A DNA stretch of 64,000 nt from an uncultured archaeon (GTDB lineage: Archaea; Asgardarchaeota; Thorarchaeia; Thorarchaeales; Thorarchaeaceae), in assembly GCA_964558645.1 (NCBI GenBank), contig CAZLEV010000004.1, forward strand, positions 107,442 through 171,441, written 5' to 3'. Shown in pieces: positions 1 through 64,000 of the stretch (positions are counted from its first letter, which is position 1; every line of letters begins with the position of its first letter). Made by a program: the position numbers and the translations under genes. Below the pieces are notes generated by a model that saw nothing but the letters and a program-made list of their open reading frames with translations, did no database searches and had not been told where the DNA came from.

Positions 1-17
1 GTTGGTGTTGCAGAGAT

Positions 18-1571
18 CTTTCAATTCCCTTAATCTGGGATTCTCTTCTGCGACCCTGGACGGCACATCCTCTACGATGCGGGGAGCCAGATCTTTCAAT
101 TCCCTTAATCTGGGATTCTCTTCTGCGACGCTTTGGATCCGCGAGAACGAGCAGAAGGCGGTAGAATTACTTTCAATTCCCTTAATCTGGGATTCTCTTC
201 TGCGACTGGCCCGGGCCGTAGCCCGTACCTTCTTCGGCATGGCTTTCAATTCCCTTAATCTGGGATTCTCTTCTGCGACCTGGCTCCCCTACGACTCCAC
301 GCCCACCTTCTACAACTTTCAATTCCCTTAATCTGGGATTCTCTTCTGCGACTGACGCTCCCGGTGTGCGTATCGGACTCGGCGTAGGATGCCTTTCAAT
401 TCCCTTAATCTGGGATTCTCTTCTGCGACTGCAGATTCTCCCGCATCAGGAACCGTGGATTCATCATATCTTTCAATTCCCTTAATCTGGGATTCTCTTC
501 TGCGACGTATAAACCGGGCTTCGAGGAGTGCAGTACCCACGGCCTCTTTCAATTCCCTTAATCTGGGATTCTCTTCTGCGACCTGTTTGTGATTCTGAAT
601 ACGGACTCCCAGAAGTGGGCTTTCAATTCCCTTAATCTGGGATTCTCTTCTGCGACGAAGGAGCCGGAGATTAAAAAGATGGAGGAAATAGAAATCTTTC
701 AATTCCCTTAATCTGGGATTCTCTTCTGCGACAGGTGTTAACGAAGTAGATGTATCCATTATTGACTTTGTTCTTTCAATTCCCTTAATCTGGGATTCTC
801 TTCTGCGACTTCTCGGAGACCCTGACGGACGATACCCTGCACTACCCCTTTCAATTCCCTTAATCTGGGATTCTCTTCTGCGACGAACCTACTTGGAAAT
901 GCGAGTATTCGACCACATTGACGACTTTCAATTCCCTTAATCTGGGATTCTCTTCTGCGACGATTCGTACCAAGGTCAGTGATGTTCTTAAGAGCCAAGT
1001 CTTTCAATTCCCTTAATCTGGGATTCTCTTCTGCGACCACAGAGCCCATGTCCCCCGCACAGTGGTGCGGGTATTTCTTTCAATTCCCTTAATCTGGGAT
1101 TCTCTTCTGCGACGAATTGCGGTGGCGTGTGGTTGAGGCTACTAACGCTTCATCTTTCAATTCCCTTAATCTGGGATTCTCTTCTGCGACATATGATGCA
1201 GCGGAGACACTTGCTAGATTCGTTGGAGACTTTCAATTCCCTTAATCTGGGATTCTCTTCTGCGACTCGATTTGGAAGAGTGGCAACCAATTCGAAGCGA
1301 CCGTTCCTTTCAATTCCCTTAATCTGGGATTCTCTTCTGCGACATTGAGGCAATGATTTCGCTTGCAGAGTCGAATAGAGTTCTTTCAATTCCCTTAATC
1401 TGGGATTCTCTTCTGCGACTTCCCTTCGCAGAGAAGAGTGTCTTCCCTGAGCCAGATGCTTTCAATTCCCTTAATCTGGGATTCTCTTCTGCGACCGCCA
1501 ACTATGGTGGCATCCTCAGCAGCAGCAGCAATAGCTTTCAATTCCCTTAATCTGGGATTCTCTTCTGCGAC
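18..1571 (-). CRISPR. CRISPR array: 21 identical 37-bp repeats, 20 complete spacers (36-40 bp) plus a partial spacer at 1-17; probably continues beyond the left edge
   Basis: Repeat CTTTCAATTCCCTTAATCTGGGATTCTCTTCTGCGAC starts at 18, 93, 170, 243 ... 1459, 1535. Its reverse complement GTCGCAGAAGAGAATCCCAGATTAAGGGAATTGAAAG has a TCCC/GGGA stem and the typical ATTGAAAG 3' handle, implying minus-strand transcription from a leader on the right. Confidence 0.99.
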
Positions 1572-1723
1572 CCGCAGGTTATTCGCTCTATTTAGTGAGA
1601 AAAGACCTCATAAGTCTTCTCTCAGGAGGCCTCGGCGGGGGCCTCCATTCTGCATACTCCTTTATAAGAGCCCCCAACTCTATCTATGCAGGGCGATTGA
1701 TTTACCCACATGGAGGGTTTCGT
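1572..1723. promoter_or_regulatory. CRISPR leader / divergent promoter region between array and cas1
   Basis: Non-coding gap with TTTATAA at 1661-1667, two inverted repeats (1596-1624, 1625-1646) and SD-like GGAGGG before the cas1 ATG. Confidence 0.75.
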
Positions 1724-2746
1724 ATGGAAACTATCGTACTAGATGACTTTGGAGTCTTCTTAGGAAAGACAAGTGAGCGATTCGTGATCAAGAGGAAAGG
1801 GAAGAAGGTAGGGGAGTTTCCTGCAAGAGAGGTGGAACGCATCATAGTGGCCTCGTCTGGTGCTTCGATGAGTTCATCGGCGCTCTATCTAGCTGTCACG
1901 AATCGTATCCCGGTGGCATTCACCTATGCATCGGGGAGACCGTTCGCGTTCCTGACCCCCACACAGGGACACGGCACGGTTCTGACCAGACGCGCACAGT
2001 ATACGGAGTCCGAGTCTACGCGAGCAACGCACCTTGCCAGGGAGTTCGTCAGGGGAAAGATGACCAATCAGCGGTATCTCTTGAAGTCGTGGGCCAAGAC
2101 GAGAACGAGGACCGCTCCGGATGTCGCCCAGGCACTCTTTGACTTGTCGGGTTCCGTTGAGGCCATTGCCAACGAACTCGATATGTTCGACGGGCCGCTC
2201 AACTCAGCAATCAGGCTTGACCTGATGAATGTGGAAGGGCGAGCCGCTTCGGAGTACTGGGGAGGAGTGGGTCTGTTGATTCCTTCAGACTACGGCTTTT
2301 CGGGAAGGCATACACGCGGCGCATCAGACCCCTTCAACATGATGTTGAACTATGGATATGGTATCCTATACTCGGAGGTCTGGTCTGCTGTCACGACTGC
2401 AGGTCTTGACCCATTCGCGGGGTTTTTGCACGTTGACAGACCGGGACGTCCCTCTTTGGTCCTCGATCTCATTGAGGAGTTTCGCCAGCAAGTGGTTGAC
2501 AGGACGGTTCTACGCCTCACGCTTCGTAGGTCACTTCGCCCCGAGGATATTGTGGAGAATGGAGAACTATCACGGGGTACACGGCAGGAGATTGCCGCTG
2601 CAGTCATCGAACGTCTCTCTGACAGAGTGCCTGTTGACAACAAGAAGATTCCCCTCAAGAACGTCATAGTCCGACAGGCATGGGCGGTGGCAAAATTCCT
2701 GAGAGGAGAGAGCGACCGGTATGAACCGTTCTTCCTGAGGTGGTAA
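1724..2746 (+). CDS. cas1: CRISPR-associated endonuclease Cas1
   Basis: EGRAASEYW, DPFNMMLNYGYGIL, LDPFAGFLH, SLVLDLIEEFRQ motifs. Start moved to ATG 1724 (METIVLDDFG) behind an SD. Confidence 0.97.
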   Translation: METIVLDDFGVFLGKTSERFVIKRKGKKVGEFPAREVERIIVASSGASMSSSALYLAVTNRIPVAFTYASGRPFAFLTPTQGHGTVLTRRAQYTESESTRATHLAREFVRGKMTNQRYLLKSWAKTRTRTAPDVAQALFDLSGSVEAIANELDMFDGPLNSAIRLDLMNVEGRAASEYWGGVGLLIPSDYGFSGRHTRGASDPFNMMLNYGYGILYSEVWSAVTTAGLDPFAGFLHVDRPGRPSLVLDLIEEFRQQVVDRTVLRLTLRRSLRPEDIVENGELSRGTRQEIAAAVIERLSDRVPVDNKKIPLKNVIVRQAWAVAKFLRGESDRYEPFFLRW

Positions 2747-2749
2747 GAA

Positions 2750-3040
2750 GTGAAGATTCTCGTTATTTACGACGTCACCGACGACCCACTACGTGGAAAG
2801 GTCGCCAACCGACTGAAAGACTACGGTCTCGAACGGATACAGTACAGCTCATTTCAGGGAGAATTACGGCGTCACGAGTTCGCGTCTCTTGAGAAGGATA
2901 TGCGGAAGCTTCTGAATGACGGGGAAGAAACTGACTCTGTACTGCTCTTTCCTCTCTGCAGCTCGTGCTTCGAGGGACGCTACATGGTCGGGGCAGAGAA
3001 GGAGATGAAGGAACATGAAACGGGAGTCTCGTTTTACTGA
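2750..3040 (+). CDS. cas2: CRISPR-associated endoribonuclease Cas2
   Basis: ILVIYDVTDD...LKDYGLERIQYSSFQG signature; follows cas1. Confidence 0.96.
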   Translation: MKILVIYDVTDDPLRGKVANRLKDYGLERIQYSSFQGELRRHEFASLEKDMRKLLNDGEETDSVLLFPLCSSCFEGRYMVGAEKEMKEHETGVSFY

Positions 3041-3653
3041 GTTCACCGATGCAGGCGAGGGATACATCACACCCACGGACATCAAGCAGTATGTGTTCTG
3101 CCCCCGTGTCACGTACTTCACCCGGGTCATGCAGCTCAGACCCATTGTCGGCTCACAGCAGGATGCAGCCAAGAAGAGCCACGACCGACTGGCAGAGTTA
3201 GAGAAACGACGCGAGTCGATCTTGAAGACTGACATACCGGCCGAGATAGAATCTAAAGCCTTCGAGGTATACCTGCGGTCAGAAGAGCTACAGGCTCATG
3301 GAGTTCTCGACATGCTCGTCATAACAGCAGACGGTGAGCATATTCCCATCGAATTCAAGGCCATGTCAAGTAAGCGTGGACAGATTCTGCTGGACCATAA
3401 GTATCAGCTTGTTCTACTTGCTCGACTTCTTGAGTATTCCAAGGGGGTCATCGTCAGAAGGGGCTTCGTTCACTACATGAATGACAACGTGACAGCCAGA
3501 CTATCCTTGACAGACGGTCTCCGCAGACGGATCAAGACATACTTGGATAGAATCAGCACGATGTTGAGAGAGGGCACCATTCCGCCGCCACGAAGGAATT
3601 GCCAGCACGGAAGGGTCGGATGTGGTTTTGCGGATAGATGCACCGATTACTAG
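3015..3653 (+). CDS. cas4: CRISPR-associated exonuclease Cas4
   Basis: QYVFCPR, GVLD...PIEFK RecB-like motif, QL, C-terminal Cys cluster (NC...GCGFADRC). Confidence 0.93.
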   Translation: MKRESRFTEFTDAGEGYITPTDIKQYVFCPRVTYFTRVMQLRPIVGSQQDAAKKSHDRLAELEKRRESILKTDIPAEIESKAFEVYLRSEELQAHGVLDMLVITADGEHIPIEFKAMSSKRGQILLDHKYQLVLLARLLEYSKGVIVRRGFVHYMNDNVTARLSLTDGLRRRIKTYLDRISTMLREGTIPPPRRNCQHGRVGCGFADRCTDY

Positions 3654-3761
3654 AGTATGAGATTCCACAAGACGCGACCCTTCAGTCCGTCGAGATTACT
3701 GTCTGGCTCCACACCAGCCCGGTGAGATGCAAAGAATGCCTTCATCAGGGCCTATAGCAAT

Positions 3762-3790
3762 CGGTTTCCAACCGGTCTTGGCTTTTTATA
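3762..3790 (+). promoter_or_regulatory. Putative BRE/TATA promoter of the effector (cas10d) operon
   Basis: TTTTTATA at 3783-3790 in the cas4-cas10d gap, preceded by palindrome CGGTT-TCC-AACCG (3762-3774). Confidence 0.55.
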
Positions 3791-3849
3791 CCCGCGTGCA
3801 GAACTCTTAGGTGAACGCAGTAATTAAGACTAGGAGCCAAGTGAATCGC

Positions 3850-6498
3850 ATGCCAGCCAGCAAGATACAGGAGAGTTTTGAACTTCTGGAAGAGGCACTC
3901 ATTGCAGAGGCCTTGGCAAGAGAATGGAATGTCAAATACGCCAAGTTTGCTAGAGATGGTAGCCAGTCTCTCTTCGTCCACGCTCTGAACACGGCATACG
4001 TTGCACAAGTGCTCGGCGAGCATGTCTTTGGTCTTGATGAAGACGACTTGCTACTGGCATACTTGAGTGCATTTCTGCATGACTATCAGAAAGCAAGCGA
4101 TTCCTGGCAGAGCGCGGCTGTTGCCTTTATCGAGGGAAAACGACCCGATGGAGCTGACTTCTCACACGGGGATGGGTCGGAAGAGGCAAGAGAGCACTTG
4201 AGGGAGATTCTCACAAGCATCCAAGAGAACGCAATTGCCTCAGGACTTGCCTTGGAGATAAACGGTCTTCTTGACCGAATCCTCAACATAGTGGTCTACA
4301 CTCACGACACCAAGAATCCAGCTGAGGCTGCACGAAGGAAGGGCCAAGTGGGCCCGCTTGATCCAGTTGCCAGAGTCATACGCCTAGCAGATGCCATATC
4401 GAGTATTAGGCAACCGAGCGATATTCTGAAGAAGATGGCTGACCTAGACATACCTCAAGACACAGATGTTACATTTGATTACCACGAGATATCTGTAGTC
4501 AGAGGTATTGTCACAAGCTTCCTCAATGAGGCAATCATCGACTCTATGGAAGAGATGGAATACAAATCTCTCCTGCATTTCGGTAATGGAAGTGTCTATC
4601 TCTCATCCAAAGAATGCCCGAGTGGCTCCGCCTTCTCCGAAATAATCAAGAAGAAACTAGACAGACAAATTGAGGCATTCCAAGAATCTGACACATATCA
4701 GACTGGAATGACCAATGCGGTTATCGGCCCCCTCGTTCAAACGAAATGGCCGGCAATTCAACTTGTACGAGAACAAGACATCCCCGAAATCATCAGATAC
4801 CTCTCGTCACAGCCAGCCATGAACAAAGATGAAAAATACGGTAGAGGGGTGGCAAAGAAGGCAAAATCTTCCGATAAGAAGGCAGCACTTGAGAACTTCT
4901 TGAAGGAAACGCACTCAGAAACTGACCCCATACTTGCGTTGATGACATCAGACTTCAATCTTCTTGTGTATGTAGCCGATTTTCTGAAGAGTTATGCAGA
5001 CTTTGCAAAAGCAGCTGAATGCTATGACACTTTCATCCAAGATGTGAATAGGCTTCTCTCAGATGAGTTTCCCAATCTGGATTTTGACTCACTTAGTGAC
5101 ATTACGCATACGACGGGATTTGTACGCCGCTTAGAAGTCGTGTCAGCCATCTGGAAGATTAAGAACGCAGATCTTCACAAAGATCCGGAAAGAAGGACTC
5201 TGCTTGAGAGTTCATTCATCCGGATTCTGACCGAGATTTTAAAGCGATACAGAGATTGTGCCCCAAAGCTGCTGACAGAACGAGCGAAGAATCTTCTCAT
5301 CTCAGATATTCATTATCTTCCTTTTTCTGTTCTTGAAGATGTTGAAATCAGACAGCTGAGCGAAGGGCCTACGAATAGATATCTCGGCGGAAAAGATCAG
5401 AAAGACCGTATTTGTAGCTTCTGTGGCGCAGAAGGGGCCGATGACGCTCCGGCCACCTTATTCGGTGATGGGTCGCAGCGGTTCTCGAATTTCTTGAAGG
5501 GCGGGACAAAGATTGGGTCGGGAAGAAAGGCTCAAGTCTGTGAGCTCTGTATGGTGGAGTCGATGCTCAGGGCATTCTACTTCCCCTCTGCTCCCGCCAC
5601 AACAATGGTTGTCATTCCTGACCTATCATTATCTCCGGCTATGGCTCGACAGTGGGCGAACGCGGTCAAAGACTTCACCCGACGTGAGAGAGTCGGGTTG
5701 AGCACGAGTTCAACATGGAATATGCTTGATGTCTACAAGAGACTTGCCCGAGGGGAGCCCATCAACAATGCGCCACAACTTGCGCGCCTATTACGACCCA
5801 CAAATATTCGCGTGGACAGACTTGCGGCACACCTGAAAAATGTAAGGAGTAGTCCTGACGAAGTTGTGTTTGAGGGAGAGCTAGAATCGGCAGAGAATCT
5901 GACCTTTGAGAGAATTGCCAAGGCCCACCTCTCGGGAAACATCAAGATCCACGAGAGGCTGCTTGAGGGGTACAGAGAGCCAAACAGGGTTCAGGGAACG
6001 GCGTACTTGACATCGGGGCACATGTTCCTCTTCTTCAGGAATCCTCTATATGAAGACAAAGACGAGTCCCCGAGTACCATTGCAATCAGAGCTCATCTCC
6101 TGTCACTGATTATCGCCAAGGTGTATCACGCACGAGTAATCGTGATTGATGGGTTCCAGACTATCACGGATCTCTCTATGGATGGAGTGGTGAGATCCAC
6201 CTTGCCTGCTCCTGCTGCCTCAGCCCTCGCAAACCTCGGAGTGAGCGAGGAGCCCCGACTTCATGAAACCATGTCATCATTGAGGAAGCTTACGGCTCTG
6301 ACTCTGACAGCAATGAGCTATGTGAAGAAGATGGGAAAAGATCGACTCCTCAGAATGGCATCAATGAATCGAGGGGCAATCTTGAGACGTGCACAGATGG
6401 AAGATTCACAACAGATGAAGAAATACCAGAGCCAGTTCATCGAACTGCTCGACGTACTCCCTGCGGTGGCAGGAGAGGACGAAATCATATCAGATTAG
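3850..6498 (+). CDS. cas10d: Type I-D large subunit Cas10d (Csc3) with N-terminal HD nuclease
   Basis: QSLFVHALN...FLHDYQK...RLAD HD-domain motifs, Zn finger CSFCG...CELC, position before csc2/csc1. Start could be 3811, 3841 or 3850. Confidence 0.88.
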   Translation: MPASKIQESFELLEEALIAEALAREWNVKYAKFARDGSQSLFVHALNTAYVAQVLGEHVFGLDEDDLLLAYLSAFLHDYQKASDSWQSAAVAFIEGKRPDGADFSHGDGSEEAREHLREILTSIQENAIASGLALEINGLLDRILNIVVYTHDTKNPAEAARRKGQVGPLDPVARVIRLADAISSIRQPSDILKKMADLDIPQDTDVTFDYHEISVVRGIVTSFLNEAIIDSMEEMEYKSLLHFGNGSVYLSSKECPSGSAFSEIIKKKLDRQIEAFQESDTYQTGMTNAVIGPLVQTKWPAIQLVREQDIPEIIRYLSSQPAMNKDEKYGRGVAKKAKSSDKKAALENFLKETHSETDPILALMTSDFNLLVYVADFLKSYADFAKAAECYDTFIQDVNRLLSDEFPNLDFDSLSDITHTTGFVRRLEVVSAIWKIKNADLHKDPERRTLLESSFIRILTEILKRYRDCAPKLLTERAKNLLISDIHYLPFSVLEDVEIRQLSEGPTNRYLGGKDQKDRICSFCGAEGADDAPATLFGDGSQRFSNFLKGGTKIGSGRKAQVCELCMVESMLRAFYFPSAPATTMVVIPDLSLSPAMARQWANAVKDFTRRERVGLSTSSTWNMLDVYKRLARGEPINNAPQLARLLRPTNIRVDRLAAHLKNVRSSPDEVVFEGELESAENLTFERIAKAHLSGNIKIHERLLEGYREPNRVQGTAYLTSGHMFLFFRNPLYEDKDESPSTIAIRAHLLSLIIAKVYHARVIVIDGFQTITDLSMDGVVRSTLPAPAASALANLGVSEEPRLHETMSSLRKLTALTLTAMSYVKKMGKDRLLRMASMNRGAILRRAQMEDSQQMKKYQSQFIELLDVLPAVAGEDEIISD

Positions 6499-6500
6499 AG

Positions 6501-7115
6501 GTGAAGTACTTGATAATACGAATGGACAAAGAAGAAGAGAAGACCGACATGGATGAGGTCAGAGATGTGAGGAAGAGGGCTGCAGAGGCACTCATCTCAT
6601 ATCTCGATACCTTCTATCCTGAGGATAGACAAAGCGACTCAAAACATGCCCTGATGGGGCCCGTTGGGAAGCTCCTCACACAGATAACAACCACTGGGGA
6701 AATCAACTGGGGTGCCGTCAAGGGGTATGTCCTGAACATTCACAAGAACCAGCAGGGCGGAAGAGGTCTTTCCGCAGAGGCTGCTAAACGCCTAGAAAAT
6801 GCGGTCGACCTACTGAGAGAACTCAAGGAGATACTCCCGCCGACTAAGTGGCTGAAGACTGTTGAAGATCTTGATGATGAGGTCTTTTTCGGTGTCTACA
6901 AGGAGCAGCTTGATGGGCAGAGGGAAGGAATCCGGAAGAAGTTCCACGAGTGGATAAAGGCAAAGTATAGCTCCATCGATGAGATCAACAAGCATCTCAA
7001 AGGTGACAAGTATGCGTCCTTTGACGGAGTGCCAGATCCCTTCTCTACCCCGCCAGAGATGAAGGAGATTGTGAATGAGTTCTGGGACGACTACAAGAAG
7101 GCAAAGGAGGAATGA
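6501..7115 (+). CDS. Probable stand-alone small subunit Cas11d (helical)
   Basis: Charged alpha-helical protein between cas10d and cas7d; SKHALMGPVGKLL resembles the Cas11d-like C-terminal region of Cas10d proteins. Start uncertain (6501/6522/6549). Confidence 0.6.
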   Translation: MKYLIIRMDKEEEKTDMDEVRDVRKRAAEALISYLDTFYPEDRQSDSKHALMGPVGKLLTQITTTGEINWGAVKGYVLNIHKNQQGGRGLSAEAAKRLENAVDLLRELKEILPPTKWLKTVEDLDDEVFFGVYKEQLDGQREGIRKKFHEWIKAKYSSIDEINKHLKGDKYASFDGVPDPFSTPPEMKEIVNEFWDDYKKAKEE

Positions 7116-8044
7116 ACATGGCCACATTGAAAATACCAGATAGTTTTGAGAAATTGGAACCATACCTAGCGAAAGAACTCTCTCCGCTTCTTGATGCAAG
7201 AGTTGTGCAGGTGTTGCTCCTTAGGCAGACTCACGACTACACGATTCTGCGCACCGAGGAGAGCAGGGAACTCAACACAGTTGTAGTTCCGGAGAGTATC
7301 GAATCGACAAACCCCACGGTGAAGGTTGCATTCCTTGCATCCAAGCAGAAAGCGCCCGAGAATCGTATGTTCTCACGCTTCTTGAGAACAGCCAGTGGTA
7401 AGAATGACTGTTATCTCAACAAGAATCTCTGTCTAGAGTGTCCTCGATGTGCACTTTTCGGGGCGGTTGCAACTGAGAAACGGACCAACTACAACATCAA
7501 GCACCGGATAGAATACTCCACTGCGTTTTCCGTAGAGAACTATGAGGACTTGCTGGAAACTGTCACGTTCAATGCGGTTGGAGAAACGAACCAGCTCACT
7601 GGGCAGGCACTGAACATCACTCACAATGTCCGCCCCTTGGCGAACTTCCCGTCCGTGGTGTCCCTGAACTCGGCGACCTGGCAAGAGCTGGCCCTCTATC
7701 TCAAGACACTCATGGCAACTAAGGCGTACGGTGCCGAAACCAGGACAAAAGGTGACATGCGGAACACCGTGCTCGGAATCTTCGGAGGACTTGAGGAGGT
7801 CATAACGTCGCTCGAGTATTCACTTGAGATCGCAAAACGATGGGATGACGACCTTGCAGAAGCAACTGAGGAGATCCTTGAGAAGTATGCTAAGATGAGT
7901 GCATCACGATCGAACCTTGTGGTCCTCAATGCAGAGGAAACAAGGGAGTTGGTTTCTGATGTGCAGGATATGAGCATCGACAAGGCCTTCGTGGATAACA
8001 TGGACAAGCAAGTCAAGGACTTCATATCGAAGGCCAAGCAGTGA
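7112..8044 (+). CDS. csc2: Type I-D backbone Cas7d (Csc2)
   Basis: LLRQTHDYTILRTE, FLASKQKAPENR, CLECPRCALFG, YGAETR motifs. Confidence 0.92.
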   Translation: MNMATLKIPDSFEKLEPYLAKELSPLLDARVVQVLLLRQTHDYTILRTEESRELNTVVVPESIESTNPTVKVAFLASKQKAPENRMFSRFLRTASGKNDCYLNKNLCLECPRCALFGAVATEKRTNYNIKHRIEYSTAFSVENYEDLLETVTFNAVGETNQLTGQALNITHNVRPLANFPSVVSLNSATWQELALYLKTLMATKAYGAETRTKGDMRNTVLGIFGGLEEVITSLEYSLEIAKRWDDDLAEATEEILEKYAKMSASRSNLVVLNAEETRELVSDVQDMSIDKAFVDNMDKQVKDFISKAKQ

Positions 8045-8826
8045 CGGGAGAGGATGCTCCAGTGTCCAGTCAACTGAGTGTAAGTCTCGGTGTCATGACC
8101 TGTCATGACTTTCTCTTCTACGCTAGTCGAGACTACGGTGCAGTTGCTCAACCTGCTGACTTCATCGGTAACTATGCACTCATGTATGCAATGAACAGGC
8201 ATATTCCGAAGGTTCGGCGACTGATAGACGGGGTAGTCCCACACTATGAGGAGGATCTGCGCATGATGCCGCTGTATGCGACACCTGCAGCCTTCGTGGA
8301 TGACTTCCCTCACGACTCTTCAATGGGACGAAACTGGATAGACGTATCGATGCTTCTAGGCGCATCACGTGATGGCCGTTGGCATCGACGCGACATGACG
8401 AGGATAACCTGGAACAGCGTTGGAGCGAGCCTTCTGGAGAAGATGGAGCAAGACAACATCAACATGCCGAAGAAGGGAGCTTACTATCAACATCCTCCCC
8501 TCGCGTCGTTCTACTTCTACGTTGTAGGCGAACGGCTGCCCAGTGTATTCAGAGTCGGCAAGAAATACTCGCCCGTGAGAGCCTCGTTCCATCCCTTGGA
8601 GATGGAGGAGAAGAGCGGCCGTTTCTCGCCGACGTGCCCCGTTACCGTGGATGATCTGCCGGCTGAAACCCGTATACTCCGTGGCAGTCTCTTGACAGTC
8701 CCACCGACGCCGGTGCTGACTCTCTCCGAGTTGGATGGAGCCTATATCGAGGGGAAAGACTCGAACGGACTGGTTCACCGGTTTCCCGTACCGGATAGGG
8801 AGAAGTACGAAGGAGCATGGTCATGA
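8041..8826 (+). CDS. csc1: Type I-D Cas5d (Csc1)
   Basis: HDFLFYASRD...IGNYALMYA, YATPA, LPSVFRVGKK motifs. Confidence 0.9.
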   Translation: MTGEDAPVSSQLSVSLGVMTCHDFLFYASRDYGAVAQPADFIGNYALMYAMNRHIPKVRRLIDGVVPHYEEDLRMMPLYATPAAFVDDFPHDSSMGRNWIDVSMLLGASRDGRWHRRDMTRITWNSVGASLLEKMEQDNINMPKKGAYYQHPPLASFYFYVVGERLPSVFRVGKKYSPVRASFHPLEMEEKSGRFSPTCPVTVDDLPAETRILRGSLLTVPPTPVLTLSELDGAYIEGKDSNGLVHRFPVPDREKYEGAWS

Positions 8827-8836
8827 GGTATTGTTT

Positions 8837-10918
8837 ATGACTACCGAGAGCTTGGTGAGAGTTGGTCCAGTATTCATACCTCAATCGGAGGTCCAGCTAG
8901 GAGAATTCCGGGGTTTATACGACCACCAAGTGGCAACAATCGAGTCAGACAGTAATGTGATAGTTGTCGATGCCCCTACCGGCGCCGGGAAGACACTTGC
9001 GGCACTCGCGCGAGTTCTTGAACGTAATCTCCCGACCGTCTTTGTCTATCCTACAAACTCGCTGGTGAGAGATCAAGCCCGAGCGATTAAAAAGCTACTT
9101 GGAAGGCTCGGCCGAAAAGCGAATCTGATTGACAAAGAGTGGACTCCCGAGGAGATGAAGAACGAACCAAGCGATATTGTTGATGTGCTTCACTTCACCG
9201 GTGAAACTCTAGAAGACCTAGCGGCTGGTGGTGCAAAGGGGACCGCACTCGAGAAGATTCTGAAGGGAACCTATCAGGAGGGGCGACTTCGGCTGATACT
9301 CACGAATCCAGATATGCTCTATATCGCCATGAGCGGAAGATACGCACATCACGGACGAATCATCGAGCAACTTGATACCTTCAAGACCTTTGTTGTGGAC
9401 GAGTTTCACCTCTATTCTGGCCCATCTCTTGCCCGTCTTGTCTTCATGCTCAACCATCTCAGGGTGAACGAGGCAGATCCTGCGATCGATGTTGTGTTCT
9501 TGAGTGCCACTCATGGAGAGACTCTCGATCTCATCACCAATACGTACAAGGATGTAGACATCATTAGGGTGGAACCACTGGTTGAACCCGGCAAGATGCG
9601 CAGACAAGTAAGGCACGAAACAACCTGTGCCCTCACAACGAAGAACAGGGTGATGACGGCCACAGATGATGTGGACCAAGTTGCGGAGGCCCTCATCGAG
9701 TTCTACTCTCGTGGTTATCACTGGCCCAAGGGAAAACCGAATGTGAAGGTGCTGGGCATATTCTCATCTGTTACCTTCGCAGTGCAAGTTGCCGATACCG
9801 TGAAGAGAAGACTCAATGAGAGCGGTCAAGCAGGAGAGCAAATAGTCAGACAGCTTCACGGGCTCATCCCACACAGCACCCGTCCCGATATCGACGAGCT
9901 ATCAGAATGCATACTTGTGGGAACCTCAGCCATAGAGGTGGGAGTTGATTTTGATGTGCCCTTCTTGGTCATGGAGGCACATGATCTGGCATCGTTCTTA
10001 CAGAGGTTTGGTAGAGGTGGGAGACACAACAGGTGTGAATGTGTTCTCTATCTCCCAAATACGATGGTTGACCGACTCAAGGATGCCTCAATGTGGACGT
10101 TTCCTGAGTTCGTTGATCTGGCCGTGGAAGCGTTCCGAGAGCTTCCCTCCTACGCTGGCTTCATGTGTAGCCCCCAGGCCAGAGAGATGCTGCTGTCAAT
10201 GGCTCTTGCGGGGAGTCAGGAGCTCCAATTCTATCCAGAGAGAAGAATGACCTATGATCTCCAGTCAGCAGTGGAGTACTTCCGTTTTCTCGTTGATGCT
10301 AACGCAACAGCAAGCCTTGGTGATAGGCCTCTGTCGGAAACAATAGGTTCCCTTGACTCGAAAATCATTGAGATTGACCTCGGGCATCCACGGGTCAAGA
10401 CTATGGCGGAGTATAGTTTTCTGAGGGGCACAATGAACTCGATTCTCGTTGTCTTTCCCGGAGCTCTTGTTGGAAGCGAGCTTGAGAGAGTCTATTCTGA
10501 ACTTGATGTGTTCGAAGTCTTCAGACTGAGGGGTAGACTTGCGAGTGCCCGGAATCATTGGGAGAGGCTCCCATCTGGATACAAGCGGAGATATGATGAG
10601 AATGACCCCATCTTCATTGTGGACGAGCTTGGGCGAGCCGAGTATCCGCGCGTCATGTTGACGCCTGATGCCTATTGCAGAAGACACACAGCTGTGTTCA
10701 GTGATGAGGTCACAATACGAGTAAGCAATACCCAGATGCGACAGGTACTTCGAGACCTCCTTGAGAACCGTAACCTCGTCTACTTCTGGCGTGGAATGAC
10801 GAAGATGATAGACTATCGCATCCCCCGCATCTACGCGGAAGACGAGAATGGTGCTGTGGTCATCGGTGACTGGGCCTTGGTCGCAGAATATCTCAACAAA
10901 AGGGAGGAAGCAAGATGA
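8837..10918 (+). CDS. cas3: Type I-D helicase Cas3' (no HD domain)
   Basis: APTGAGKT, YPTNSL, DEFH, SAT, GTSAIEVGVDF, QRFGRGGRH SF2 motifs; no N-terminal HD domain. Confidence 0.93.
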   Translation: MTTESLVRVGPVFIPQSEVQLGEFRGLYDHQVATIESDSNVIVVDAPTGAGKTLAALARVLERNLPTVFVYPTNSLVRDQARAIKKLLGRLGRKANLIDKEWTPEEMKNEPSDIVDVLHFTGETLEDLAAGGAKGTALEKILKGTYQEGRLRLILTNPDMLYIAMSGRYAHHGRIIEQLDTFKTFVVDEFHLYSGPSLARLVFMLNHLRVNEADPAIDVVFLSATHGETLDLITNTYKDVDIIRVEPLVEPGKMRRQVRHETTCALTTKNRVMTATDDVDQVAEALIEFYSRGYHWPKGKPNVKVLGIFSSVTFAVQVADTVKRRLNESGQAGEQIVRQLHGLIPHSTRPDIDELSECILVGTSAIEVGVDFDVPFLVMEAHDLASFLQRFGRGGRHNRCECVLYLPNTMVDRLKDASMWTFPEFVDLAVEAFRELPSYAGFMCSPQAREMLLSMALAGSQELQFYPERRMTYDLQSAVEYFRFLVDANATASLGDRPLSETIGSLDSKIIEIDLGHPRVKTMAEYSFLRGTMNSILVVFPGALVGSELERVYSELDVFEVFRLRGRLASARNHWERLPSGYKRRYDENDPIFIVDELGRAEYPRVMLTPDAYCRRHTAVFSDEVTIRVSNTQMRQVLRDLLENRNLVYFWRGMTKMIDYRIPRIYAEDENGAVVIGDWALVAEYLNKREEAR

Positions 10919-11727
10919 TATCACTTGAGTTCCACGTAATGAGTCCGTTCTCAGGCAGTCTAGACTATACGGGCAGTCCCCTGCGAGCGGCCTTTCTGAA
11001 TCTCATGAAGGAATGCGACGGAGACCTGAGCCAGCAGATCCATGCTGAGGGTGCCATCCGACAGTATGCGCTCCACCCCTTTCCGTTCGATCGGAGAAGA
11101 TTCATGACCCAGTTCACAGAGGGAGAGGAGTATAACTTTAGAATCAATCTACTCAACGCGGACAAATTCAGGGATGCAATCCGGAGCATAGCACTGGGCA
11201 TCCGATCCGACATGAGGCTTCACCACCACAAGTTTCCGATACGAAGGATTGACTTTGATCATAACGACGCCGATAGGCTGATGGCGCAATGGACGGAACC
11301 TGTCAGGACTGCAGATGCGGACTCGATGAAGGTGAACATGCATTTCGAAACCCCCACCCAACTATCGGTCTATGGCAGCGAGTATGCATGCGTGCTGCCT
11401 CAACCCGAACGGGTCTTCACCTCCCTGTTGAGAGTCTGGAGTTCTCTGGAAAGAAGGTCCACGCTGGAGTATGTCTCGGAGTATCGGGACTGGGTTGAAC
11501 AGAATGTACACATCAACTGGCACCGACTACATACTGCTGCCGTCCCGATAGGACGACGGCGGCAAGTTGTGGGATTCGTTGGTGAAGTTGTCTACACGAT
11601 CGATGAGGTGGAGTCTCAACTGGCAACTCTCACTCTTGGACTGGCCAAGTTTGCAGAATACTGCAATGTGGGGAAGAACCGGACCGCTGGATTGGGCAAA
11701 GTATCTGTGGAACTGAGTGAGGGCTGA
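10915..11727 (+). CDS. cas6: CRISPR endoribonuclease Cas6
   Basis: FETPT, GFVGEVVY and C-terminal G-rich loop VGKNRTAGLGKV. Confidence 0.93.
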   Translation: MISLEFHVMSPFSGSLDYTGSPLRAAFLNLMKECDGDLSQQIHAEGAIRQYALHPFPFDRRRFMTQFTEGEEYNFRINLLNADKFRDAIRSIALGIRSDMRLHHHKFPIRRIDFDHNDADRLMAQWTEPVRTADADSMKVNMHFETPTQLSVYGSEYACVLPQPERVFTSLLRVWSSLERRSTLEYVSEYRDWVEQNVHINWHRLHTAAVPIGRRRQVVGFVGEVVYTIDEVESQLATLTLGLAKFAEYCNVGKNRTAGLGKVSVELSEG

Positions 11728-11764
11728 ACTTGGATGAAAGGGCATGTGAAGGTTGGAGGAAACG

Positions 11765-12709
11765 ATGTATCTGATACCTGAGAATGTGAAGAGGCGACTG
11801 TTGAGAAGGTACCGCAAGCGCTCCCGCGAGATTGTCGTGGATGAGAGATTCAGGGGATGGTCATGGGAGTATCCGCCGCTGGATCCACCATACGACATCT
11901 ATCTGTCACTGAGTGAAATAGCCGGCAGGTATTGCGGATCCATGCGCGATATCTACCTGAAACACGTTGAGGGGCTCAGGAAGCCGACAACTGCCAAAAT
12001 GATAATGGGGGGCCTCTATCATGAACTTGTGGCTCTGGTCTTCGAGAACGCCAAACGCGGACTCTACAGTCTAGGTCAGGTTACGGGTGCTGAACTCGGC
12101 GAACATCTTGCTGAGATCCGTGATAACATCATTGAAGATATGATCCACAAGAGTAGAAGGCCAGAGATCACTGACCGTGGTGGGGAGTGGGATTCCGATA
12201 CCATCAAGACGAACCTGTCATGGATTTGGGACTACGCCGTCAATCAGATCATTGCATCTGTCGACCACGTCCGTGCAGAGCAACCGTATATCGGACTTGA
12301 TGCCCTGGTCAGCACAGCACTGCCTATTGTGGTTGAACAGAAGCTCGACGGGCGAAATCTTGGACTCAGCGGATACCTGAGTGCAGATGCATACGGTACC
12401 GAGGGGGTTGTTATGGACATCAAGACCGGACGAAAATGGAGGTTTCACCGGCTGGCAACCACAGGCTATGCGCTGGTCATTGAGAGCATTCATGAGTACC
12501 CCGTGGATGTCGGTTGTATCATCTATAGCTGGTTTGAGGGTTGTCCAAAGCCAACAGTCACGTATGAGGTTCACAGTATTGACGAACCCCTGAGACAGGA
12601 ATTCATCGAGAGCAGGGACGAGGCCATGAAGATTGTCTACGATGAGCGCGATCCGGGTCTACCAACGAAGTGCTATGAGGACTGCCCGTACTGGCACCAC
12701 TGTCACTGA
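11765..12709 (+). CDS. csa1: Cas4-family protein Csa1 (Cas4a, I-A type)
   Basis: RGWSWEYPPLDP, RYCGSMRDIYL, LSADA...DIKTG, TGYALVIES, C-terminal CYEDCPYWHHC. Confidence 0.85.
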   Translation: MYLIPENVKRRLLRRYRKRSREIVVDERFRGWSWEYPPLDPPYDIYLSLSEIAGRYCGSMRDIYLKHVEGLRKPTTAKMIMGGLYHELVALVFENAKRGLYSLGQVTGAELGEHLAEIRDNIIEDMIHKSRRPEITDRGGEWDSDTIKTNLSWIWDYAVNQIIASVDHVRAEQPYIGLDALVSTALPIVVEQKLDGRNLGLSGYLSADAYGTEGVVMDIKTGRKWRFHRLATTGYALVIESIHEYPVDVGCIIYSWFEGCPKPTVTYEVHSIDEPLRQEFIESRDEAMKIVYDERDPGLPTKCYEDCPYWHHCH

Positions 12710-12760
12710 AAAAAGAAACACAGCTCCGAGCGAATGCGACCAGGCAAGACCGCTCGGAGC
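12710..12760 (-). terminator. GC-rich hairpin with T-rich tail on the minus strand
   Basis: Perfect 10-bp arms GCTCCGAGCG (12723-12732) / CGCTCGGAGC (12751-12760); followed on the minus strand by TGTGTTTCTTTTTT. Confidence 0.55.
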
Positions 12761-13010
12761 CTTCAATTGAACTAGGGTGGGGCGCTCGGGCCCCTGACCC
12801 GAACGGGCCGCAGGATTACCACGGCCAGTCAGGATCCTCAGGATCGAAGACAACTGCGAACATAGTCATCGACGATAATGAGGCGGGTCATAGTGAAGGC
12901 TTGAAGCGGTTCAAGTGGCCGACGTAGACGAAACTTGAACAGGTAAAGGAAAGTTTCCCTTGGAATGGAAAGTCTTATCGGAAGGCTGTACATCCGTTCT
13001 GCGGCGAAAA

Positions 13011-13661
13011 ATGAAACTCCACGTGGCCACACTGGGACTTCACGCAAACGAACGCGTACTTAGCTCGATAATGAAGAGGGGTGCTGACGCGGCCGCCATC
13101 TTCTACACCGAGAAGAACAAGTCTGAGCTGGTTGAGTTAGAGTCCCTCTTCAAGAGCCATGGCATTCCAGTGGAGAGCATCCAGACAGACCCCTGGTCCT
13201 TTGAGAAGATTCTAGCAGACATTCTCGAGGTGGTTGCGAGATACCCCGATGCAGATGTGGAGTTCAACGGCTCATGTGGGACGCGGGTCATGACAGCGGC
13301 GGTGTACATGGCGGCAATCCTCACGAAGTCAACGGTCCTGATCGTTTCCGAGGAGAAAGACGGAGGCCCAGTGGGTCCACTGCTTACGATTGAACCGGGG
13401 CAAACACTACAGATCACCAGACCCAAGGCCAACATCCTTGAAAGGCTCATCGAAAAGGGTTGTTTTGTTGAGTCTCAGAGTCTGCTTGGCTCACGGAAGA
13501 GTCTGAAGTCAGGCTCCATCACCAAACACCTGCAGGATCTGGAACGCGCCGGCTATGTCAAACGAAAGAAGAACGGTCGTAAGAAGAGTGTCACATTGAC
13601 CGACCTGGGCAGGGCTCTATACAACGTGAAGAAGGTCAGGAAACAGAGGGTCTGGGGGTGA
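13011..13661 (+). CDS. csa3: Csa3-like CARF + winged-HTH transcriptional regulator
   Basis: HVATLG N-terminus, FNGSCGTRVM CARF motif, C-terminal wHTH (SITKHLQDLERAGYV...LTDLGR). Confidence 0.82.
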   Translation: MKLHVATLGLHANERVLSSIMKRGADAAAIFYTEKNKSELVELESLFKSHGIPVESIQTDPWSFEKILADILEVVARYPDADVEFNGSCGTRVMTAAVYMAAILTKSTVLIVSEEKDGGPVGPLLTIEPGQTLQITRPKANILERLIEKGCFVESQSLLGSRKSLKSGSITKHLQDLERAGYVKRKKNGRKKSVTLTDLGRALYNVKKVRKQRVWG

Positions 13662-13716
13662 CAGGGCGCTGACTTCAGGCACTCCCCTGTCCTATAAGAT
13701 AGAGGAACTCCCTCGT

Positions 13717-15291
13717 GTGTGGCAGCATTACTCGCAAGACATCGAGAATCGCTTTGGGCTGAGGACATCTTCGCCCCCGAAATCGCTCGAATGTGCAGAA
13801 GCAGGAGAGGAGATGCCCCCTCATGGCTCACTCAGAACAGAAGACACCCTCCTTCTCACCGAGGAGCTCGTCCAGAAGCATATACCTCTGCAAGGAGCGA
13901 TCGCTGCTGAGGCATTGAGAAGTGCCATCGATGGGTTCAGTGTATGTGACCAGGCCAAGGCCGACCTGACAATGGAGTATGCCCGGCAGATGCTTACCGG
14001 CGGTGAACAGGAGGCATGGGTGGAGTGGTGGACCTCTGCATACCCACGAGAGAGAGTCCCGCCTAATCTCATACACCATCCCGAGAGGAGCTATAGACGC
14101 CTCCACAGGCTGACCGGGCAGGAGGGACTGAATAACCTCATTCAAGTGCTCAGGAAGATGTCACCAGAACAGGGACTTCTTCAGAAAGTGGAGTATGTGC
14201 GGCTTCTCCATATCAAGATACGAGAGATGAGCTCTGCTCTGACCGAAACAGAACTACAGATTGCCAAGACTCTTGTCAAATATCCCGAGAAGAGCTATAC
14301 TGAGATAGCTGGAATAACCGGCTACAGCAGTCAGTGGGTTGCAGAGAACATACGCAAGATGAAGAGAAGAGGTGTCCTTCGCGAGTTCCAGCAGGTCAGA
14401 TTCTCCAAGGTGGGAATCAGGATGTTCAACGTTCTTCTTGGTTCGTCTGAGCACGAAACCGACCCATTGCAACTGTTGGAGAGCTGCCCCTTTCTCTATG
14501 GACATAGAAGGCTACTGACCGGGTGGTGGAATCTCCATGCGGTGCTCACAGTGCCTGATTCGGTACGCAGCATGAAGGCGGTTGAGCGATTCCCTGCTCT
14601 GGCGAACCGATGGAAGGTGGAAGTTCAGATATCAGAGGTCAAGAGCTCAGGTACAGACTATTCATTCAATCACTATGACTGCAATGAAGGACAGTGGAGA
14701 ATCCCCTGGCTCGCTCTCCGAGAAGCGGCAGTAGAACTCCGAGACGGCGAACTGGAGATGGAAGGGGTCAGTCTGGAACCAGCTGAACCAGTCATCAAAT
14801 ACAAGCTAGACAGGCTTGACATTGAGATCATGGATGCCATCAGACGACTAGTGCCGAGTATCGCGGCAATCAGGGCAGATGTGCAGGCCAGCCAGAACAA
14901 AGTCGCAAGAAAGGTTCGGAAACTTCGAGAGCTTGGCGTCATCACAACTCGCTGGGAGATGCATAACATCGGCCTCATCGAGGGGTGTATCCTGCGTGCG
15001 CGCGAGTCTGCAGCGGTGTCTGCATTGCTCTCGTGGACGAAGTTCCTGCCGCGTTCAATTGTGTCGCTAGATGGTGAGGGGGGCCTGTTTGTTTCATCCT
15101 ATCTCCCGATGGGAGGGGGGTATGGCGCCATCAGAGCCGCAAAGGGTCTTGGGCCAAATGTTACCACGGACCTTGTCGGTGACTATGTGTACGGAGGATG
15201 GGGATTCCCAGCTGAACTCTGGGACAAAGACAGGCAGCTGTGGACCGAGCCAAGCGAGAGAATCATGGATTGGGCCGAATCACTCAGGTGA
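13717..15291 (+). CDS. Large regulator with N-terminal helical domain and tandem Lrp/AsnC-like HTH-RAM modules
   Basis: Two HTH segments (YTEIAGITGYSSQWVAENIRKM; IAAIRADVQASQNKVARKVRKL); full-length paralog of 19916-21532. Confidence 0.75.
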   Translation: MWQHYSQDIENRFGLRTSSPPKSLECAEAGEEMPPHGSLRTEDTLLLTEELVQKHIPLQGAIAAEALRSAIDGFSVCDQAKADLTMEYARQMLTGGEQEAWVEWWTSAYPRERVPPNLIHHPERSYRRLHRLTGQEGLNNLIQVLRKMSPEQGLLQKVEYVRLLHIKIREMSSALTETELQIAKTLVKYPEKSYTEIAGITGYSSQWVAENIRKMKRRGVLREFQQVRFSKVGIRMFNVLLGSSEHETDPLQLLESCPFLYGHRRLLTGWWNLHAVLTVPDSVRSMKAVERFPALANRWKVEVQISEVKSSGTDYSFNHYDCNEGQWRIPWLALREAAVELRDGELEMEGVSLEPAEPVIKYKLDRLDIEIMDAIRRLVPSIAAIRADVQASQNKVARKVRKLRELGVITTRWEMHNIGLIEGCILRARESAAVSALLSWTKFLPRSIVSLDGEGGLFVSSYLPMGGGYGAIRAAKGLGPNVTTDLVGDYVYGGWGFPAELWDKDRQLWTEPSERIMDWAESLR

Positions 15292-15566
15292 ACCAGGACA
15301 AATGTCTCGTTCTGGAGGACCCGACAAGGGGTCGCATGAATGAGCATGCACAATGGGAACCACTGCCCCAAGATACTATCGGAAGGACAACTGATTTCCG
15401 GTCAATACGAAAACGCGACGACTGGAACGACCTTCGAAGAGTACTGCGTGATGGGACTTCGATTTGGAATGAATGAAACTTGAGAAGCTCACTTGGGCTA
15501 TGAAGCAGCTTGGTGCTCTCGAGGATTTGGAACGTGCAGAGATTGAAAGAGTTGAAGAAGAGAAAG

Positions 15567-15590
15567 GAAGAGGTGGCGTTCCACCTCTTC
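15567..15590 (-). terminator. Hairpin downstream of the surface-protein gene
   Basis: GAAGAGGTGG-CGTT-CCACCTCTTC perfect 10-bp stem with pyrimidine tail on the minus strand. Confidence 0.6.
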
Positions 15591-15597
15591 AATTCGA

Positions 15598-18585
15598 CTA
15601 CTTCGCCTTGGTCTTCGGAAGTATCACAAAGACAACCAAGAGAATGCCAGCTACCCCAACAACAGCAACTATGACAAGAGGCACCAAGAGGTCGCCTCCT
15701 TCCGGTGGAGGAGAGGTTGTAGTGGTGGTACTTGTGGTCGTAGTCGTAGTCGTAGTCGTAGTCGTAGTCGTTGTGGTCGTGGTCGTCACTGGAACTTCGT
15801 TCACGGTCACGAGGACTGTGTCAGAGATGCTATTGCCACCATCATCGAATAGCAAGATTGTGAGGTTGTAGTTGCCCACGGAATAGCCATCCAAGGAAAC
15901 CAAGACATAGTAGCTCGTAGCATTCCAATCGCCACTGAGTTTTACCGCTCCGTTCTCAAAGACTGTGAAGTTGTGAGGACGTAGATCGCTGATACTCCAA
16001 TTAACAGAGTTACCAACCTCGCCCACCGTCATCTCAATATCTTCTGGTGAGTCCACTGTCGGTATCATAGTATCAACAACATTGATGTAGTGAGTCTTGG
16101 TAACTGAGTTGCCTGCATAGTCATGAACGCTAACTGTGATGTAATGTGTACCAAGAGATTCGTCATCAAGGTTCCAGTTCTGCGAATAAGGAGCTGTATA
16201 GTCATTAATCCCACCACCGCCATCAATATTGAATGTAACATACTCCACTCCAGAACCAGGATCATCTGCAGTCACTGTAATTGTCAGCAACCCTTCCTGA
16301 TCTGAGTTGTTGAGGGGGGTATCAATGGTGAGGGTTGGAGCAACATCATCACCAATCGTATACGAGTAGTATGATCCATCATTATCATCAATTGTTTCAA
16401 GACCATTACCATCAGTTGCAGTGACATAGAATTGAACTTCTGTGGTGTAGGGTTGTGCTGGAATCGACACTTCATAATGTCCGTCAACATGACTAGCAAT
16501 GAGTGTGTCTTCACTCATCCAATTATCAGTTGTGTAGGTCAGTTGCACCTCCGCAACCCCGGGTCTATCATCAAAGGCCAGTATTGAGACCTGCGTAGGA
16601 TCTGCATAATCTGGGAATGCCGTATCAATTGAAATAGAGTCAATGTGGGGCGGTGTTGTATCCATGAGGTGGACATCGTCTACAAGCAGAGTAACAACGG
16701 ATTCAGTTCCATCGTAGACTGACAGAGTATCGATGATAATCTGGGAGAGATATACATCTTCAGTTATTCCAAAGAGATTTGCAGCATCATCAGTAATATT
16801 CCGAATCAGGTTATTCCAAGTTCCAGTGGTATTGAAGGCCTCAGCAAAGATATACTTCATACTGCTAATGTTTGTGGGACTATAGGATCCTGCTGAACCA
16901 AGGACATAGTAGATGTGATAAGATGCATTCAGTGTGAGTCGAACATATGCAAACGAATTTCCATTGTCACTCATATGGTCTAAACGCCACCATAGACTGA
17001 ATGCATCATTCGCATTCACGTCAGCGTATGTATTTCTGAAGACCCCTGCGGCGTCAGTAGATGAAGTCAATGGGGTTAGATTACAGGCATACGTTCCCGA
17101 GTGCGAATCCAGCGTACGACTGATGACTCCAGTTTCACCGTTCCACATCGACCAGCCTGCAAAAGGCGTATGGAAATTCTCAAACCAATCCTGCTCGAAC
17201 CCAGGATCTCCTGCCGGGTAAGAAAGCACATGAAGATTATCAAGCAGTAGACTGGACTGAGAATCCGTGCCAGAAGCAGAGATGTAGAACTGCATCATTG
17301 TGACCGCACAATCCTCTGCGAATCCAGATGCCACAATATAGTCATACATGTCAATGGAAGCGTGATGCCATGTTTCATAGTCCGAGTATCCATCAAGTGC
17401 AAAGTATACATCTGATGTGCTATTCGTGTATAGTAGCGTCTCCTGACCATAACCTATGATGAAATGAATCTTGAAACTATGAGTTGCATCAGCGAGAGTG
17501 ACATCAAGCTGCGCGTATTGCCACGCAGCGCCATCAATATTGCAATTGAATTTCCAATCGAATTCTATGACAAACAATCCTGGCGAATTTGGATATAGAG
17601 TTGCAGGATGATTGTTGAAATCTAAGCCCCAGAAATGCCTCCTTAGGCCAGCGTATGAGGAAGCAGTCGAGGTAGAAGAGGTCGTCATGTTCAGTGAATA
17701 CGTTCCTTCAGTGGCATCTAGGGAAGGGTTGACGAAACAGGGATCGGTGTTATATTTTCCCCAAGTGGCAACATTCCCGGTTTCAAAATCTCCATTGGGA
17801 AGCCATCCTGAGTACGTTCCATTTGTGAGAGAGACTTCATCGATAATAGCCTCAATCGGGTCTGACGCAGTCTCAGGAGCTTGTAAGTGCCAGCTAATTG
17901 AATAGACATAGCGAGATGAATCCAGAGATCCTAGAATCGTAGTATCCCAATCATCTAACAAGTTCTGGGAGAAGTTATGCCAGTCACCAATGGTGCTATT
18001 CATCAGGAAATATAGACCATTTGAGTAATTGCCAACGGACGCAATCTTATAGCTGAAGTAGTAGAAAAGATTGACATACGAGTTTGTACTGTTTCTAGTA
18101 GCAATATTCAGATGCATCTGTGATCCCTCCTGCAAATCGGGATTGGCAAGAATCTTGTAACAGAAATCGAGGGTCAGACCTTCGCTAAGATATGGATAGG
18201 GGGGAGTACTGGGAGCTCTTGACAGATAGGCACTACCAGGCCCACGCGGGACACCAGCAGCTGCGAAGTATCCAGCATAAGATCCAGCATATGTGTCAGC
18301 TGTGTAATTGGCATCAGAGTACGCATACCCTGAAGCAAACCCACTGTAACTTGAAGGCCAGTTGTTGCCCTCATATGCCTCAAATCCGGGGTTTTGATTG
18401 ACGTTCATCTTCAGACCATCAATTTCAGCAGCTGGCTGATACTCTGGCTCCATTAGTTCAAGGTCCAACGAATCAGATGCTACAGGTCGATTATCTGAGA
18501 CTATCGCTGTCGGTACCAAAAATACCGAGCCCAATAGAACTACCATCATCAGATAGACAAAAGCGTGCTTCTTGTGCATTCTCAT
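15598..18585 (-). CDS. Secreted, membrane-anchored surface glycoprotein (three CBM-like repeats, Ig-like domains, Thr linker, C-terminal TM)
   Basis: Signal peptide; repeats starting NPGFE / NGDFE / DPGFE; many N-x-S/T sequons; poly-Thr; TM helix plus basic tail PKTKAK. Confidence 0.85.
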   Translation of the reverse strand: MRMHKKHAFVYLMMVVLLGSVFLVPTAIVSDNRPVASDSLDLELMEPEYQPAAEIDGLKMNVNQNPGFEAYEGNNWPSSYSGFASGYAYSDANYTADTYAGSYAGYFAAAGVPRGPGSAYLSRAPSTPPYPYLSEGLTLDFCYKILANPDLQEGSQMHLNIATRNSTNSYVNLFYYFSYKIASVGNYSNGLYFLMNSTIGDWHNFSQNLLDDWDTTILGSLDSSRYVYSISWHLQAPETASDPIEAIIDEVSLTNGTYSGWLPNGDFETGNVATWGKYNTDPCFVNPSLDATEGTYSLNMTTSSTSTASSYAGLRRHFWGLDFNNHPATLYPNSPGLFVIEFDWKFNCNIDGAAWQYAQLDVTLADATHSFKIHFIIGYGQETLLYTNSTSDVYFALDGYSDYETWHHASIDMYDYIVASGFAEDCAVTMMQFYISASGTDSQSSLLLDNLHVLSYPAGDPGFEQDWFENFHTPFAGWSMWNGETGVISRTLDSHSGTYACNLTPLTSSTDAAGVFRNTYADVNANDAFSLWWRLDHMSDNGNSFAYVRLTLNASYHIYYVLGSAGSYSPTNISSMKYIFAEAFNTTGTWNNLIRNITDDAANLFGITEDVYLSQIIIDTLSVYDGTESVVTLLVDDVHLMDTTPPHIDSISIDTAFPDYADPTQVSILAFDDRPGVAEVQLTYTTDNWMSEDTLIASHVDGHYEVSIPAQPYTTEVQFYVTATDGNGLETIDDNDGSYYSYTIGDDVAPTLTIDTPLNNSDQEGLLTITVTADDPGSGVEYVTFNIDGGGGINDYTAPYSQNWNLDDESLGTHYITVSVHDYAGNSVTKTHYINVVDTMIPTVDSPEDIEMTVGEVGNSVNWSISDLRPHNFTVFENGAVKLSGDWNATSYYVLVSLDGYSVGNYNLTILLFDDGGNSISDTVLVTVNEVPVTTTTTTTTTTTTTTTTTTSTTTTTSPPPEGGDLLVPLVIVAVVGVAGILLVVFVILPKTKAK
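15715..15786. repeat. Low-complexity (GTAGTC)n / (GTN)n tract encoding the poly-Thr linker
   Basis: GTCGTAGTCGTAGTCGTAGTC... seen directly. Confidence 0.9.
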
Positions 18586-18719
18586 ATCACACTCGGTCCT
18601 GATTCTGCGGAATCAAGATTCCTTTTTTCTAGTTACAGGGAGAGATATTTGTTCCTGAAGCTGTGATTATCAAATTAGTAAAACTTTATCATATAAAATA
18701 TTGTTTTGAAAAGATTATT

Positions 18720-19130
18720 CTCAGGAGGATGGAGATGACCAGTTGTGATGATACTTCTCCGGTAGTTTGTGCGGTCGGATTTACCTTCAGAGTATGGTAT
18801 CCCGAAACTGGCCAAGACCCTGAATCTATCTCAGTTCAATTTTCTGGTATTATGAAAGCACCGAGTCTGGCATCACTGAGAGTCCAGTTCAACCAGATAC
18901 TTCCCATGATGTTGGCAGTTGCGCCATCAGAAATCGAGCTGAGAATTGGCGAACTTGTATAAGCAAGTGCGAAGCAAGGCCTCTTGGTCGCCCCTAGTCG
19001 GGCATTGTCACAAACGGTGACTTCAGCGAAGTCTAGACCAAGAGATTCAACATCGAAGTTCCGGTTCTGTTGAAGAGCAGCAACATAGTCACTCGGTGGA
19101 CGTTGTGATCATAGACGTGAAACTCTACCA
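18720..19130 (-). pseudogene. Decayed copy of the Ig-like C-terminal part of the neighbouring surface protein
   Basis: Minus frame DYVAALQQNRNFDVESLG...VTVCDNA...NWTLSDARL...EN*TEIDSGSW aligns with DYTAPYSQNWNLDDESLG...VSVHDYA...NWSISDLRP...ENGAVKLSGDW; internal TGA at 18836-18838 and an upstream frameshift. Confidence 0.75.
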
Positions 19131-19802
19131 TTAATTCATTGCAGTAGTGTAAAGCTCAGAGCAGTAAGAATAATGAGGTGGCGCCCACGCGGGTAATCGT
19201 GGTAGGAGGGGGGAGTTTCGTAATTGAGGGCATGTAACGAAAACTAGCCCGCACGGGCGCCTTGTTGTCGACGTTTCATGCCGCTCAACTATAGTAATGA
19301 TGGGCTTCCTAATAAATCCCACTGGTGGGTGCAACCTCTTTTTCTGGCTCTCGCAGATGTAGTATGCAAATCCATAGAAACAGTAGTTAATAATTCATAT
19401 CGATACCAAGTCTGGGGCACTCGGCCGCATAGATCGTCACAGTGGTCGCGAATTCGGCCTCCATGGCACGTTTCGGAAGGGCCACCCTTCTATTATATAC
19501 CCGTTTCGAGTTCTGGGAGCATACATTCCGTGTGGATGAGGGTCAAGCGGACCCTGCGGGATGGCATTGGTAACCAGATGTATAGTCTGTTCGACGGATT
19601 CGGCAGCACGGGAAAGCCCCGTCTTGTTTCCTTACGGACGACGACCCCAAGGTATCAATGAGTTCACTGAGGAAGTGATATCCTTTGGTGAACGGCATCA
19701 TTGATGCTCACTGGCCCCGCGTTCTGGTCCAGTCCATCTGAACAAGGAGTCCGTGCAGGCCCCGCCCCTAGGGGTCTGCGGCATTGCATAGGGAACAAAA
19801 CA

Positions 19803-19843
19803 GTAGGAGAGGGGGGACTCCCCTCATCTCCTACAACTTTTTT
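19803..19843 (+). terminator. Hairpin plus T-tract
   Basis: GTAGGAGA...TCTCCTAC stem with inner GGGG/CCCC, followed by AACTTTTTT. Confidence 0.6.
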
Positions 19844-19915
19844 ATGGGGACGTCATACTCCTTATGAGACTCATGATTGGTCATGGCTCAGTAGGTGGGA
19901 ATCCGGTTGTTCGAG

Positions 19916-21532
19916 ATGACTGATGCAGAGAGGCTTACAAATGTCCGCAGGGTATGGGATCAAGCGCGGAGTGAGATTCAGGACCGTTTTGGGATCGATG
20001 CTCCGAACCTACAGATAGAAGAGGTGACAACGGATGGCACCCATCGATTCGGCGCCATCAAAGATAGGACCTTCTATGTCCCTGCGGATATTCCAGTGGA
20101 TGGGGTTGTGTCCAGCCTGTGTCTGCGCAAGGCGATGGACAGTGACAAGATCTGCAGAAACTGTATTGATGACCTTGCTATGGAGTTTGGCCGCCAGTTC
20201 TTGGAGGGAGATGAAAGAGAACGCTGGTTCAAGGCGTGGCTCGAACACACACAGATGCGTTATCCGGACAGCCCGCTCTCCTACCATCCGAGCTGGACAT
20301 TTCGCTTTCTCTACAGGATGGTTGGGGAGGAGGGGTTGAATGAGATTGTGCGCGAAGTCCGAGATCTGGATCGTTGTGAGATATTCATGGGTAAAGAAGA
20401 CTACGTCATCTTCCTGAAGACCCGCCTTCGACGATTCGTGGTTCCACTGAACTCGACCGAGCTGAAGCTCCTCGACCACCTGCTTCGAAACCCCAATAAT
20501 GCGTACAAGGACATCAGCGATGACCTGAAGATGAGCCCACAGTGGGTATCAAAGAAGATCAAGGACTTGAGACTCCGGAGGGTATTGCGCAAACATGACA
20601 GGGTCCCGTTCTCCAAGATCGGGATTCGGAGCTTTCACGTTCTCCTTGGCTGTGAAGACAAATCTTGTAATCTTGTGTCTTATCTGACCAGCAGCCCCTT
20701 TCTGTACAAATCTCATAGCATGATGAGCGGTATGTGGGATCTTGAGGCATCACTGTTTGTTCCCGATAACAGAATCAATCTACTTGCACTCGAGAAGTTC
20801 GTGACCGAGATGGAAGACCGCGGGATTCACGCAGAGGTCCTGGAGGTCGACTCTACAGGACTCTCGCACTGCTATGACCACTATGTGCCCTCTGAGGTGG
20901 GATGGCATGTTCCCTGGGAGGTCATGAGAGTACAACTGAGAAAGATCTACAATGATGAGCTCGCTGACGTGATTCCTAGGATAGACGAGCGGTCGAACAG
21001 AACGAATCTCTATCTTGACGAACTTGATATGAGGATATTCAATCTTGCACAGAAGGGCATCACCTCAATCTCCCGGGTCAGAGACAGGCTACGCATGGCA
21101 CAGGAAACAGTGGCACACAGACTGAAGCGGCTCAAAGACGACGGCCTCATCGATACCAGGTACTCAGCCCAGAACATCGGCCTGGTTGAGAAGGCCCTGA
21201 TAGTGACAGATGATAAGCGCACTGGAAAATCCATCGCTGCATGGGCCCAACGACTCCCTCAGGCAAGCATCTCTTTTACACGAGAGGAAACTCTCTACTG
21301 TCAGGTGTGGCTGCCTGTTGGCGGAGGATATGGAGCCATGTGGGCCCTCGATGTTCTACCGATCAGGGTAACAGCTGGCCTGCTATCCCTTCCAGCAGTG
21401 TTCAACTACTGGATACCTCACAGACTGTGGGATGCTGACAACCAGAGCTGGCGGCATTCATCAGAAGCACTAGAAAAGTGGTTCACATCCCTCGATGAGG
21501 TTGACCGCGAGATCAGATCCTCGGCCACTTAG
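19916..21532 (+). CDS. Large double-HTH (Lrp/AsnC-like) regulator, paralog of 13717-15291
   Basis: Shared blocks IQDRFGI/IENRFGL, DLAMEFGRQ/DLTMEYARQ, PFSKIGIR/RFSKVGIR, SPFLY/CPFLY, LPVGGGYGA/LPMGGGYGA. Confidence 0.78.
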   Translation: MTDAERLTNVRRVWDQARSEIQDRFGIDAPNLQIEEVTTDGTHRFGAIKDRTFYVPADIPVDGVVSSLCLRKAMDSDKICRNCIDDLAMEFGRQFLEGDERERWFKAWLEHTQMRYPDSPLSYHPSWTFRFLYRMVGEEGLNEIVREVRDLDRCEIFMGKEDYVIFLKTRLRRFVVPLNSTELKLLDHLLRNPNNAYKDISDDLKMSPQWVSKKIKDLRLRRVLRKHDRVPFSKIGIRSFHVLLGCEDKSCNLVSYLTSSPFLYKSHSMMSGMWDLEASLFVPDNRINLLALEKFVTEMEDRGIHAEVLEVDSTGLSHCYDHYVPSEVGWHVPWEVMRVQLRKIYNDELADVIPRIDERSNRTNLYLDELDMRIFNLAQKGITSISRVRDRLRMAQETVAHRLKRLKDDGLIDTRYSAQNIGLVEKALIVTDDKRTGKSIAAWAQRLPQASISFTREETLYCQVWLPVGGGYGAMWALDVLPIRVTAGLLSLPAVFNYWIPHRLWDADNQSWRHSSEALEKWFTSLDEVDREIRSSAT

Positions 21533-22958
21533 GACGGATCTCCACACCCGAGCGTTCAAGCAGATCAGGAATGCGTCGTCTCGACTTCTCGATGATGGCC
21601 TGCTCATCAATTGTGAGGAGTTCTCGGTTGCGCATGAGGACTCTACCGTCTACGATAACATCGGTGACATCCCTCCCAGAACCCGCATAGACCAGATTTG
21701 AAACGGGATTGGGCGAGGGATTCAGGCCCACATAGTCCAGTGACACCACAATCAAGTCTGCTCGCTTGCCAACTTCCAAGGAACCCACCAGATGCTCAAT
21801 GCCCATGGCCCGTGCTCCTGCCAGAGTAGCCATCTCGATGACATCCTCGGCACTCACCACCAGCGGGTCGTCTGCAATCGGTTTGTGAATCAGTGCTGCA
21901 AGCCGCATCTCACGGATCATATCGTATGTATTGTTGCTCGGTCCGCCGTCACAGCCAAGAGAAACGGCCACACCCCGGTCGAGCATGTCCGGGACCTTGG
22001 CGAATCCTGATGCTAGTTTGGTGTTGCTGGCGGGACAGTGGGAGATATGTGAGCCTGTCTCTGCGAGAACATTCAGTTCGTCATCCTCGAAGTGGATTCC
22101 GTGTGCGAATACCATGTCAGGACCCAGGAGATTCATGTCTCTCGCGAAGCTGGTGAGATTCGGATATCCCCGTGACTCGACATACCGCACGTCGTCAACG
22201 ACTTCTCCAAGATGCATAGTCATTCGGGTCTTCTTGGAACGTGCAGTCTCAGTGACTTCGCGGAAGAGCTCGTCAGTGACTGCTCCGAGGGAGCGGAGTC
22301 CATACCACACCTGTATCCTGTCATTCGCCTCACCGTGCCATTTCTCGTGCATATCCGCGGTCTCGCGCATGCAGTCCTCGGCGTCCTCCACCATACCGGG
22401 GTACATGATGTCATCACTATCTGCATAGCCGGTGGAGTCCATGATGATCTTGGAGAGTGCACCTCGCATACCCACCCGTTCCAGTGTCTCTGCGATACCG
22501 TCAAATCCGTAGCGGGTGTGAATCATGCACTCGATGAATGCGGTTGTTCCTGTCCGTATCATCTCTGCCATACACAGCTCTGCAGACAACTGGCCGTCAT
22601 CCGGGGTGTAGTTTCCCTGAAGAACCCAGACGTAGTTCTTCAACCAGTCCACCAGAGAGACATCATCGGCACAGCCCCGTATCAGGGCCTGAGCAAGGTG
22701 CATGTGCGTGTCAATCAGACCCGGCATCACGATTGAGCCACGAGCGTCGATCACAGTATCAGCGTCATGGTACTTGAGTGCCTGTGTCGGCCCGATGTCA
22801 CGGATTGTGTCCTCTTCGATGTATAGAGCGCCGTCCGGGATAATCTCGCGTTTCTCGTTTAGAGTCAGCACATAGCCGTTCTTCACAAGGATGGACTTTG
22901 ACAAGATAGCAACCTCTCTCTGTGATGTACTCGGTTCCAGTAAAAAGGGGTTCGCCAT
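21513..22958 (-). CDS. Metal-dependent amidohydrolase (MTA/SAH, guanine/cytosine deaminase family)
   Basis: PGLIDTHMH, MHLGE, HCPASN, LGCDG, GSLEVGKRADL. Confidence 0.9.
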   Translation of the reverse strand: MANPFLLEPSTSQREVAILSKSILVKNGYVLTLNEKREIIPDGALYIEEDTIRDIGPTQALKYHDADTVIDARGSIVMPGLIDTHMHLAQALIRGCADDVSLVDWLKNYVWVLQGNYTPDDGQLSAELCMAEMIRTGTTAFIECMIHTRYGFDGIAETLERVGMRGALSKIIMDSTGYADSDDIMYPGMVEDAEDCMRETADMHEKWHGEANDRIQVWYGLRSLGAVTDELFREVTETARSKKTRMTMHLGEVVDDVRYVESRGYPNLTSFARDMNLLGPDMVFAHGIHFEDDELNVLAETGSHISHCPASNTKLASGFAKVPDMLDRGVAVSLGCDGGPSNNTYDMIREMRLAALIHKPIADDPLVVSAEDVIEMATLAGARAMGIEHLVGSLEVGKRADLIVVSLDYVGLNPSPNPVSNLVYAGSGRDVTDVIVDGRVLMRNRELLTIDEQAIIEKSRRRIPDLLERSGVEIRPKWPRI

Positions 22959-23073
22959 GTCGGTTGATGCTTGTTATCATCATGCCAAAGAAGCCGCATA
23001 TTCGTAAGCAACAACTTAAAGGTGGATTCACGCAACAGCAGAAAGCCCAACATACCAAGAAAAGGAGCCAAAC

Positions 23074-23562
23074 ATGTTGAAGCGCTTCATCGCCATCGAC
23101 ACGGACCTTTGTACAGGCTGTCGGAACTGCGAGCTTGCATGCTCGATCAGAAACACTGGGACATTCAATCCACGCCAGTCCCGCATACAGGTTCTCAAGA
23201 GAGAGGCACAGAACCTCATTCTGCCGGTTGTATGCCTTCAGTGTGAAGAGCCTCTCTGTGAAGAGGCCTGCCCGTCAAATGCCATCAGGCTCAACGATGC
23301 GGGCGTGCTCACTGTCAAAGAGGATGTATGCATCGGATGCCAGAACTGCGTTACAGCCTGCATCTACGGAGGGGTTGAGATTGACCCTGTCACGAAAAAG
23401 GCAATCAAATGTGACCTCTGTGGAGGCGATCCGGCCTGTGTGGACGCTTGTGAATATGGAGCTATCAGTGTGGTCGAACGAACTAAAGAAGGGCTCCGCA
23501 CGCGACTGGTTGGGATGAAACGGGCTGCCCGGCAGATAGGCATAGAAATGGAGGAGGCGTGA
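23074..23562 (+). CDS. 4x[4Fe-4S] electron-transfer subunit (DmsB/HydN-like) of AOR
   Basis: CTGCRNCELAC, CLQCEEPLCEEACP, CIGCQNCVTAC, KCDLC. Confidence 0.92.
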   Translation: MLKRFIAIDTDLCTGCRNCELACSIRNTGTFNPRQSRIQVLKREAQNLILPVVCLQCEEPLCEEACPSNAIRLNDAGVLTVKEDVCIGCQNCVTACIYGGVEIDPVTKKAIKCDLCGGDPACVDACEYGAISVVERTKEGLRTRLVGMKRAARQIGIEMEEA

Positions 23563-25499
23563 GCATGACATTTCCATACAAGGGATATGCAGGGTACTAC
23601 TTGGATATCGACCTCGAGAAGGGTAAGGTCCACAAGAAAGAGATGGAAAAAGAGTGGGCCCGACTCTATATGGGAGGAACAGGAACTGCTGCAAGAATTC
23701 TCTGGGACAGAACAGGGCCCCAGACAGATCCTCTCTCTCCGGACAACGTAGTGGTGGTGGGGACCGGCCCGCTCACAGGCGTTATGTTCTCTCCGTCTGG
23801 AAGGATGATGTTTGCGAGCAAGAGCCCCCTCACCGGGATATGGGCAGAGAGTCATGCAGGTGGTTTCTTTGGGCCTGAGATCAAGTATGCCGGCTTCGAT
23901 ATGATTGTCTTCAACGGACGGTCACCAAAGCCAGTATATCTCATGCTGCAAGATGGGCGAGCAGAACTGAGGGATGCATCACATCTCTGGGGCAGAGAGA
24001 CCGATGTCACCACGGACATGATCCGCGAGGAAAATCGGGACCCCTCCATGGAGACCGCAGTCATCGGACCAGCGGGAGAGAATCAAGTCCTCTACTCCTG
24101 CGTCATAGTTGACTACTACAGGGCAGCAGGACGAACAGGCCTCGGGGCGGTCCTTGGTTCGAAGAATGTCAAGGGAATTGCGGCAGCGGGGGCGCTCCCA
24201 CTCGAGGCTCATGATATGGACAGATATCTTGCGGCCAACGAGGAAGAGATGGCGAAGATCCACGACCCGTTGTGGACCGAATCCATTGCATCGCTGAGAA
24301 AGTACGGTACCACCGACCTCGTGGCGATGATCAATGAGATAGGTCGTCTACCCACCAAGAATCACTGGACCGGTTTCTATGAGGACGCAGATGATATTGG
24401 GCCTGAGATTATTGCGAACAAGTACCGAGTCGGCCAGGAGGCCTGCCACGGCTGCGCGATAGGCTGCAAGTACATCTGCCGTGTCAAGGAGGGTGCCTTC
24501 CGAGGGGGACCGGCTGGAGGGCCCGAGTATGAAACCCTCATGGCCTTCGGGTCCAACTGTCTGAACAACGATGTCGAGTCGATCTTTCATCTGGGTCAGA
24601 GATGCGACCTTCTGGGAATGGACACCATCTCCTGCGGCAAGACCATCGGTTTCGCCATGGAGCTCTGGGAGAGGGGTATGATCGATAAGAGCGACACAGG
24701 CGGCATTGACCTCTCGTGGGGAAACGTCGAGAGCATGACCAAACTGGTTGAGCTCATTGCAAGACGCGAGGGTTTTGGAGCCCTCCTTGCAAAGGGCACA
24801 CGAAAGGCTGCTGAAGAAGTCGGCGAGGATGCATGGAAGTACGCAGTCCATGTCAAGGGCTTGGAGGCCAGTGGCCAGGATCCGCGAGCACACCAGTCGG
24901 TGGGATTGACCTACGCAACGAACGTCCGGGGTGCAGACCATCTCAGGAGCCTATCCTCCCTTGAGGAGCTGAACTACCCAGAGGTCATCATAAACAGATT
25001 CGGCAAGGAGAAGGCTGAGGCCATCAGCCAGATCATGTCTCCAAAGTATAAGGGCGAAGTGATCAAGGACATTGAAGACCTCTATGCTGTTGTCGACTCG
25101 GCAGTTATCTGCAAGTATGGCACTATGTGGCCACCCGTATTCTATTTCGATACCTTTGCGAATGTGATTCCACCCCTCACAGGAATGGAGGAGTGGTCGG
25201 ATGTGAAGTACGTCCGTGATGTCGGAGCTAGAGTGTCGCATCTCAGAAGGGCGTACAACCATCGCCTCGGAATCACAAGAGAACATGAAACCCTCCCCCG
25301 GAGGCTTCTCAAGGAACCCATGCCCACTGGGCCAGCCAAGGGCGGGCTACCCGACCTTGACTACATGCTCGATGAATACTACAAGCTGAGAGGTAGTGAC
25401 AGGGAGACTGGATATCCCAAGAGGGCAATGCTTGAAGAGCTGAATCTCGGTTTTGTCGCCGAAGACCTTGAGAAGCGGAAGATGCTGGCTAAGCAATAG
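23559..25499 (+). CDS. aor: Tungsten-dependent aldehyde:ferredoxin oxidoreductase family protein
   Basis: KSPLTG, ESHAGG, GPAGEN, AGRTGLGAVLGSKN, ACHGCAIGC, GPEYET, GMDTIS. Confidence 0.93.
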   Translation: MSMTFPYKGYAGYYLDIDLEKGKVHKKEMEKEWARLYMGGTGTAARILWDRTGPQTDPLSPDNVVVVGTGPLTGVMFSPSGRMMFASKSPLTGIWAESHAGGFFGPEIKYAGFDMIVFNGRSPKPVYLMLQDGRAELRDASHLWGRETDVTTDMIREENRDPSMETAVIGPAGENQVLYSCVIVDYYRAAGRTGLGAVLGSKNVKGIAAAGALPLEAHDMDRYLAANEEEMAKIHDPLWTESIASLRKYGTTDLVAMINEIGRLPTKNHWTGFYEDADDIGPEIIANKYRVGQEACHGCAIGCKYICRVKEGAFRGGPAGGPEYETLMAFGSNCLNNDVESIFHLGQRCDLLGMDTISCGKTIGFAMELWERGMIDKSDTGGIDLSWGNVESMTKLVELIARREGFGALLAKGTRKAAEEVGEDAWKYAVHVKGLEASGQDPRAHQSVGLTYATNVRGADHLRSLSSLEELNYPEVIINRFGKEKAEAISQIMSPKYKGEVIKDIEDLYAVVDSAVICKYGTMWPPVFYFDTFANVIPPLTGMEEWSDVKYVRDVGARVSHLRRAYNHRLGITREHETLPRRLLKEPMPTGPAKGGLPDLDYMLDEYYKLRGSDRETGYPKRAMLEELNLGFVAEDLEKRKMLAKQ

Positions 25500-25863
25500 C
25501 ATCATGAAGCTGAACGCCTCGAGTCAAAGATGCTCGCAATTCTCTCCTACCTGCGGAAATCAACTGATGACGGAGAGTTTCTTCAGAGAGGGTCTTCTGC
25601 ATGAACTGCTCCAGTTCTACAGCAGGCTCATCTGCAAGTCCAGCCTCAATTCGTGGGACAAGACGCTCCAGAAGAAAACCCCTGAGTTCGCGGAGCTCGT
25701 AGGTTATTCGGTCCGCGCCTCCGAATCGTTCCTCACAAATGAAACATTCGCGATCAATGAAACCTGAGAAGTAGTCAATGCTCTGTCTATCCGCACCAGA
25801 TTCCATCAGCCTATTCACGATATCCTCTACAGTGAAGTATCGATTCTTGCTCATTTGTATCAT
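25489..25863 (-). CDS. Hypothetical protein
   Basis: 124-aa ORF filling the gap between aor and the dehydrogenase; natural composition. Confidence 0.55.
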   Translation of the reverse strand: MIQMSKNRYFTVEDIVNRLMESGADRQSIDYFSGFIDRECFICEERFGGADRITYELRELRGFLLERLVPRIEAGLADEPAVELEQFMQKTLSEETLRHQLISAGRRELRASLTRGVQLHDAIA

Positions 25864-25985
25864 AACTCACCCATCCGGTAACACATGCTGCCAGCTTTGC
25901 TATTAATAGTTTTCTGGGTCGTGACCGCCTTCCAGAGGCCTCCGACAAACGTTATCCTTATGATTGCGATGCGCTAGTTACGGGT

Positions 25986-27083
25986 ATGGCAAATACGCGT
26001 GTAGAGGTTGCAGGACTGCGTTTCAAGAACCCGATTCTAACCGCCGCGGGACCCGGATCGAAAGATGGTATGACCCTGCTGTCTGCCGCCGCGGGAGGGG
26101 CAGGAGGACTCGTAGCCAAGACCGTCAGTGTCAAGCCAGCGAAAGTGCCGCGGCCAAACATGAGTGCTCTCGGAAGTGGCCGGGTTGCATCACGAAGGGG
26201 GCTTCTGAACGCGGAACTCTGGAGTGAACTCTCCGTCGAACGCTGGTTGGAGAAGGAGTACGCTATTGCCCTCAGTTCGGGATTACCTCTCATTGCAAGT
26301 GTGGGCTACACCCCCGACGAGGTCACAGAGATCGGACCCAAGGTCGTCGATGCAGGAGTTCATGCTATCGAGTTTAGTACCCATTATGTTGGAGGACATC
26401 GCGAGATAGCAGAGGCACTGAGAGAGGCCGTAGACGTGCCCATCTTTGCCAAACTGAGCCCGAGAGTGGATGTCTCAGCTGTGGCCACAGCGATTGAGCC
26501 CTTTGTTGATGGCTTCGTGGCGATCAATACCTACGGACCGTGTCTTCGGATAGATGTTGAAACGGGTCGCCCCACCCTGGGAAGTGAAAACGGGTACGGA
26601 TGGCTCAGCGGAGCGGCACTGAAGCCTATCGCCCTGAGATGTGTGGCAGATATTGCTAAATCAGTGGAGAAACCAGTCATCGGGGTTGGGGGCGTGAGTA
26701 GTGGTGAGGATGCTATCGAGTTCTTCATGGCGGGTGCACACTTGGTGCAGGTGTGTACTGCCGCAATCCTCAATGGAGATACGATATACGGGCAGATAGC
26801 CAGAGAAGTGAGTGAATGGCTTGACAAGCATGACTATGGCTCAGTTGAAGAGGTGCGGGCAATGGCACTCCCACACATCAGGGATAACGAGTCGCTGAGT
26901 CCCCCTGCTGAAGTTAACACGGAGATGTGCACTCTGTGTGGACTATGTCCCAAGTCCTGTGTCTATGACGCAATCACGTTGGACAGAGAGAATGAAGTCC
27001 TTACCATCGATCCTAAGAAATGCGCAGGCTGTGGACTCTGCGTCACTGTCTGCCCGGAGCATGCACTATCTCTCAGGTTCTGA
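25986..27083 (+). CDS. Dihydroorotate/dihydropyrimidine dehydrogenase-family FMN protein with C-terminal 2x[4Fe-4S] (PreA/PydA-like)
   Basis: KNPILTAAGP, AKLSP, AINT, GWLSG, IGVGGV, VQVCT; C-terminal CTLCGLC...C and CAGCGLCVTVCP. Confidence 0.88.
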   Translation: MANTRVEVAGLRFKNPILTAAGPGSKDGMTLLSAAAGGAGGLVAKTVSVKPAKVPRPNMSALGSGRVASRRGLLNAELWSELSVERWLEKEYAIALSSGLPLIASVGYTPDEVTEIGPKVVDAGVHAIEFSTHYVGGHREIAEALREAVDVPIFAKLSPRVDVSAVATAIEPFVDGFVAINTYGPCLRIDVETGRPTLGSENGYGWLSGAALKPIALRCVADIAKSVEKPVIGVGGVSSGEDAIEFFMAGAHLVQVCTAAILNGDTIYGQIAREVSEWLDKHDYGSVEEVRAMALPHIRDNESLSPPAEVNTEMCTLCGLCPKSCVYDAITLDRENEVLTIDPKKCAGCGLCVTVCPEHALSLRF

Positions 27084-27088
27084 CCATC

Positions 27089-28282
27089 TCAGAGAAACAC
27101 GAAGTCATCAAGTCCAGTAGTGAGACGCTTAGGCTTGCCCTTTGTGACAGCATAATCGTTCTCGATACGTACTCCTCCAATGGATTTCAGATAGACACCC
27201 GGTTCGATGGCCATGACATTGCCAGCCTCGAATCTGGCGGTCTTGTTGTACATACTGGGATTCTCGTGTACTTCGAGTCCGATGCCGTGTCCGAGTCCGT
27301 GGGTCATCCCCTCTTCTGTTTGGGGGTCCAGCCCCCGTGACTTGTAACCGTCCTTCTGGAGTGATTCAAAGCAAGCCATATTCACGCCATCGATGAGCAC
27401 GCCGTCACTCATCTCATCAACGCAGGCACCTGCAGATCTCTTCACAGCATCAAACATATGCTGGAGCTTCTTGTCCACGGCGCCCTTCACGATGGTCCGG
27501 GTCACATCAGCGACATATCGGTCCAGTTTCAGCCTCGGGAAGACATCCAATATGATTGGGACTCCAGCCTTGAGGACATCATCAGGCCTCCCTAGATAGT
27601 GCCAGTCAAATCCCTTCTTGCCCACGGCGGTAATAGCATCCTCAGCAGATTCTGCCCCATGATCGAGAAGCGCGTGCTCCAGTGTGAGCTTCACCTGTCG
27701 GACAGTCAACGGTCTCTTCTCATAGAGGAGCTTCTTGTTTGGACCGATCTCTGTATCGTTGATGAGCTCGATGACCTTCTTGATTGCATCCACGGTTGCA
27801 GCTCCCGCCTTTTTGATGGTCTTGATCTCCCTGTCAGACTTCGTTCCTCGAGCGTCTTTGATGAGGTCCGGAAGCATCTTGACGGTATATCCCAGAGCCT
27901 GGATGGCGAGCACCACACGGGCCGGTAGATGATCAGGGATTCCTATGACGTCCCCGTCGAATAGGTCGCCAAAGACCTTGCGGTATACAACCTCTGGGTG
28001 GTAGTACGGCCTCTTATCATCGCTAAAGAGATCCGTATAGAGTTCGGTCATATCCAGAGTCTGCTCAATATGACTCTCTCTCTTGATCCGCTCCAAGGTA
28101 TGGAAGTATGCAGCAACTACTCCCTTCTCTCCACGGTTCTTGAAATATATAACAGAGTCGGGAGAACGGAAGCCTGTCAACCAGAAGATGTCAGGAACCT
28201 CAAACGCGTTTCCTTCTGCTACAATGGCATCCACACCGGCCTGTTCCATCAGTGAGTCTAAATCCTCGAGCAACGATTGCAC
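27089..28282 (-). CDS. Xaa-Pro aminopeptidase (M24 family)
   Basis: ADVTRT, HGLGHGIGLEVHE, IEPGVY, GGVRIEND. Confidence 0.93.
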   Translation of the reverse strand: MQSLLEDLDSLMEQAGVDAIVAEGNAFEVPDIFWLTGFRSPDSVIYFKNRGEKGVVAAYFHTLERIKRESHIEQTLDMTELYTDLFSDDKRPYYHPEVVYRKVFGDLFDGDVIGIPDHLPARVVLAIQALGYTVKMLPDLIKDARGTKSDREIKTIKKAGAATVDAIKKVIELINDTEIGPNKKLLYEKRPLTVRQVKLTLEHALLDHGAESAEDAITAVGKKGFDWHYLGRPDDVLKAGVPIILDVFPRLKLDRYVADVTRTIVKGAVDKKLQHMFDAVKRSAGACVDEMSDGVLIDGVNMACFESLQKDGYKSRGLDPQTEEGMTHGLGHGIGLEVHENPSMYNKTARFEAGNVMAIEPGVYLKSIGGVRIENDYAVTKGKPKRLTTGLDDFVFL

Positions 28283-28335
28283 TCCCTAGTGAAGACTCAG
28301 AAGGCGTGGTGAGAGGATAAGTGTTCTCGTTTGAA

Positions 28336-29223
28336 CTAGAGATAGATCTTCATCCGTTCCTCGACCTGTCTGCGGGTGGGCAGGTCATAGGGTCCAATGG
28401 TCTCCAGATTGAAGGACGCGCAGGTGGCACCGAACAGGCCCGACCGCCTGATATCACCACTTCGGAAGTACTCCAGCAAGAACCCAATCATGTAAGTGTC
28501 ACCAGAGCCGGTGGCGTCCACGACCCTATCGGCAAGAACCAGCGGTATGTCAACCTGAGTGTTCCGGGTGTAGATAGTCGAACCCATCCGGTCTCTCGTG
28601 ACCACGACTATTCTGGGCCCGAAACTCAGGATCTCTGTCACTGCCGAGACCTCGGACTTGGACTCTGTGGCAAGCATCATCTCTTGCTGGTCGGCCTTGA
28701 CAACGTCCACGAATCTGAGTACTGCATCACGATTGGGCCATTCTCCATCGAGTACCTCGCCATCCTCTATTCTTCGCATGTATCCCTGGATGTCTAGGGA
28801 GGTGAGAGAGCCTTGCATCCTTGCCACCTCGATGCAGGAGGGATGTATCTCATCTGGTGTCAGAGGACAGAAATGGGTGATGCTCACCCCAAGGTGTTGG
28901 GGCATGAAGTCTTCTGGGCGGAGGCCGGGTGCGATGTGCTCTACTCTCTGCGTGCGATTTCCATCCCTGTCATACTCGTTCACAAAACGGGTACTTCTCT
29001 GTCCAGAGACCCTCAGGCCAGTCAGGTCAAGCCCGGAACTCCGCAGGAGGGTCATGTATTCCTGCTCAAAATCCGTGCCAATCCGAGTCACAATCCCTGC
29101 ACCAAGAGCACCGATTGCCGGGGCCAGCATAGCATAGGCAGTTCCACCACCCAATGTCTCACGTCTCGTCTCAGGCGTGACTAGCAAGTCTCTGCTGAGA
29201 TGTCCAACAACGACTATCTCCAT
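28336..29223 (-). CDS. PfkB-family carbohydrate/nucleoside kinase
   Basis: LGGGTAY N-terminal motif and VVDATGSGDTY anion hole. Confidence 0.9.
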   Translation of the reverse strand: MEIVVVGHLSRDLLVTPETRRETLGGGTAYAMLAPAIGALGAGIVTRIGTDFEQEYMTLLRSSGLDLTGLRVSGQRSTRFVNEYDRDGNRTQRVEHIAPGLRPEDFMPQHLGVSITHFCPLTPDEIHPSCIEVARMQGSLTSLDIQGYMRRIEDGEVLDGEWPNRDAVLRFVDVVKADQQEMMLATESKSEVSAVTEILSFGPRIVVVTRDRMGSTIYTRNTQVDIPLVLADRVVDATGSGDTYMIGFLLEYFRSGDIRRSGLFGATCASFNLETIGPYDLPTRRQVEERMKIYL

Positions 29224-29328
29224 CTTAACCACCTGCTGCAATGCCAAGGAAGTGGGGTCAGAATAGCAACTTCAGCCTTTCGCTTTGTCACAGGTCGCAA
29301 CTGTTAATATGTCAAGTCGATAGGCATA

Positions 29329-29628
29329 GTGATTGGGTGTTCGAACTTGGCAAACGTCACAGTGAAGTTCTATGCAGGCATTCGTGAGGCTGCAGGGATG
29401 AGAACAAGAGAACTTGAGGCCGAAGACATCAGAGGGCTCCTCTCAGCCCTCAGAGAGGAGTTCGGTAATGAGTTCATGGACGTCATCCTAGATGAAGAGA
29501 CAGGCGACCTCAAGAGGTTCTACTCATGCATGGTCAACGGAAAGAGAATCGAACTCCTCGATGGTTACGATACCTCTCTAGAAGACGGCGACAGAGTTGC
29601 CTTGTTTCCGCCCGTCGGAGGGGGTTAG
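29329..29628 (+). CDS. MoaD/ThiS/SAMP ubiquitin-like sulfur carrier
   Basis: VKFYA...VNG...DGDRVALFPPVGGG C-terminus. Confidence 0.92.
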   Translation: MIGCSNLANVTVKFYAGIREAAGMRTRELEAEDIRGLLSALREEFGNEFMDVILDEETGDLKRFYSCMVNGKRIELLDGYDTSLEDGDRVALFPPVGGG

Positions 29629-29641
29629 GGGGACCCAGAGA

Positions 29642-31009
29642 ATGAAGAATATAGACTTGGTTATCAAGAATGCAAGAATGCTGCTGGAGGGGGGCGTTGC
29701 AACCGGTGGGGTGGGGGTGCTAGATGGAAAGATCTGTGCCATTGCACGTGATGTACACCTGCCTGATGCCGATAGAGAGATTGACATCAAAGGAAATCTG
29801 CTGATGCCAGGGCTCATCGATGGCCATGCCCATTTTCACGACCCGGCTATGCTGGATCATGAGGACTTCACAACAGGCTCCCGCGCAGCAGCAGCCGGGG
29901 GCGTCACCACGTTTGTTGACATGCCATTGACATCTAACGTGATACGACCAGCAGACGTGAATGAGAAGATTGAGCAGGGCGAGAAGAGGTCTGTCAGTGA
30001 CTTTTCGTTGTATGGAGGCATGATCGACGCTGACAACTACGTCATGATTCCAGAGCTCTCGTCCATGGGAATCGAGGGTTTCAAGGCCTTCACCTCCGAC
30101 CCTTTCTACGCAAATGCAGGTGTGATAACGAGAGCACTGAGTGAGGTCTCGGAAGTAGGAGGTCATCTCACGGTACACTCAGAGGACCAGGGAGTTCTCA
30201 AGGAATTCGCTGAAGAAATGCATGACGACTGGGATGCACCAATCTCACACTCTCTCTCTAGACCTGATATTGCTGAGAGTCTTGCAATCAGTCAGAACAT
30301 AGAGATTGCCAAGCTCACAGGAGGTCACCTTCACATAGCCCACATAACCACCTCACAAGGAGTAGAGAGAGTCGCAGACGCAAGGGCTGAAGGGGTCACG
30401 GTGACTACAGAGGTCTGCCCCCATCATCTCGTCTTCACCAGAGATGATATGAACCGCTTGGGGCCAAAGAGTAAGATGAATCCACCCCTAAGGTCATCCC
30501 ATGACAGAGGGGCCCTCTGGTCAGCCCTCTTGAGGGGTACTATAGACATGACAGTCAGCGACCATGCACCGGCTCCCTTGGAGAAAAAGATGAGGGGAAG
30601 AGATGACATTCGAGATGGGTGGGCCGGCGTCGACGGGACCCAGATGATACTCAGAGTGCTTCTCTCTGAGGGAATAGACAGAGGTAGACTCTCTTTCGAC
30701 AGGCTCTTACATGTTGCATGCAGAAATCCCGCAAAGATATTCGGTCTGTACCCCAAGAAGGGAGTCATCGCAATAGGATCAGATGCAGACCTTGTGGTGG
30801 TTGACCGAAACGTCGAACAGGAGATCACCGCAGACATGATGTTCTCAAGGTGTGGATGGACACTCTATGAGGGAATGAAGATGAGGGGGGCACCAGTTAT
30901 GACCTTCGTCAGGGGCATCCAAGTTTTCGGAGAGGAACGGATCATGGTGAAACCCGGTCACGGGCAGTTCCAGCCTATGGGCGGAATAAGGAGGAATCCT
31001 GGAAGATGA
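29642..31009 (+). CDS. Cyclic amidohydrolase (allantoinase/dihydropyrimidinase/dihydroorotase family)
   Basis: DGHAHFHDP, AAAGGVTT, GFKAF, VHSED, HIAH, KMNPPLR, SDHAP. Confidence 0.9.
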   Translation: MKNIDLVIKNARMLLEGGVATGGVGVLDGKICAIARDVHLPDADREIDIKGNLLMPGLIDGHAHFHDPAMLDHEDFTTGSRAAAAGGVTTFVDMPLTSNVIRPADVNEKIEQGEKRSVSDFSLYGGMIDADNYVMIPELSSMGIEGFKAFTSDPFYANAGVITRALSEVSEVGGHLTVHSEDQGVLKEFAEEMHDDWDAPISHSLSRPDIAESLAISQNIEIAKLTGGHLHIAHITTSQGVERVADARAEGVTVTTEVCPHHLVFTRDDMNRLGPKSKMNPPLRSSHDRGALWSALLRGTIDMTVSDHAPAPLEKKMRGRDDIRDGWAGVDGTQMILRVLLSEGIDRGRLSFDRLLHVACRNPAKIFGLYPKKGVIAIGSDADLVVVDRNVEQEITADMMFSRCGWTLYEGMKMRGAPVMTFVRGIQVFGEERIMVKPGHGQFQPMGGIRRNPGR

Positions 31010-31503
31010 ATGACCCGTCTGAACTGAAATATGCGATTGGTGACCCCGAGGTCTGCACTGGCTGCATGATATGCGCCAATGTCTGCAGCATGTACTACTT
31101 CAAAGTCATAAGTCCCGAGAGAGCCCGGGTCAGGGTGGTCCGTCTGGATAACGGCCTGGATTTCCCCCTGTTCTGTAGGAACTGCTCCGACGCGCCATGC
31201 ATAGAGGCATGTCCTGAGGGGGCCATCAGTCGAACATCAAAAGGTATTGTCATTGTGAACAATCGGAAGTGCGACGGCTGTGGTGACTGTGTTGAGGCCT
31301 GTCCGTACGATGCCATCTGGATCAACCCAGACACGGAGAAGGCCATCAAATGTATTCAGTGTGGTCAATGCATAGAACGGTGTCCAGTGGATGCGATCTG
31401 GATAACAACCGATGAGGAACTCAGAGAGAGAGACCCGCAGGGGCGAATCATGGAACGTCATGACAAGCATGCAAAGGTGCTCTACCCGGGGAGGGAGGCA
31501 TAG
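31006..31503 (+). CDS. 4x[4Fe-4S] electron-transfer subunit of second AOR
   Basis: CTGCMICANVC, CRNCSDAPCIEACP, CDGCGDCVEACP, KCIQCGQCIERCP. Confidence 0.92.
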   Translation: MNDPSELKYAIGDPEVCTGCMICANVCSMYYFKVISPERARVRVVRLDNGLDFPLFCRNCSDAPCIEACPEGAISRTSKGIVIVNNRKCDGCGDCVEACPYDAIWINPDTEKAIKCIQCGQCIERCPVDAIWITTDEELRERDPQGRIMERHDKHAKVLYPGREA

Positions 31504-33362
31504 TGATCAAGGGGATTGGTGGAGAGATACTGTGGGTCGACCTAGACAGGTCTAAGATAGAGAAGCGTCCAGTTGATGAAGAAACCGTTCACAAGTACCT
31601 ACTGGGAGCAGGACTGCTCTCAAAGGTGCTCTATGACAAGATTCCTGTGGGAATTGACCCGCTCTCCTCCAAGAATGTTCTCGGTATAGCCACGGGCCTT
31701 CTGACCGCGTCCATGTTCCCTCAGGCCTCTCGCCACGTCATTGCAGGTCTCTCGCCGCTGACGGATATCTGGGGAGAGAGTCATGCTGCAGGATTCTGGG
31801 GACCAGAGCTGAAGTTTGCAGGGTATGATGCAATATTCTTCACAGGCGCATCATCAGACCCTGTCTATCTCAATATTCATGACTCAGAGGTCGAACTGCG
31901 TGATGCTGAGCCTGTCTGGGGACACGACGTGTTCGAGACTGATGATATCCTGCGAGAGCGTCATGGAAAGCAGTGTCGCGTGCTATCTATCGGCCAAGCC
32001 GGTGAGAACCTCGTCAGGTTCGCCGCAATAATGAATGACAGAGACAGAGCCTCTGCGAGATCAGGTCTGGGAGCGGTCATGGGCTCCAAGAGAATGAAAG
32101 CTGTTTGTGTCCGAGGTACCGGGAAGCTAGAAGTTGCAGAACCGGGGAAGTACTTGGAGACTATGGACAGATTCTATGAACGCATGCTCGCGAATCCCTT
32201 CACTCCTGAACGTGCGAAGTATGGTACGACCAACCTCATAGAGATGATGCATAATATCGGCAGACTGCCGAGCTATAACATGAGGGAGGGGGTCTTCGAT
32301 GACTATGAAGACATCAGTGGTGAGACCATCACAAGAGAATACCTCGTGAAGCCGCGGGCTGATTGGTCGTGCTTGCAACGCTGCGGTAGGTTCACCAGGG
32401 TCAGAGACCTGCCGTACAAGTACATAGGTGGATCTCCCGAGTTCGAGTCTCAGGCCGCCCTAGGATCAAGGTGTGGTAACAGAAATGTCGAATCTGTCCT
32501 GTTCAGCCACCATCTAGCAAACCAGTATGGGATGGACACCATCTCACTGGGAGGAACGATATCGTGGGCGATGGAGGCATGGGATGAGGGACTCCTAACT
32601 GAGGAAGACACTGGCGGGTTGAATCTTGACTGGGGAAACCATGAGACCGTCGTGAGACTGACCAAGATGATTGCATTCAGAGAGGGCTTCGGGGACATAC
32701 TGGCCGAGGGGAGCTATCGAGCTGCAGAGAAGATCGGGAAGGGAAGCGACGAGTTCGTCATGGCAGTCAAAAAGCAGGAGATTGCTGGACAGGAGCCACG
32801 CGGACAGAAGTCTATGGGTCTTGCCGCTGCGACTGCAGCAAGGGGAGCAGACCACCTCTATGCCTTTCCCGTGTTAGACGAGGCAGGGTTTGATGATGAG
32901 ATAAGGGAGCGCCTTGGAGAGGAGTTTCTCCCAGAGATGGCTGACCGGCTTGATCCCACCTACAAGGGAATCATGGTGAAAGAATGCGAGGACTATATGG
33001 TCATGATAGAGAGCGTCGGCGTCTGTAAGTACGGGACGCAGATCCCTCCCGAGTTATACTATGATGACATATCTGAGGCCCTAAGAGTGCACAACGGAAT
33101 CCTTCTCTCGTCGAAGGAACTACAGGAAATTGGTGAACGCATAGTCAATCTCAACAGGATGTTCAATGTCGACAGAGGTGTGACTCGCCAGGACGACAAT
33201 CTGCCAAGGAGGCTCACTGAGGTACCCTCCCCGCGAGGACCTGCAAAGGGGGAGGTAGTGGAGCTCGAACTAATGCTGGACGAGTACTACAGACAGAGAG
33301 GGTGGGACCCTAAGACAGGGATTCCAACTCAGGAGACTCTGCACCGGCTTGGCCTGAAGTAG
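31503..33362 (+). CDS. aor: Second tungsten AOR-family oxidoreductase
   Basis: SPLTD, ESHAAG, GQAGEN, ARSGLGAVMGSK, SPEFES, GMDTIS. Confidence 0.92.
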   Translation: MIKGIGGEILWVDLDRSKIEKRPVDEETVHKYLLGAGLLSKVLYDKIPVGIDPLSSKNVLGIATGLLTASMFPQASRHVIAGLSPLTDIWGESHAAGFWGPELKFAGYDAIFFTGASSDPVYLNIHDSEVELRDAEPVWGHDVFETDDILRERHGKQCRVLSIGQAGENLVRFAAIMNDRDRASARSGLGAVMGSKRMKAVCVRGTGKLEVAEPGKYLETMDRFYERMLANPFTPERAKYGTTNLIEMMHNIGRLPSYNMREGVFDDYEDISGETITREYLVKPRADWSCLQRCGRFTRVRDLPYKYIGGSPEFESQAALGSRCGNRNVESVLFSHHLANQYGMDTISLGGTISWAMEAWDEGLLTEEDTGGLNLDWGNHETVVRLTKMIAFREGFGDILAEGSYRAAEKIGKGSDEFVMAVKKQEIAGQEPRGQKSMGLAAATAARGADHLYAFPVLDEAGFDDEIRERLGEEFLPEMADRLDPTYKGIMVKECEDYMVMIESVGVCKYGTQIPPELYYDDISEALRVHNGILLSSKELQEIGERIVNLNRMFNVDRGVTRQDDNLPRRLTEVPSPRGPAKGEVVELELMLDEYYRQRGWDPKTGIPTQETLHRLGLK

Positions 33363-33582
33363 ACCGATCATGCTGTTCATTCGTCGCACTCAATCATCAA
33401 GTGTACGATCAGTGCATCCTTCTCTGACAAGACCAGGACTCCGGATTCAGAATCAAGACTGTTTCTTTCCGAATAGAGAACCACAGTTCAGGTCCCCGCA
33501 ATACCAAGAAGAAGCCGGTCGTTCTCTCCGATTCCGAGCCCACACACTCTGCGACTGTGAATCTTCGACGAGGATGCTCCTT

Positions 33583-33819
33583 CTAGTCACACGTTGCGCA
33601 GACATTTGTCACCGTATCACGAACACCATCTAGATTCCTCAGCTCATCAACCACAAAAGAGCTGAGCTTCTCAGGGGTCTTGAACATTCCCTTGATGAGT
33701 AGGTCATACGCACCATAGATCAAGTATGCCTCATCGACCTCCTCAAACTCTCTGACTTTGGTCAGAATCTCTCGTGCTTTTGCCGACTCAATCTTAGCCA
33801 TTATGAAAGCCATTATCAA
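33583..33819 (-). CDS. Stand-alone Lrp/AsnC ligand-binding (RAM) domain protein
   Basis: VDEAYLIYGAYDLLIK...LDGVRDTVT. Confidence 0.85.
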   Translation of the reverse strand: MIMAFIMAKIESAKAREILTKVREFEEVDEAYLIYGAYDLLIKGMFKTPEKLSSFVVDELRNLDGVRDTVTNVCATCD

Positions 33820-34054
33820 TGTGATGCCACCTTGCCCATGAGATTACTGGAGTTAACTATTCGTCGCTCACAATAAAAGTTGTTGCTTCGCTACTACAAG
33901 ACGAGGGCGACTCCAATCTGACCCTCTCCTGACGGCGAAGACCTGCAGATGTGCATCAATGAGAGAAGTAAGTTAACAAAGTAGAAGTCACAATCAGGAA
34001 TGTTTTAAAACCTGTAAGGGAAAGCTCGGAAAACATAGCGGAGGCCAACCTTCT

Positions 34055-34525
34055 TTGACATCGGCGGCAGATACCTCAAGCTCATCAGCAAAAGCAAAGA
34101 GAAAACGAAAGAAGGGCTTTGAGCCTCGAATTCTGTCATTCTGCTGCAACTGGTGTTCTTACGCCGGCGCAGACTTGGCGGGAACTAGCAGGATGCAGAT
34201 GCCGCCCAATGTCAGAATCATCAGGGTTAATTGTACTGGCCGCATAGACCCATCATTCATTCTCGACGCTCTCGGGCAGGGAGCAGATGGCATCCTGATA
34301 TCGGGCTGTCACCCGGGGGACTGCCATTACAGCAGTGGAAACCTGAAGATGGCGGGTCGCTTCGCCCTGTTGACTAGCCTCGTTGAGCAGGCAGGATTTG
34401 ACCCAAGACGCATCCATCTACAGTGGGCAAGCGCTGCAGAGGGTGATGTATTCAGAGATGGCGTCGCTGAGATGGTGGAACGAATCAAAGAACTGGGCCC
34501 GAACCCTGTAAGGGAGGCTGACTAG
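34055..34525 (+). CDS. mvhD: F420-non-reducing hydrogenase [2Fe-2S] subunit D (Cys form)
   Basis: FCCNWCSYAGAD, VNCTGRID, GCHPGDCHY. Confidence 0.95.
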   Translation: MTSAADTSSSSAKAKRKRKKGFEPRILSFCCNWCSYAGADLAGTSRMQMPPNVRIIRVNCTGRIDPSFILDALGQGADGILISGCHPGDCHYSSGNLKMAGRFALLTSLVEQAGFDPRRIHLQWASAAEGDVFRDGVAEMVERIKELGPNPVREAD

Positions 34526-34526
34526 A

Positions 34527-35441
34527 GTGACAAAGCGAGTAGCATTCGCACAGCTCACCTCGTGTTGGGGCTGTGACCAGTCATTAGTGGATCTCCATTT
34601 TCGACTTCTTGACGTACTCCCTGAGCTGGAGATAGTATTCTGGCCAGCAGTCGTTGACTTCAAGCTGAAGGATCTTGAGGGTCTGCCCAACGAGTCGATT
34701 CACCTTGGATTCGTTGAGGGAAGCTGTAGAACCAATGAAGATTTGCATCTACTGAAGACTATGCGCAAGAAGAGCAAGTTCCTGATCGCATGGGGCTCAT
34801 GCTCATGTTTTGGCGGTGTCCAGGGCCTTGGAAACCAGTGGCCTATTGACGAACTGGCAGAGAGGAAGTTCCTGCAGGCGGACTCCGTTACAGATCCAAG
34901 GATTCCAGAGAGCAACATGCCGGGTTTTCTCGGGATAGTCAAGCCAAATCCCGCTCATGTCAAGTTCAACATGGTTCTTCCAGGTTGCCCACCCACTTCG
35001 GACAACACATACAATGTTGTAGAGGCGCTACTCACAGGTAAGCCATTCGACCTCCCGGAGAAGACGGTGTGTGACGAGTGTCCAAAGGAACGAGAAGACA
35101 AGCACATCGAGAGGTTCTACAGGACCCACGAGGGGAAGATAGACCCTGATAGATGCCTTCTTGATCAAGGATATCTCTGTCTGGGTTTTGCAACCATCGG
35201 GCTCTGTGGGGCACAGTGTCCAACAGTGAACACACCATGCAAGGGATGCTTTGGACCCCCTCCGTCCGTTAAAGACCATGGTGCGAAAATCATCTCTGCT
35301 CTGGGTGCTGTAGCAGAAATGAGTCCAGAAGAACTGAAGGAGGCCTTTCCTGATCCAATCGGTTCCTTCTATTTCACTGATTATGCGGCATCCTACCTAT
35401 CAAGCATTACCGCAAAGAAGAGGGAGGAAAAAGGCAAATGA
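34527..35441 (+). CDS. mvhG: F420-non-reducing hydrogenase small subunit G
   Basis: SCWGC, GSCSCFGG, PGCPP, VCDECP, CLLDQGYLCLG, PCKGCFGP. Confidence 0.93.
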   Translation: MTKRVAFAQLTSCWGCDQSLVDLHFRLLDVLPELEIVFWPAVVDFKLKDLEGLPNESIHLGFVEGSCRTNEDLHLLKTMRKKSKFLIAWGSCSCFGGVQGLGNQWPIDELAERKFLQADSVTDPRIPESNMPGFLGIVKPNPAHVKFNMVLPGCPPTSDNTYNVVEALLTGKPFDLPEKTVCDECPKEREDKHIERFYRTHEGKIDPDRCLLDQGYLCLGFATIGLCGAQCPTVNTPCKGCFGPPPSVKDHGAKIISALGAVAEMSPEELKEAFPDPIGSFYFTDYAASYLSSITAKKREEKGK

Positions 35442-36751
35442 CTGACGAGAAGGTAATACGGATCGAACCGGTGACTCGATTGGAAGGGCACGGTGAGCTG
35501 ACGCTCAAGCTCTCGAAGACGGGCAAGGTGAAAGATGTCCAGTTCAACGTCTCGAGTACACGGTTCTTTGAGAAGTTCCTTGAGGGGCGTTTCGCAGAAG
35601 AGGTGCCAAGAATTGCCGAGCGTATCTGTGGCATCTGCCCTGAGCCGCACCATCTGGCTTCAGTCAAAGCAGTAGAAGCGGCATGGAGAGTGACTCCGCC
35701 ACCAGCAGCAGTTAAGGTAAGACGACTGTTGATCAATGCCAAGCAGTTATCATCACACGCACTCCACTTCTTTGCACTGGCTGCCCCTGACTTCTTAGCT
35801 GGGCCCTTTGCAGAGCCATCCAAGAGAAATGTTGTCGAAGTTATCAAACAACTCCCCGATGTGGGGAAGCTCGCTCTAAGCGTCATGAAGTACGGTCAAG
35901 AGCTTGCCACTGCTATCGGTGGAAAGGCCATCCACCCTGTCACAGCAACTCCCGGCGGGATGTTGAATCCGTTCTCCGAAGAGAAGAGAGACAACTTCCT
36001 TGGCCTCATGGACGGACTCAAGGAGAACATAACAGACACAGTGGAACTGGCGAAGAAAGTCGTTGAGGACTACTGGGACCCGATAACAAAGCTTGGCGTT
36101 GTGCCGACTTACTATCTGGGAACCCATGATAAGGGAAGGCTTGAGATATACGATGGGAACATCCGCGTGATGGACCCAGAGGGCAAGATAGTGGAAGACT
36201 TCAAACCGAAGGACTATCTGGACTACTACGGGGAGTACGTGCCCGACCATTCCTATGCCACACACATCTACTACAAGCCTGCAGGTTATCCAGATGGAAT
36301 CTGGAGAGCGAACTCCCTGGCACGAGTCAACATCGCAGACAAGATGAAAACACCTCTGGCCCAAGAGGCGCTCCAAGAGATGCGCGACAAGCTGGGCAGA
36401 CCAATCCACGCCGTATTTGCCTATCATTGGGCAAGAGTTATAGAGATGGTTCAGGCTATGGAAGAGATGGATGAGCTACTCCAAGACCCTGATATTGTCA
36501 GCACCGATGTCAAACTGACAGATGTTGAGCCACGCAAGGGTAATGGAGTTGGCTGTGTCGAGGCGCCACGTGGGACTCTGGTCCATCATTACTGGACAGA
36601 TGACCGGGGGATTATCACCAAGGTGAACCTTGTTGTTGCAACAAACAACAACATAGCGGGCATTGAGAAGAGCCTAATGCAGGCAGCCAAACAGATATTC
36701 GAGAAGAAAGAGCACGAGAAACTAGACCTACCGGAGCCGATGATGAAGTAG
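35438..36751 (+). CDS. vhuA: [NiFe(Se)] hydrogenase large subunit A, lacking the C-terminal metal-binding motif (split type)
   Basis: EPVTRLEGHG, RICGICPEPH (L1), EAPRGTLVHHY; ends LPEPMMK with no DPCxxCxxH (L2). Confidence 0.92.
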   Translation: MTDEKVIRIEPVTRLEGHGELTLKLSKTGKVKDVQFNVSSTRFFEKFLEGRFAEEVPRIAERICGICPEPHHLASVKAVEAAWRVTPPPAAVKVRRLLINAKQLSSHALHFFALAAPDFLAGPFAEPSKRNVVEVIKQLPDVGKLALSVMKYGQELATAIGGKAIHPVTATPGGMLNPFSEEKRDNFLGLMDGLKENITDTVELAKKVVEDYWDPITKLGVVPTYYLGTHDKGRLEIYDGNIRVMDPEGKIVEDFKPKDYLDYYGEYVPDHSYATHIYYKPAGYPDGIWRANSLARVNIADKMKTPLAQEALQEMRDKLGRPIHAVFAYHWARVIEMVQAMEEMDELLQDPDIVSTDVKLTDVEPRKGNGVGCVEAPRGTLVHHYWTDDRGIITKVNLVVATNNNIAGIEKSLMQAAKQIFEKKEHEKLDLPEPMMK

Positions 36752-36759
36752 TGATAAAG

Positions 36760-36912
36760 ATGACAGATGAAATAGATGAAGGGCTGCTGAACCTCCTGGA
36801 AATGGTGGTTCGCTGCTACGACTGCTGACTATCCTGCGGCGCTCATTTCGTCGTTGTGGACGATGAGGGTCGCGAGATAGTTCGGAAGGAGCTAGTGACT
36901 GGCGGCGGATGA
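36760..36912 (+). CDS. vhuU: Selenoprotein VhuU (C-terminal L2 peptide of split hydrogenase), Sec at codon 23
   Basis: MTDEIDEGLLNLLEMVVRCYDC-[TGA 36826-36828]-LSCGAHFVVVDDEGREIVRKELVTGGG*. The TGA sits at the first Cys position of DPCxxCxxH; directly follows vhuA; SECIS downstream. Confidence 0.93.
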
Positions 36913-36950
36913 AGGCCCGGCGTAAAGATGTGAGCCGGGTTGGACACGCC
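36901..36950 (+). ncRNA. Eukaryote-like SECIS element (cis-acting)
   Basis: GGCG/CGCC helix I, AUGAA...GGAC core, GGCCCGGC/GCCGGGUU helix II, apical AAA. Confidence 0.82.
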
Positions 36951-37121
36951 CCGCAAGGGCGCGCCAGTTGTACTCCCCCATTGTGTTGTTCTGATAAGAG
37001 AGAACTCTAATGGTTGTACTCATATTTGTGATCTTGTCTTATGCGTGATGGTTGTCAGAGAGACCGTCAGTCCTGTATCCGAGATGCCTGAGAACGCCTT
37101 GAATCTGTGACTTCTTTGAAA

Positions 37122-38831
37122 CTACATTGCATTTTCATCTATTGGAATGGAAGTCTTTCGGTATCTTAGGAAGGCTGCCAATGAAACTGCAGTAACAGCA
37201 GCCAGAATTGCAGTCAGAATCACAACCTCCAAGAGTGGAATCGGAGGGTTGTGATGGGGCGAAGATACTATCACGATTATCGTATGACTGTTCCAATATC
37301 CAAAGGTGTCGTAGACGACAATCGTATAGTTGTAGGTGCCGGCCGCCAGCTCATCAACATTGACTCTTATCGAGGAACCATCCCAGACGCCGGACTCAAT
37401 GAACAGATTATCATGGTAGATCTCGTAGTGTTGAGGATTTGGATCCCATGCGTCCCAAGTGACACTTGTACCGTAGTATTCCACATTCCAGGTGTCGTAT
37501 AGACTGTCAATGAAAGGCGGGGTGGTGTCCATTGGAGCCCACACACATGGATAGCGGTCAGCACTTCCTGCAGACCCCGGTATATCATAGGTGTCATTCC
37601 CCCCATGATCATCCCAGCAGTTCCCCAATGAAGTTCCATCGTCCCAAGAGTTGAGCGTTCCTGAGTCGCGGGCATTAGCGATACGACTATGCCCGAAGCG
37701 ATTCAGAAAGACTGTGTTGTTAGAACTCCCCGAGCTTATCTCAATGGCATAATTCCAGATGCTAGTGGCAGTGTTGTTAGTCAGGACACACGATGTGGAA
37801 TGATATAGGTAGAAGCCGTTCTCTTCGTGACCATTGGCGGTGTTGTTGTTCAGCGTACAACCAATTACTTCGGAAAGGAGGAACCCAGACCACCGGCTGT
37901 TGGTAGCCGTGTTGTTGATCAGGGTGCACCAATCCGAGGACACCAGAATGAACCTATTGGCTGTATTGCTGGTCAGGGAAGACCAATCCGAAAACGATAG
38001 AGTGAACCAACCGCCAGTATTGTCAGTCAGGATACACGAGTGTGAGGACACCAAACGAAATACACCGGCAACATTATCGATCAGAATGCACGATTCCGAA
38101 GAAGACAGCCTGAAGCCTTCCTGCAGATTATCGGTGGCAGTGTTGTTGATGAGGGTCGCCAAGTCCGAGAATCGCAAATTGAATCCAGACCATAAGTTTC
38201 TGGCAGCAATGTTATTGACTAGCGTGCAGTCAGCTGAATCATCAAGCCAGAATCCGAAGCTGTTGCTGTTCGCGGCATTATTAGTCAAGGTAGATGAACC
38301 CGAGAGGTGTAAGTAGAACCCAGACCATGAATTGCTCATAGCAATGTTGTCTGTTAGAATACATGAACCGGAAGACGATAAATAGAACCCATACCGGGTG
38401 TTGTTGATGGCAGTGTTGTTTACCAGGGTGCAATTCACTGAATCCTGCAGAAGAAGGCCGTGATGTTTTCGAGAGATGAATGTGTCGCGGACTGCTCCAT
38501 GAGTAAGGTTGTTGAGCAAGATACCTTCGTTCTTTGATTCTGCAGGCGAACTGATAATGCAGTTCCTGACCTCAAAATAGACTGTAGTTCCTGATATGTT
38601 AAGACACACCTCCGTAGAGGTGATATTTACATTCTCTATCACGTAAGGATTATCGACTGTGCCGTTCCCGGGCCATCCTTGATGCTCGAAATCGAAATCA
38701 GAAGATATGACAATGGGGTTTCTCTCCTCGTAGGAAGTTGTAGGGGGTGTGAACAGTATCTCCTCCACTCCAATCGCTGAACTGCTGAAATGCAGTTCTA
38801 TCGCACCCACAGAACAAGGAGCAAAGACCAA
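37122..38831 (-). CDS. Membrane-anchored parallel beta-helix (NosD/CASH repeat) surface protein
   Basis: GWPGNGTVDNPYVIEN, repeated CTLxNNTAxxN..GFxL units, GNCWDD, Ig-like domain, C-terminal TM. The frame is open upstream to a CTG near 38876. Confidence 0.88.
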   Translation of the reverse strand: MVFAPCSVGAIELHFSSSAIGVEEILFTPPTTSYEERNPIVISSDFDFEHQGWPGNGTVDNPYVIENVNITSTEVCLNISGTTVYFEVRNCIISSPAESKNEGILLNNLTHGAVRDTFISRKHHGLLLQDSVNCTLVNNTAINNTRYGFYLSSSGSCILTDNIAMSNSWSGFYLHLSGSSTLTNNAANSNSFGFWLDDSADCTLVNNIAARNLWSGFNLRFSDLATLINNTATDNLQEGFRLSSSESCILIDNVAGVFRLVSSHSCILTDNTGGWFTLSFSDWSSLTSNTANRFILVSSDWCTLINNTATNSRWSGFLLSEVIGCTLNNNTANGHEENGFYLYHSTSCVLTNNTATSIWNYAIEISSGSSNNTVFLNRFGHSRIANARDSGTLNSWDDGTSLGNCWDDHGGNDTYDIPGSAGSADRYPCVWAPMDTTPPFIDSLYDTWNVEYYGTSVTWDAWDPNPQHYEIYHDNLFIESGVWDGSSIRVNVDELAAGTYNYTIVVYDTFGYWNSHTIIVIVSSPHHNPPIPLLEVVILTAILAAVTAVSLAAFLRYRKTSIPIDENAM

Positions 38832-39349
38832 AACCAGTGCCAGAGTACATGAAACATGACACTTTTTGCTATACAGAGGAACATCCCCCTAGCGGATGCT
38901 TCTTTCCACTGGTCGACAGCTCTGGCGAGAGCGGTGATAAACCTGTTGTTCTACCGCCAGGCATCCCGGATAAGTGCATTTGAAAGAATGCGATGACTAG
39001 ATTCAGATGGTAGATGAATTGCTCAGAAGCTGTATCTTCTGGAGAGCATCAGAATTATTCAGTTTGAAGCTACCCACATTAAGATCCATTGACTCACAAG
39101 AGAGAATTAGGTCATGATGTTTACATGATAAATTGCATCTAAGTGCTAGGACTAGTTGAAATCCTGACCATGAACAGAACTGCTGTGAGGTAACCGATGG
39201 AGCCGATGCATGATGCGGATTCCGCACGAGCATAAAGAATCATGATGCGTCGGCTGATTGAATTGGATGAGAAGAAACTAACTAAGTCGTTGGTCCTGAT
39301 CCAGAAGCAGTAGGAAGAGGAGTTTCCGGCAATTCGTGTGACGATATGC

Positions 39350-39385
39350 AAAAAAAAGAAGAGTAGTGGGGGAAGGTTTTCCCCA
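39350..39385 (-). terminator. Hairpin plus T-run after the BON gene
   Basis: GGGGAA/TTCCCC stem; A-run at 39350-39357 reads as a U-tract on the minus strand. Confidence 0.55.
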
Positions 39386-39388
39386 GTC

Positions 39389-40042
39389 TTATTTGACGTA
39401 GAGCTTGTTGTCCACGTCTATGACGCCTGCTGTCAGTTCTGCAGCGTTCTCTGCAGATGCGTATGCTGTGTAGTCCTCAACTGTACCAGTCAAGGTAACA
39501 ATGCCATTCTCCACTGTGACATTGACGTTCTCTTCATCAACTGTGAACCTGCGCTCAAGTGAGTCGACAATGTCTTGGGCAATCGCCTTATCCACATAGT
39601 CGTCGGTGGGTACGACTGCCACTTCGTTCTTGACGTCGATCACACCTGACACATCCATTGCTAGCGTACCTGCCCGAAGCTTCTTCCAGTAGGCATCTAC
39701 TGCCCCTTCGAGCTCTACAACGCCGCCGTCCACAGATACGTCAATCTTCGTGGAGTCGATCGCTGTGTTCCAGAGTAGTTTGCTGTCAATGCTGGAAGCG
39801 ATGTCTTCATCGCTCATGATCTCTATCTCAACTGGATACTTAACATCCAGTTTGTTCACTACATCAGTGACGCCAATGACAGCCCAAGCGTCTTCTGCTG
39901 CTGCGCTTCGTGCGTAGTACGATTCTACTTCGCCGTCTAAGATGGCCTTGCCATCTTTTACAACGACCTCCACTTCGGAGGCGTCTACTCGGTTGTCGAA
40001 GTATAGTTCGTCTACGACTCGTTTCTTGATATCTTCACTCAT
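39389..40042 (-). CDS. Triple BON-domain (OsmY-like) protein
   Basis: Three repeats of VxVxxGxVxLxGxV...A....GVxDVxNxL; no signal peptide. Confidence 0.9.
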   Translation of the reverse strand: MSEDIKKRVVDELYFDNRVDASEVEVVVKDGKAILDGEVESYYARSAAAEDAWAVIGVTDVVNKLDVKYPVEIEIMSDEDIASSIDSKLLWNTAIDSTKIDVSVDGGVVELEGAVDAYWKKLRAGTLAMDVSGVIDVKNEVAVVPTDDYVDKAIAQDIVDSLERRFTVDEENVNVTVENGIVTLTGTVEDYTAYASAENAAELTAGVIDVDNKLYVK

Positions 40043-40176
40043 TGTGAGTATATCTCTCAACTTAACTATAATGCATATGGTTTGAAAAAGGCTGGGGTGT
40101 CGCAAATGACGGTTCCGCCATGCTTACATTGGCGGCAGTAGAGATGTATCTAGCAGTACATGGGATGAAAGGACCA

Positions 40177-40920
40177 ATGAATGCCCTTCTATGGATTATT
40201 GGAAGCACCATAGCCATAAGCCTGATTGCATGGATTGGGCTCATCACTCTCGCAGTTCATGAAGAAACTCTCAAGAAGATCACACTGCCGCTTGTGGCTT
40301 TCGCAGCGGGCGCGTTATTGGGTGGAGCATTCTTACATCTTCTGCCTGAATCGGTCTCTGCTATGAGCTCAAGTATCTTGTTGTTCGAATGGCTTATCAT
40401 AGGTTTCCTGATCTTCTTTGTCTTGGAGCAGTTCTTGAATTGGCATCACTGCCATGTGGCCTCATCGGACAAGAAAGAGCCTGTGACGTATCTAATCTTG
40501 GTGGCGGACGGAGTTCATAATTTCATTGGCGGATTAGCAATTGCAGGGTCATTCATTGCCGGTATACCTATTGGCATGGTAACATGGTTGGCATCCGTCG
40601 CTCACGAGATTCCACAGGAACTCGGAGATTTCGGTATTCTGATCCATGGAGGATGGAGTAGCAGAAAGGCTCTTGTCTTCAACTTCGTATCAGCTCTCAC
40701 TGTTGTTGTAGGGGGACTGCTGGCCTACTTCTTATCTGCGAGTGTCAACACCGACTTTCTGCTTCCCTTTGCAGCAGGGAACTTCATCTATATTGCAGCG
40801 TCCGATCTCATCCCTGAGATCCAACACACAGAGAGTCAGCGAGCACGGATCAGTTATACTCTAGCACTCCTTGCAGGATTGGCACTGGTCTGGACATTCA
40901 GAGTGTTGATTGGTAGATGA
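40177..40920 (+). CDS. ZIP-family metal (Zn) transporter
   Basis: AFLHLLPE, DGVHNFIGG, AHEIPQELGDFG, YIAASDLIPE. Confidence 0.94.
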   Translation: MNALLWIIGSTIAISLIAWIGLITLAVHEETLKKITLPLVAFAAGALLGGAFLHLLPESVSAMSSSILLFEWLIIGFLIFFVLEQFLNWHHCHVASSDKKEPVTYLILVADGVHNFIGGLAIAGSFIAGIPIGMVTWLASVAHEIPQELGDFGILIHGGWSSRKALVFNFVSALTVVVGGLLAYFLSASVNTDFLLPFAAGNFIYIAASDLIPEIQHTESQRARISYTLALLAGLALVWTFRVLIGR

Positions 40921-41024
40921 TCTGCACTCCATGCCCTAGTCAAAGAAGAAAGAGGCCTCGTTCACGATGTCATTGACTTGGAGACCATCATGAAAGAAAC
41001 TGCTGGTTTCACACGTGGTCTTGA

Positions 41025-42227
41025 CTAGAGCTCGCCTTTCAGTAGATTCTCTATATGTCGTCGGCTCTGTTCCTCACTCAGCTTGGTCTCTTTATGCTCG
41101 ACGACCCGTCGCTCAAGACGACTCAGAGCCAGTCTATATGCCTCCTCGACACTCCACGCTTCAGCTGAGCTGTAGTATTGAGTATTGGCGGTTCTGAATT
41201 GGAGTCGGCAGTGGATAGGTTGGTCACCCTTTGATACCGGACCGTGTTTCTTCAGATAGACAAACAGCCCGCCTATACCGACAACATCGCGATATCGACC
41301 CACAAAGGAGTCGAACTCTCTGCGCATCGCAGCCATCTCTTCCTCAGACATCCGAATATCAGGCTTGACAGAGAACTGGACACTCATTCTACGCGCCTCC
41401 ATGCCCTGTCGTGCAACGGGTTCTAGCAGGTCGCGTTTTGTCATGATGCCCACGACATGGTCGTCCTCCATTATCACAAGACTGGAGATATCATGCTCCT
41501 TCATCTTCCGGGTTGCATGTTCCAGTGTGTCGTCTGGCCGAGCAGCGATGACGGGAGAGCTCATTGCACTCTTGATGGGCATATGAACCAGATCTGACTT
41601 CTCACCTTTTCTCTCTGCCATTCCACCCTGTCCACGGTCACCGGCGAAGTCGCCCCTCTGACGATCACGCCTGCGGTAGACAACATCAATGATATCTTGG
41701 ATGCTAACGATGCCCACCAGTCTATCGTTCTCGCTCACGGGTGCGTGTGAGAATCCATACGTGTTGAATATCTCAAGTACTTGGGCGATTGTGTCATGGG
41801 GTCGCGCCCGGACAGGATTCTCTGTCATGACCTGGGAAATGACGTTCTGGCCCCAGTCATTATCTGCGGCAGCCCGGATGACATCGTCTCGGGAGATGAA
41901 TCCACGGCGGGTCTCACCGGCAAACACAGCAAGGACTGGAATCTGACTCTCGATCATCAGTCTTGCGGCCTCTGAGATGTCGTCAGTGGTCTGTACAGAT
42001 GGTATGGGGCGGCTCAGCGTTTCCACACTCGTTTCATGCGGGTCCAGCCGGGAACGCTTAATCCACCTTCTTGTTAGTACTCCCGAGTAGTTTCCCTTCC
42101 TGTCCTCAACAACCAATACAGGAGGGTCGATCTCTTTGAGTCTGTCAATCACTTTGGCAATAGGTTCGTCTTCTGTTACGGTCTCGTAACCTTCCTGATA
42201 CGCTTCTTCTACTTTGGTCTCGAACAT
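41025..42227 (-). CDS. Four-CBS-domain protein with C-terminal HPF/RaiA-like domain (putative ribosome hibernation factor)
   Basis: Four CBS repeats; C-terminus VYLKK...IHCRLQF...YYSSAEAWSVEEAYRLALSRLERRV resembles the HPF fold. Confidence 0.75.
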   Translation of the reverse strand: MFETKVEEAYQEGYETVTEDEPIAKVIDRLKEIDPPVLVVEDRKGNYSGVLTRRWIKRSRLDPHETSVETLSRPIPSVQTTDDISEAARLMIESQIPVLAVFAGETRRGFISRDDVIRAAADNDWGQNVISQVMTENPVRARPHDTIAQVLEIFNTYGFSHAPVSENDRLVGIVSIQDIIDVVYRRRDRQRGDFAGDRGQGGMAERKGEKSDLVHMPIKSAMSSPVIAARPDDTLEHATRKMKEHDISSLVIMEDDHVVGIMTKRDLLEPVARQGMEARRMSVQFSVKPDIRMSEEEMAAMRREFDSFVGRYRDVVGIGGLFVYLKKHGPVSKGDQPIHCRLQFRTANTQYYSSAEAWSVEEAYRLALSRLERRVVEHKETKLSEEQSRRHIENLLKGEL

Positions 42228-42362
42228 GGGTTGTTCTTCTCGCTAAGTAACTATAGATAAGGCACCCTTAAGAATCCACTTCCTTCCGAAAAAGCTTGTT
42301 CGCGAGATCAACGTCAAAGCCGTATGTGTCGGGGATATCGACAATCCCCCACGGAGAAAGCA

Positions 42363-42838
42363 ATGAGGATAACAGCGAAATCTCCAGGCGTCCAAGAGAA
42401 CATGGATATTTTCATCCTTCGGAGCATTTGCATCCTTGACCGGAGTTCTTGTTATGCTCGGTCAGCACTCGGCTATGAGGGAACTCAGGGCGATGCCTAT
42501 TCAGTCTTGAACCATTTCACATCCAAACTCGGAGAGATTGGTGTATGTTACCTGAGATGGGTTTTCAACAGAGGCCTAATCGTTGCCGGCTTGCTTTCAT
42601 GACCTTCATGACAGCCTGCCTACTTCTAGGAGGCTTTTCAGCCATGTCGCTCATGGTCATATGAGTGTTCCGTGAAGACCAGCGAACGCCACGCATGGGA
42701 GCATCGGGAGTCTTCTTCCAGCTAGGCTTCATCGTGCGCATTCTCACGTCCGTTGAGCTACTCCTTCATCCGAAGTTCAGAAAGGTATCGACATGTATGG
42801 TATGGCGATTGACCTCTCAAGTCTTGAATTGGCTCTAA
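42363..42838 (+). pseudogene. Frameshifted DUF998-like membrane protein remnant
   Basis: Fragments in different frames: WIFSSFGAFASLTGVLVML / AYSVLNHFTSKLGEIGV...VFNRGLIVAGLL / LGGFSAMSLMVI*VFREDQRTPRMGASGVFF. Confidence 0.55.
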
Positions 42839-43022
42839 ACATCGGTGGGCCAATCGCGTAGTAGCATGCAGTATTCGGTGCGCCGGTCTTCATAGGTTAG
42901 GTTTCATAGAATACATACATAGCCTAAGCAAGAAACAGCGTGGAGAAACCGTCGTTAGCTAGAGGGCACCATTTATTGGATGCCAATGTAACAAGAAACT
43001 TGAAACTCAGAGTGGTCTGCAA

Positions 43023-44042
43023 ATGCTGAAAGAAGCCTTTCTCATCGATCAGGGTATGCTTATCTTCCATTATGCCAAGAATAGAGAAGAGAGCGAATCA
43101 GATGAGGCCATTCTCTCTTCTGGTCTGTTGATGGCCATTAGAGACTTCAGTCACACAACTCGAGCTGATGAAGTCGAGTCCTTCAATACTGAGAAAGAGT
43201 ATTTTCTCTTTGCTGGGATGGCAGAATCAAATGTTGTGTTGGTAGGTGTTTTCGACAAGCGCGCACCAACACAAGTTGCCCATGATGCCCTGATGCGAAT
43301 CCGTGAGTACATCGAAACGGTGAGGTTCCCCGAAGTCGAGGGACAACAGCTTGACTCTTCGAAGAAGGAAGCAATCAGGATTGCAGTCGAGGAGATTGTA
43401 GTCAGTTCCTTCGGCGTCGAAAATGTTGCAGCCTACATGGACGATCTTCTAGGAAGCCGAAATGACATCTCAATCGCATTTGTGGTAAACATAAGTGACA
43501 GAAGGGCTCTGGCTCACTTCGCCCGCCCGGCACCTCTTTATAGTGACGAGCAGGTCAGGCAGTTTCTTTTGGTCCATGATACGCTTTGCAGGACAATTTC
43601 CAAGATATCGCCCAATGGCACATACCGGAGTTTCATAGTTGAAGCAGATGGATACGTGATAGGAGGGTGCTGGAGTGGGAATCGAATCAGCGTGGCAACT
43701 GGAGCCATGCAAACCGGGGCCAATGCTGTCATAGAAGTTGCCGGCCAGCTCTGTAACACAAAGACATCCAGAGCAGTCGTGGCTTCAGTCGACAGTCTGC
43801 ATTTGGTTACAAGAGCGAGGGTCAAGCAGTCAGGCACCCTTGTTGTTGAAGAGGGTGCGAGCCTTCCCGGGATTGCGGGGGTGTTTTTGTCAACCGTCGT
43901 GAACAATCTTGACGCATTTGTTCGCATTGTATCTCACAGGAGGCTCAGTGCTTTCAGAGTTCATTATGGTACGGATCCCGATTATGTGCTGTTCATTCAG
44001 CCACATGGTGATGAAATAGAGATGAACATCTATACACCATAG
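43023..44042 (+). CDS. Longin-like domain protein (Asgard eukaryotic-signature type)
   Basis: FLIDQGMLIFHY...LSSGLLMAIRDFS...VESF...FLF...VVLVGVFD pattern typical of longin folds. Confidence 0.6.
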   Translation: MLKEAFLIDQGMLIFHYAKNREESESDEAILSSGLLMAIRDFSHTTRADEVESFNTEKEYFLFAGMAESNVVLVGVFDKRAPTQVAHDALMRIREYIETVRFPEVEGQQLDSSKKEAIRIAVEEIVVSSFGVENVAAYMDDLLGSRNDISIAFVVNISDRRALAHFARPAPLYSDEQVRQFLLVHDTLCRTISKISPNGTYRSFIVEADGYVIGGCWSGNRISVATGAMQTGANAVIEVAGQLCNTKTSRAVVASVDSLHLVTRARVKQSGTLVVEEGASLPGIAGVFLSTVVNNLDAFVRIVSHRRLSAFRVHYGTDPDYVLFIQPHGDEIEMNIYTP

Positions 44043-44066
44043 CAGCTATTAGCAAAGAGTATTAGG

Positions 44067-44852
44067 ATGAACTGCATGGGCAGCGTGACAGTATTTGGTG
44101 AACTTCTCGTGATAGAGGCCAAAACCCAACCGAGTGACGAATCAGATGCCCTTCAGGCTGTCTTCGTATACATGGGAATACTCGATGCCTATGAGGCAGT
44201 TGGGGCTGAGCTCATAGGTCCTGATGCATTTGACGAACACGTTCTGCCGAGAATGGTCTACTATATCAATGAATTCTTGCCCGAGTTGTTCTCCGATCAG
44301 GAAGACAGAGAGAATCTCGTGAAAGAGATGAGGGCGTTCTTGGAGGATTTCAAGAGAGAGGTCCATACAGCAATGGAATCGGGTTCTCCAGAGGGGGTCA
44401 CGATGGAAGATATCTGGAAGCTGAGGGCGGCCATCTTCGGGTATGAGAGCGTATTCATCAATATACTCGGGGAGACCGCAATCAAGAACTATGTCTTCGT
44501 GAGGATGGCCGATATTCTGTCGGCATATCTTCCCGCCAGCCTTCTAGACTCATCCGTTCCATTGGAGCAGAAACTACGAGGCTATGCAGATTTCATCAAG
44601 AAGCAGGGCTTTGTCAAGTATGCGAGGGTCACCTTTGATGACGATAGAATCTCTGTTGCGGCCAATAAGTGTGCTTTTGCACGCATCCATGACTCCAGTG
44701 CCTATCGAGACCTACATGTAAGATTTTGCCCATGGGGAATGATTGCATCTGCAATTGTTGCAGCACACGAGCGGCGAGAAACTGTTCTTGAGTCGAGCAT
44801 GTTCACGACGAGCGGAAGCATCAGTAAGATTCGGTCAAAGGAGGAACGATAG
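44067..44852 (+). CDS. Protein with C-terminal V4R/MetOD1-like domain
   Basis: ISVAANKCAF...FCPWGMIASAIV; N-terminal internal duplication (GILDAYEAV / AIFGYESV). Confidence 0.5.
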   Translation: MNCMGSVTVFGELLVIEAKTQPSDESDALQAVFVYMGILDAYEAVGAELIGPDAFDEHVLPRMVYYINEFLPELFSDQEDRENLVKEMRAFLEDFKREVHTAMESGSPEGVTMEDIWKLRAAIFGYESVFINILGETAIKNYVFVRMADILSAYLPASLLDSSVPLEQKLRGYADFIKKQGFVKYARVTFDDDRISVAANKCAFARIHDSSAYRDLHVRFCPWGMIASAIVAAHERRETVLESSMFTTSGSISKIRSKEER

Positions 44853-45299
44853 ATGCTACAATTGACAGACACAGGAATGCAGATTGCGATTCTAGTTATG
44901 TTATTCGAGACGGTGATGATGGCGATCATTTTACTGGGATGGTACTATGGAGCTAGACGTCTCGATCTGAAGCTACATCATCGAGCTGTCTACTCCATGG
45001 TATTTGTCCATCTCGTCGGGGTGACCCTCTGGATGATACCAAGGGCGCTGAGCATTTCTTCAGAAGTCTTTGAAAACCCAGGCACCTACTGGTACCTTAT
45101 TGTTCACAACATCTTAGGTTTCGTCGCATTATCCATGGGCATAGTCCTCTCCCTTCTGTTCATCCTGAAGCCCGATATGCCTCTGTCGCTATTACGGCGA
45201 GCTCGCCCAGCTATGATTCTTGTCCTGATTGTCTGGTCGGTCGCGTTCATTCTCGGTGCATGGGCGTTCCTTACACGAATGACCGGTCTTCTGCCGTAG
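44853..45299 (+). CDS. Four-TM membrane protein with conserved-looking His (DUF420-like)
   Basis: Four hydrophobic helices; HHR and VHN. Confidence 0.65.
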   Translation: MLQLTDTGMQIAILVMLFETVMMAIILLGWYYGARRLDLKLHHRAVYSMVFVHLVGVTLWMIPRALSISSEVFENPGTYWYLIVHNILGFVALSMGIVLSLLFILKPDMPLSLLRRARPAMILVLIVWSVAFILGAWAFLTRMTGLLP

Positions 45300-45345
45300 G
45301 AAACTCATCTAGCAAATTCAAGCGATGCTTCTGTGACAACAGCAG

Positions 45346-46068
45346 TTAGTCATTTGAAGCATTGTACACCTCTCCATTTTCAAGTGCCTCTAGAAACGCA
45401 TCCTGACAAGAATCGGGGACAGAATTCAAGATGCAGCCGAAGTTTGGACATGATGAACAGGCCCAGTGCCGCAGTGTGTAGCCGAATACCATCGCAACGA
45501 GAACTTGGACAAGGGTCCAATCAACTCTGTCCCAGAGGTAGATTATAGGAAAGAGTAGATAGAAGAGTACCCAGACGACGAAGACTGCCTGACCTCCACG
45601 ACTTATCTCTGTAGGAGAGTACTCGAAGACCTTCGGACTTCCCCAGTTGGCCAGGCAGTAGAATCGGTTATCATGTCCATGTCTGCAGCCCGAATACTCA
45701 TAGCAGGGGCAGTGACGGCAGAGTACGTACCATTCAAGTCCTCCGGCGAAGAAGAGCATTGAGAGAAGAATGTAGACCGGAATCAGCAGGACGCTCTCGG
45801 CGAGCACAAGGCTCTCCAATCCCAATATCAGCCCGATGTCAAGACTCCAGCCAAGATAGCTTATGCTTGAACTGAACATCCCCAGACAGCCCACAACCAT
45901 AGGTACGAAACTGATGAACGCAAACCATTTCGCATCACCTGACTCATAATGTGCAACCACTCCGTGAACGCGTTTCCTAGCAAGAGGCTTCATGTTATCC
46001 GCGCCTTTCATTAGATGTTCCTCGATGCTTCGTACTGAGATTCCACTTTTCGTTCCCGTTTCTGACAT
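45346..46068 (-). CDS. Cys-rich membrane protein
   Basis: TM helices plus LCRHCPCY, FYC, CSSCPNFGCILN. Confidence 0.7.
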   Translation of the reverse strand: MSETGTKSGISVRSIEEHLMKGADNMKPLARKRVHGVVAHYESGDAKWFAFISFVPMVVGCLGMFSSSISYLGWSLDIGLILGLESLVLAESVLLIPVYILLSMLFFAGGLEWYVLCRHCPCYEYSGCRHGHDNRFYCLANWGSPKVFEYSPTEISRGGQAVFVVWVLFYLLFPIIYLWDRVDWTLVQVLVAMVFGYTLRHWACSSCPNFGCILNSVPDSCQDAFLEALENGEVYNASND

Positions 46069-46209
46069 TTAAGCGAGGTGATTTCAATGCGATTCAGAGC
46101 AAGCAGCCCCTATACACAACACGCAGAGTGTATCAGTGATACACATATGTAGCGACTAGAACAAGATTCCTTGTTAACAATAGGGGCTTCTAGCAAGAGG
46201 AATGTGATC

Positions 46210-46425
46210 ATGAGTGAAACTCCCTGTCCCCACTGTGGCAGCACAACCAGAAGAATCATGTACAACAGCATGCATGTCCGAGAGGTCTACTGTGGTGAGT
46301 GCTTCCATTGCCTTAATCAGGAACAGGTCACAGAGAGGACGCGCTTGGCCCAGATGGCTGCAAAGGAGGGGAAACTGAACGAGTTCTGGATGGGAACTTA
46401 CAAACCCAAAGATGACGAAGAATAG
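46210..46425 (+). CDS. Small zinc-ribbon protein
   Basis: CPHCGS...YCGECFHC. Confidence 0.7.
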   Translation: MSETPCPHCGSTTRRIMYNSMHVREVYCGECFHCLNQEQVTERTRLAQMAAKEGKLNEFWMGTYKPKDDEE

Positions 46426-46817
46426 CGACCCTGTTTCTGAGAGACCATATGAATCTCCGACCAGCAGGTCACTCTAGGAGAGAGATAGTCTCCAGAAAGT
46501 ACGAAACATGCCATGTTATCAGAGTCATGGTCTAGTATAGCAACAGAGTATTGCGATGGGAATCATTGTGACGCCGGCACAGACCGTCTTCCGGCCTTGA
46601 TTGTGGACAGTAGGCGATTGCACTTGATTCATCTTTGACATCAGCAGATTCGGTCTTTAGGACATAGTCGAACCATTCGAGCCTCATTTCTTCCTGCGAA
46701 AACTTGTTAGCTGCACTCTCGGCCAATGTCTTAGCCAATGATGAGAGAAAAGACAAAGGATTATATGTCTTACTTTACTATAATACCATATACTAACTTG
46801 CGCGCCGCTGCAATAGG

Positions 46818-47495
46818 ATGATGCCCATGAGTCTAAGCGAGTTGAAACCTGGAGATGGCGACTCACAAGAGAGGAGCAGTTACATCGAACGGATCAAGCG
46901 TCGAGCGGGAATCAAGAAAATGTTAGTTGCGGGGACGGGAGCCGTGGGAAAGACGAGTCTCCTGACCGTACTCAAGGAGAGGAGATGCCTCCAGGACCTA
47001 GTGGACAACGACTGTGAATATCATCGCACGCTTTTCTTTGACATGGAGGTAATTCCTGCATCCCATCTGGTTAACGAGAGTCTTACAGGGGTCTTTCAGA
47101 TGGTTGATATTTCTGGTCAGCTAGAACTGCCGATTCATGCAATTCGGGATCTCAGCCGCACGGCTCTTGGTGGAGTCGACTTGGTCATGCTTGTGTTTGC
47201 TAATGACAACCTGCAATCACTGATTGACCTCTCTAAATGGTTGGATCTGCTCGAGTCATACTATGCACAGCAGGACAAGTATTGTGCTCCTAAGTATGTT
47301 CTTGTCAGAAACAAGTGTGACCTGTTCACAACTGTCGATGATGGCCTAATACATGCCATGCTGGAAGGAAATTCGCGTATTGAGACGTTTTTCGAAGTCA
47401 GTTGTTTGACTGGAGAGGGACTCTCTGAGATGCGAACTTGGCTTGCACACCGACTCTTTCGAAGAGAGAGCCAGGAGGTGAACTCGACACAATGA
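46818..47495 (+). CDS. Small Ras-superfamily (Rab-like) GTPase
   Basis: G1 GTGAVGKTS, G2 Thr (HRTL), G3 DISGQ, G4 NKCD, G5 SCL. Confidence 0.88.
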   Translation: MMPMSLSELKPGDGDSQERSSYIERIKRRAGIKKMLVAGTGAVGKTSLLTVLKERRCLQDLVDNDCEYHRTLFFDMEVIPASHLVNESLTGVFQMVDISGQLELPIHAIRDLSRTALGGVDLVMLVFANDNLQSLIDLSKWLDLLESYYAQQDKYCAPKYVLVRNKCDLFTTVDDGLIHAMLEGNSRIETFFEVSCLTGEGLSEMRTWLAHRLFRRESQEVNSTQ

Positions 47496-48412
47496 GCCAT
47501 CTCAGACAGGTCACCGAGTTCACTTGCGCTGTATGCAATGAGAAGCTCGAACTCGATCCGAATGATCAAACTACCTTTGATTCCAAGACTAACCATGAGA
47601 AGTTCTTTGGAATGCAGTTGACGACGTATCGAGTGTCGCATGAGACAGGTGAAGAACGCCATGTCAACACCATAATAGTGGATCACGTGGGATTCTTTCG
47701 CGGGCATAAGGACGCATTTACCGAGTCGATTGACAGAGACCTAAAGAGAGCGGAGAGGCCATACTGGGTTGCCGAACAACGCCCCGCTTCGCTCACATCC
47801 CATCAATACTTGGACTTGTTCTTCGTCATAGACACAGAAGACAACTGGGTTCTTGAGATCGTGAATTCGGCTCGAGTTAGGGCTCTAGAACTCGCTAGAC
47901 TCATAGATGAGAGAATCTCCGAAATCAGACGGCTCTATGACGTTATGCCCGATCATTTGTCATTGACACTGGGAGACCAGGACCTGCGATTGTGGATGAA
48001 GGAAACACGCGTGGTTGTGGCAAGTCTGAAAAGCCCAGCGTGCTTTTCGGCCGTTGAGGCATTAGCACAAGAAATCCTAAGAGTATCACACCCAGACACT
48101 CTTCCTGAAAAGAGACTTCTTGTCTTGGCTCTGCAGTCCATAGCCCTTCAGCCAAGAATCGACGTCAATGTTGTGCGACGCCTCGTATCGGACGATCGGC
48201 TATTCACAACAGTGGACTTCCCTTATACTTCACGGATCCAGAGTATTGTTTCTCGCCTAGAGCGTCGATTTCCGCTTGCCAACGATGTTCTGGTCCCACT
48301 GCTCAGTGGTAGAGCGAACGTCATTGACCTTCTAGAAGAGGGGCATATCAATGACATATCGACCATTTTCGAGCTGCTCGACTTTGTGGATAGGAGGGGG
48401 TTACTTGAATGA
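47492..48412 (+). CDS. Hypothetical protein with N-terminal CxxC...H...H metal-binding domain, coupled to the GTPase
   Basis: CAVC...SH...RH...VDHVGFFRG; SD GGAGGTG; 4-bp overlap with the GTPase stop. Confidence 0.7.
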   Translation: MSHLRQVTEFTCAVCNEKLELDPNDQTTFDSKTNHEKFFGMQLTTYRVSHETGEERHVNTIIVDHVGFFRGHKDAFTESIDRDLKRAERPYWVAEQRPASLTSHQYLDLFFVIDTEDNWVLEIVNSARVRALELARLIDERISEIRRLYDVMPDHLSLTLGDQDLRLWMKETRVVVASLKSPACFSAVEALAQEILRVSHPDTLPEKRLLVLALQSIALQPRIDVNVVRRLVSDDRLFTTVDFPYTSRIQSIVSRLERRFPLANDVLVPLLSGRANVIDLLEEGHINDISTIFELLDFVDRRGLLE

Positions 48413-48429
48413 GGGAGAGTGAGTAAGAA

Positions 48430-49470
48430 GTGCTACGAAAGCTGAAAGCATGGAAAGAACTGATGAAGCTCGGACTGAATGTATCCAAGCTCCGGAAGGA
48501 TATTGACATGTTCTTCCGTGGAAACGTCCTTGATGTACTTCGAAATGAGGGATGGTTTGAGTATCTGAAGAGGCCTCACACCATCATGCAGCTAGCTGCT
48601 GAGTTCAAGTATCAGGACATTGAATTCTTGAACTACCTCCTTGAATTGCTTGTCGAGGATGGTGCCATCACAAAGATAGATGATGAACTCTATCAGGTCA
48701 CTGGGGAGATAGACTTTGGGTGGACCTGTCCCAGCTGTTTTGATGAAGCCATGATAGAACTCTGGGTGGATCATGCAAGGGCAATACCGGGACGATTACG
48801 TGGTGAATACCTTTCGTTCACTGGGGGACTCAATCTCTTCAACTGGGATGATGCCCTCTCGAATAGGCTCTATGAACAGATACGAAGAGCCGCCTTCGTC
48901 TTTGCTGATGCGCTAAGCGAGCCAGTTAGATTCCTGGATGTTGGATGCGGCAATGGTAGAGGCACTGCAGCAATCTGGTCTTACTACTACAAGAACGGGT
49001 ATTTCACTCCCGAGGGACAGATGAAGATTTTCGGCGTCGATCCCAGTGATCAACTCCTTCGAATTGCCAATGAAGAGTTTCCTCAGATGGTTCAGGACTA
49101 CAATGGATATGATGCCACAGTAATGGAAACTGTTGAGAAGTATCCCGTGACATTCAGCAAGGGTTATGCAGAGGATATACCATTTGATGACGAGACCTTT
49201 GATGTGGTGTATGCGTCCCAAGTCCTTCACTGGACCAACCCGAAGAAGGCTGTTCAGGAGATGCTTCGAGTTCTGCGACCGGGCGGGTATCTCTTCGGCA
49301 CCCAAAACTTCTACCCCCATGCTAACAAGTTCAACGAGGCCCACTTCAAGGTGGTTGAGGGGGCACATGGGTTCTTCTACAGAGAAGACTTAGAAGGATG
49401 GGCACGGGAGCTGGGGGCAAGCCTTGTTGAGACTGCTACGCCCGTATCCGTATTCAAAATCACAAAATAG
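48430..49470 (+). CDS. Class I SAM-dependent methyltransferase
   Basis: FLDVGCGNG, GVDPS, AEDIPFDDETFDVV, RVLRPGG. Confidence 0.9.
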   Translation: MLRKLKAWKELMKLGLNVSKLRKDIDMFFRGNVLDVLRNEGWFEYLKRPHTIMQLAAEFKYQDIEFLNYLLELLVEDGAITKIDDELYQVTGEIDFGWTCPSCFDEAMIELWVDHARAIPGRLRGEYLSFTGGLNLFNWDDALSNRLYEQIRRAAFVFADALSEPVRFLDVGCGNGRGTAAIWSYYYKNGYFTPEGQMKIFGVDPSDQLLRIANEEFPQMVQDYNGYDATVMETVEKYPVTFSKGYAEDIPFDDETFDVVYASQVLHWTNPKKAVQEMLRVLRPGGYLFGTQNFYPHANKFNEAHFKVVEGAHGFFYREDLEGWARELGASLVETATPVSVFKITK

Positions 49471-49486
49471 AGAATCGCTCTTGGGC

Positions 49487-50608
49487 TCAGACCTTGTCGA
49501 GAATCTCATCAACCATGAAAGACCTGTCAGATCTCCAGCTGCCTGTTTCTTCATCGAAAGTTTCAGGCCAGATGTGATACAGGAGTGAATGCTTATAGTC
49601 CAGAATGCTGACTTTCATCTCCAACATCCTATCGAATAGGCCATTCAAGAATGGAGAGATATGTTCTTGGGGTAGGCGAACGAACCAGAAGAATGAGTCT
49701 TCGGTTATTCGAAAGGTTGACTCAAAAGGGATTGGATATCCCTCCAATTTCACGAAGAGATGCTGCAAGTACTCAGGCTTCCCTCTTCCTGTTACCAATA
49801 CGCTATTCAGGATATCAAAGGGTTCTTCGGCAAAGGTCACTCTGAAGCCATCGATGAATTCATCTTTTATGACCTGAAGATGTCTGCTGAATGTCTGAGG
49901 AGTAAAGTCCACATCTCTTTCCTTTAGAGATTCAATGATATCGGTATTCATTCTCCTGGAACCAATCATCATCTCTCGGATGATGTGAAGGTCATCCTGA
50001 GAGAACCATGATGGAAGAGACTCCGATGGTTCAATCTCCTGATGCTTGAACTTCGTCTTTGCTTCTTTGGCATGCCATGCCTCCCAGTCAAATGTCCATG
50101 ATCTTGTTTCATCATCCCATCCGTCCAGAGACATTGACGTATATTGGACATCGGAATCGGTCTTGGTTAGAATCTGATATCTTCGGATGACTTCTCGCTC
50201 TCTCAACTCATCAAAGAACTCTTCCATAAGAGCGCGAGTTCCACGGGGTATCCGAAATTGTACAAGCAACCCATTTGTAGATCCGAAGCATCTGCTCCTA
50301 TATGCAGTATATGGATGCTCTCGAGCAACCTTCTCTACTGTCTTGGCGTGCTTGAGAGAGGCCACTTCAATAAGCACGTCAAATTCCTCTAGACCCAACT
50401 TATGATAGCTCAGCAGGGGTTTGACAACGAAATACCGCTTTGGGGGAGTTTCATCATCCAAGGGCTCCTCGCCTTGAAGCACACGAAGACGCTTGATTGC
50501 TGTTGGTTTGGAAATCCCGGCTATATCAGCCAATTCCTCCATTGTTCCAAAGGGATTTCCCTGTATTGCGATCAACAGAGACAGGTAGTCGTGTATCTTC
50601 TTTGCCAT
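49487..50608 (-). CDS. Double-HTH (Lrp/AsnC-like) regulator, shorter relative of the 13.7/19.9 kb proteins
   Basis: TMEELADIAGISKPTAIKRL HTH, second HTH TPQTFSRHL, C-terminal PETFDEETGSW matching PAELWDKDRQLW. Confidence 0.72.
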   Translation of the reverse strand: MAKKIHDYLSLLIAIQGNPFGTMEELADIAGISKPTAIKRLRVLQGEEPLDDETPPKRYFVVKPLLSYHKLGLEEFDVLIEVASLKHAKTVEKVAREHPYTAYRSRCFGSTNGLLVQFRIPRGTRALMEEFFDELREREVIRRYQILTKTDSDVQYTSMSLDGWDDETRSWTFDWEAWHAKEAKTKFKHQEIEPSESLPSWFSQDDLHIIREMMIGSRRMNTDIIESLKERDVDFTPQTFSRHLQVIKDEFIDGFRVTFAEEPFDILNSVLVTGRGKPEYLQHLFVKLEGYPIPFESTFRITEDSFFWFVRLPQEHISPFLNGLFDRMLEMKVSILDYKHSLLYHIWPETFDEETGSWRSDRSFMVDEILDKV

Positions 50609-50660
50609 TGCCTCACCTTCCGTCGAAGAAGGAAGATGGTTCCTTCAGCGGGAACCAAGT

Positions 50661-51164
50661 CTACGTTCCGGTCACATTTGAGATGATAATTGCTTTTTCC
50701 GTCAAGGGTGGACCGGGGTCTCCACCTTCAGGGGGATCAAAGTCCACTGTGGCGTAGGCGTAGTCAAATGAAGAACCTGTAAAGGCGAATGCAAGCACAT
50801 CGAATCGATACCAGCCAGATTCCGTGGCTATATTGAACCAGTAGATTGAAACTGTGATGGTGTTATACCCACCTTCCACTTCGACAAGGTGATGATACAT
50901 CCGTCCTGACGGAAGTGTCACCGCTGCTCCAATTAGGGTAAAGGATATGTCTTCGCCCCCTGTTGACGCTAGCACTGTGCAGATTGTCAGCACATCGTCG
51001 GCCCGATTATCTGCATCGAGGTCCAGGTAGTTGGCATAGTCAATTGTGGCATCGATTTCCACATCTTCTCGTGGATTGAAACTAAAGCATTCCGCCGAAG
51101 ATGGGAGAGCAAAGGCAATGCACACCAGAATAAACACGAGGATGAATCGCTTCTTCGAAGGCAT
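50661..51164 (-). CDS. Secreted beta-rich hypothetical protein
   Basis: Signal peptide MPSKKRFILVFILV...; DLDADNRADD Ca-binding-like loop; C-terminal FDPPEGGDPGPP. Confidence 0.72.
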   Translation of the reverse strand: MPSKKRFILVFILVCIAFALPSSAECFSFNPREDVEIDATIDYANYLDLDADNRADDVLTICTVLASTGGEDISFTLIGAAVTLPSGRMYHHLVEVEGGYNTITVSIYWFNIATESGWYRFDVLAFAFTGSSFDYAYATVDFDPPEGGDPGPPLTEKAIIISNVTGT

Positions 51165-51379
51165 TGTCGAACCTCAATGATATACTGGTAAAGTTACATA
51201 TATGTGTTTTTCCTTTTATATCATACTGGGGCTTCGGACGGTTGACTAGGAGCCAGATAGACATGGAAAGAGCTCAGACATCCCACGGAGGACACTAGAC
51301 AGGAACTCCTAGAATCTCGTATGAAGATGCTAAACCTATTCCGAATTGACAGGGACTCTGAAGGCATACCCAGGTTCGC

Positions 51380-54304
51380 CTACTTCAAGAACAAAGAGGG
51401 GCGGCCGGGAAGTGCGAATCGTGCCTTATTCTCTGGGTCATAGTCTGGAGCATCGGCTGAGTGGACAGACACATCCATCCCCAATTCATTCGACATGTAG
51501 TCGGCAGACTCCTGAAGAGCCTCCAATTCCTCATCAGAACTTGATGAGTACTCCCACAGACCGTTTTCTTTCATAATCCGGTCCACGATAGACTTGACAT
51601 CTTGACCATGCTTTCTCATTGCAGGGTCAGACATCAGGTATTTCATCAGGTCACTCACAACAAAGGACACATCAGAGTCTCTTATCATATCTAGCGCCTC
51701 GAACATCCACTGCTCAGCAACGTAGACATGTACGGCTTCTTTCTTCTGGCCCTTCAAGAGTTTCTGGATCTCACGAATGTCGCGAATTGTCGCGTCTACC
51801 ACACGATGAGACCGCTCAATAGACTGGTCAATGAGTTGTTCATCGGCCTCAGGCCACGGTGCGAAGGATACAAACCCGTCGTGTCCCATCTGCGACCAGA
51901 ACTCCTCGCAAATGTGCGGGGCAATCGGAGCAAAAAAGCGAACCCAGATATCACAGATGTAGGCCAGTGTGCCCTCCCGTTCCTTCTCAGGCACTCCGGG
52001 TCGGGAGAGGTAGTCATTCACCATCCCGATCATCTCTGAGGTAGCCATTATGGCATAGTCCCTCAGCCTGAAACGCTCAACATAGTCCGTTGCATCTCGG
52101 ACGATGGAGTTTACCCGTGATAGCGCCCATCTTGTGATAGTCTTGGACTTGTCCTTCTTGTGATAGACCTCTGGCGTGTGCTTAGAATACTTGCTCATAA
52201 TGTCGGCAAACTGGCGTAGTCGGTTCCTGACTGCAGGTACATCCTTCTCTCGCCAGTCCATCAGACTTCCGGGCTCTGCGGCAGATATTGCATAGGTGCG
52301 ATAGATATCTGCGCCATACTTCTGAGGTATCTCAACCAACGGGATGACATTACCCTTACTCTTTGACATCTTGCCGCCCTCCATGTTCACGTGCTCATTC
52401 AGACTGATGCATTGCAGCCAATGCTTCTTTGGAAATATAGCTACATGATGAAAGATGGCAAAGCTCAGGTGGTTCGATATATGAGAGGGGGCGGTGTGAC
52501 GCTGGTCGTTGGGATACCAGTATAGGAACTCTTCTCGCATTGATTCGAGCAGTTCTTCGTCAATCCCTGTCTCGCCAGCCAAATCCTTAGGCTTACCCTT
52601 ACCCAAGAAGACATAGTCGAAGAAGCTTAGACTCAGCTGGTCGGGCAGAATCTTGTTAGACGTGATTTTGTGAACGATGGTGTAGAAGGCCATATAGATG
52701 GTGGAGTCGGACAATGACTCGATTATCCATTCCTTGTCAAATGGCAGACGGGTGCCAATACCTCGCTTTCTCGCACAGGGACGCTGGGTCAACCAGTCGA
52801 AGGTTGCCTCAAACAGGTTCCTGAAGGTATGAGGGACAATCTCCATCTCGTCAAGTGCCTCTCGGGCCTTCTCTTTCCATCCTGGCGACTGATAATCGAG
52901 GAACCACTGTCCTGCAAACACACCCACTTGAACATCAGTGCCGCACTTGCAGATGACGGGTCGCTGGTCTGGTTCGTAGAACACATCGCATCGGTTATTG
53001 CTCTTCAGCCATCTGACAACACCTTGCTTCACATCCTTGATGGGGCGGCCGGAGAACTGCATGCAATTGTCCTTCATAACACCATCATAGAACTCGGCCT
53101 TGTAGACCTCCTGTGTTGCCTCTTCGAGAGCGATATCTTCATCCTGCGACTTGATATCTCGTTTCTCAACAGCCTCTTTTGCGGGGTAATCGCCGTAACC
53201 CTCGATATCGATCATGCCTATGATCTCGATAGCACGGACCTCTTCTGCAGAGATGCCGTACTTCTCCAGACCAGATGGATTGTCCCACAGGTCTCGCAGA
53301 GCAATGTAGTCAAAGGGTGCATGACCGGGGACCGAGTAGACCACACCAGTCGCGTTCTTCGGATTCACGAAGTCAGCAGGAAGGATGAGAATCTCGTGGT
53401 CATCATGGATGGCCTTGAAGCGTTCACCTATGATTTGCTTGCCCCTGAACTCGTCGACAATCTCGATCTCCTTGGCCTGAAGATCCAGCTTCTCCGCCGC
53501 CTCTTTCGAGATAACCCATTTCTCATTGTCAACCCTTGCCCAGACATAGGTGGCTTCAGGATTTATCCACATGTTTGTGATTCCGAAGATGGTCTCAGGC
53601 CGCAGGGTAGCAGCCACCAAGAAACCATCCTTGAAGGGAAACTTGATTGCAGTGAACTCTTTGATCTTGGCGGTCTCGCCCTCCAGGAGGTCGTCTTCAC
53701 CAACAGGATTGCCGCAGTTGGGACAGTACAGCAACGGATAGTCCCCCTGCTTGATGTACCCCTTGTCCATAAACTTGTGATATTGCCACTCAATGAACTT
53801 GTTGTATATCTTGTCCCCTGTTGTGAACTTCCGCCTCCAGTCGATACTATAGCCCAGTGCCTTAAAATCTGATGAGATTGCATCGGCAAAGAACTTGGCA
53901 GTGGTCCAAGGATCAGTGAATCTCTCCAGTTGCTCTTCCACTTCCTCCTCAGTGTCCAGATATAGCCGGAGGTCACGCTTGTATTGCTCCACCGCCTCTT
54001 CATCTCCAGCCTTGATCCGCTCCACCATTCCGAGAATCGGAGTGCCAGTCATGTGAGAGGCCATCGGAAACAGCACATTGTAACCCTGCATTCGTCTGTA
54101 GCGTGCAATCATGTCACCTATTGTATAGGTTCGTCCGTGCCCAATGTGCAGAGCTCCGTTCGTGTACGGATAAGGAACGGTCAGGAAGAAGTCTTCTCTA
54201 TTGGGGTCAGGATCAGCCTCGAATGCTTCAGCCTCTGCCCATCTTTCTTGCCACTTCTTCTCTATGTCTTGGAAGTCGATATCAGTCACTGTGTTTGGCC
54301 TCAA
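51380..54304 (-). CDS. leuS: Leucine--tRNA ligase (archaeal type)
   Basis: PYPYTNGALHIGH, ATLRPET, IESLSDSTIY, KMSKS. Confidence 0.97.
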   Translation of the reverse strand: MRPNTVTDIDFQDIEKKWQERWAEAEAFEADPDPNREDFFLTVPYPYTNGALHIGHGRTYTIGDMIARYRRMQGYNVLFPMASHMTGTPILGMVERIKAGDEEAVEQYKRDLRLYLDTEEEVEEQLERFTDPWTTAKFFADAISSDFKALGYSIDWRRKFTTGDKIYNKFIEWQYHKFMDKGYIKQGDYPLLYCPNCGNPVGEDDLLEGETAKIKEFTAIKFPFKDGFLVAATLRPETIFGITNMWINPEATYVWARVDNEKWVISKEAAEKLDLQAKEIEIVDEFRGKQIIGERFKAIHDDHEILILPADFVNPKNATGVVYSVPGHAPFDYIALRDLWDNPSGLEKYGISAEEVRAIEIIGMIDIEGYGDYPAKEAVEKRDIKSQDEDIALEEATQEVYKAEFYDGVMKDNCMQFSGRPIKDVKQGVVRWLKSNNRCDVFYEPDQRPVICKCGTDVQVGVFAGQWFLDYQSPGWKEKAREALDEMEIVPHTFRNLFEATFDWLTQRPCARKRGIGTRLPFDKEWIIESLSDSTIYMAFYTIVHKITSNKILPDQLSLSFFDYVFLGKGKPKDLAGETGIDEELLESMREEFLYWYPNDQRHTAPSHISNHLSFAIFHHVAIFPKKHWLQCISLNEHVNMEGGKMSKSKGNVIPLVEIPQKYGADIYRTYAISAAEPGSLMDWREKDVPAVRNRLRQFADIMSKYSKHTPEVYHKKDKSKTITRWALSRVNSIVRDATDYVERFRLRDYAIMATSEMIGMVNDYLSRPGVPEKEREGTLAYICDIWVRFFAPIAPHICEEFWSQMGHDGFVSFAPWPEADEQLIDQSIERSHRVVDATIRDIREIQKLLKGQKKEAVHVYVAEQWMFEALDMIRDSDVSFVVSDLMKYLMSDPAMRKHGQDVKSIVDRIMKENGLWEYSSSSDEELEALQESADYMSNELGMDVSVHSADAPDYDPENKARFALPGRPSLFLK

Positions 54305-54537
54305 CTGGTCTGATGTTGATTGAAGAGCGAGATGGAGAGTCCGCTATAAAGGACTCGAAAAAGGAGTTATCGCAGGTTACTGAGAACGCAATCCATCCTG
54401 GCTCACTCTGTTCTTGTTGATGCCAACAGGGCCTTATTAGGAATATGGTCAAAACCAGTTGGCCAACATGCATACTATGGTCCCCAGAAAATGTGCGCTA
54501 AAGATAAAGTGAAAAGGAGAACCCACGGGAACCGCCT

Positions 54538-55173
54538 ATGCTCCCAGACTGGATGATCACAGGCGACGAATTCGTAGACATTCACGCAGAACTTCACGAC
54601 TACAGTCAAGTAGTCCAACTTCTTCGAACAATAGAAGAAGAGGAGAGCCTGAAGCGGTACCTCAACGGACACAACTCGGGAGCGAGATGGTTCTTCCAAG
54701 TCTACAGTAAAGAGTTTGTGGAAGAGCTTGCAGATATCATCAACGGCATTGTCCGGTCGTCAGGACGAGTGGGTCCCGTTCTTGAGGTGATGAGTGGGGA
54801 TGGTCGACTGCGTGACTTTCTTGAGCCGATGGTCGAAAGAACTCTGATTGCCACCGATGTACGCACAGGAAGATACAACATCGCCTACCCGAAAGAAGTG
54901 GTCAAGATTGACGCACTTGCTGCAGTCGATACATACAATCCAGCAGTCGTGATCTGTTCCTGGGAACCCTATCTCTCCATGACAGGGATTGAGATAGCGA
55001 ATCTTGGAGTGCCGTTCATCTGGATAGGAGACTCGGAGATGTGTGGGCATCCAGACCTTCTGAGTCTTGATCACATCTCAGTGGACAGCAGGTACGCCCT
55101 CGGCAAACATGACTCCATTAAGGAGAAGGAGTTCAGAACTGAGATTCTGATCTACAACTGCAGTCCGTCTTGA
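54538..55173 (+). CDS. SAM-methyltransferase-like hypothetical protein
   Basis: VLEVMSGDGRL...LIATD...VVICSW. Confidence 0.65.
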   Translation: MLPDWMITGDEFVDIHAELHDYSQVVQLLRTIEEEESLKRYLNGHNSGARWFFQVYSKEFVEELADIINGIVRSSGRVGPVLEVMSGDGRLRDFLEPMVERTLIATDVRTGRYNIAYPKEVVKIDALAAVDTYNPAVVICSWEPYLSMTGIEIANLGVPFIWIGDSEMCGHPDLLSLDHISVDSRYALGKHDSIKEKEFRTEILIYNCSPS

Positions 55174-55253
55174 GTGCAGCAAGAAGCAAGTGATACATCG
55201 TTTCATATTGATAATCATAGTACTTCACATACAAGACAGGAGAAGGTCAACCC

Positions 55254-56195
55254 ATGGTGAAGCCAGCAGTTGATGCAGTGGACATCGATCTCAAGACAGG
55301 AAGCACTCTAGGTTTCTATACATTCGGAGAGGACCGACCCAATTTACTCATCGTTTCCGCCATGAATGGGCTTTCTGCCACGGATGTCTACACAAGCTTT
55401 CTCGTGATGAAACACCTCAAGCCCCTCAGCCGGATAGACGGCTCTGTGACCGTCTTGCCAGTTGCCAATCCTCTAACATTCAGACTGGGTATGGAGGTCT
55501 CACCTCTTGATTCTAGGGCGCTTGACTCCGCATTCCCTGGAGATGAGAGAGGCACTGTCACACAGCGAACTGCATGGGAGATATGGAGAAAGGCATCCCA
55601 AGCAGACTACGTCATCCACCTCCGCAGCAGCTGGCAGTCCTGTGTGAGCCATATTGTGGCTTTACACCGAGACTACATCCATGTGAGAAACATGGCGTCA
55701 CAGATTTCTCTTCCTCTTGTTGTGCAGAGTACTGGAGAGAGAGGAGCCCTCTCAACGGAGGCAGCCCATGACGGCATTCCTGTGGTCTCGATCGAGATGC
55801 GCGGGAATAGAGGACAGGTGGAGACCCAAGCAGCAGTAGAAGTCAGAGAGGCTATCGTCAACTTCCTAAGAATCAAGGGCATGATTCCGGGAGACCCCTT
55901 AGAGGCTTCAAACACCTTGACAGGAACAATGCATCATGTCAACGTGGACACGGAGGGTTTCTTCATCCCCACCGTGAGTCTTGGCGAGGTCGTAGGTGCC
56001 GAGGACGTAATTGGGAGGGTGGAAGATAAGAAGGACATTCGTTCACCCTATGATGGAGCCATAGTCTCCATGAACCCGATGAGTTATGTCTTCGAGGGGG
56101 ACAGTATAGGAAGAATCGCTGCGCCACTTGTTGATCAATGGACAGGTCGTCAACAGGAGGAAGAGAGGGACAAACCAGTTCGAAGGAAATGGTAG
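55254..56195 (+). CDS. AstE/AspA (M14) family protein with degenerate Zn site
   Basis: GSVTVLPVANP, FPGDERGT, ADYVIHL, C-terminal biotinyl-like barrel (IRSPYDGAI). Confidence 0.8.
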   Translation: MVKPAVDAVDIDLKTGSTLGFYTFGEDRPNLLIVSAMNGLSATDVYTSFLVMKHLKPLSRIDGSVTVLPVANPLTFRLGMEVSPLDSRALDSAFPGDERGTVTQRTAWEIWRKASQADYVIHLRSSWQSCVSHIVALHRDYIHVRNMASQISLPLVVQSTGERGALSTEAAHDGIPVVSIEMRGNRGQVETQAAVEVREAIVNFLRIKGMIPGDPLEASNTLTGTMHHVNVDTEGFFIPTVSLGEVVGAEDVIGRVEDKKDIRSPYDGAIVSMNPMSYVFEGDSIGRIAAPLVDQWTGRQQEEERDKPVRRKW

Positions 56196-56196
56196 T

Positions 56197-56667
56197 ATGA
56201 GCAATGACGACATCGAGTACTTGATGCGGATCAATGTTGGCGACAACAGAATGCGCGAAAAGGGCCGCATTCTCTTGATTGGAAGCTGCATGAGAAGTAG
56301 ATATCCTGAGATTGTTGAAGAGTTCAGAGCAATGGATGGTGGGCAGGCAGTACTTGAGGTATGTCTTGAGGAAACACATGTCAACCAGGCAGGCTTCAAG
56401 ATTGGTTCGATTGTGCGATACTCCGATATCAAGAAGTTGATTGCCTTAACCGTCGATGGAAGCCCACATTGCGTCCAGCTTCACTATGTGATAGAGGATG
56501 TCAAGCGTCACTTCACACCAGAGGTAGAACTGGATCATCACGTTGTGGAGCGAGGAGAGGTTCATGAAATATCCTCAGAGGCAGTGAAGAGGTCCAGACA
56601 TCTGTCTAAGATACAGAAGATGCTCAACAAGGGAAGTACCTCATCCTTATCGTCTCAGTCGGGGTAA
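56197..56667 (+). CDS. Fe-S-associated protein (domain usually fused to 4Fe-4S ferredoxins)
   Basis: LLIGSC, VCLE, TVDGSPHCVQL, SRHLS. Confidence 0.7.
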   Translation: MSNDDIEYLMRINVGDNRMREKGRILLIGSCMRSRYPEIVEEFRAMDGGQAVLEVCLEETHVNQAGFKIGSIVRYSDIKKLIALTVDGSPHCVQLHYVIEDVKRHFTPEVELDHHVVERGEVHEISSEAVKRSRHLSKIQKMLNKGSTSSLSSQSG

Positions 56668-57231
56668 CAGAAATCCCGCCTGTTCTTTGTATTTCTCGTA
56701 CTCCTCATCATAGTGGATGATGAGCTTTCTCTCCTCTAAGACTGCACCTATGATGGTATACGTAGACATGGCAATAGAGAAGAGAATGACACGGGGGAAG
56801 GGATAGATAAAAGCCAGACCTGAGAAGATGGCAACTGTTGCCAAGTAGAGAGGATGCCTGATTCGTGAGTATATTCCGTGAGTGACCAGCTCAGGCTGGC
56901 GATCTGTACGCATGTCGGCAACTGTAGTCACAGAGATGATCTGAGACGCAGCTGTGGCCACTACAAGTCCAAAGCCTATCAGTATAGCACCGAAGGACAC
57001 TGAGAGCCAATTCACCGAGGCGACATCGAGGAAATAGAACCAGTCCCAGAACCACATTGATAGAAACGCTACACTCAGAGCTATTACACTTGTGGCCTCG
57101 AAGATGATAGCATAACCATTCTTCCCCCATCTATCGATTATCCGCTGCTTCACAGGAAGGTGAGAAAGTCCGCTGTGCTGCAGCCCAAACAGTGTCACTC
57201 CAAGTATAATCCACATGTACTCTAGCATCAT
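56647..57231 (-). CDS. ICMT/PEMT-family membrane methyltransferase
   Basis: LVTHGIYSRIRHPLY, EERKL...Y..Y....GFLLP. Confidence 0.88.
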   Translation of the reverse strand: MMLEYMWIILGVTLFGLQHSGLSHLPVKQRIIDRWGKNGYAIIFEATSVIALSVAFLSMWFWDWFYFLDVASVNWLSVSFGAILIGFGLVVATAASQIISVTTVADMRTDRQPELVTHGIYSRIRHPLYLATVAIFSGLAFIYPFPRVILFSIAMSTYTIIGAVLEERKLIIHYDEEYEKYKEQAGFLLPRLRR

Positions 57232-57333
57232 GCACTCTCCAATCGCTCGATCCTCATTCAGTTGACATCATTCGCAATGCTTAAAAGCTCAGCCTCGTAC
57301 ATTAAACATAGTTAATTAAACATTGTTAATACG

Positions 57334-57915
57334 GTGATAATCATGGTTGATACAAAAAACCCCTTTACACCAATGGAGATATGGGAAGACACTCGCGTGG
57401 CTCTACGCGAGGATGACGAAGAAAAGAAGGTCGACGCAAAGCACTACCATGTGCGCTACATGGTCGGTGAGAGCGAGGACAAGCGATTTGTTGACGGAGG
57501 AGACGAAGATGTTTCCTCACTGTCTGACAAGAGTGTATACATGGTTCCTTCGATCCATCGAATCATGGACGAGCCATTCCACTACAACGTTTCTGCAGTC
57601 CATCAGGTAAGTGGGAGAGGAAACATCGAGGGCAGGATCAGACACCTCAAGCGAGCAGGTCAGTGTGAGAACCACGACATGGTAGAGGTTGCATTTCAAA
57701 GCGCGGGTGTTGAGTGCTGTGCAATGTCCAAAGAAGAGGCAGATAAGCAGCGTGCGCCGCTGAAGTACCTCGCGGGCTACCTGTTGGGGAGGAACGATGG
57801 CCTCTTGAAGATCGCACTCTCAAAGACTGAACTCGACTCTGGCGATACTTACTACGAGAGCATCCATATCATTCCCGAGGCGGTTGTGAAGGAATGGTCT
57901 TGCCTTGAGGCCTAG
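57334..57915 (+). CDS. Hypothetical protein
   Basis: 193-aa ORF with coding-like composition and AT-rich upstream region. Confidence 0.7.
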   Translation: MIIMVDTKNPFTPMEIWEDTRVALREDDEEKKVDAKHYHVRYMVGESEDKRFVDGGDEDVSSLSDKSVYMVPSIHRIMDEPFHYNVSAVHQVSGRGNIEGRIRHLKRAGQCENHDMVEVAFQSAGVECCAMSKEEADKQRAPLKYLAGYLLGRNDGLLKIALSKTELDSGDTYYESIHIIPEAVVKEWSCLEA

Positions 57916-58206
57916 ATCATATTCAAACCAATGCATATGAAGAATTGATGGCGGGCGCCCCGAAACAGAGGCGATAATGGTCGTTTCTCAAGGTGTGGCT
58001 CGCCGCTCCCTCTTTTTTCTTGTTCAGAAACAACTCCATGTAGCTGAATTCGTGCTGTGATACACTTGCATTCAAATGCTTAGACTTAAATATTCAAAAT
58101 GTGGCCGCCAACTTCGCAACTCCTCTCGGAATGCAGTTTTATCCACTGTTTCTGGTCCGATGCTGAGGACCAACCCTGATGAGGACCCTCCAAAGGTGAA
58201 GAAGAA

Positions 58207-59151
58207 ATGGCAAAGCCACTCCGTTCCATGACTGACAAGAAACAAGGAACCACGATTTGTTCTATCTGCGGCGGTGACGACTTCTACGAGGACCATTCAC
58301 GGGGCGAAACCATTTGCACATCATGCGGTTGTGTCATCACCGAGCGGATAATGGATACCGGGCCTGAGTGGAGAGCATTCACCACAGAAGAGAGAAACTC
58401 AAGGGCTCGTACGGGCGCCCCCATGACACTCACCATGGCGGATAAGGGTCTAGCCACAACCATCTCATGGAGTGATAGGGACGCCAACGGGCGTTCAATC
58501 AAGGCTAGCAATCGAGCCGCAATCTACCGAATGCGAAAGTGGCAGATCAGAACCCTTGTTCACAGCTCCCAGCACAGGAATCTCAGCATAGCCATGAGTG
58601 AGATGGATAGACTCAGTTCTCAGCTTGGTGTACCACGCGAGACAAAGGAGACAGGTGCACTTGTCTATCGTAAGGCTCTGGCGAAGAGACTTGTCAGAGG
58701 CCGCAGTATCGAAGGAATGGTGGCAGCATCCGTCTATCTCTCATGCAGAATCCACAAGATTCCTCGACAACTCGACGAGATAGTTGACGAGGCCAGAGTG
58801 AATAGAAAGGAGCTTGGACAGTGTGTCCGTCTGATACTGCGCTACGTTGATGTCAAGGTACCCATTCCATCTGCAAACGACCTTATGCCGCGAATCTCAG
58901 CCGATCTCGAGCTTGATGGCCAGACCGTACAAACAGCTATGAACATAATCAATGAGGCCAGGCAAAAAGGAATCACAGCAGGCAAAGACCCTGGCGGGCT
59001 TGCAGCAGCGGCGCTCTACATCGCAGGTATCATAACTGATGACCGACGCACTCAGCGAGAGATTGCAGAGGCCTCCAATGTGACCGAAGTCACCGTGAGG
59101 AACAGATACAAGGACCTCGCGACAAGCCTGAAGATAACAATACGTCCATAG
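58207..59151 (+). CDS. tfb: Transcription initiation factor IIB (TFB)
   Basis: Zn ribbon CSICG...CTSCG, GPEWRAF B-reader, two cyclin repeats, TEVTVRNRYK. Confidence 0.97.
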   Translation: MAKPLRSMTDKKQGTTICSICGGDDFYEDHSRGETICTSCGCVITERIMDTGPEWRAFTTEERNSRARTGAPMTLTMADKGLATTISWSDRDANGRSIKASNRAAIYRMRKWQIRTLVHSSQHRNLSIAMSEMDRLSSQLGVPRETKETGALVYRKALAKRLVRGRSIEGMVAASVYLSCRIHKIPRQLDEIVDEARVNRKELGQCVRLILRYVDVKVPIPSANDLMPRISADLELDGQTVQTAMNIINEARQKGITAGKDPGGLAAAALYIAGIITDDRRTQREIAEASNVTEVTVRNRYKDLATSLKITIRP

Positions 59152-59361
59152 ACTCCGAGGAATCCAAAGAAGGCATATCAATTCTTCTTGATTTGGTTAC
59201 AGCATCTATCTGTGTTGCCGTTACCGAAACCTTTCGCTTATATATGGAAAGTTCCAATGTATGCATGGTGCCGAAGACAAGCACCACTCCGAGATAGTAT
59301 TCCATCCATAGGGTATGTCAGAAGTAATTCCTCTCGGAGTACTAGGATAGTGAAACAACTA

Positions 59362-60318
59362 ATGAACCGATCCACGAGATATAATTCGGAGAAAGAATCA
59401 TCGCAGAACACATGTCCGGTCTGCGGAGGCAACGACTTCCACGAAGATGAAGCCCGGGGAGAGAAGACCTGCACTGCATGCGGATGTGTTGTTTCCTCAC
59501 ACATCATAGACCACGGTCCTGAATGGAGAGCATTCACTGCCGAAGAGAGAAATGCTAGAGCTAGGACCGGAGCTCCGATGAGGCTCTCGATTCCAGATAA
59601 AGGTCTGTCTACCAGTATCAGCTGGAGTAACAAAGACGCTAGAGGACGTTCAATCAAAGGTAAGAGACGTGCAGCCATCTACAGGATGCGAAAGTGGCAG
59701 ATACGGAGCATTGCCCATCAATCACAACACAGGAATCTTCGGATAGCAATGAGAGAGCTCGATAGGCTCTCCTCACAGATGGGTATCCCGAGAAAGGCCG
59801 GGGAAACCGCTGCTCTGATCTACAGGAAAGCATTGAATAAACGACTCATCATGGGCCGAAGAATAGAGTCTATGGTTGCAGCATCGCTGTATCTATCATG
59901 CCGTATCCATAGAATCCCTCGCCAGCTGGACGAGGTTGTAGACGAGACTTCCATCGACAGGAAAGCACTATCGAAATGCGTCCGTAGAATCATCCAGAAC
60001 GTTGATGTACATATACCCCTTCCTTCAGCAAGGAATCTGCTTCCAAGAATATCTGCAGACCTTGAGATGGAGGGCAAGACTGTTCAGAGGGCCTCTGACA
60101 TCATCAAGCAGGCAGAGAAGAAAGGCATAACTGCGGGCAAGGACCCTGGCGGTATCACGGCAGCCTCTCTGTACATTGCTGGCATCATTGAGAATGATAG
60201 GCGTACTCAGAGAGAGATAGCCGATGCATCAAATGTCACTGAAGTAACAATCCGCAACCGATACAAAGAGATTGTGAGAGAACTGGGCATAACCGCGAAC
60301 CCCAGACAGTACGAGTAA
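59362..60318 (+). CDS. tfb: Second TFB paralog (tandem)
   Basis: CPVCG...CTACG, GPEWRAF, TEVTIRNRYKE. Confidence 0.96.
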   Translation: MNRSTRYNSEKESSQNTCPVCGGNDFHEDEARGEKTCTACGCVVSSHIIDHGPEWRAFTAEERNARARTGAPMRLSIPDKGLSTSISWSNKDARGRSIKGKRRAAIYRMRKWQIRSIAHQSQHRNLRIAMRELDRLSSQMGIPRKAGETAALIYRKALNKRLIMGRRIESMVAASLYLSCRIHRIPRQLDEVVDETSIDRKALSKCVRRIIQNVDVHIPLPSARNLLPRISADLEMEGKTVQRASDIIKQAEKKGITAGKDPGGITAASLYIAGIIENDRRTQREIADASNVTEVTIRNRYKEIVRELGITANPRQYE

Positions 60319-60385
60319 TCTGTCGAGCAAGTGACGAGTTGGCAACCAAATCCTTGATTTAGGATGTGTTCCAAGAGAGGGTTCC

Positions 60386-61135
60386 ATGGAACAGTTCCTC
60401 ATCGCCCTTTGTGGACTGCCGGCATCAGGCAAGACAAGCCTAGTTCAGGCAATCGAAGGATTACTTGCGTCACAAAGCGTCAGAGTGGTCAGTACTGACA
60501 GATGGCGTGATGAGGAGTACTACGAGAACTTCAGACCATCAAGAGAGAGACTCGTTAGAAGACGAGCACTGAAGGAGACCGAGCTACTACTGAGTCGTGG
60601 CATCAGTATCATTCATGATGATACGAATTACTATGCGAGCATGCGCCACGAGCTGTTTGATATGGCTGTGAAACATGAAACATCTTTCGGAATCATCCAT
60701 GTCAAGACACCGGTAGATATAGCTGTGAAATGGAATGAAGAGCGAGATACATTCATTCCAGAAAGAGTCATTCGGCGCATAGCAGAGAGAATGGATACTC
60801 CTGGGGAGAGATACAGCTGGGACAGACCCGCTCTTAGCGTTGATCTCAGTGCCACGGATGTTGCTTCAGCTGCTCAACAGGCTGTTGAAGCATTGGAAAC
60901 ACTTGCGCCTGCAGAGCAGGAAGCCTATGATGAAGAAGCGGAAAGACAGAATAATCTCATCGACTCGTTGACCAGAAACACCGTGACTCAATTCTTGGAG
61001 ACCCATAAGAACCTTAGAGGGGACGCAAGGGTGAGTTCGATCAGAAGGTCTGTGGCAAGAAGCGCCATGGACTCTGAGATTCCTATGGAAGATATACAGC
61101 GAGTACTCTTAGGACGTCTCAGACGCCTTCTGTGA
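60386..61135 (+). CDS. pstK: O-phosphoseryl-tRNA(Sec) kinase
   Basis: GLPASGKT, DDTNYYASMR, WNEER, PGERYSWDRP (archaeal PSTK pattern); 400 bp from tRNA-Sec. Confidence 0.88.
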   Translation: MEQFLIALCGLPASGKTSLVQAIEGLLASQSVRVVSTDRWRDEEYYENFRPSRERLVRRRALKETELLLSRGISIIHDDTNYYASMRHELFDMAVKHETSFGIIHVKTPVDIAVKWNEERDTFIPERVIRRIAERMDTPGERYSWDRPALSVDLSATDVASAAQQAVEALETLAPAEQEAYDEEAERQNNLIDSLTRNTVTQFLETHKNLRGDARVSSIRRSVARSAMDSEIPMEDIQRVLLGRLRRLL

Positions 61136-61193
61136 CTATCTTCTAGTTCCCTGACTAGTTGGACTGGGCCTCATGCTCTTAAGCGGAGACCAA

Positions 61194-61427
61194 TCAATGC
61201 GTTTCTTGTTCTCTCCTACCAAGCTCCAATTTCAGATATATTGCGAAGAGAATCAGCGCAATCGCACCTAGTTGCAGGCTTGAAACTGGAAGCAGCAAAA
61301 ACCCCGATCCGAGAAGTGCAAGAGCGAGGAGCAGGCCGCTGGCGCTCTTCAGTACAGCCCGAATCCACCACTGATTATATTGTGAGCCCGAATCATCGGG
61401 GGTTGTCAACGTCGTTTGAACCACCAT
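61194..61427 (-). CDS. Small two-TM membrane protein
   Basis: Two hydrophobic helices; start placed at MVVQTT downstream of tRNA-Sec. Confidence 0.55.
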   Translation of the reverse strand: MVVQTTLTTPDDSGSQYNQWWIRAVLKSASGLLLALALLGSGFLLLPVSSLQLGAIALILFAIYLKLELGRREQETH

Positions 61428-61534
61428 ATACCATTCGGCGGTAAATGTGATTAGACTTTCGGATAGCGTATCTGCATGATTGCAACCACCATTTATGGTG
61501 CCAGAACGAGCTTGGAGTTGTCCTTGCATGAAAA

Positions 61535-61625
61535 TGGCGGCCCCCTAGCAGAATCGAACTGCTATCGCTTGCACGATCATGGGTTTGAAGCCCACGGAAC
61601 CCGACCACGGGCTCTGTAGGGGGCC
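61535..61625 (-). tRNA. selC: tRNA-Sec (anticodon UCA)
   Basis: GGCCCCCUA CA GAGCCCG-UGGU-CGGGUUC CGUGGG-CUUCAAA-CCCAUG AUCGU-GCAA-GCGAU A GCAG-UUCGAUU-CUGC UAGGGGGCC G CCA: 9-bp acceptor, 7-bp D stem, 6-bp anticodon stem, long variable arm, 4-bp T stem, G73, encoded CCA. Confidence 0.97.
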
Positions 61626-61780
61626 AGAAACTCGCCGCTAGAAAGACATATGCAGGTCTTAAAGGTCACGTATCAGTGCATTATTTGATAAGCCTTAAAG
61701 CGTATTGAAAGGTGCCACGATACTGTCAGAGAGGAGTCGCCCGGCCTTCGAAGCCTCTATGACACAACTCCAAAAGGTGC

Positions 61781-63322
61781 ATGAACTTGGTCATTGGCAT
61801 AGACGGCGATAGCCTGACTATCGAAGATGTCGTGAGAGTGGCACGACATGGAGAAGAAGTCGCTATTGCAGAGCAGGCAGTCCGGAAGATAAGAAGAAGT
61901 CGCGAGGTCGTCGAGCGCGCGATAAGCGAGAACAAGGTTGTCTACGGAATAAATACAGGCTTTGGGGAACTGGCGAATGTCAGAATTGGCTCGAAGGACC
62001 TAGCACAACTGCAGACCAATCTCATCCGTAGCCACAGCGCTGGAGTTGGCCAGCCTTTCGAAGAAGAGACGGTTAGGGGGATGATGCTGCTCCGAGCAAA
62101 CGCCCTATCCAAGGGATTCTCAGGAATACGCTTGACGGTCATTGAGACCCTCATTGAATTGCTCAATAAGGGAGTGACTCCTGTCGTCCCTCAGCAGGGG
62201 TCTGTTGGAGCCAGTGGAGATCTGGCACCGCTTGCACACATGACCCTGGTTCTCTTGGGGGAGGGAGAGGCCTTCTACGGTGGAGAGAGAATGTCAGGCC
62301 TTGATGTTCTCAACAAGGCAGGAATCAAACCAGTAAGTCTACAGGCAAAAGAAGGGGTGGCACTGATCAACGGAACACAGCCCATGAGTGCAGTAGGGGT
62401 ACTGGCCGTCTATGATGCAATGGAGCTGCTCAAGGATGCCACTGTTGCTGCCGCAATGAGCCTGGAGGCCCTCCGGGGAACAAGAAGCGCATATGACAAA
62501 CGCCTCCATGCAACCAGGCCCCACCAAGGCCAGATGGATGTCGCAGCAGCACTGCGGAGACTTCTTCCGCCCAGTGAGATAGGCGATTCGCATATCGATT
62601 GCGCTAAAGTGCAAGACGCGTATTCCATTCGCTGTGCACCTCAGGTCATTGGGGCCTCTCTGGACACAATCCGTTATGTGGCACAACTGCTTGAGGTAGA
62701 GATCAATTCTGCCACGGATAATCCACTCGTCTTCTATGAGAGCGAAGAGATTGTTTCCGGAGGTAACTTTCACGGCCAACCTGTGGCCTTGGCCATGGAT
62801 TTTCTTGGTATAGCCCTGGCGGAGCTTGCCAACATTGCAGAACGACGTATCAACCGTCTAGTCAATCCAAAACTGAGTGGACTCCCCTCGTTCCTGACTG
62901 AAGAGAGCGGATTGGAGTCCGGAATGATGCTTGCCCAGTACACTGCCGCTGCTCTGGTCTCGGAAAACAAGATATTGGCCCATCCAGCCAGTGTTGACTC
63001 AATTCCAACAAGTGCTGACCAGGAAGACCATGTCAGTATGGGAACTATCGCAGCACGCAAGTGCCGTACTATCCTCGAAAATGTGCGAAACGTCATCGCA
63101 ATTGAGTACATGTGTGCAGCACAAGGCTTGGACCTATTAGCACCACTCCAGGCCTCTGAACCCCTTGTTCATGCCAAAAAGACGATACGGACAAAAGTGG
63201 AGAAACTTGAAGATGACCGACAGCTCAGTGGAGATATCCTAGCTGTTTCCGAACTTGTGAGGACCAGGCAGATCTGCAGGGCTGTGGAAGAGATCACAGG
63301 CAGTCTCTACAGCGACAGCTGA
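61781..63322 (+). CDS. hutH: Histidine ammonia-lyase
   Basis: VYGINTGFG, RSHSAG, GASGDLAP (MIO), QDAYSIRC, GGNFHG, EDHVSMG. Confidence 0.97.
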   Translation: MNLVIGIDGDSLTIEDVVRVARHGEEVAIAEQAVRKIRRSREVVERAISENKVVYGINTGFGELANVRIGSKDLAQLQTNLIRSHSAGVGQPFEEETVRGMMLLRANALSKGFSGIRLTVIETLIELLNKGVTPVVPQQGSVGASGDLAPLAHMTLVLLGEGEAFYGGERMSGLDVLNKAGIKPVSLQAKEGVALINGTQPMSAVGVLAVYDAMELLKDATVAAAMSLEALRGTRSAYDKRLHATRPHQGQMDVAAALRRLLPPSEIGDSHIDCAKVQDAYSIRCAPQVIGASLDTIRYVAQLLEVEINSATDNPLVFYESEEIVSGGNFHGQPVALAMDFLGIALAELANIAERRINRLVNPKLSGLPSFLTEESGLESGMMLAQYTAAALVSENKILAHPASVDSIPTSADQEDHVSMGTIAARKCRTILENVRNVIAIEYMCAAQGLDLLAPLQASEPLVHAKKTIRTKVEKLEDDRQLSGDILAVSELVRTRQICRAVEEITGSLYSDS

Positions 63323-63328
63323 GAGTTT

Positions 63329-64000
63329 CTACGGGCCCAACCGCGTATGCACTACTTCGCCATCTGCAATCACCGTATGCACAAGATTGATGCCGAACCG
63401 ATAAGCGATGAAGTCAGGATTGGGGCAGTCGAGTATGATGATGTTAGCACGCTTGCCGGCTTCAATACTTCCAACTTCCTGACCCCTATCTACGGCATGA
63501 GCTGCGTTTATGGTGGATGCGGAGATAGCCTCTTCGGGGTACATCTTCATCTTGTAGCAGGCCAGTGCGATGGTGAAAAACATCGACTCGTTTGCACAGT
63601 TTGGGTTAAAGTCCGTTGCAAGGGCCACAGGAAGCCCCATCTCTATCATAGAGCGTGCATCTGCATAATCACTATCCAGACTGAATGCCGTTGCAGGGAG
63701 GAGGGTAGCGATGGTCCCAGCACGTCGCATCTTCTCCAGGTCATCTACCGAGGCTTGAAGAAGGTGATCGGCCGAGACTGCACCAACTTCGGCGGCCAAT
63801 CCAGCCCCACCCAGCTGTACAATCTCATCCGCATGCACTTTCAGTCTCATGCCGGCCTTCTTCGCAGCAAGCAATATCCTCCTAGACTGCTCAATATCAA
63901 ACACTCCTTTCTCACAAAACACATCACAGAACTCTGCCAGATGCTCATCTGTGACTGCGGGAATCATCTCGTCCACTACGAGATCCACATAGTCGTCCGT
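63329..64000 (-). CDS. hutI: Imidazolonepropionase (5' part outside window)
   Basis: FCDVFCEKGVF, KVHADEI, SADHL, LATDFNP. Confidence 0.93.
   Translation of the reverse strand, partial: TDDYVDLVVDEMIPAVTDEHLAEFCDVFCEKGVFDIEQSRRILLAAKKAGMRLKVHADEIVQLGGAGLAAEVGAVSADHLLQASVDDLEKMRRAGTIATLLPATAFSLDSDYADARSMIEMGLPVALATDFNPNCANESMFFTIALACYKMKMYPEEAISASTINAAHAVDRGQEVGSIEAGKRANIIILDCPNPDFIAYRFGINLVHTVIADGEVVHTRLGP

Follow-up and report, generated by a model that had tools for sequence, protein, structure and literature searches.

The window analysed here is a stretch of 64,000 nucleotides from a thorarchaeial metagenome-assembled genome (92.8% complete, estimated contamination 6.3%). The following features were located in it.

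34055..34525, + strand: mvhD/vhuD (FlpD family), all-Cys form; Pfam PF02662, 174 bits; best PDB match the Cys-type MvhD 9SW2_D, E 6e-50
34527..35441, + strand: hydrogenase small subunit gene mvhG/vhuG; Pfam PF01058 (Oxidored_q6), 71.8 bits; tightly packed in the operon
35438..36751, + strand: vhuA, [NiFe] large subunit of 437 aa; PF00374 (NiFeSe_Hases); Ni ligands C64 and C67
36760..36912, + strand: vhuU; ATG at 36760, 50 sense codons and a UGA stop; supplies U23-x-x-C26-x-x-H29
36814..36825, + strand: C19-Y20-D21-C22, with two extra cysteines, C19 (36814-36816) and C22 (36823-36825)
36826..36828, + strand: UGA codon 23, very probably decoded as selenocysteine (U23); occupies the terminal Ni-ligand position
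36847..36909, + strand: 21-residue C-terminal extension past H29, a candidate for removal by a maturation endopeptidase
36909..36944, + strand: Loki-type (eukaryote-like) SECIS; AUGA at 36909-36912, GA at 36943-36944
36910..36912, + strand: terminal TGA stop of vhuU
36947..36961, + strand: second hairpin, short, immediately 3' of the SECIS; GCCC pairs with GGGC around a CGCAA loop
60398..61105, + strand: PSTK-like kinase gene; TIGR03574, 140 bits, below the curated, methanogen-based cut-off of 290.5
61535..61625, - strand: tRNA-Sec, anticodon TCA; found by ARAGORN; Rfam RF01852, 59.8 bits (gathering score 47)

The large subunit VhuA carries the N-terminal motif R-I-C-G-I-C-x-x-x-H and stops short of any C-terminal D-P-C-x-x-C-x-x-H, which is found nowhere in its 437 residues; the absence of L2 recorded in the first-pass annotation is thereby confirmed. 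The same annotation had described MvhD as an all-Cys form, in agreement with the lack of an in-frame TGA in its gene and with its best match to a Cys-type MvhD. The true start of MvhD is uncertain: the frame opens with TTG and runs through a Ser/Lys/Arg-rich extension of ~20 residues (34055-34120), and homology to MvhD begins at G-F-E-P-R-I. The 420-nt gap on its 5' side (33634-34054) contains no long ORF. At the other end of the operon, a contig from the same genus (L059) matches the window over 32491-36976 with 92% identity, and the identity stops abruptly just past the second hairpin; the NosD-like beta-helix gene that follows in the window (37122-38831, minus strand) is not shared.

The vhuU frame begins 8 nt past the end of vhuA and is left unannotated by standard gene callers. 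Around the TGA, its product reads R18-C19-Y20-D21-C22-U23-L24-S25-C26-G27-A28-H29, followed by the 21-residue tail; the coordinates of this 50-codon, TGA-containing ORF, the position of the TGA at codon 23 and the motif were all reproduced exactly as first described. Residues 7-421 of VhuA align to the 418-aa split VhuA in the M. maripaludis Hdr-Vhu-Fwd complex (PDB 9SFI, chain 9SFI_g, E 6e-132). VhuA also aligns to 5ODC, a fused MvhA of 473 aa, over residues 4-417 of the latter, and the VhuU peptide aligns to residues 427-452 of 5ODC_F as well as to the 27-aa VhuU chain 9SFI_M. These alignments indicate that the split point is the methanococcal one and that VhuA and VhuU together make up a complete group-3c large subunit, bearing out the original proposal that a VhuU-type selenopeptide completes a split [NiFeSe] hydrogenase. 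Group 3c (Mvh/Vhu) is marked here by the shared split point, by a peptide that supplies the C-terminal ligands, and by an operon that also encodes MvhD (FlpD) and MvhG. By homology with the aligned enzymes, the terminal Ni ligand would be U23, with C26 acting as bridging ligand. Against the NCBIfam model for VhuU, a methanococcal equivalog (NF041786), the ORF scored 46.3 bits (E 1.6e-11), below the curated cut-off of 70, and it is therefore a divergent relative of methanococcal VhuU, homologous to it and outside the curated equivalog.

Both this score and the omission of the ORF by standard gene callers would also suit a reading in which the TGA is a true stop, or a sequencing or assembly error, so that the ORF is a remnant and the hydrogenase is inactive or completed in some other way. 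The distribution of the codon argues against this. The in-frame UGA opens the [CU]-x-x-C-x-x-H motif, and homologues have a UGA or Cys codon aligned to it. When relatives were searched with the peptide, a match was obtained in 34 of 41, with about 30 small ORFs carrying a single in-frame TGA at the same place. Peptides from genomes of the same family are identical to ones encoded on contigs deposited as Candidatus Thorarchaeota. A DNA pattern that left positions 19 and 22 unconstrained was then run over 400 genomes of the phylum, and gave 149 matches, of which 143 were VhuU-like and 6, judged by eye, resembled chance hits; with the pattern reversed as a control, 2 matches were obtained. TGA occupies the same codon in ~143 loci across ~117 other genomes, and in both paralogues of the present one. 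The second vhuA-vhuU locus lies on another contig of the genome (L002, G000:C7:167131-167280), and its DNA is 76% identical to that of the window over 852 aligned bases, whereas the VhuU peptide is identical: all 12 differences between the two ORFs are synonymous, 4 of them past the TGA. The 143 VhuU-like matches against 2 in the control, together with the identical peptide of the paralogue, place vhuU far beyond chance.

In the comparison of the two paralogues, which covered 36760-36975, the 22 codons ahead of the TGA contain eight synonymous base changes in seven codons, and the ~59 nt from D21-C22-U23 onward contain no synonymous change. This unchanged stretch is suggestive of gene conversion or of a constraint acting on the RNA immediately 3' of the Sec codon.

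The sequence that follows the TGA was compared with 27 distinct 50-codon orthologues. Differences at codon positions 1, 2 and 3 numbered 102, 55 and 214, respectively, and codon changes comprised 164 synonymous and 130 non-synonymous ones. Thus, the segment past the TGA evolves as coding sequence under purifying selection, contrary both to a remnant ORF and to the possibility raised in the first-pass annotation that homologues might fail to conserve it. In addition, small subunits of 49-58 aa with Cys in place of Sec (P0005-P0011; R-C-Y-D-C-C-L-S-C) were found in Thor- and Sigynarchaeota records, and these and the TGA homologues form a classical Sec/Cys pairing. The Cys-for-Sec subunits represent a 'VhcU-like' Asgard form, and in one of them (P0009/L155, G014:C63:34321-34458) Phe replaces the conserved cleavage-site His. 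Asgard-type vhuU with a Sec codon was also encountered on two contigs labelled 'Bacteroidales bacterium' (L037, a MAG contig, SLSH01000336.1) and 'Thermoproteota archaeon' (L053, JAPDJY010000006.1); both are probably mis-binned or mislabelled.

The 3' UTR opens with G-G-A-U-G-A, so that the UGA stop of vhuU belongs to the AUGA of the SECIS. The SECIS stem consists of 8 bp (36914-36921 with 36934-36941) and closes a 12-nt loop, GUAAAGAUGUGA (36922-36933), which begins with G-U-A-A-A; G-G-A stands after the stem. Having AUGA, a stem, an A-rich apical loop and GA, all in the 3' UTR, the element is of the eukaryote-like kind; it is the same element as the lokiSECIS described by Mariotti et al. 2016, who reported that the AUGA of VhuU.1 doubles as the stop codon (PMC4989117); a loop start of G-[U/G]-A-A-A was reported for frhA/vhuU of Thorarchaeia by Huang et al. 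2024 (PMC11227280). Between the window and its paralogue, the SECIS differs by only two changes, both of which keep the pairing (C-G to U.G and G.U to A-U). Alignment A2 comprises 59 sequences, drawn from loci of Thor-, Loki-, Hel- and other Asgard archaea. Pairing was seen in 84% of its cells, against 22-60% when the partner columns were slid; 95 double-sided changes were counted, and none of 500 shuffles reached the observed score. A covariance model built from the same alignment gave 62.7 bits for the window element and 57.6 bits for the paralogue. Folded as a single sequence, the vhuU 3' UTR was not more stable than its shuffles (z = -0.67), and the support for the SECIS is covariation, not energy.

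The second hairpin (columns 45-58 of alignment A2) was 95% paired, with covariation at the outer pair and otherwise nearly invariant columns. Its consensus, a stem of [AG]-C-C-C with G-G-G-[UC] and a loop of Y-G-C-N-N, recurs in vhuU 3' UTRs of Thor-, Loki- and other Asgard archaea; no description of it was found in two SECIS papers (PMC4989117 and PMC11227280). A model combining the SECIS and this hairpin, run over the whole genome, matched just the two vhuU elements, so no selenoproteome emerged from the search.

The genome encodes complete Sec machinery, consisting of tRNA-Sec, the PSTK-like kinase, SepSecS (472 bits), EFSec (291 bits) and SelD (405 bits), the last three scoring above their curated cut-offs. 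The PSTK-like gene (G000:C4:167839-168546, converted here to window coordinates) adjoins the tRNA-Sec gene 24 kb downstream of vhuU, and SepSecS and EFSec are adjacent on another contig (G000:C13:3583-6251). The SelD match (G000:C12:110681-111607) lies within a 749-aa open frame with no internal stops; a fused or Cys-type SelD is suggested, not the Sec type common in Asgard archaea. Taken together, the TGA homologues, the Cys homologues, the coding signature downstream, the covariation of the SECIS and the Sec machinery uphold the earlier assignment of this UGA as a Sec codon, and UGA-23 is very probably read as selenocysteine. A true stop, or an error, recurring at the same codon in the face of this evidence is scarcely credible.

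VhuU was described in Asgard archaea in 2016 (PMC4989117) and surveyed there in 2024 (PMC11227280), and the literature agrees with the earlier statement that it is known from Asgard archaea and Methanococcales (PMC4989117, PMC11227280, PMC13518236). The gene in the window is an Asgard VhuU selenoprotein gene, a known kind of gene; because its family, SECIS and distribution are already published, this instance adds little. Like the window gene, VhuU genes of Loki-, Thor-, Sif- and Jordarchaeia encode ~50 aa that include one Sec, in U-x-x-C, lie downstream of a truncated large subunit gene (PMC4989117, PMC11227280), carry a lokiSECIS (AUGA...GA, stem of ~9 bp, A-rich loop, UGA stop inside AUGA) and, in the published FASTA, share the R-C-Y-D-C-X motif. 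There is no substantive difference from them, and the window adds one genome with two paralogous loci.

The closest solved relative of the enzyme is M. maripaludis VhuADGU (PDB 9SFI; PMC13518236). VhuU of Methanococcales (M. voltae, M. maripaludis) shares with the window the split point (VhuA of 418 aa against 437 aa), Sec at the terminal Ni-ligand position, a cleavable tail and the VhuADGU architecture, but has the motif R-A-Y-D-P-U-Y-S-C-A-A-H. The SECIS of Methanococcales is of the euryarchaeal GAA_A type, whereas that of the window is of the Loki type, and VhuD has Sec in Methanococcales and Cys in the window. Fused MvhA (M. thermolithotrophicus, 5ODC) and the large subunits of periplasmic [NiFeSe] hydrogenases (1CC1, 2WPN) share their fold and all four Ni ligands with the window enzyme, including a C-terminal [CU]-x-x-C-x-x-H after a helix that ends in R-x-[YF]-D; unlike it, they are single polypeptides with D-P-[CU] and neither extra cysteine.

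The first-pass annotation had called the C-Y-D-C-U motif unusual. This is right in relation to Methanococcales and to fused hydrogenases, which have D-P-[CU], but not within the Asgard archaea. In the 143 VhuU-like matches from the 400 genomes, position 22 was Cys in 137, encoded by TGC as well as TGT, and otherwise Phe in three (G311, G313, G314), Pro in two (G163, G164) and Asn in one (G158). The supplementary FASTA of Huang et al. 2024 (PMC11227280) contains 182 D-C-X entries (116 Y-D-C-X and 66 F-D-C-X), alongside 17 Y-D-P-X, 2 Y-D-F-X and 1 Y-D-N-X; the D-C-X entries include Thorarchaeia sequences almost identical to the window VhuU, and hence the motif is already in the public record. 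Text commenting on it was not found in the searchable literature, where absence is no proof that none exists. Our scan of deposited contigs required D-C-U and is therefore biased at position 22, so the unbiased tallies are those of the 400-genome pattern and the published FASTA; a metagenome scan for D-P-U yielded at least one further Asgard-like peptide, R-C-Y-D-P-U, with a lokiSECIS (L245). Position 19 is Cys in VhuU of the Thor-, Loki-, Sif-, Borr- and Atabey-types; Jordarchaeia have Ala or Ser there, a Helarchaeota contig has Asn, and Ile occurs in others.

Fused large subunits of the same genomes read R-A-Y-D-P-C, methanococcal VhuU reads R-A-Y-D-P-U, and that of Methanopyrus R-S-Y-D-I-U. 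D-C-[CU] was seen in split small subunits only and never in fused large subunits; a search of longer proteins, which is weak evidence, found no fused large subunit with D-C-[CU]. Two sequences that seemed to contain an internal TGA (G006:C2 and G014:C5) proved to be D-P-C proteins with a TGA stop. To our knowledge, the residue ahead of the terminal ligand is Pro in every [NiFe] and [NiFeSe] hydrogenase characterised so far. From these comparisons, D-C-U with R-C-Y is the norm in Asgard archaea and a published state.

What the extra cysteines do was judged from substitution patterns, not from a structure. The C-terminal G-C-U-G of thioredoxin reductase contains the same adjacent Cys-Sec dipeptide, and a selenenylsulfide between vicinal Cys and Sec is established chemistry in that enzyme. 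Cys22 and Sec23, optionally with Cys19 as a C-x-x-C partner, might likewise form a reversible selenenylsulfide or disulfide that acts as a redox switch or as O2 protection, either at the Ni-Se site or in the free selenopeptide before assembly. This proposal draws on the thioredoxin reductase precedent, on the prevalence of Cys22 in both tallies, with its two codons in the genomic one, and on a Cys-Sec relay that has been suggested for HdrA in a complex of this kind (PMC13518236); the literature found on selenenylsulfide and NiFeSe together consisted of general reviews only. The likeness to thioredoxin reductase is, however, resemblance and not membership. Fold and context are unrelated, and the Sec of thioredoxin reductase sits on a flexible tail as a free redox centre, whereas the Sec of the window enzyme is predicted to be a metal ligand; with Sec bound to Ni in the holoenzyme, a Se-S bond would need de-metallation and could form only before assembly or after damage. 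In contrast to what would be expected of a vicinal Cys-Sec redox centre of the thioredoxin reductase type, the pair is neither strictly required nor free for Se-S formation.

The substitutions also speak against thiol chemistry. At position 22, Methanococcales and some Lokiarchaeia have Pro, Methanopyrus has Ile, and VhuU of other Asgard archaea carries Phe or Asn, which indicates that a working split enzyme does not need a thiol there. C22 is conserved no more than L24, S25 and A28, and the Cys-for-Sec homologues retain both C19 and C22. In several lineages, Jord- and Hel- among them, C19 gives way to Ala, Ser, Asn or Ile, and the exchange is conservative with respect to other hydrogenases, in which the site is Ala or Ser. 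The combinations observed at positions 19 and 22 (C/P, A/C, S/C, N/C, I/C, I/F and S/N) demonstrate that the two vary independently, and an obligatory C-x-x-C pair can be dismissed. Nor does VhuA offer a conserved partner: in an alignment of 53 split VhuA, with 3 fused large subunits as the outgroup, the Ni ligands C64 and C67 were the only invariant cysteines of the split subunits, the other Cys columns were 22-70% occupied, and none of these co-varied with C19 or C22 among the 53 as a disulfide or metal partner would. We therefore consider a selenenylsulfide or disulfide function at this site quite unlikely.

The extra cysteines could instead assist assembly of the metallocentre, for example if the Hyp machinery used the free peptide to handle Ni or Fe transiently before it docks to VhuA. 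The restriction of D-C-[CU] to split small subunits, with D-P-C in the fused forms of the same genomes, and its retention in both Sec and Cys versions are consistent with such a role; however, Methanococcales, Methanopyrus and some Lokiarchaeia build a split VhuU without the motif, and we regard this role, too, as unlikely. The spectrum at position 22 (C, P, I, F and N) fits a buried second-sphere site that has been freed of the Pro constraint in split enzymes, and does not fit a site that requires thiol chemistry. On the substitution spectrum, the absent VhuA partner and the Cys homologues together, little weight is left for a redox switch, about as little for a maturation role, and the rest falls to a structural signature of the lineage; the confinement of D-C-[CU] to split small subunits is compatible with some functional role. 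C19 and C22 are a lineage signature of Asgard split hydrogenases, and most likely they serve in packing or in a buried second sphere, not as a redox switch.

The tail of VhuU resembles the C-terminal extension of FrhA (3ZFS_A residues 373-403, E 2.4e-6). The deposited M. maripaludis VhuU chain 9SFI_M, 27 aa in length, ends one residue past the His, although its gene encodes ~20 residues more, and a gene for a HycI-family endopeptidase was found in the genome studied here. On these three grounds the 21-residue tail is probably cleaved after H29, and the 'probably' of the earlier annotation is retained.

In the mechanism we propose, vhuU encodes a C-terminal piece that has become detached from the large subunit of a cytoplasmic [NiFeSe] hydrogenase of group 3c (Mvh/Vhu-type), whose operon has the order mvhD-mvhG-vhuA-vhuU. 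UGA-23 would be decoded as selenocysteine by means of tRNA-Sec, EFSec and the SECIS, a eukaryote-like kink-turn hairpin that stands in the 3' UTR, 81 nt downstream of UGA-23, and the AUGA core of which contains vhuU's own UGA stop. The active site would be formed by Sec23 as the terminal Ni ligand and Cys26 as the Ni-Fe bridging ligand, together with Cys64 and Cys67 of VhuA, and His29 would mark the clipping site after which a HycI-type endopeptidase removes the tail. That the window operon encodes a Thorarchaeota-type Asgard split [NiFeSe] hydrogenase of this kind, with a Sec-encoding vhuU, we hold to be highly probable.

One further possibility concerns C22, which is present in ~96% of Asgard VhuU and might be a functional second-sphere thiol, whether as a proton relay, as a sacrificial or protective thiol, or as a transient Se-S/S-S lock of the free peptide before the metal is inserted. 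We consider this doubtful; if true, it would give the Asgard split hydrogenases a mechanism unlike that of any [NiFe(Se)] enzyme characterised to date. The vhuU locus itself is a clear case of a catalytic subunit concealed by standard gene calling. Where the 50-codon Sec ORF is left uncalled, the main H2-handling enzyme of the genome looks broken, and this affects metabolic reconstructions of Asgard archaea.
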